Below, one piece after another: positions 1 to 27,705 of a DNA stretch of 27,705 nucleotides (position 1 is the stretch's first letter; each line of letters begins with the position of its first letter). Origin of the DNA: a virus (taxonomy: Duplodnaviria > Caudoviricetes); the IMG/VR virus record IMGVR_UViG_3300017754_002116, positions 1 to 27,705 of that record. One strand, written 5' to 3'. The notes beneath the pieces are model-generated. The model ran no database searches. It had not been told where the DNA came from and worked only from the letters and a program-made list of their open reading frames with translations. The position numbers and the translations under genes are program-made.

Positions 1-100
1 CGGCCCCTTCCTCAAACATTCGCGGCGGTTCAATTGGGGTGGGGGGGTATCAGGGACGGGGGGTCTATCCGCCGCCCGGTCGCGCCCTAGACCGGACTCG
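1..100. other. Possible cos-proximal left end / packaging region
   Basis: Non-coding start CGGCCCC...AAACATTCGCGGCGGTTCAATT followed by G runs (35-48), about 1.2 kb upstream of terS. Resembles, from recall, the sequence just inside cos of HK97-like phages. The terminase type is consistent with cohesive ends. Confidence 0.3.
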
Positions 101-416
101 GGACGACGACGCCGGGCCTTGTGATGCGGAAGCTGATGCTTTGGGCGGCGTGCGCGGCCCTGATCCTGACCCTTGCGGCTGTCTGCCTTGTCGGCGCAGT
201 CGCGCGCTGAAAACCAGAAGGCCCGTCCTGCGGTCGCGGGACGGGCCTTCATCGTCAGACCCTGGGTTGGGGGGACGGGCCTGCAAAACGACAATGCACG
301 AAGGCAGGGGCGCCGCAAACAGGCGTCAACTCACGCGCGACTCACCTTCAGATCCAGTCGCGTCGGCGTTATGAGGGATCGGCCGGCGCGACCGGCTGAC
401 AAACGGGACTTGGAAA

Positions 417-689
417 ATGAAGAACCCCAAACCCTTGCCGCTGCACTTCGACTTCCTCGGCTTCGAACGCTGTCGCGGTTACATTCGCGGCGTCACGCAT
501 GTTCGCTGCACTGAATGCAACGGCGTCCCTGATCGCGGCGGCGGCGACGTCTGTTCGAACTGCGGCGGCTATGGATGCGTCCCCGCGCCGCGCGCGACTG
601 CCGTCGCCATTTCGAGGCAGGCGACCGCCCGACCGGATACGGACCTTGAAGACGTCGTCGGCGCGGCGCTTTTCCTTGGGCTGTTCTGA
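417..689 (+). CDS. Small Cys-rich zinc-ribbon protein
   Basis: CTECNG...CSNCGGYG (two CxxC pairs, DnaJ-like CxxCxGxG). Stop overlaps the next start (TGATG). Confidence 0.6.
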   Translation: MKNPKPLPLHFDFLGFERCRGYIRGVTHVRCTECNGVPDRGGGDVCSNCGGYGCVPAPRATAVAISRQATARPDTDLEDVVGAALFLGLF

Positions 690-925
690 TGACTGACGTC
701 CCGGCGGTCGACGGCGTTCCCGCGCGCTTCTGGCGGCTCATCGCCAACATGTCAGTATTGTTCCAGGCGCAGGCGTTTCCGCCGCCGACCTGGCGGCATG
801 ATCCGAAGGCGCGGACGCTGTCGGCGACGTTCGTCGAACCGGGCGACCCGGATCGCGAGACGCTGGCGACAATCGTTTGGACGTGGCGTCTGAAGCGCGA
901 TCCTGTTGACAATTCCGGCGACTAG
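689..925 (+). CDS. Hypothetical protein, 78 aa
   Basis: Translationally coupled to 417..689; normal amino-acid composition. Confidence 0.5.
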   Translation: MTDVPAVDGVPARFWRLIANMSVLFQAQAFPPPTWRHDPKARTLSATFVEPGDPDRETLATIVWTWRLKRDPVDNSGD

Positions 926-935
926 ACGCAAAACC
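906..935 (+). promoter_or_regulatory. Candidate sigma70-type promoter
   Basis: Perfect TTGACA at 906-911; only a weak -10-like A-rich element (GCAAAAC, 928-934). Confidence 0.3.
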
Positions 936-973
936 CGCTGACGCTGTTCGCAAGAGCAACGCCGTCCCCCCGT

Positions 974-1013
974 GCGACCCCTGACCGCCTCCCGGTCAGG
1001 GGTCGCGTCGTTT
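974..1013 (+). terminator. 14-bp perfect hairpin with CCTCC loop and weak U tract
   Basis: GCGACCCCTGACCG (974-987) / CGGTCAGGGGTCGC (993-1006), then GTCGTTT. Confidence 0.45.
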
Positions 1014-1100
1014 CAATCTCCCCTCTTGTGCGACCGCGCGAACGCTGGCAATCGACAGGCGACTCCCTCGCCATGGGTGTCTCCTTGTGTGTCTGATCGG

Positions 1101-1137
1101 GAACGCGGCCGCTTTACAGCGCGCCGCGTTTTCGTTT
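1101..1137 (+). terminator. Intrinsic terminator-like hairpin upstream of terS
   Basis: AACGCGGC-CGCT/TTAC/AGCG-C-GCCGCGTT then TTCGTTT. The 12-mer GCGTTTTCGTTT is identical to that of the operon-end terminator at 26598-26609. Confidence 0.55.
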
Positions 1138-1262
1138 ACGTCTTCAGATCGGCAGGGGCCGAACGGCGAAGCGAGCGGACTGGCAGGCCAATGGAGCCGT
1201 CCGGCTATGCGATCCGCGAAGACACGCGCGAATTCATCCCCAAGGGGGGATAGGGGCGGGCC

Positions 1263-1838
1263 ATGACGCGCGGTCGCAAACCCAAAAACCCGCAACTGTC
1301 AGAACTGGCGAAGCCGGGCCTGACCGCGCCCCCGATGCAGCCAGCGGCGGGCGGCGGGGATGGCGGCGGCGACGAACCGCCAAAGCGGACTCGCCGGAAA
1401 AAGCTTCCCGCCGCAGACGCGCCGCCGGAATGGATGAAGGACAAGATGGCGCGGGCGGAATGGGCGCGGCTGCTTCCGCAGATGAAGGCGCGTCGCCAGT
1501 AGATCCCCCTCTTCAGTATGGAACTCGCGCGCTATTGCGTCGCCGCCGGTCAGTTCGTCGCTGCGATCCGCGCGCTAGATGCGGCTGGCGGTCCCGTGAC
1601 GAAATCCAGCAAGGGCGTTGCGATGCTGTCGCAGGATTGGGTCGTGATGAACCGCGCGCATGAAACGATGCGGGCGCTTGCGGCGGACCTTGGGATGAAC
1701 CCGGTCGCGCAGGTTCGCATCGGCGGGCTTCAGCTTGACCTGTTCGACGCGCCGACGGCCCCGGCCAGCGGGCCAGCGCCGGGCGGTCAGGGCGATAACG
1801 TCGTCAACGCTTTCGCGGCCTTCAGACGGGGAGCGTAA
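1263..1838 (+). CDS. terS: Terminase small subunit (P27-like family), interrupted by an in-frame TAG at 1500-1502
   Basis: ORFs 1263..1502 and 1518..1838 are in one frame. N-terminal RGRKPK, PPEWM..ARAEWARL, ELARYC and C-terminal LAADLGMNPVAQVRI together match the P27-type TerS pattern. Lies directly upstream of terL. Confidence 0.85.
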
Positions 1839-1841
1839 GCC

Positions 1842-3683
1842 ATGCAGGCAACGCACGCCGAACGCGCGACAAGGTACGCTGAAGCCGTCGTCAAGGGCGA
1901 TATACCAGCCTGCGAACTGACGCGGTTGGCGTGTCAGCGACACATGTCGGACCTGAAGCGCGCGGCGAACCCGAAGGACGATTTTCCGTATGTGTTCGAC
2001 CATGACAGCGCGAACCGGGTTTGCGGTTTCGTCGAAATGTTTCCGCACATCAAAGGGCATTGGGCGCGGAAGCGGACGCGGCTGGCGCTTGAAGACTGGC
2101 AATGTTTCATCCTGGCGTCGGCGTTCGGCTGGCTCGATAGTCAAACCGGCTGGCGGCGCTTCCGTTCGGTTTATATCGAAGTCCCGCGCAAGAATGCGAA
2201 GACGACACTAAGCGCGCCGGTCGCGCTCTACATGCTCGGCCCTGACGGGGAACAGGGCGCGGAGTGCGTCGTCGCCGCGACGAAAAAGGATCAGGCTAAA
2301 ATCGGCTTCGGCATCGCGAAGAACATGGCCGAAAAGTCGGACGGCTATCGGACGGAATTCGGCGTCGTCGTTCGACAGAACCGGATTGTCTGCACCGAAA
2401 CCAATGGCGTCTTCATCCCAATCGACAGCCGGGGCGGAACGCAGGACGGCGCGAACCTACACTTTTCGCTGAACGACGAACTTCACGCATGGAAGGGCCG
2501 CGAACTTTACGAAGTGCTGGAGACGGCGATGGGGTCGCGCACTCAGCCGCTTATGTGGAACATCACGACGGCGGGCAGCGATACGTCGGGGATTTGCTAT
2601 GAACGCCGGACCTATCTTGTCCGCGTGCTGCGGAAGGCCGTCAAAGACGAGCAGACCTTCGGCATCATCTACAGCGTCGACGAAGGCGACGACATTTATT
2701 CCGAAGACACATGGCGGAAGGCAAACCCGAACTATGGCGTGTCAGTCCTTCCGCACGACATGAAGGCGCTAGCCCTTCAGGCGCGGAACAACGCGAAGTC
2801 TCGAGCGGGCTTTCAGACGAAGCGGCTGAACTGCTGGCTGACGTCGGCCAGCGCGTTCTTCGACATGGAAGCTTGGGACGCCTGCGGCGACCCGACGCTG
2901 ACGCGCGAAGATTTCAAAGACGATGAATGCGTCGGCGCGCTCGACCTGGCGTCCAAACGCGACTTTAACGCGGGAATTCTTCTGTTCGAACGGGATGGCG
3001 TGTTCTTCGCCTTCGCTGATTTCTGGCTTCCGCGCGAAGCCGTGAACCAGTCGACGAACGCCAGCATAAAGGGATGGGAGGAAGACGGCTGGCTCAGGGT
3101 CACGGACGGAAACGTCGTCGACTATGACGCTATTCGCGAAACCATCGAAGACAATTGGGGGACGATGCACGTCCTGACGCAAGTCGGGTTCGACCCGTTC
3201 CAAGCGCAGCACATGATCCGCCAGCTTCAGGACTCGCAATTCGAGTGCGTCGAAGTCCGTCCGACCGTCCTGAATTTCAGCGAGCCGATGAAGGAACTAG
3301 ACGCGCTGGTCGCGGCTGGCCGTTTCCGCCACAACGGCGACCCGGTTCTGCGCTGGATGATTTCGAACGTCGTCGCCGTGCGCGATCACAAGGACAACGT
3401 CTATCCGCGCAAGGAACGCGAAGAAAACAAGATTGACGGGGCGGTCGCCCTGATTTCGGCGCTGGCGCTGAAGATGGAAGGGCGCGGCGCGGACCTGTCC
3501 GTGTTCGAACAGATTGCGGCCGACAACGCCAAGTCCGCCGAAGTCAAAAAGGCGGCTGGCGTGACAAATCCCCGCGATGCGGACATAGACTTCGAAGCAT
3601 TGAACGACGTCGATCATCCGCGCTTTGCCGAAATGGCGAAACGCTGGCGCGCCAAACAGGAGGCTATGGCCGACCATGAGTGA
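1842..3683 (+). CDS. terL: Terminase large subunit (Terminase_1 / HK97-like)
   Basis: LEDWQ motif, Walker A VPRKNAKTT, Walker B SLNDELH, ITTAG coupling motif, nuclease ALDLAS and C-terminal KIDGAVALISAL. Confidence 0.97.
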   Translation: MQATHAERATRYAEAVVKGDIPACELTRLACQRHMSDLKRAANPKDDFPYVFDHDSANRVCGFVEMFPHIKGHWARKRTRLALEDWQCFILASAFGWLDSQTGWRRFRSVYIEVPRKNAKTTLSAPVALYMLGPDGEQGAECVVAATKKDQAKIGFGIAKNMAEKSDGYRTEFGVVVRQNRIVCTETNGVFIPIDSRGGTQDGANLHFSLNDELHAWKGRELYEVLETAMGSRTQPLMWNITTAGSDTSGICYERRTYLVRVLRKAVKDEQTFGIIYSVDEGDDIYSEDTWRKANPNYGVSVLPHDMKALALQARNNAKSRAGFQTKRLNCWLTSASAFFDMEAWDACGDPTLTREDFKDDECVGALDLASKRDFNAGILLFERDGVFFAFADFWLPREAVNQSTNASIKGWEEDGWLRVTDGNVVDYDAIRETIEDNWGTMHVLTQVGFDPFQAQHMIRQLQDSQFECVEVRPTVLNFSEPMKELDALVAAGRFRHNGDPVLRWMISNVVAVRDHKDNVYPRKEREENKIDGAVALISALALKMEGRGADLSVFEQIAADNAKSAEVKKAAGVTNPRDADIDFEALNDVDHPRFAEMAKRWRAKQEAMADHE

Positions 3684-5031
3684 CAGGCAGGGACGGAACT
3701 GGTTCACGCAAGTTTTGGGACGCTTCACGCGCGATCCGAAATATGTCCGGGGCAGCGAACGCCGCTGGTATCCGAATTCATCGGGCGTCGCTGTCGACGC
3801 GGACAGCGCACTGAAGACGGCGGCGGTTTGGGCGTGCGCGCGCTATCTCGCGCAGACCGTCGCGGGCCTGCCGTGGGGCGTTCGCGCGCCGCAGGGCAAG
3901 ACGGGTTCGCAGACTGTTGAAGGCGGCGTGTCCTTTATGATCGCCAGCCGCGTCAGCGACGAATGGTCTTCGTTCCAGTTTCGCGAAACGCTGACCCATT
4001 GGGCCGTGATGCGCGGCAACGGGTACGCTGAAATCGAACGCGATGGCGCTGGCCGTCCGGTCGCGCTTCATCCGCTGCATCCCGACACGGTCGACCCGAT
4101 GCGCGACGAACGCGGGCGGCTGTTCTATCGCGTGAGCGGTTCGGACGGCGGCTTCGTCGACCTGGAGGCGCGCGACGTCTTCCATCTGCGCGGCTTCGGG
4201 AACGACGTCGTCGGCGTCAACGTGATGACCTACGCGGCGCAGTCTATCGGATGGGCGCAGGCCACGGAAATCTTCGGCGCGAATTTCTTCAGCGAAGGCA
4301 TGAACCCTTCGATGATTATCTCGATGACGAAAACGCTGACGACGCCGGCGCGGGACGAACTGCGCAAGGAACTCGAAAGCGTTCACAAGGGCGCGAAGAA
4401 AGGCGGACGGATTGCGATCCTCGACGGCGGCATGAAGCCGGAACGCCTGTCGTCGACCGCCGAACAAAGTCAGTTCATCGAAACGCGCCAGCATCAAATC
4501 GAAGAAATCTGCCGCTGGTTCGGCGTCCCGCCGCACAAGGTCGCGCATCTGCTTCGCGCCACGTTCAGCAACATCGAACACCAATCGATTGAAGTCGTCG
4601 TCGACGCGATCGCGCCATGGTGCAAGCGGTTCGAAGACGAGGCGGACTTCAAGCTGTTCGGCGCGGCGAACCGGCGCGGGTTCTATACGAAGATGAACCT
4701 GAAGGCGCTGCTGAAAGGCGACATGCAGGCGCGCGCGTCCTATTACCAAATCCGCCGCAACCTCGGCACGCTGAACGCCGACGAAATCCGCGAATTCGAA
4801 GACGAGAACCCCATCGGCGGCAAGGCCGGGAAAATGTATGTGATGCAGGGGCAATACATGAGCCTCGACGCCATCGCAGCGACGTCGGACGCGGCAGTCG
4901 AGAAGGCGAAGAACCCGCCACAAGATCCAGTGAACCCGCCGCCGGGAAATCCCGACGACGAACCGCCGGAAGGCGATGACCTGGCGGCGAAGACGAAGAA
5001 ACTTCAGCAACTCATCGGGGCGGACCAATGA
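3676..5031 (+). CDS. Portal protein, HK97 family
   Basis: [57 protein letters not shown]. Start placed at ATG 3676, downstream of GGAGG. Confidence 0.96.
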
Positions 5032-5639
5032 CGGACCTTCAACAGATGCGCGAAGCCGCCAACGCGGCGGTCGATGCAGCGACAAAGGCGCTTGAACTCG
5101 CGCGCGGGCTTGTCTCGCGTATCGACGCGCTGGAAGCCCGCGAAACGCCAGCGGGCAAGGATGGCGGCATCGGCCCGAAAGGCGATCCGGGCGAGCCGGG
5201 GCGGAACGGTCTAGACGGTAAGGACGGGAAGCCCGGCATCAACGGAAAAGACGGCGCGCCGGGGGCTGATGGCCGGGACGGCGTCGACGGCAAGGACGGC
5301 GCGCCGGGGCGGGATGGCCGGGACGGCAAGAACGGCGTCGACGGCAAGCCGGGACAGGACGGCAAGGACGGCCCGCGCGGCGAAGCCGGGGCGGATGGCG
5401 CGCCCGGTCGCGACGGCGTCAACGGGAAGGACGGGAAGGACGGCGTGAACGGCAAAGACGGGAAGCCGGGCATCAACGGAAAAGACGGCAAACCGGGCCG
5501 CGACGGAGATCCGGGTGCGCCGGGGCTGGAAGATATCGAACTGACGAACTACGCACCGTCGCTAGACGGATCGGACGACTTGCGCATACTTCGCGCGCGG
5601 ATCGGGACTGATATCGTCGACTTCATCGTGAAACGGTAA
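5028..5639 (+). CDS. Collagen-like protein (N-terminal helix, Gly-X-Y domain, short C-terminal domain)
   Basis: 42 uninterrupted Gly-X-Y triplets at 5154-5531; ATGA overlap with the portal stop. Confidence 0.9.
5154..5531 (+). repeat. Gly-X-Y coding repeat with internal 33-bp near-identical duplication
   Basis: GACGGGAAGCC(C/G)GGCATCAACGGAAAAGACGGC at 5223-5255 and 5457-5489. Confidence 0.9.
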
Positions 5640-5650
5640 AGGGGCCAGCC

Positions 5651-6346
5651 ATGTCCGCCATTCTCATGTTCGACCGTCGCGGGCGCGTGATGCACTCGCG
5701 TTACACGATGAAGCGCGACAAGACGCGCGGCGAAATCTTCCTGTATGGACCCATCGGGGCGAGCTTTTGGGATGAAGGGGCGGTCAGCGCCGGGCAGTTC
5801 CAGAAAGACCTTCGCGCACTCGGCAAGGTCGAACAGATCGACCTTCGCATCAACTCGCCGGGCGGAAGCGTCTTCGACGGTCAGGCGATGGGCGCGCTGC
5901 TGAAGCAACACGCCGCGACGAAGACGGTCTATGTCGACGGCGTCGCCGCATCCGCCGCCGCCACGCTGGCGATGGCCGGGGATGAAATCATCATCGCGGA
6001 AGGCGCGTTTATGATGATCCACAATGCGAGCGGGATGGCGTTCGGCGACGCGAAGGAAATGGAGCGGATGGCCGGACTGCTTCGCACCGTGAACGATGAA
6101 GTCGCGAAGCAGTACGCCGACCGCGCAAAGATGAAAGTCGCCGACGTTCTCGACATGATGGACGCGGAGACATGGATGACCGCCGATGATGCGGTCGCCA
6201 AGGGCTTCGCGGACAAGGTCGCGAAGGGCCAGAAAGTCACGAACATGATTTCCGACAGCACCGGGTTCAAAAACATTCCCGGCGCGCTGAAGGAAAGGCC
6301 GAACCGGGTCCGCGCGGCGGCAATGCTAGCCTCTATTCGACGCTAG
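5651..6346 (+). CDS. Prohead maturation protease, ClpP-like (S14)
   Basis: INSPGGSVFDG, VDGVAASAA (catalytic Ser), FMMIHNA (His), ETWMTADDAVAKGFAD. Confidence 0.95.
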   Translation: MSAILMFDRRGRVMHSRYTMKRDKTRGEIFLYGPIGASFWDEGAVSAGQFQKDLRALGKVEQIDLRINSPGGSVFDGQAMGALLKQHAATKTVYVDGVAASAAATLAMAGDEIIIAEGAFMMIHNASGMAFGDAKEMERMAGLLRTVNDEVAKQYADRAKMKVADVLDMMDAETWMTADDAVAKGFADKVAKGQKVTNMISDSTGFKNIPGALKERPNRVRAAAMLASIRR

Positions 6347-6419
6347 CGATTTGCGGCATAAGGGCGGCTCGTTTCGACAGGGACGGGTTTTCCGCCAGTC
6401 AAAAAGGAAGGGGCTACAT

Positions 6420-7859
6420 ATGAAAGTCATCGACGGTTTCGGTCTGGCGGTTGCTTCGGCGCGTCAGACTGCCACGGCGGCAGCGGCAAAGCTGTTCCGC
6501 TCGCATCTGCTGGGGGGTTCTGGTCTTCCGCTGATCCTGATGGGGCCGACGTCGGACCCGCTTCAGCGGCTTCGCGATCAGCTTCAGGAAGCGACTTCCG
6601 ACATGGAAGCCATCACGCAGGAAGCCGACGACGGCTACCGCGACCTGACGCCGGAAGAACTCGCTTCGATCACCGAACTTTCGCAGAAGTGCGACAACCT
6701 GCGGACGCAGATCGCGGCGCGCGAAACCATCGCGAACGCGGCCGGCGGCGGCGGCGGTCGCAAGACTGCGCCGGGCGGCGGCGGCGGCGACAAGCGCGTC
6801 GCGCCGACCGTGAAGGACAGCGCCCGCTGGGGCTTCAAGTCCATGGGCGAATTCGCGCTCGCCGTGCGTCAGGCTTCCATTCGTCCCGACGCCATGGACG
6901 CGCGCCTGACGAACGTCGCCACGACCTACGGAAACGAAGGCGTTGGCGCTGATGGCGGCTTCGCCGTCCCGCCGGAATTCCGCCGGGAAATCTGGACGAA
7001 GGTCATGGGCGTCGAGAACCTGTTCTCGCGCGTGACGCAGCTTGTGACTGCGAGCAACAGCCTGACCTTCCCGAAAGACGAAACGACCCCGTGGGACACG
7101 ACGAAGGGCGTTCAGGTCTTTTGGGAAAGCGAGGCGGGCCAGATCGCGCAGTCGAAGCCCGCGCTGGGGACGGAGTCCATGCGGCTGAACAAGCTGACCG
7201 GGCTTGTCCCGATCAGCGAAGAACTGTTGCAGGACGCGCCGGGCATCGAAAGCTGGCTGCGCGCGAAAGTCCCGACGAAGATGGCGGCCAAGCTGAACCG
7301 CGCCATCGTGCGCGGGACCGGCGTCGGTCAGCCGATGGGCATCCTGAACTCGGGGTCGCTCGTTTCGGTCGCGAAGGAAGGGTCGCAAGGCCCGGATACC
7401 ATCTGGTACAAGAACATCGTGAACATGTGGAGCCGCCTCGCGGGCGAGCTTCGCGGCAATTCCGTCTGGCTGGTCAATCAGGATATCGAACCGCAACTCT
7501 ACACGATGCAGTTCGCGCCGGGTTCGTCGACGCCGGTCCCGGTCTATCTTCCCGCCAACGGCGTGAGCGGTTCGCCGTTCGCGACGCTGATGGGCCGCCC
7601 GGTCATCCCGGTTCAGGCTTGCTCGACCCTTGGCGACAAGGGCGATATCATCCTGACCGACCTGTCCCAATACTTCGGACTGACGAAGGGTCAGGACATT
7701 CAGACCGACGTGTCCATGCACTTCTTCTTCGATCAGGCGCTGATGGCTTTCCGCTTCATCCTGCGCATCACGGGTCAACCGGCGTGGGGTTCGGTCATCA
7801 CCCCGGAGAACGGCGTCAACACGCTGTCCTGGGCCGTGACCCTCGACGAACGGACCTAA
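6420..7859 (+). CDS. Major capsid protein, HK97 fold with N-terminal delta-like scaffold region
   Basis: Coiled-coil N-terminal part, DGGFAVPPEF, ISEELLQDA, GTGVGQPMGIL, TLMGRPVI. ATG 6420 follows GGAAGGGG. Confidence 0.95.
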   Translation: MKVIDGFGLAVASARQTATAAAAKLFRSHLLGGSGLPLILMGPTSDPLQRLRDQLQEATSDMEAITQEADDGYRDLTPEELASITELSQKCDNLRTQIAARETIANAAGGGGGRKTAPGGGGGDKRVAPTVKDSARWGFKSMGEFALAVRQASIRPDAMDARLTNVATTYGNEGVGADGGFAVPPEFRREIWTKVMGVENLFSRVTQLVTASNSLTFPKDETTPWDTTKGVQVFWESEAGQIAQSKPALGTESMRLNKLTGLVPISEELLQDAPGIESWLRAKVPTKMAAKLNRAIVRGTGVGQPMGILNSGSLVSVAKEGSQGPDTIWYKNIVNMWSRLAGELRGNSVWLVNQDIEPQLYTMQFAPGSSTPVPVYLPANGVSGSPFATLMGRPVIPVQACSTLGDKGDIILTDLSQYFGLTKGQDIQTDVSMHFFFDQALMAFRFILRITGQPAWGSVITPENGVNTLSWAVTLDERT

Positions 7860-7872
7860 TCGCCCGCCGCCG

Positions 7873-7896
7873 CCGCCGCCTCGAAAGGGGCGGCGG
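7873..7896 (+). other. GC-rich hairpin with GAAA tetraloop after the capsid gene (mRNA stabiliser or attenuator)
   Basis: CCGCCGCCTC-GAAA-GGGGCGGCGG; no U tract. Confidence 0.5.
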
Positions 7897-7943
7897 ACTG
7901 GCGACGAAAACCGGAAACAGGGACTAGAGAAGGGACTGCCAAC

Positions 7944-8453
7944 ATGAACCAACTTCTGACGGAAAAAGTGCAGATCGCATCGGGCTTCGTCCCGATTTCG
8001 ATGGCTGCGGGCGCGAACGCTGGCGACTGGGTCAGCCTGAAGAACTTTCTTCGCTGCGCCATCGTGTTCTTCAAGGCCGCTGGCACGGCGGGAGACGACC
8101 CGGTCATCACGCTGCTTCAGGCGACGTCTGTCGCCGGTTCGAATTCGAAGGCGCTGAACTTCACGCGCATCGACAGCAAACAGGGCGCCGCCCTGACCGC
8201 CATCGGCCAGTTCACGAAGACCGAACAGGCGGCGGGGAACACCTATTCGAACCTGACGCTGGCCGAAACGCAGGCGATCATCGTTATCGATATCAAGGCC
8301 GAAGACCTCGATATCGACAACGGCTTCGACTGCCTTCAGGCGAGCGTTGCCGACGTCGGCACGAACGCGCAAATCGGCGGGCTGCTTTACCTGCTGCATG
8401 ACCCGAAGTTCGTCGACGAGGCGGGCCTTCTGCCGTCGGCCATCGCCAACTAA
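7944..8453 (+). CDS. Putative capsid decoration / minor capsid protein
   Basis: 169 aa, beta-strand-like pattern, directly after the capsid gene and before a terminator, so likely co-expressed at high level. Function inferred from position. Confidence 0.65.
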   Translation: MNQLLTEKVQIASGFVPISMAAGANAGDWVSLKNFLRCAIVFFKAAGTAGDDPVITLLQATSVAGSNSKALNFTRIDSKQGAALTAIGQFTKTEQAAGNTYSNLTLAETQAIIVIDIKAEDLDIDNGFDCLQASVADVGTNAQIGGLLYLLHDPKFVDEAGLLPSAIAN

Positions 8454-8480
8454 GTTCGCCGGGGCGCTTGGGGCGAAGCG

Positions 8481-8520
8481 GGCGGGGATCGGTCAGGGCT
8501 GGCCGGTCCCCGTCTTTTTT
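8481..8520 (+). terminator. Intrinsic terminator after the capsid genes
   Basis: 15-bp stem with G-U pairs (8481-8495 / 8500-8514), loop GGGC, then T6. Confidence 0.8.
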
Positions 8521-8534
8521 CAGCAAAGGGAGAC

Positions 8535-8834
8535 ATGACAATGTTCGTAAAGTTCGACGTGACGAAGGTCACGAAGGAAGCAAATCCGCAGACCTTCGAA
8601 GCTGGCGAATGCTATGACATGCCAGCGGCGTCCGGCTTCCGCTGGATCAAGCGCAACGTCGCGCATGAAATCAGCGAAGCCGAATACAAGGAACACAAGG
8701 CGGCGGCCCGCTCGAAATCGAAGCGGACGAAGCCGCCCGCCGCCGAAGGCGCTGGCGCGCCCGATCCGACGAAGACCGGCGGCGCTGGCGAAGGCGCTGG
8801 CGCTGGCGGGGGCGGGGCCGGGGGAAACGGCTAG
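8535..8834 (+). CDS. Small capsid-associated protein with Lys-rich segment and Gly/Ala linker; zero-frame partner of a -1 frameshift
   Basis: RBS AAAGGGAG. FEAGECYDM...RWIKRNVAHEI resembles small post-capsid phage domains. Ends GGG GGA AAC GGC TAG. Confidence 0.8.
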   Translation: MTMFVKFDVTKVTKEANPQTFEAGECYDMPAASGFRWIKRNVAHEISEAEYKEHKAAARSKSKRTKPPAAEGAGAPDPTKTGGAGEGAGAGGGGAGGNG

Positions 8835-8904
8835 GACCGCCCGCGACCGCAATCCCCGGCCTTCCATGGGCCGGGGAGACGGCCTTCGTCGTCTGCGGCG
8901 GTCC
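8822..8904 (+). promoter_or_regulatory. Putative -1 programmed ribosomal frameshift signal
   Basis: G GGA AAC (X XXY YYZ) in the correct phase at 8822-8828; 5-nt spacer; outer stem GGACCGCC 8834-8841 / GGCGGTCC 8897-8904; inner stem TCCCCGGCC 8853-8861 / GGCCGGGGA 8869-8877. Confidence 0.8.
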
Positions 8905-9466
8905 ATCCCTGAAAGGCTTCGACCTGGCGCAGCTTCGCGGACGCGGGCGCGTGATCGCAATCAACGCGGCAGGCTATGCGGTCCCATGGGCGGACCTTCT
9001 GCTGTTCATCGATCACACTTTTTTTCAGGCTCACTCGCATATGGTCCGCGCGTTCGACGGCGCGGTCTGGACCCTGTCGCGCAAGACACATGCGGATCAC
9101 CCCGAAATTCCCCGCCTGATGATGGCAGGCGAACCGCTGCTTGGCGCTGGCGAGCATCCAATCCGCATGAGTGCGAACAGCGGACAGACCGGACTCGCCA
9201 CGGCAATCTCCCTTGGGGCGAAGCGCGTTGTTATGCTCGGCTTCGACTATAAACTCGCGCCGGACGGGGCGTCGCATAGCCATCCGCACTATGGGGGACC
9301 GAACAAGAAAGCCGTGGGCGATCACTGGCTGGATTTCATAAAGGGCTGGGGCCAACAGGCGCGCGCCGCCGGGGTCTTCGTTCTGAACGCCAGCCCGGAC
9401 AGCGCCATCGATGAATTTATGAAGTGCGCGCTAGGGACGCTGTTCGATGAACTTCAAGGAAGCTGA
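8828..9466 (+). CDS. Maf/DUF115 (MptE/CstII-like fold) glycosyltransferase-like domain, reached by -1 frameshift
   Basis: Frame reads PWAGETAFVVCGGPSL...RVIAIN...NSG...LGAKRVVMLGFD. The GGPSL motif lies upstream of the first available start (GTG 8951), and there is no ATG/GTG/TTG back to the TGA at 8666. Confidence 0.75.
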   Translation, partial: RLGPPATAIPGLPWAGETAFVVCGGPSLKGFDLAQLRGRGRVIAINAAGYAVPWADLLLFIDHTFFQAHSHMVRAFDGAVWTLSRKTHADHPEIPRLMMAGEPLLGAGEHPIRMSANSGQTGLATAISLGAKRVVMLGFDYKLAPDGASHSHPHYGGPNKKAVGDHWLDFIKGWGQQARAAGVFVLNASPDSAIDEFMKCALGTLFDELQGS

Positions 9467-10115
9467 CGGAGATCCGCTTCAACACGCGGGGACGTGGGCG
9501 GGCGAACGTGTCGTCGTCATCGCGACCGGGCCAAGCCTTCACGGCGACGACCTAGACATGGCGGCGGAACATCAGCGACGCGGGAACGTCAGGCTGATCG
9601 GCGTCAATGACGCTTACATGTTCCTTCCGAACGACTGCTTTTCGATCCTCTACGCGGCCGATCCGCCATGGTGGAAGCTGCACGACGGCGTCCCGCTGTT
9701 CCAGGCTCGCAAGATTGTTCAGAACCGCAACGGCGGGCGACAGGTCGCGAAGCAGTTCGGACTCGAATGCGTGACCTGCCGCGACGGGGAAAAGCCGTCG
9801 ACCGATCCGGCCTGGATAGCGTCGGGATGGCATTCGGGATTTCAGGCGGTCAACATCGCGGCGCTGATGGGGTCGCGCGATATCATCCTTCTAGGCTTCG
9901 ACTGCCAGAAAGGGCTGTCGGGCAAGTCGCATTATTTCGGGGAACACCCCGCAAGCATCGCGCGGGCTTCGCCCTATCCGCTGTTTGCGGCGTCGTGGGA
10001 CAAGGCCGCCCCACACTATGAAGCGGCCGGCGTGAAGATCACGAACAGCACAAGGCGCACGGCGATAAAATCGCTTCCGCGCCGTCGATTGGAAGGGGCT
10101 TTGAATGCGAACTAA
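9447..10115 (+). CDS. Second Maf/DUF115-like glycosyltransferase-like protein (paralogue of the preceding domain)
   Basis: WAGERVVVIATGPSL, LIGVNDAY, HSGFQAVNIAALMG.RDIILLGFD, SHYFG, ITNST. Confidence 0.75.
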   Translation: MNFKEADGDPLQHAGTWAGERVVVIATGPSLHGDDLDMAAEHQRRGNVRLIGVNDAYMFLPNDCFSILYAADPPWWKLHDGVPLFQARKIVQNRNGGRQVAKQFGLECVTCRDGEKPSTDPAWIASGWHSGFQAVNIAALMGSRDIILLGFDCQKGLSGKSHYFGEHPASIARASPYPLFAASWDKAAPHYEAAGVKITNSTRRTAIKSLPRRRLEGALNAN

Positions 10116-10773
10116 TCAGGACAGACCGCCGACGTTCAGCGGGAACCGCGCCAGTCAGATGACCGGCGAACTGAACGGGCTAATCCATCTGGCGCAGTAT
10201 CACGGCTGCATGTCCTACATGGAAATCGGATCGCGCCACGGCGACACGTTTCACGCCATCATGTCGGAACTTCCACCGGGCGCGAAAGGGCTGGCGCTTG
10301 ACCTGCCGGGCGGACTTTGGGGGACGGTCGACAGCCGGGCATTCCTCGAGCGTGCGATGCACTCGATAAACCAGACGGGACGCAAGGCGGCTTGCCTCAT
10401 CGGCGACAGCCAGTCCGACGACATGGTCGCGCAAGTCGACGCATGGCGGCGCGGCCATGAAATCGCGGGGCCGTTCGACCTGATCCTGATCGACGGCGAC
10501 CATCGCCTTCCGGGGGTCACGCGCGATTGGGAAAACTATTCGCCCATGGCGCGGTTCGTCGCCTTTCACGACATTGTCGGCGAAGGGCAAATCGAAAGGC
10601 GGGACGGAAACCCGGTCGAAGTCCCTATCCTGTGGCGCAGCCTGAAGGCCAAGAGCCCGGCGGCGTGCGTCGAGTGGATCGCGCCGAAGTCGACGATGGG
10701 GATCGGCGTCGTCGACGTCGAAGCCTTCTATGGGGCGACGGCGTTCGCGAAGTTTGCGGAGGCGCTGGCCTGA
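10105..10773 (+). CDS. Class I SAM-dependent methyltransferase (Methyltransf_24-like, often glycan-associated)
   Basis: YMEIGSRHG, IGDS, FDLILIDGDH, FVAFHDI. Confidence 0.85.
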   Translation: MRTNQDRPPTFSGNRASQMTGELNGLIHLAQYHGCMSYMEIGSRHGDTFHAIMSELPPGAKGLALDLPGGLWGTVDSRAFLERAMHSINQTGRKAACLIGDSQSDDMVAQVDAWRRGHEIAGPFDLILIDGDHRLPGVTRDWENYSPMARFVAFHDIVGEGQIERRDGNPVEVPILWRSLKAKSPAACVEWIAPKSTMGIGVVDVEAFYGATAFAKFAEALA

Positions 10774-11630
10774 TGGATACGATTTGCATCGTCGCCAACG
10801 TCGACGCGCCGCATCAGATCGAAGCCGCGCGGCAATTGGGCGAAGGCGTTCGCCGCCACGGTCTGCGCGCGACGACCGTCTGCGGCCAGCTATCGCTTCC
10901 GCGCGCCGACGTCTTCGCGTGCTGGGGCTGGCGCAACGGTCAGGCGCTGAAAGCCAAAACGAAGCGACCCGTCCTGGTCATCGAACGCGGATATATTGGC
11001 GATCGCATGTTATGGACGTCGCTTCATTGGGACGGCCTGAACGGACGCGGTCGCTTCTACTGTCCGCCCGATCAGGGCGACCGCTGGCGGGCCATCCGCG
11101 AAGCCTTGCCGCGCCCGGCCCTCCCGCGCCCCACGGGGCGGCGCGAGGGGCTCGCCGTCATCATGGGGCAGGTCAAAGGCGACATGTCGATTGCTGGCGT
11201 CGATATCGATGAATGGTATTTGAAGGCGGCGGCGGCGGCGCGCAGTCAGGGACTGACCCCGCTGTTCCGACCGCATCCGCTCGCGCGCCAGCGGTCGCCG
11301 ACGTCGCTTCGACTGGCGTCCGACATGATCGCGCTAGACAACCTGACGGGGACGCTGGATCGCGCGGCGGCGGTCTATGCCTACAATTCCAACAGCCTGA
11401 CGGACGCGGCGATGGCGGGCGTCCCGATCACATGCGGCGACCGTGGGGCGGTTACGTGGATGATCGGCGGGCAGGGACTGGAAGCCGCGCCGAAGCTGGA
11501 CGACAGGACCGAATGGCTTCACCGCATGGCTTGGCGGCAATGGCTTCCCAGCGAAATCGAATGCGGCGATGCTTGGGCGGCGATCAGCAACGCGAGGCAG
11601 GAAGGGAACGAATATGTCCGGCATCACTAG
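10773..11630 (+). CDS. KpsS/KpsC-like (capsule biosynthesis-type GT-B) glycosyltransferase
   Basis: VLVIERGYI, VIMGQVKGD, FRPHP, YNSNSLTDAAMAGVP follow the QxxxD, HP and NS motif order of KpsS/KpsC-like proteins. TGATG coupling. Confidence 0.7.
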   Translation: MDTICIVANVDAPHQIEAARQLGEGVRRHGLRATTVCGQLSLPRADVFACWGWRNGQALKAKTKRPVLVIERGYIGDRMLWTSLHWDGLNGRGRFYCPPDQGDRWRAIREALPRPALPRPTGRREGLAVIMGQVKGDMSIAGVDIDEWYLKAAAAARSQGLTPLFRPHPLARQRSPTSLRLASDMIALDNLTGTLDRAAAVYAYNSNSLTDAAMAGVPITCGDRGAVTWMIGGQGLEAAPKLDDRTEWLHRMAWRQWLPSEIECGDAWAAISNARQEGNEYVRHH

Positions 11631-12264
11631 CGACCCCGATCAGGGCAACAGGGCCAACGTATGCGTCCGCATAGATGGGCCAGCCGCCCCCGTCATCACG
11701 CTTGAACAGGCTCGCCAGCACTTGCGTCTAGACGCCATCGGCTCCCCGCCCGCCAATATCGACGATGAACTCGTTCAGGGCTTCACGCAGTCCGCGACCG
11801 ATGACCTTGACGGATGGATGGGCGACCTTGGGCGGGCGCTGATCGAACAGACTTGGGAATATCGCGCGCCCTACTTCGCCCCGTGCGAAATGCTGATCCC
11901 GCTTCCGCCGCTGGTATCCGTGACGTCCGTCAAATATCTCGACGCGGCCGGCGCGGAACAGACCCTCGCGCCTTCCGCCTACCGGGTCCGGCTTGGCGGC
12001 CAGACGCCGGGGGCGATAGTCCTGAACGCGGGCGAAGTCTGGCCGCAGACATACGAAGCGGAAGACGCCGTCCGCATCCGTTTCGTCTGCGGCTATGGGG
12101 CCGACGGCGACGCGGTCCCCGGCAACATCAAAAGCTGGATCAAGCTTCGGCTGGGGCAGCTATACGAACACCGCGAAGCCGTCATCGCGGGGACGACGTT
12201 CGCGCCAATGCCGTTCATGGACTCGCTCATTGATCGCTATCGGGTTCGGAGGGTCTGGCAATGA
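11614..12264 (+). CDS. Head-tail connector (HK97 gp6-like adaptor)
   Basis: ITLEQARQHLRLD, GRALIEQTW, LPPLVSVTSVKY, VPGNIKSWIKLRLGQLYEHRE. Confidence 0.92.
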   Translation: MSGITSDPDQGNRANVCVRIDGPAAPVITLEQARQHLRLDAIGSPPANIDDELVQGFTQSATDDLDGWMGDLGRALIEQTWEYRAPYFAPCEMLIPLPPLVSVTSVKYLDAAGAEQTLAPSAYRVRLGGQTPGAIVLNAGEVWPQTYEAEDAVRIRFVCGYGADGDAVPGNIKSWIKLRLGQLYEHREAVIAGTTFAPMPFMDSLIDRYRVRRVWQ

Positions 12265-12620
12265 GAGCGGGCAAACTCGACAGACGCATCACCATCGAAG
12301 TCCGGGCCGCTGGCTCGCCCATGCCCAAGGATGAATTCGGCGAATCGATTTATTCCTGGTCGACGTTCGCCGAAGTGTGGGCGACGAAAAAGGACGTGAC
12401 TTCGCGGGAGCGGTTCGCGCCGATCACGTCGCAAGTCATCGCCGACGTGGACACGGTTTTCTCAACGCGCTGGTTTCCGCTTGGCGCTGAAGTGCAGGCC
12501 GACACGCATCGCATTCGCTACGCCGAACGGCTCTACAATATCGTCGGCGTCGCAGAAATCGGGCGGCGTCAGGGTCTGGAAATTTCGACGACGGCGCGCG
12601 CCGAAGAAAAAGTCGGTTAG
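12261..12620 (+). CDS. Head closure (stopper) protein, SPP1 gp16-like
   Basis: MRAGKLDRRITI, FAEVWA, RIRY.ERLYNI; position after the adaptor. Confidence 0.92.
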   Translation: MRAGKLDRRITIEVRAAGSPMPKDEFGESIYSWSTFAEVWATKKDVTSRERFAPITSQVIADVDTVFSTRWFPLGAEVQADTHRIRYAERLYNIVGVAEIGRRQGLEISTTARAEEKVG

Positions 12621-12632
12621 CGAGATCCAAGC

Positions 12633-13145
12633 ATGGCCGACAAGTTCACGATGAAGATGGAAGGGGCGAAGGAACTCGAGGCGGGTCTGCTAGAGCTTGG
12701 CCGGTCGCTTGGAATTCGCGTCCTGAAGCGCGCGCTTATCAAGGCAGGCCGCCCCGTCGCCGAAGCCGGGGCGGCGAACCTTCGTCGCCAGATCAAATCG
12801 AAGTCGGGCCTGTTGCTGGAAGCGGGCGGCGCGGTCTTCACGTCGGACAAGCTGTCGAAGAACCAGAAGCGCGGGCGGCGCAGGTTCAAGGGCGGCGCGG
12901 AAGTCTTCGTCGGCCCGTATCGCGCGCGTCACGCGCATCTGATCGAATTCGGAACCGGGCCGCGCCGCACGAAGTCAGGGGCGTATCGCGGCGCGCTGCG
13001 CCCGCGCCCCTACATGCGCCCGGCTTGGGATCAGGAAGGGCCGGGGACGCTCGATATCCTGGCGAAAGAACTGCGCGCGGAAATCGAAGCGGCACGCGCG
13101 CGGATCGCAAAGAAAGCGGCCCGCCTCGCGAAGCAAAGGGGCTGA
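12633..13145 (+). CDS. HK97 gp10-like neck / tail-completion protein
   Basis: EGAKELE, AHLIEFGT, PRPYMRPAWD. Confidence 0.9.
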   Translation: MADKFTMKMEGAKELEAGLLELGRSLGIRVLKRALIKAGRPVAEAGAANLRRQIKSKSGLLLEAGGAVFTSDKLSKNQKRGRRRFKGGAEVFVGPYRARHAHLIEFGTGPRRTKSGAYRGALRPRPYMRPAWDQEGPGTLDILAKELRAEIEAARARIAKKAARLAKQRG

Positions 13146-13147
13146 AC

Positions 13148-13558
13148 ATGGAACGGGCAATCATCGCGATACTGTCGACGTCCCCGGCAACGTCTGCGGC
13201 CGACCGCATCTATCCGGGGGAGCTTCCGCAAAAGCCGACATTCCCGGCCATCGTCTATCATCAGATATTCGACTCGTCGGACTACACGCACGACGGGCCG
13301 GATGGCGTGAAGCGCGCGCGGTTTCAAATCGACTGCATGGCCGAACGCTACGCCGACGCCGTTGCGCTGAAGGCGCAGGCGCTGGCCCGCCTGTCGGGTT
13401 TCAAGGGAAACGTGGAAGTGGGATCGCCCGCGACGACTGTCCGGGTCCAAGGGGTATTCCACGAAGGCGGGTCAGATGATACCGCTTCCGAGATGCTGAA
13501 CGCCGGACCCCGCGTCAGGCTGAAGCGTTTCGAAGTGCAATGTTTTTTCAGGGGCTAA
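13148..13558 (+). CDS. Tail terminator (DUF3168-like)
   Basis: DRIYP..LPQ..TFPAIVY, RFQIDC.A..Y; ATG 13148 follows AAAGGGG. Confidence 0.85.
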   Translation: MERAIIAILSTSPATSAADRIYPGELPQKPTFPAIVYHQIFDSSDYTHDGPDGVKRARFQIDCMAERYADAVALKAQALARLSGFKGNVEVGSPATTVRVQGVFHEGGSDDTASEMLNAGPRVRLKRFEVQCFFRG

Positions 13559-13573
13559 TGGAAGGGGCTAACA

Positions 13574-14011
13574 ATGACCGAAGCTACTATCGCATACGGA
13601 ACGCTTTTGCAGTTTGGCAACGGCGCTTCGCCAGAAGTCTTCACGACCGTCGCCGAAGTCGTGAACATCACCGGGCCGGGCATGTCGCGCGAACTGCCGG
13701 ACGCGACACACATGCAGTCGCCGGGCGGCTGGCGTGAATTCATCGGCGGGCTGAAGGACGCGGGCGAAATCTCGCTCGAGTGCAATCACCTTCCGAACAA
13801 CGTCACGCAGAACGCGACGCAGGGCCTGCTGTCGTTCTTCGCGTCCGGGGCCAAGAAAAACTGGCGGCTGGTCTTCCCGGTTTCGCCTGCCGTCGCGTGG
13901 GATTTCGCGGCTGTCCTGTCGGCCTTCGAACCGGACTTCCCGGTCGACGACAAGATGATGCTGTCCGCGACGCTGAAGGTGTCCGGCGAGCCTCAGTTCC
14001 TCGACGCCTAA
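13574..14011 (+). CDS. Major tail (tube) protein
   Basis: DATHMQSPGGWREFIGGLKDAG and C-terminal SATLKVSGEP; position. Confidence 0.92.
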   Translation: MTEATIAYGTLLQFGNGASPEVFTTVAEVVNITGPGMSRELPDATHMQSPGGWREFIGGLKDAGEISLECNHLPNNVTQNATQGLLSFFASGAKKNWRLVFPVSPAVAWDFAAVLSAFEPDFPVDDKMMLSATLKVSGEPQFLDA

Positions 14012-14039
14012 GATCCAGTAACACACACGGAAGACACCC

Positions 14040-14426
14040 ATGGCAGTCCCTACACGCCCCGCTTCGGCGGCGCAGTTCATCACCATCGGCGAACAGACCT
14101 ACACGCTGACCTTCAGCGTCGTCGCGATGGCCGCCCTGCAAGATCACTATGGCCTGAAGTCGCTGACCGAAGTCGGCGAAAAACTTCGCGGCATGACGAA
14201 CGCCACGCTTGAAGACATGGTCGTCATGTTCTGGGCGGCGTTGCGCCGCTACCATCGCGACCTGACGCTTGATGATGCTTGGAGCTTGGCCGACGACGCC
14301 GGGCCGCAGATGCTGGCGCAGGCGCTGATCAAGGCGGCGGCTGGCGCGACGCCGCCACCCGGCAAGGGCAAGGCGGGAGCGGCGGCAGCGGCCCGCCCTA
14401 CCACTGGACGGTCGACGAAGTCCTAG
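14040..14426 (+). CDS. Tail assembly chaperone (gpG-like)
   Basis: Between the tube and tape-measure genes; overlapped by a -1 frame ORF. Confidence 0.85.
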   Translation: MAVPTRPASAAQFITIGEQTYTLTFSVVAMAALQDHYGLKSLTEVGEKLRGMTNATLEDMVVMFWAALRRYHRDLTLDDAWSLADDAGPQMLAQALIKAAAGATPPPGKGKAGAAAAARPTTGRSTKS

Positions 14427-14725
14427 AGCTAGGTCAGACTCTAGGCTGGCGACCGTCCGACGTTTGGAACTCGACGCTTCGTGAAATCGCGAATGCCGTG
14501 CGCGCCGATGAAAAGGCGCGCAAACGCGAATTCAAGGATGCGCTTCAGATCGCTTGGCAAAATGCCAATTGGGTCCGCGCGAAGAAACAGCCGACATGGG
14601 AACGGGTTTCGCGCCAGTATCGCGTCGCGCCGCCTGACCGCTCGCCCGGCGAATTGCTCGAAATTGCGAAACAGCTTAATGCGGCTTTCGGCGGGAAGGA
14701 CTTGCGGAAGAAAAAAGGGGCGTAG
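14396..14725 (+). CDS. Tail assembly chaperone extension (gpT-like), probably a -1 frameshift fusion
   Basis: The -1 frame encodes LGWRPSDVWNSTLREI (typical G..P..FW..T.RE pattern) and runs up to the tape-measure start. The exact slip position is uncertain. Confidence 0.75.
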   Translation, partial: PYHWTVDEVLELGQTLGWRPSDVWNSTLREIANAVRADEKARKREFKDALQIAWQNANWVRAKKQPTWERVSRQYRVAPPDRSPGELLEIAKQLNAAFGGKDLRKKKGA

Positions 14726-14728
14726 GGC

Positions 14729-16813
14729 ATGGCTGGCGCAATCATCGGCGCGCTTCGGGCTGAACTTTCAGCTTCGGTAGCGCAGTTCGAAAAAGACCTC
14801 GCCCAAGGATCGAAGGCGGTCAAAGGGTTCGCCGACAACTTCGACAACGCCGGGAAGGCGCTTGCCAGCGCCGGGGCGAAAATGTCGCTGGCGATCACCG
14901 CGCCCTTCATCATCTTCGCCAAGGGCGCCACTGACGCCGCCCGCGACGCCGAAGAACTTCAGTCCAAGTTCAATTACACGTTCTCGGCTATCGGGACGGA
15001 CATGAACAAATGGGCGGAGGAAACCGGCGACAGCATGGGCCGGTCCACGCAGACGATGCAGGACTTGGCGTCGTCGTTCGGCCTGCTGTTCAACAAGGCC
15101 GCGCCGACCGCGCAGGCGGCGGGCGAAATGTCGAAAGAGTTTTCCCAACTCGCGCTTGACCTGTCGTCGTTCTTCAACGTGACGGAAAGCGAGGCGCTGG
15201 AAAAACTGCGGTCTGGTCTTGTCGGACAGGCCGAACCGTTGCGCGCCTTCGGCGTGTTCCTGAATGCGGCTGACGTCGAAGCGCGCGCGCTTCAGATGGG
15301 ACTCGCCGCGACGTCGAAGGAACTGACCGAACAAGACAAGATCATGGCGCGCGCGAACATCATCATGGAACAGACGAAGGTCGCGCAAGGCGACCTGGCG
15401 CGCACGGCGGACTCGGCTGCGAACCAGCAACGCAAGCTGAAAGAGGAAATGGACGAACTGTCCGTCGAAATCGGCCAGATGCTGCTTCCGCTTCTGACGC
15501 AGCTTGTGAAATGGCTGACTGACGTCGTCGACTGGTTCAAATCGCTGGACCCGGAAATGCAGAAGACCATCGTGACGATTGCGGGCGTCGCCGCCGTCAT
15601 TGGTCCGTTGCTCATTGTGCTGGGCGGGATGGCGACCGGCATCGCGGCAATCATCCGTCTGGTTCCCGCCATCGTCGCGGGGATCAAGGCTGTCGGCGCG
15701 GCGGCGCTGACTTCAAGCGGCCAGCTTTCAGGCATGTCGAAGGCGATGCTGGCGCTAGCTGCGGCCCCGCTGGTCTTCGAAGGCGGGAAGAAAATCGGGA
15801 ACGACTTGGGGCATCAGCTTGGGCTGCTTCAAGCCAGCCTGAAGTTCGGAATTTCGATGGAGGAAGCCGAACGGCTTTACCAGAAGGCAATCGCTGAACG
15901 CGGACAGAAGCTGAAGGATGCGGCGGCTGCGGCTGTTCTGGCGGAAGCCGAAAAGGCGGCGGCCGAACAGAAGGCAATCGAGGAAAAGGAAGCGGCGGCG
16001 CAAGCGGCGTTCGTCGCCGAAATGAAACGCATTCAGGACGAAGCGGATGCGGCGGCAGCGGCGGCGGCGGCGAAGGCGCTGGCGACGAAAGCGCAAGCCG
16101 ACCTGGAAGCAGAAATCGCGCGGCAGGAAGGCGAATATGAACGAGAGCGGCAGGCCGCCGAAGACAAGTGGAACGACGACTTTGATCGCAAATGGCAACA
16201 GGGCGCATATGCGCCGGACCCCATGGACGACATGGGGCCGGACACGCTTCCGTTCGATGACCTTGCGGCGCAGACGGACCTTGTCGCGCTGACGCTGGCA
16301 AACCTTCCCGTGTTCGAAGTCGCCGAAGACTTCACGATGCTGTCGGACGCCGTCGACATGTCCGTTCAGGCGCTGGGGGCGATGATTATGAACGGGGGAA
16401 GCGCGGGCGATATCGTCAAGCGGCTGGCGCAAGAGCTTCTCCAGATGACGCTACTTGGCCCGGCGCTTCAGGGCATGGCGGCATCCATCAAAGGCTTCCT
16501 TGGGATCGGCGCGGGCGGCGACGGCAGCGGCGGCGGAAGCTTCCTGAACGGGATCGGGAACGCCATCGGCAACTTTTTCGCAGGCGGCTTCGCTGAAGGC
16601 GGAACCATCCCGCGCGGCCAGTGGGGCATCGTGGGCGAGAACGGCCCGGAACCGGCGTTTGCAGGATCGGGCGACCTTCAGGTATTCCCGAACGGATCGG
16701 GCGGCGGCAACAGTCAGGTCTTCAACATCACGACGAAGGACGCCGACAGCTTCCGCAGGTCCGAACGTCAAATCGCCCGCGACGCCCGTCGCCGGATGCA
16801 ACCGCAAAGCTAG
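14729..16813 (+). CDS. Tape measure protein, 694 aa
   Basis: Ala-rich and helical with hydrophobic central segments; C-terminal GFAEGG..WGIVGENGPE and DADSFRRSERQIA. Confidence 0.93.
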   Translation: MAGAIIGALRAELSASVAQFEKDLAQGSKAVKGFADNFDNAGKALASAGAKMSLAITAPFIIFAKGATDAARDAEELQSKFNYTFSAIGTDMNKWAEETGDSMGRSTQTMQDLASSFGLLFNKAAPTAQAAGEMSKEFSQLALDLSSFFNVTESEALEKLRSGLVGQAEPLRAFGVFLNAADVEARALQMGLAATSKELTEQDKIMARANIIMEQTKVAQGDLARTADSAANQQRKLKEEMDELSVEIGQMLLPLLTQLVKWLTDVVDWFKSLDPEMQKTIVTIAGVAAVIGPLLIVLGGMATGIAAIIRLVPAIVAGIKAVGAAALTSSGQLSGMSKAMLALAAAPLVFEGGKKIGNDLGHQLGLLQASLKFGISMEEAERLYQKAIAERGQKLKDAAAAAVLAEAEKAAAEQKAIEEKEAAAQAAFVAEMKRIQDEADAAAAAAAAKALATKAQADLEAEIARQEGEYERERQAAEDKWNDDFDRKWQQGAYAPDPMDDMGPDTLPFDDLAAQTDLVALTLANLPVFEVAEDFTMLSDAVDMSVQALGAMIMNGGSAGDIVKRLAQELLQMTLLGPALQGMAASIKGFLGIGAGGDGSGGGSFLNGIGNAIGNFFAGGFAEGGTIPRGQWGIVGENGPEPAFAGSGDLQVFPNGSGGGNSQVFNITTKDADSFRRSERQIARDARRRMQPQS

Positions 16814-16821
16814 GGACGCCC

Positions 16822-17490
16822 ATGGCGCGCTTCATCGATCAGTATGCACCGCCGGAAATGAATTCGTTCGGCTGGATTTCCTCGCCCATGTTCTCGACGC
16901 AGATCACGCAAAGCGACAGCGGCGCGGAACAGGCCAACAGGCGCTGGCTTCATCCGCTGCGGAAGTTCATCAGCCCGGACGCCATTCGGGAACATAACAT
17001 TTTCGAAGCCGTCAAAGCGCACTGGCTGGTCATGGGCGGCCCGGCGCATACATGGCCGATCCGAGATCCTACTGACTTCGCATCCGCCGAACTTGAAGCG
17101 ATGAACGTCGCGCCGACACTCGACCGCGAAGACCAATTGATCGGCACGGGCAACGGCGCGCAGACGCAGTTTCAACTCGTGAAGACCTACACGCGCGGCA
17201 GCGTCGACTATGTCCGCCCGATCCATCTTCCCGTGACGTCGTCCGTAATCGTCGGCGTGGCCGGCGCGGACCCGGCGACGTTCTCGCCCCCGCTGGCTTG
17301 GAGCGTGTCGCGCTATGGCGGCGTCGTCACCTTCGCCAGCCCGCCGCCGAACGGCGCGGCGATCACGGCGGGCTTCCTGTTCGATTGCGAAGTCCGCTTT
17401 GAAAGCGACGACACGTTTGAAGGCGTCGTGAAAAGCTATCGCGTCGCCGGGTTCGCGGATATTCCGCTTGTCGAAGTCAGAGCTTGCTAG
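16822..17490 (+). CDS. Distal tail protein, DUF2460 / RcGTA g12-like
   Basis: PMFSTQI...SGAEQAN.RW, RDPTDF, GNGAQTQFQLVKTY, ITAGFLFDCEVRFESD, IPLVEVR. Confidence 0.92.
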   Translation: MARFIDQYAPPEMNSFGWISSPMFSTQITQSDSGAEQANRRWLHPLRKFISPDAIREHNIFEAVKAHWLVMGGPAHTWPIRDPTDFASAELEAMNVAPTLDREDQLIGTGNGAQTQFQLVKTYTRGSVDYVRPIHLPVTSSVIVGVAGADPATFSPPLAWSVSRYGGVVTFASPPPNGAAITAGFLFDCEVRFESDDTFEGVVKSYRVAGFADIPLVEVRAC

Positions 17491-17504
17491 GGAAGGGCTG
17501 AACA

Positions 17505-18557
17505 ATGCTGCTTGGAATTGACGGGTTCGACCATTACGGGACTTCGACGGCGGCCATGCTTGCGGGGGCATGGTCTTCGCTTTCGAACACGGCCCCATCG
17601 ACAGCCAATCCGCGAAACGGAACGCACGCGCTGCGGCTATCTTCGACAAACCCGCAATGCCGCCGGGCGATCCTTCAGGGCGTGCAATCGGTCATCGGCT
17701 TGGGGGCGGCGTTTCGAACGGTAAGTCTGCCGACGTCAAACCCGATCATGCTCACAACCTGGGCGACCGGCGCGAACGCGGCCATGTGTTCGCTATGCGT
17801 TTCGTCGACAGGCGCGCTTGAAATCAGGCAGGGCGTTTTCAACTCGACGCTGCTTGCGTCGTCCGACCCGGTCTTCACCGCGAACGAATACAATCATATC
17901 GAAGCCAAATACACTTTCGCGGGCGCGTCGGGCGCTGTCGAAGTGAAGCGGAACGGCGTCACTGTTCTGGACGCGACGAACATCAACATCGGCGCGGCGG
18001 CGACGGCGGCGCAATTCCGCATCGAACTTCCCACGGGCCACGGCGTCACAAGCTTGGACGTCGATGACCTGTATTGGTGGAACGATGAAGGTTCATTCAA
18101 TAACGATTTCCTTGGCGACCGCGTCGTCGCTTTGCTGAAGCCCAATCAGGACACGGCGGAAAGCGACTGGACGCGCAACGCCGGGTCGAACGATTACGAA
18201 GCCATCGACGACGCGGCCCCTGATGACGATACGACGTATGTCGAAGCGACTGCGCCGGGGGACGTTTCGGAATACGGGCTTGAAACCCTGCCGTCCGAAG
18301 TCGTCACCGTGACGGCGGTCATGACCTACGCTTGGGCGAAGAAAACGGACTCGGGACTTGGGACGATCCGAACGTCGCTGGTTTCGTCGGATATCGGGTC
18401 GCCGCTCGCGCCTGCGGTCGCGGCTGGCGAAGACCACGCCATCGGCGAAAACTATGGCTATCACCTCGACATTTTCGAAACCGATCCGGCGACGGGCGCC
18501 CTTTGGACGCCGTCGGCGCTGAACGCGGCGCTGGCTCGCCTGTCGCGCATCGCATAG
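17505..18557 (+). CDS. Putative virion structural protein, beta-rich
   Basis: 350 aa, starts IDGFDHY, Thr/Ser/Asp-rich; inserted between the distal tail and hub genes; RBS GAAGGG. Confidence 0.7.
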   Translation: MLLGIDGFDHYGTSTAAMLAGAWSSLSNTAPSTANPRNGTHALRLSSTNPQCRRAILQGVQSVIGLGAAFRTVSLPTSNPIMLTTWATGANAAMCSLCVSSTGALEIRQGVFNSTLLASSDPVFTANEYNHIEAKYTFAGASGAVEVKRNGVTVLDATNINIGAAATAAQFRIELPTGHGVTSLDVDDLYWWNDEGSFNNDFLGDRVVALLKPNQDTAESDWTRNAGSNDYEAIDDAAPDDDTTYVEATAPGDVSEYGLETLPSEVVTVTAVMTYAWAKKTDSGLGTIRTSLVSSDIGSPLAPAVAAGEDHAIGENYGYHLDIFETDPATGALWTPSALNAALARLSRIA

Positions 18558-18569
18558 GGAGCCGGGGCC

Positions 18570-20855
18570 ATGGCTGGCGACGTCATCCTTGTAACGAAGA
18601 CCATCCTCGCCCCCAGCGCCACGGGGGCGCAGGCGTATTCAATGCCGTCCGAACTAGGCGGCAAGACGCCGAAGGCGTTGCTGGTCTTCTGCGGCGGCGG
18701 CGTCAATGCCGGAAACGTGGGCGGCGGCGACTTCATCAACTTCTGTGGGGGGATGACCGTCAACGGCGGAAACCAGTCCTACAACGCGATGACGTCGGAC
18801 GACGCGGTCAACTCGACGAACACGATTTCCGAATGGGGCAGCGATGCAATCTGCACGACCGCCGACAGTGGAAACGGAAACATGCGCTGCACGGTCAGCG
18901 CATGGTCGGCAGACGGCTTCACGCTGAATTGGACGACGCTTGTCGTGGGCGCGCGGCTTATGCCCGTTGTCGTCGTCATCATCGCGGGCGACGATGCTGC
19001 GGCCTACACGGACAACGTCAGCCTCGGCACGGGGACGTCCGCTATCGATATCACCGCGCCGAACTTTCAGCCGGACCTTGTGCTGTTCCTCGGCTGTCAG
19101 ACGGCGAACGCATCATCGACCCACGGCGACGGCGCGGCCTTCGGGATCGGCGCGGCGACCCCGACGCAACAGCGTTGCATGGTATAGGGCGAGAACGACG
19201 CGGTCGCTTCCGGCGGTCAGCCCTGTTCGCAAGTCCGCGATGATTGCGCATGGATGGGCATCACGCGCACGACCGGCGCGGCGGGTTACACGGTCCAATG
19301 CGACACGTTCGACAGCCAAGGTTTTTCGCTAACCCCCAGCGCGTCGGCGACGAACCATCGTCTGTCATACATGGCCCTCGACCTGGACGGCCTCGGCGTG
19401 TCGCTGATGGACCTAGTGACGGAGACAGTGACCGGGAACAAGGCTTACACGGGCGTCGCTTTTCAACCGGCCTTCGGCCTGCTTGCCATGTCGAACATGG
19501 CGAACCTGAACACGGCTTACTTCAACCAGATCGAAGCCGTCGGGATTGTCGTCGGCGCGTTCGACAGGTTCGGAAATCAGGCAAGCCATGGGATCACCGA
19601 AGACGACACGGCTGATCCGACAAACAACAAACAGCGGACGGACGCGACGCATGTCCTGCAAGCGCCGAACAGGACTGACGTCGCCGCCACACTGGCGAAC
19701 ATTATCAGCATTGAAAGCGACGGCTTCACGCTCAATTATTCGGCGGTCAACGGTAACGCGCAACGCGGGTTTATAATCCTTGTCGAAGGCCCGCCGCCGG
19801 TCCCCGCCGCTGGCGCGCGCGTCAGCCAGCTTGCATCGCTCGCGTTGTCGGAAGTCGACGCCGACCTGCGAACCAGCCAGCTTGCCGCGCTCGCGCTGGG
19901 GGAAGTCGAAGTCGAAGTCCGGGCGAGCCAGCTAGTCGTTCTGGTCCTAGGTGACTTGGGCATCCCGACGCGCGTCAGCCAGCTTGCATTCCTGGCGCTG
20001 GTCACTAGCTCCCCGTGTCTTACCCGTCGCTGTCGCCTCTGGAAATTGACCCGTCTAGACGGAACCGTGTTCGCCTACACGGATCACGACCGCGACCTGA
20101 CCGTGGAAGGCGTGACCTATAAACAGTGCGCGTCGCTTATGAGCTCGGCAACGCAGACCGCATCCGAAGCCGACGCCGTCGGGGATACGCAACTGACGGG
20201 CATCCTGTCGGACGATGACATAACCGAGGCGGACCTGTTCGCGGGCCGCTTCGATGGCGCGACCATCGAAATCTTCGAAACGTCGTGGGATCAGACGACG
20301 GACCCGATGACGACGCGGCGACTTGCGGCCGGCATCACCGGGCCAGCCAAGCAGGGCGAAGGACGCTTCACGGTCGACGCCCTGTCCTATGGCGCGCTGA
20401 TCGCACAAAAGGCGCTGTTGCAGACTGTCACGCCGCATTGCCGGTTCGCCCTGTATGACAGCCGCTGCGGCCTGTCGCGCGCGGCCTTCCTCGAAACCGG
20501 AACCGTGACGTCCGTCCCCGCGCTGAACGCTTTCACGCAAGCGAACTTCCGTCGGTTCACGGACAGCGCACGAACCGAAAGCGGCGACTATTTCGCGATT
20601 GGAAAACTGACATGGACGACGGGTCCGAACGCGGGGCTGTCGTCGGAAGTGAAGGCGTTCGCCAGCGGCCAGTTCCTTCTGTGGGAGCCGTTGCCGTATG
20701 CGATCAGCATCGGCGATGAATACGAAGTCGCGCCGGGTTGCGACTTCCTGAAGCCGACGTGCGTTGGCAAGTTCAACAACTTCGTAAACTTCGGCGGCTT
20801 CCCCGACCTGCCCGGAACGGACGCCATCATTCGCAGCCCGGACGCCAAGCAATGA
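18570..20855 (+). CDS. Tail hub protein (DUF2163 / RcGTA g13-like) with long N-terminal extension, interrupted by an in-frame TAG at 19185-19187
   Basis: ORFs 18570..19187 and 19254..20855 share a frame. The C-terminal part has LWKLTRLDG..FAYTDHDRDL, CRFALYDSRCGL and GCD....C..KFNNFVNFGGFP. Confidence 0.85.
19818..20021 (+). repeat. Four 51-bp (17-aa) tandem repeats, RxSQL
   Basis: RVSQL, RTSQL, RASQL and RVSQL start at 19818, 19869, 19920 and 19971. Confidence 0.9.
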
Positions 20856-21325
20856 CGCCAGCCATGCGCGCCGCCATCGTCGCCGAAGCCCGCGAATGGA
20901 TCGGGACGCCCTACCGTCATCAGGCTTATCTGAAGGGCGTCGCCTGCGATTGCTGGGGCCTTGTGCGCGGCGTCGGCGAAGCCCTGTCGATCATCAACGT
21001 CGACCCGCATCGCTTCGCGCGCTTCCGTTCCTATGCGCGACTCCCGAACCCGAAGAAAATGGGCGAGGGTCTGGCGACCTTCCTAGATCCAGTGGCGAAG
21101 GAAGACGCCGGGCCGGGCGACGTCGTCTGGCTGGCGTGGCGACCGGAAGTCCCGATGCACTTGGGCATCCTTGCCGAACACAACGGCGCGCCTTCGCTGA
21201 TCCACGCCGAAGGGCTGGTCGGGCGGACGACTGAACTGGCTATCGGCCCCGACCTGGCTGCGCTATTCCATTCGTTCTTCCGTTATCCGGGGTCGCTGTC
21301 ATGGTCGAATTCGTCGCACAAATAG
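20852..21325 (+). CDS. NlpC/P60 tail-associated peptidase (RcGTA g14-like)
   Basis: AREWIGTPYRHQ...GVACDCWGLVRGV, HLGI, LIHA. Confidence 0.95.
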   Translation: MTPAMRAAIVAEAREWIGTPYRHQAYLKGVACDCWGLVRGVGEALSIINVDPHRFARFRSYARLPNPKKMGEGLATFLDPVAKEDAGPGDVVWLAWRPEVPMHLGILAEHNGAPSLIHAEGLVGRTTELAIGPDLAALFHSFFRYPGSLSWSNSSHK

Positions 21326-23583
21326 CAATCTCGGCGCTGGTCAACGCCGGTATCAACGCCATTTTTCCGACACGGATCGAAGGCCCGCGCCTGTCGAACC
21401 TTCGCGCGCAAAAGTCGACCTATGGCGCGCCCATCCCGAAACTGTGGGGACCGAACCCGCCACGCGCAGCGGGGAACATCATCTATTCGAGCGGGCTTGT
21501 GGAGCGGAAGCGCAAGCAGTCTTCGAAGGGCAAAGGCAAGCAGTCCGCCACGACCTACACCTATTCGACGAACATCGCCGTTCTTCTGGCCGATGGACGG
21601 ACGGAAGGGCTTCGCCGGATTTGGGCGAACGGAAAGCTTATGTTCGACCGCGACACGTATGCGGGAACGATCACCGGCCCGACGTCCGATTATGGAATGC
21701 AGGCGATAGACGGAACGACGAAGGGACAGGTCTGGTTTCGCATCACCTATTATCAGGGGACGGCGGTTCAGACCGTGAACCCCTATCTCGAGAGCGCCTT
21801 GGGCGTTGGCAACACGCCCGCTTATAGACACTCGACCTATGTCGTCATCGAAGGGCTTCAGCTTGCGGACTATGGCAACACGCTTCCGCAACTCGAATTC
21901 GAACTCGAGGGAGACGCCGCCGCAACGCTGGGGGACGTCGTCGACGACATTGTGCAGACCTGCGGCGCGCCCGGCGTCGTCGGCAAGGCGGGAACGCCAA
22001 TGGTCCGGGGCTACATGCTCGCATCGGAAAGCAAGGCGTGGGACGCGCTGAAGCCGCTGCTTGCGGCGTATGCCTATGACGTCGCCGACCATGGCGGACA
22101 GCTTCGGTTGCAGCGTCGCGGACAAGGCATGTCCGGTTCGCTCGAGCGTGATTTGCTGGGGGTTCAGTCCTATCCGCGCACGCCGGGCGACGTCGTCGTT
22201 CTTGAACGGATGGAAGACCGCGAACTCCCGCTTGAAACGACCGTGACCTTCGCCGATGCGAACCGGGATTATCAGCCGAACGCAGTTCAGTCGCGTCGGC
22301 AGATCGGGACGGCGCAGACGAAGACGACGGCGGACCTTCCGCTGACGCTGACGACGGATGAAGCGGTCAACATCGCGGACAGGATTTCGTTCGATCAGCA
22401 TTCGTCGCGGCGAACCGTGAAGTTCGCAGGCTCGCGCCGCCACGCCCACGTCCTGCCGGGCAAGACTTACGGCATCCCGGTTCCTACGCGGCCTTACATG
22501 CCGTTTCGCATCCTGCGGAAGACCGAAGGCAATGACGGGGTCATTGAATTCGAAGGCAGCTATGAAGACGGCGAAATCTACACAAGCACGCGTCCAGGTG
22601 CAGAGAGTGACATTCCCACGAACGAAGTCACCGAAGCGGGAACGACGACGCTGCTTCTGATCGACGCGCCCATGCTGGACTCGGAAGACGACGACACGGG
22701 ATTTTATTGGGGGGCGACCGGCGCGGCGTCGGGCTGGCGCGGCGCGAACATCTTCAGGTCATCGGACGGCGGGGCGAGCTATTCGCAGATGGCGGCGACC
22801 GGCGTCCCTGCCGTTCTCGGGACGGTCGCGCTCGCCCTGGCGGCTGGCCCTGCCGATTTGTGGGACTATGCGAACACGATCAGCGTCGAGCTTGTGAACG
22901 ACAGTGACGAACTCGAAAGCGTGACGGAAGACGCTGCCCTGAACGGGGCCAACGCCTTCTGGCTTGGCGACGCAAGCGGACAGGACGGGGAAGTCATTCA
23001 GTTCACGACGGCGGTTCTGACGTCGCCCGGCGTCTATTCGCTGTCGGGTCTGCTGCGCGGCCGGCGCGGGACCGATCACGCCATCGGCTCCCATGGGACC
23101 AATGAATTCTTCATGTTGATCGAACCCGACACGCTGGAACGCCAGAACTTCGGCGCGGGGGATTGGAACAAGGAACGGGCCTATAAGCCGGTCTCGCTGC
23201 TGACCGATATCGACGACGTCGCGCCGCAGAACTTCACGAACGCGGGCGAACGCAAGCGCCCGTTCGCGCCGGTTCATGTCATGGGCGAGCGGGACGGCTC
23301 GAATAACCTGACGCTGACGGCGATCAGGCGGACGCGCGTCAGCGCCCCGGACTTCGGCGAAGGCCCGGTCCCGTTGGGGGAGGAAACGGAAGCCTATGAA
23401 GTCGATATCCTTGACGGGGTCGACGTCGTCAGGACGATCAGCATCGCGGGCGCGCCGTCGACAACCTACAGCGCGGCGGATCAGACGACGGACGGCCTGA
23501 CGCCGGGCGATCCTGTCGACCTTGTCTGGTATCAGCTTTCGACGGTCAGGGGCCGGGGTCGCGGTCGCGCGGCGACGGTTTGA
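21301..23583 (+). CDS. Phage tail tip protein (RcGTA g15-related; no recognisable TIM-barrel insert)
   Basis: STYGAPIPKLWG...AGNII, RRIWANGKL, PAYR...YVV, LADYGN.LP, LSGLLRGRRGT, PLGEETEAYEVDI. Confidence 0.9.
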   Translation: MVEFVAQIAISALVNAGINAIFPTRIEGPRLSNLRAQKSTYGAPIPKLWGPNPPRAAGNIIYSSGLVERKRKQSSKGKGKQSATTYTYSTNIAVLLADGRTEGLRRIWANGKLMFDRDTYAGTITGPTSDYGMQAIDGTTKGQVWFRITYYQGTAVQTVNPYLESALGVGNTPAYRHSTYVVIEGLQLADYGNTLPQLEFELEGDAAATLGDVVDDIVQTCGAPGVVGKAGTPMVRGYMLASESKAWDALKPLLAAYAYDVADHGGQLRLQRRGQGMSGSLERDLLGVQSYPRTPGDVVVLERMEDRELPLETTVTFADANRDYQPNAVQSRRQIGTAQTKTTADLPLTLTTDEAVNIADRISFDQHSSRRTVKFAGSRRHAHVLPGKTYGIPVPTRPYMPFRILRKTEGNDGVIEFEGSYEDGEIYTSTRPGAESDIPTNEVTEAGTTTLLLIDAPMLDSEDDDTGFYWGATGAASGWRGANIFRSSDGGASYSQMAATGVPAVLGTVALALAAGPADLWDYANTISVELVNDSDELESVTEDAALNGANAFWLGDASGQDGEVIQFTTAVLTSPGVYSLSGLLRGRRGTDHAIGSHGTNEFFMLIEPDTLERQNFGAGDWNKERAYKPVSLLTDIDDVAPQNFTNAGERKRPFAPVHVMGERDGSNNLTLTAIRRTRVSAPDFGEGPVPLGEETEAYEVDILDGVDVVRTISIAGAPSTTYSAADQTTDGLTPGDPVDLVWYQLSTVRGRGRGRAATV

Positions 23584-23594
23584 GAGATCCAGTA

Positions 23595-23870
23595 ATGGCG
23601 AACGATTTCGAATATGAAGGCGACGGCCCGGACGGAAAGCCGAAATGGCTGCTGTTCCCTTGCCAGATGCGCGGGGCCGATCCTGAAGACCGTTGCCGGA
23701 TCGCGCTGCGCCCGCATCAGAAGAACGGGAGCGGGGCGAGCTGGGAGGCGGACGGGAAGGCTGCGCCGACCGTTGCGCCGTCCATCCTTTGCGGCGACAA
23801 GGCGCGTCCGACCTGTCACTTTCATATCGTCGGCGGCAAGTTCAACCTTTGCGGGGATCATCCGAAATGA
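23595..23870 (+). CDS. Small Cys/His-rich protein (DUF6527-like pattern)
   Basis: FPC...CRI...SWEADG..APTVAPSILC...CHFHIVGG; family recalled from the motif only. Confidence 0.6.
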   Translation: MANDFEYEGDGPDGKPKWLLFPCQMRGADPEDRCRIALRPHQKNGSGASWEADGKAAPTVAPSILCGDKARPTCHFHIVGGKFNLCGDHPK

Positions 23871-24523
23871 CGACTTCACCGGACCTTGGAATTCCGTTCA
23901 TCGCTGAAAGCCAGTCGCAGCCGAACGTCATTCACAACGAGGCAATTCTGGCGCTTCAGGTTCTCGCGCTTGGCGTGATCGACAGACACGGGAACACGCC
24001 CGCCGTCGGCCCGGCTGATGGCGACGCCTACATTGTCGGGACCGTCCCGACCGGCGCGTGGGCGGGCCGGGCGAACTGCATCGCCTATTATCTCAGCGGC
24101 TGGCGGTTCATCGCAGGGAACGACAGCGACGGGACGCCGATCACGATGGGCGCGGCGCAAGAGGGTTTGCGCGTGTTCGTTCAGGCGGAAAACCGGACCT
24201 ACACTTGGACCGGGGCGGCTTGGCTGGCGGACCCGCGCCCGGACACTTACGCGGCGAACGCAGTCGATGCGGACTTCACGCTGACGCCGCTGACGTCCGC
24301 CAAGCGGACGCGGTCGACGGCGACGCTGGGGGCCGACCGCGCCGTGACCCTGTCGACGACGTCGGCGGTCGCTGGCGACAGCTTCCGCATCACGCGGACA
24401 GGCGGCGGCGCGTTCAACCTGAACGTCGGGACCGGCCCGCTGAAGGCGCTGGCGACTAATACATGGTGCGAAGTCACCTATGACGGCGCGGCATGGTTCC
24501 TTTCAGCCTATGGGGCGTTGTGA
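23867..24523 (+). CDS. DUF2793-family tail fibre/spike-associated protein
   Basis: LGIPFIAESQSQPNVIHNEAI, DGDAYIV...PTGAWAG, GWRF. Confidence 0.85.
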   Translation: MTTSPDLGIPFIAESQSQPNVIHNEAILALQVLALGVIDRHGNTPAVGPADGDAYIVGTVPTGAWAGRANCIAYYLSGWRFIAGNDSDGTPITMGAAQEGLRVFVQAENRTYTWTGAAWLADPRPDTYAANAVDADFTLTPLTSAKRTRSTATLGADRAVTLSTTSAVAGDSFRITRTGGGAFNLNVGTGPLKALATNTWCEVTYDGAAWFLSAYGAL

Positions 24524-24966
24524 TGGCCGGGACACTCTACGCGGGCGGCTGGCCTGCTTCGCAGAAATGGGACTCGGCCCGCTGGCCGAACTTCACGCCC
24601 GCCGAACTGGCCTGCAAATGCCGCAACCGCTTTTGCGGCGGCGAATACTTTCACGACCCCGAATTCCTGGACGCGCTGACGGCGCTGCGCGAAGCCATGG
24701 CTGGCCCCCTCATCATCAACAGCGGGCATCGCTGCGCGAAGTGGAACGCGCACGAAGGCGGGGCCGTGGGGTCGCATCATCTGACGATTGCGGCCGACGT
24801 TCGCATCGATCCGCACGACCGCCACAAGCTGCGCGCGGAAGCCGAACGGCTCGGCTTCAACGGGATCGGGCTGGGGCTGACGTTCCTGCATGTCGACAGG
24901 CGACCGCGCCCGGCGGTTTGGGGCTATGGCCCTGCGGCGGCTCGAGCGTGGCGTAAGCCGCGCTGA
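24523..24966 (+). CDS. Endolysin, peptidase M15A-like Zn peptidase
   Basis: NFTPAELACKC, IINSGHRC...N...GGA..SHH...AAD, FLHVD; TGATG coupling. Confidence 0.9.
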   Translation: MAGTLYAGGWPASQKWDSARWPNFTPAELACKCRNRFCGGEYFHDPEFLDALTALREAMAGPLIINSGHRCAKWNAHEGGAVGSHHLTIAADVRIDPHDRHKLRAEAERLGFNGIGLGLTFLHVDRRPRPAVWGYGPAAARAWRKPR

Positions 24967-25051
24967 TCCACGCTAGTTTCCTCCCCCGGCAAATCATGGT
25001 CTAAACCGGCCAGCCCGCCCCGGCGCGGCTCAACACACACCGGAGTCAATC

Positions 25052-25492
25052 ATGGAACCCGCCACTATCGAAATCGTCGTCAATGCCATCGTGGGGCTTG
25101 CGACCGTCATCCTGACCGCCATCGTCGCCCCGCTGCTTCTGAAGCAGGTCAAGGTCGCCGACGGGAAACTCGATCAGCAATCCCGCGACGTCCTTTATCC
25201 GATCCTTCTGAACGCGATCAGCTACGGACAGGCGAAGGCGCTTGGCGATCCGCAGGCCGCCGCCCTGTCCATCGCCGCGCTTCAGGAACACGTCGTCGGC
25301 GTGGCGACCGGCTTCGCCCGCCAGCACGCAGGCGAGACGCTGGCCGCGCTTGGCGTGACGGACGAAGCCCTGCGCCGGATGCTTCTGGCGCGGCTGCAAC
25401 AGGCAATCGCGGCAGGTCACGCCGCCATTGGCGGGATCAGCGATCAGAAGGCCGCGCTGATCGGTCAGCCGAAAACCCCGGCCAGCAACTAG
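25052..25492 (+). CDS. Putative holin-like membrane protein
   Basis: One N-terminal hydrophobic helix followed by a helical domain; follows the endolysin. Confidence 0.55.
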   Translation: MEPATIEIVVNAIVGLATVILTAIVAPLLLKQVKVADGKLDQQSRDVLYPILLNAISYGQAKALGDPQAAALSIAALQEHVVGVATGFARQHAGETLAALGVTDEALRRMLLARLQQAIAAGHAAIGGISDQKAALIGQPKTPASN

Positions 25493-25504
25493 GAGACGAC
25501 ACAC

Positions 25505-25936
25505 ATGAAGACCATTCTGAAATCCGCGCTTCTGGCGATCGCAGTCTGCGGCGCGTCACTGTCCGGCGGCTGCGCGCTGTTCGGAGATCCGGCTGCGGTC
25601 GCCGGGGCGCTTCCACCCGAAGCGACCGAACTGCGCATCATCCGCGCCGCGCTGACAGTTCGGGGCGCCTATGCGGCGACAACCGAACAGCTTCAGCGCG
25701 GGGTCATAACGGCGACGCAGGCGCGCGACGTGAAGGACAAGGTCGACGAAGCGGCGAAAGCCGTGACGCTGGCCGGATGCGCGACCGGCGTCCCGTTGCC
25801 GTCCGACCTGGCCGCAGACCCGATCCTTGCGGCGGCCTGCGCGGCTGCGGCGGGCGGGCAAGGCGGAACTCTGGCCGACCGCCTCGCGTTGATCGATCAG
25901 CTATTGCTGGCCGTCCTGCGCGCGCAGAAGAACTAG
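25505..25936 (+). CDS. Predicted lipoprotein (lysis module)
   Basis: MKTILK, hydrophobic core, lipobox-like LSGGC; RBS AGGAG. Confidence 0.7.
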   Translation: MKTILKSALLAIAVCGASLSGGCALFGDPAAVAGALPPEATELRIIRAALTVRGAYAATTEQLQRGVITATQARDVKDKVDEAAKAVTLAGCATGVPLPSDLAADPILAAACAAAAGGQGGTLADRLALIDQLLLAVLRAQKN

Positions 25937-25968
25937 CCCGCTAAGATCCAGTAAAAGGGACGAAGACC

Positions 25969-26184
25969 ATGAACGCAGAAACAATCCTGAAGGCTATCGA
26001 ACTCGCGCTTTCCGCAAGCGCCTTCCTTCGCCAGATCGGGAACGACCCCGACGCGCTGCAGGCCATCGTGGACAAGGCGCGGGCCGAAGGTCGCGAAATC
26101 GGCGCGGCTGAAGTCAGCCAAGCCATCGGCGACATGAACGCGGCCGGCGCAACGCTCGACGCGCTCATCGCCGCGAAATCGTAA
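25969..26184 (+). CDS. Small helical hypothetical protein
   Basis: RBS AAAGGG; codon style matches neighbouring genes. Confidence 0.7.
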   Translation: MNAETILKAIELALSASAFLRQIGNDPDALQAIVDKARAEGREIGAAEVSQAIGDMNAAGATLDALIAAKS

Positions 26185-26199
26185 CCGCAGGGGGATGCA

Positions 26200-26496
26200 A
26201 TGAACGACACGCCGAAGACCGCTGCTGTCGAAACGTCGCACTGGACGCTAGACAAACGCATCCCCCTTGCGCTGCTTGTCACGCTTGGGTTTCAGACCAT
26301 CGCCGTCGTCATTTGGGGGTCGACGCTGACGTCTGACGTCGGGCGGCTGAAGGACGATCAGGCCCGCGCCCTCGCGCGTGTCGACCGCACTGAACAGGCG
26401 ACGACGAAGCTTGACCTTGTTCAATACCGGCTGGATCAGGTCGACCAAAGAACGGCGCGGATCGAAGCGAAACTCGACGCCGCTTCTGGAAACTGA
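26200..26496 (+). CDS. Single-TM coiled-coil membrane protein (holin or lysis accessory)
   Basis: WTLDKRIPLALLVTL...VVIWG then a heptad pattern ending RIEAKLD. Confidence 0.65.
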   Translation: MNDTPKTAAVETSHWTLDKRIPLALLVTLGFQTIAVVIWGSTLTSDVGRLKDDQARALARVDRTEQATTKLDLVQYRLDQVDQRTARIEAKLDAASGN

Positions 26497-26573
26497 TTTT
26501 ATTCACAAGCCGCAATGTCGCGGTTTTTGAATAGGAAAGGACGTCTGCCCAAAGTCGGCGAACTCGCTACGTG

Positions 26574-26609
26574 AACGCCCGCCCTTGGAAGGGGCGGGCG
26601 TTTTCGTTT
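26574..26609 (+). terminator. Intrinsic terminator ending the late operon, between convergent genes
   Basis: AACGCCCGCCCT / GGGGCGGGCGTT stem followed by TTCGTTT. Confidence 0.85.
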
Positions 26610-26641
26610 GCGCGATCGAAGACTGGCGCGAAGCGCCATGG

Positions 26642-26998
26642 CTAGCCCGCGTCGCCCTTCGACGCCTTCGCAGCGGCCTTCACCGCAGGCGACAGAAGCG
26701 CGGCGGGCGCGCCGGTCGCCATTTCGACCTTGTCCAAGAAAGCCTCGTCGACGCCAGCCAGCCCGCGCAGATGCTCGGCCAGCGCGTGACGTCGCTTCAT
26801 GTGTGGGTCGGCGAACAGCGTGTCGCCAAGCACGGCGTTCCGCGCGGCCTGCGCCTGTTCAAGCAGATCGGCGGCGGCGCGATAATTCTTCGCCGCGGAA
26901 TTCAGCGCGCCGTCGTCGAGATAGACACCCGCCAACTGAAGCTTGTCGGCGGCTTCGCGCGCCGCCTTCTGCCATTCGGAAATTTTGCGCTTGCTCAT
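26642..26998 (-). CDS. Hypothetical helical protein
   Basis: AAAGGA upstream of the ATG at 26998; Ala-rich helical sequence. Confidence 0.7.
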   Translation of the reverse strand: MSKRKISEWQKAAREAADKLQLAGVYLDDGALNSAAKNYRAAADLLEQAQAARNAVLGDTLFADPHMKRRHALAEHLRGLAGVDEAFLDKVEMATGAPAALLSPAVKAAAKASKGDAG

Positions 26999-27003
26999 GT
27001 GTT

Positions 27004-27579
27004 CTAGTCCTTTCGCCATTGGGGTCCGCCCCGTTCATAGTCCAAAGCGTAACCGATGGGGCATTCATGCGCGCCCCACGGGAACGAATACAGTTCCGCC
27101 ACACGCGCGGAGAGTGGCGCGACCTCGGCATCCGCGAAGGTCCGCGCCGTTCCTTCGCCTGCGCCCTGAACAATCGTCTCGATGCTGTCTTCGAAGTGGA
27201 ACATCAGGTCGTGTTTATAGAGGAAGCGAATGAACGCCTTCGCCTGTTCGATTGACAGGATCGGCGTCGCGATCATTTCCGCCCAATCCTCTGAACGCGC
27301 GTGCGCGGACTTGCTGACGCCGACAGTGACGATAGTCGCGCGCATGTTGATCGCGTCGGCCAGCCGGTCAGCCGGGCCGCGCAGTTCGCCGACGGCGACG
27401 CCGCACGCAAGCGCGAAGTGACCCGGCTTCGACGACAGAAGTTCATCGACGATCAGCCGGGCCTGCGGATCGAAACCGGGCTGTTCGATAAGCTGCGCGA
27501 TATCTGTCGCCGTCGCCTGTAGGCGATGGATCAGGGCGACAAGCTGAAAGGCATTCTGGATTTTCTGAACGTCGCTCAT
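27004..27579 (-). CDS. Hypothetical protein, 191 aa
   Basis: AAGGA RBS; ATGA overlap with the upstream gene; normal composition. Confidence 0.75.
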   Translation of the reverse strand: MSDVQKIQNAFQLVALIHRLQATATDIAQLIEQPGFDPQARLIVDELLSSKPGHFALACGVAVGELRGPADRLADAINMRATIVTVGVSKSAHARSEDWAEMIATPILSIEQAKAFIRFLYKHDLMFHFEDSIETIVQGAGEGTARTFADAEVAPLSARVAELYSFPWGAHECPIGYALDYERGGPQWRKD

Positions 27580-27705
27580 GCTTCGTATTCCTTCAGGGTT
27601 TCCGGGGTCAGGGTCAGGGCGTCGGCGGCGATGGCTTCGTCGATTTGCTTGAACAGCGTCGCCGTCACGCCGTTCTGATCGGGCCAGCTATGGAAGACCC
27701 CGGCA
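27576..27705 (-). CDS. 3' end of a hypothetical gene running off the window
   Basis: Open minus frame ...VFHSWPDQNGVTATLFKQIDEAIAADALTLTPETLKEYEA-stop, whose TGA overlaps the next ATG. Confidence 0.6.
   Translation of the reverse strand, partial: AGVFHSWPDQNGVTATLFKQIDEAIAADALTLTPETLKEYEA

Follow-up and report, generated by a model that had tools for sequence, protein, structure and literature searches.

Lambda gpFI is encoded after the capsid gene, its head-binding domain is reportedly C-terminal (Popovic is said to have placed it there in 2012), and we know of no enzyme fusion for this protein. It bridges capsid and terminase (PMC13595911). Phage transferases that glycosylate capsid proteins were described for the mycobacteriophage Che8 (Freeman 2023, cited in PMC11256854). 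Frameshifted structural genes are found in T3/T7 (capsid), in the Lactobacillus phage A2 (head and tail) and in the Listeria phages A118/A500, where a capsid or tail protein is extended, mostly by Ig-like domains (PMC5009743). The lambda-type G/GT genes use G_GGA_AAG, and the g-t site of the halovirus HCTV-1 is G_GGA_AAC (PMC5009743). The motif G_GG.A_AA.C has a low efficiency in E. coli, yet it is used by IS elements (PMC4066793).

The window, i.e. the whole analysed stretch of 27,705 nucleotides, is a single contig and the whole of its genome record. It has the layout of an HK97-fold siphophage structural operon with terminase, portal, ClpP-type protease and capsid, followed by a 169-aa gene, a 99-aa gene, three or four enzyme genes, a head-tail adaptor and a GTA-like tail (Table 1). 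The GTA-like tail families together with Mesorhizobium homologues point to an alphaproteobacterial host. Between portal and prohead protease, a collagen-repeat protein is encoded at 5028-5639. In the distal part, an in-frame TAG (19185-19187) separates the ORF 18570-19187 from a frame continuing to 20855, which represents a baseplate hub with a long N-terminal part; this TAG may be a nonsense change, a read-through site or an assembly error.

Table 1. Features of the head-module cassette and its surroundings, in window coordinates.
Feature	Position	Strand	Remarks
Major capsid gene	6423-7859		
169-aa gene, next after the major capsid gene	7944-8453	+	weak likeness to Bbp16-type capsid cement proteins
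Terminator-like hairpin with U run	8480-8521	+	just upstream of the small gene; z -2.3
Small gene, 99 aa, zero frame	8535-8834	+	residues 1-64 L9-N-like domain plus helix; remainder disordered Gly/Ala/Pro linker
Slippery heptamer G GGA AAC	8822-8828	+	phased X XXY YYZ; heptamer and spacer shared by locus L445
5-nt spacer	8829-8833	+	zero-frame stop TAG (8832-8834) at its end
Predicted stimulatory RNA structure, three-way junction	8834-8904	+	its 3' arm consists of the enzyme motif's Gly-Gly-Pro codons
Start-less domain, 212 codons, -1 frame	8828-9466	+	CstII/Maf/GT29-like fold (predicted); phrog_4603 (PmgO / D3 orf7 family)
Second paralogue, stand-alone, own ATG	9447-10115	+	about 24% identical, different subfamily; phrog_4603 E 2.1e-28
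SAM methyltransferase (Methyltransf_24)	10105-10773	+	29.1 bits, cut-off 26.3
285-aa protein	10773-11630	+	near clusters with PF05159 Capsule_synth in 17-18% of members

The 99-codon ORF ends with GGG GGA AAC GGC TAG, in which G GGA AAC sits three codons upstream of the zero-frame stop. In the -1 frame, which stays open over 8669-9466, no ATG, GTG or TTG occurs before GTG 8951, which is hence the first start codon past the site. A slip at the heptamer is computed to give 98 + 212 = 310 residues. The region behind the spacer folds with -49.3 kcal/mol (z -3.77; none of 200 shuffles was equally stable) into a predicted three-way junction with the outer stem GGACCGCC/GGCGGUCC and two inner hairpins, one of 9 bp with one G-U pair and a second of 7 bp; a stable structure is predicted within 5-9 nt of the heptamer (z -3.8 to -4.3). 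These results bear on most claims of the first-pass annotation, which was made from the letters alone. The reading-frame check agrees with the phasing of the heptamer, with the start-less -1 frame ahead of the enzyme motif and with a product of about 310 residues. The structure 5 nt further on was also found as proposed, except that the supposedly perfect 9-bp hairpin is, owing to its G-U pair, not strictly perfect and that the 7-bp hairpin is an addition to that description.

In-phase heptamers occur by chance as well, with 10 among the 7,602 codons of 29 window gene spans, one of which was read in the wrong frame. Strong downstream structure is present only at heptamer 8822 (z -4.2), the other nine having z values from -1.4 to +0.9. 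A contig of 590x depth equals the window over 8500-9100 with zero differences and zero gaps, so that the continuous ORF by indel, which the first-pass annotation had named as contrary to its proposal, was not seen. This contig is possibly the window's own source; it counts against an assembly slip, yet is not independent. The coverage of runs X2 and X3 lies outside the junction. At position 9429, X1 and X2 both differ from the window base, which alters a single residue towards the end of the enzyme domain. A variant of the window in a second sample has 9 of 13 differences at third positions, with 6 synonymous and 6 non-synonymous codons, which is a weak signal. Since G_GG.A_AA.C is weak in E. 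coli but used by IS elements and HCTV-1, a minor product is expected. The same phage appears to use a further signal: in the tail chaperone G gene (14040-14426), C CCU lies in phase 6 nt ahead of a strong stem (z -3.2; site 14396-14460), and the -1 frame encodes a TAC_6 domain. This is likely a G/GT frameshift pair on a tetramer, not on a heptamer, hence the host likely supports such signals. Altogether, a -1 ribosomal frameshift at G GGA AAC, and with it the fusion product, is very likely.

The start-less domain matches phrog_4603 (E 1.2e-26, profile positions 1-172 of 178), whose members include P1 PmgO, P7 HdmB and D3 orf7. Its structural model (pLDDT 88.5) matches Campylobacter CstII (E 4.9e-6, TM 0.54), Maf (TM 0.62) and GT29 sialyltransferases, with 12-17% identity. 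When the family profile was compared with CstII, the GPS, SG and G-x-D motifs were aligned (E 0.004), and the N motif as well. Fold and nucleotide-sugar motifs thus predict a member of the CstII/Maf/GT29-like class, which bears out the glycosyltransferase-like character assumed before. The domain stays below the curated cut-off of Pfam MptE-like (PF01973; 16.1 bits vs 34.6), the NCBIfam search gave no matches, and the PHROG name 'sialyltransferase' is a transferred label. All invariant family residues are kept in the enzyme frame of the window. A protein begun at GTG 8951 would lack the first core strand as well as the GGPS loop, both of which align with CstII; precisely this truncated product of 171 aa is contained in the protein collection, as had been foreseen for automated annotation. 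Among the neighbours, the 285-aa protein is likely a further sugar transferase, which should be taken as a lead only; the same protein type adjoins the family in L044, L057 and L062. In five loci of the window's enzyme subfamily (L371, L375, L377, L379 and L195) a left-handed beta-helix acyltransferase-like gene, labelled by its repeat pattern, stands between the small gene and the transferase.

For the small protein, the model reaches pLDDT 93-98 across residues 1-60, and 29 relatives of 66-134 residues were found besides itself. The fold class of residues 1-64 (L9 N-terminal domain) takes in GINS B domains, the C-terminal domain of lambda gpFI and YqbF. The match to gpFI is weak (Z 3.9), with L9 and GINS domains scoring higher; hence, head binding rests on the fold class and the gene position, and we speak of a predicted head-binding domain and regard the capsid association and the tethering put forward in the first-pass annotation as putative. 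No longer fused forms of this domain were found in 22 candidates, a weak test. Synteny with the capsid gene, present at 12 of 12 loci, was not used as a requirement. The preceding 169-aa gene has structure matches to clusters with PF21190 under the naming threshold. The hairpin between these two genes would reduce cassette expression relative to the capsid, and in the PMG1 record a terminator is annotated at the corresponding place. Judged from gene content, the slot after the small gene suggests an exchangeable glycan cassette. Another member of the window's small family, at L374 (870-878), ends with G GGA AAG GCG TGA, a highly shift-prone sequence, and has an unrelated helical ORF downstream.

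The family of D3 orf7 permits a comparison across many loci. In D3, the small gene after the capsid, orf6.5, has an in-phase C CCA AAG, immediately after which the enzyme motif starts in the -1 frame; orf7 as annotated is a truncated version. In SI1, three stops shut the -1 frame immediately before C CCU UUG, where this frame opens. Psp6 (L287) is start-less too, with U UUU UUG at the opening of its -1 frame, and no family stem was found at this site. Own starts are present in P7, JK004, PAJU2 and phiNP; the intact own-start family genes of phiNP (L276 3040-3590) and JK004 (L288 1186-1740) have been left unannotated. The D3-type set comprised the best 80 of 568 viral relatives in the part scanned, i.e. 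those nearest D3. Within these best 80, CCCAAAG is kept in 47 of 47 D3-like loci. Of the 33 divergent loci (49-59% to D3), 32 show a -1 overlap between small gene and enzyme, and in 27 of these 32 the open frame lacks a start codon. The one exception, L341, has lost the small gene, and its enzyme has an ATG. A TTG or GTG eight codons before the D3 heptamer, which occurs in 43 of 47 loci and serves as start in the PMG1 record, was rejected as start, because it follows from zero-frame Leu-Cys and is absent in 4 of 47. Two records named Tetraselmis viridis virus (L280 and L284; HQ632858 and HQ632857) have an HK97-like phage head operon that includes the frameshift cassette as well as a glycosyl transferase.

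After removal of three duplicates, 35 distinct junctions were compared, of which 32 have a tetramer or heptamer 5-7 nt upstream of a stem, the exceptions being L338, L342 and L341; the background is 118 in 1,601 codons (7.4% per codon). The slip-site Pro codons are CCU or CCC in 21 of 22 cases, vs 41% of the nearby Pro codons (hand count), which agrees with the ranking of C_CCY above C_CCR in E. coli (PMC4066793); the preceding codon specifies many different amino acids but ends with C. The 3' arm of the D3-type stem consists of Ala-Ser-Gly-Pro codons, and the arm in the window lies at the same position and is formed by the homologous Gly-Gly-Pro codons. In the stem alignment 83% of cells are paired, with 8 double changes vs 2.0 in shuffles (0 of 500). 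However, the stem was read from the same sequences, its 3' arm is constrained by the protein and the rows are related, so this covariation figure is supportive and should not be taken as a probability.

A second set was ranked by likeness to the window's enzyme and has 71 distinct junctions. It added 20 start-less loci in which a small gene overlaps the enzyme, so that this arrangement in the -1 frame is now seen in D3 plus over 50 divergent loci. Heptamers were found at 17 of the 20 start-less loci but at only 2 of 42 own-start loci, the loci of both groups not being independent; this count left out L381, L418, L427, L433, the duplicate L448 and four second paralogues. A helix search without positional prior gave motif plus stem in 9 of 20 start-less loci vs 5 of 42 controls. 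L445 has G GGA AAC, 5 nt and an 11-bp stem, and L442 has G GGA AAA at the same spacing. Moreover, small domain and enzyme are joined in frame in three distinct cases (L433, L407 and L418/L419) among 345 enzyme-bearing frames from 318 loci, and L407 is sister to a frameshifting locus in the tree. These fusions sit on metagenome contigs, therefore a single indel error is possible for each. Hence, the check recommended earlier, namely heptamers with covarying stems or natural fusions in homologues, gave a positive result in the wider family, and the claimed -1 frameshift fusion gains support from the kept layout, motif-stem spacing, stem pairing and natural fusions.

The window's own lineage needs a separate view. 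No close locus came up in viral contigs (queried with single proteins, with pairs and by aligning the small protein), in genome contigs (queried by aligning the small protein and with the enzyme pair) or in phage records (queried with the small domain). A scan for AAAC plus WxGETxF in viral contigs gave 119 loci from 16 of 64 parts, with one family locus and zero heptamer cases. A start codon in frame is present in each of the 62 viral loci that carry WxGETxF, and none of the other 79 of the best 80 metagenome loci, among those that could be placed, has the layout of small gene and -1 enzyme. L413 and L199 carry the same kind of small gene beside an enzyme with its own ATG. Homologues with an independent start and without heptamer, named in the first-pass annotation as evidence against its claim, are thus real for the closest enzyme homologues; this makes the fusion optional in the family, not absent at the window. 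One protein pair points to a relative: P0002 is 71% identical to the window enzyme and was called from inside the first motif, and P0041 is 51% identical to the small protein and ends with Gln-Gly-Lys-Pro. Each comes from one 12,498-base contig, and the two proteins, the only such pair found, probably derive from a single locus that is divided where the window is. Two candidates were discarded, namely L067 as heptamer case, where GGGAAAT is out of phase, and L200 as start-less locus, an appearance due to a one-base difference from L203. L067 and L068 have other sugar-modifying sets (GT-A-like, deacetylase-like, methyltransferase; motif-based labels) in the slot after the small gene.

Tree analysis rejected a common origin of the frameshift: a clade uniting all start-less rows fails the AU test (p 1.06e-5; 17 vs 26 rows), and a careful tree of 59 rows has 7 state changes; L372 was mis-cut in the AU-test tree and omitted from the latter. 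The window enzyme and P0002 group with eight own-start genes (100/97), and the second paralogue of the window lies on the other side. A profile of the other frameshifting partners did not find the window's small domain, and profile-profile comparison indicates a distant relation (80%, E 1.4e-5). Since the start-less lineage of the window stands apart and its small domain is missed by the profile, the family evidence applies to it by analogy. The unrooted tree is most simply explained if the frameshift arose separately here or if a domain was swapped in behind a signal that was already present. The repeated gain and loss and the fixed fusions suggest selection for attachment of the enzyme to the small domain.

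It is probable that the 8535 gene yields two proteins, the 99-residue product and a 310-residue fusion which would carry the CstII/Maf-fold transferase to the prohead by means of its predicted head-binding domain. Ribosomes would pause at 8834-8904 and, immediately ahead of the zero-frame stop, the tRNAs for Gly and Asn would move back by one base. Most ribosomes would terminate at 8832, and a few percent would continue to 310 residues; owing to this low slip rate, the plain head-binding protein would far outnumber the copies that bear an enzyme, in a fixed ratio. By analogy with gpFI (PMC13595911) and the mycobacteriophage capsid glycans (PMC11256854), the fusion may dock on proheads and begin a virion glycan that its neighbours extend and cap, to which we give slightly less than an even chance. 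The 35-residue linker could let the enzyme reach out from the docking site and start a glycan on a virion protein, the second paralogue and the capsule-synthesis-like protein could extend it, and the methyltransferase could cap it. P1 pmgO is non-essential (PMC10695390), which may be set against this reading but is as expected for a shield, not for an assembly factor. More tentative still is the general idea that capsid-addressed glycosylation is widespread and repeatedly invented among phages of Gram-negative bacteria, with a gpFI-like domain docking a CMP-sugar transferase on the prohead and the frameshift setting the ratio. The window would then be an independent invention from different domain and enzyme subfamilies with its own three-way-junction stimulator.

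The frameshift could be real and serve dosage only, with the small gene as translational lead-in and the scarce enzyme acting on a host surface polymer, a host protein or DNA. Most family members function without the small domain, P1 and jumbo phages have the enzyme away from a post-capsid gene, and no substrate is known, all of which would fit. However, the in-frame fusions retain the domain, which a pure dosage device would not need to attach, the cassette is located in the late structural operon, and the homologues of PAJU2 and Eowyn are annotated as 'structural protein', a label taken here as given. We regard a role in dosage alone as unlikely. Even less can be said for an own non-AUG start of the enzyme (ATC 8852 or ACG 8879) or reinitiation past the TAG next to a chance heptamer. 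The usual start of homologues is 7-17 residues ahead of the first Trp, where ATC 8852 also falls, and coupled own-start versions exist at L413 and L199; but both codons and any ribosome-binding site are buried in the -49 kcal/mol structure, the heptamer, 5-nt spacer and stem reproduce the family pattern, and heptamers are scarce in own-start loci (see above), which makes this explanation very improbable.

A recent indel may have broken an in-frame fusion or a stand-alone gene, leaving the enzyme frame as pseudogene or assembly error. The junction lies within a G-rich run, in-frame fusions occur in the family, and the one contig that spans the junction may be that from which the window was taken. 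Against this stand the depth of 590 without gap, the 71%-identical relative seemingly split at the same place, the intact frame with all invariant residues and, as a weak argument, the third-position differences of the second-sample variant, so that an indel is highly improbable. RNA polymerase slippage on the G5-A3 run (8820-8827) would shift the frame without the ribosome. This short purine run is present, but it is far below the 9 A/T cited for efficient slippage (PMC5009743), and the sites of the family, whose letters vary, are motifs for in-phase tRNA re-pairing, followed by a stem at the distance expected for the ribosome; we give this explanation hardly any credence.

In the literature searched, with most subscription papers outside its scope, no published description of this family's frameshift was found; the gene clusters with predicted frameshifts in PMC4066793, five of them from phages, could include the family. 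The finding accounts for the annotation of D3 orf7 and relatives as truncated or missing. It offers a testable route to virion glycosylation beyond mycobacteriophages, in the cultured phage D3, and makes dozens of natural C_CCY plus stem signals available for the study of weak bacterial frameshift motifs.

With T3/T7, A2 and A118/A500 (PMC5009743), the locus shares a short product and a rarer long one, an in-phase slippery motif and a 3' structure; in contrast to the extended capsid or tail proteins of these phages, a small accessory gene is extended here by an enzyme domain. Motif class and spacing resemble the lambda-type G/GT genes with HCTV-1 (PMC5009743) and the tetramer and heptamer signals of IS3/IS911 (PMC4066793), whereas genes and purpose differ, and the window has a second, head-module frameshift beside the likely one of its tail chaperone. 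The L9-N-like fold is shared with lambda gpFI (PDB 2LSM) and B. subtilis YqbF (2HJQ) (Foldseek probability 0.99, E 0.2; VIA Z 3.9 and 3.4), no sequence match to either being found, and the head-binding domain is N-terminal in the window, unlike the reportedly C-terminal one of gpFI. CstII (GT42), Maf, GT29 and phrog_4603 are alike in fold and in the GPS, N, SG and G-x-D motifs, at the low identity given above. Mycobacteriophage glycosylation concerns other hosts, its genes are located close to the 3' end of the genome of the cited phage, and the available sections of PMC11256854 report no frameshifted targeting domain. The window contributes a distant case, probably of independent origin, in which the heptamer is a different one, the stimulator is branched and a stop follows the site immediately. 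Beside tail chaperones and capsid/tail extensions, the head cassette would be the third common site of programmed frameshifting in tailed phages, with an enzyme as its product.
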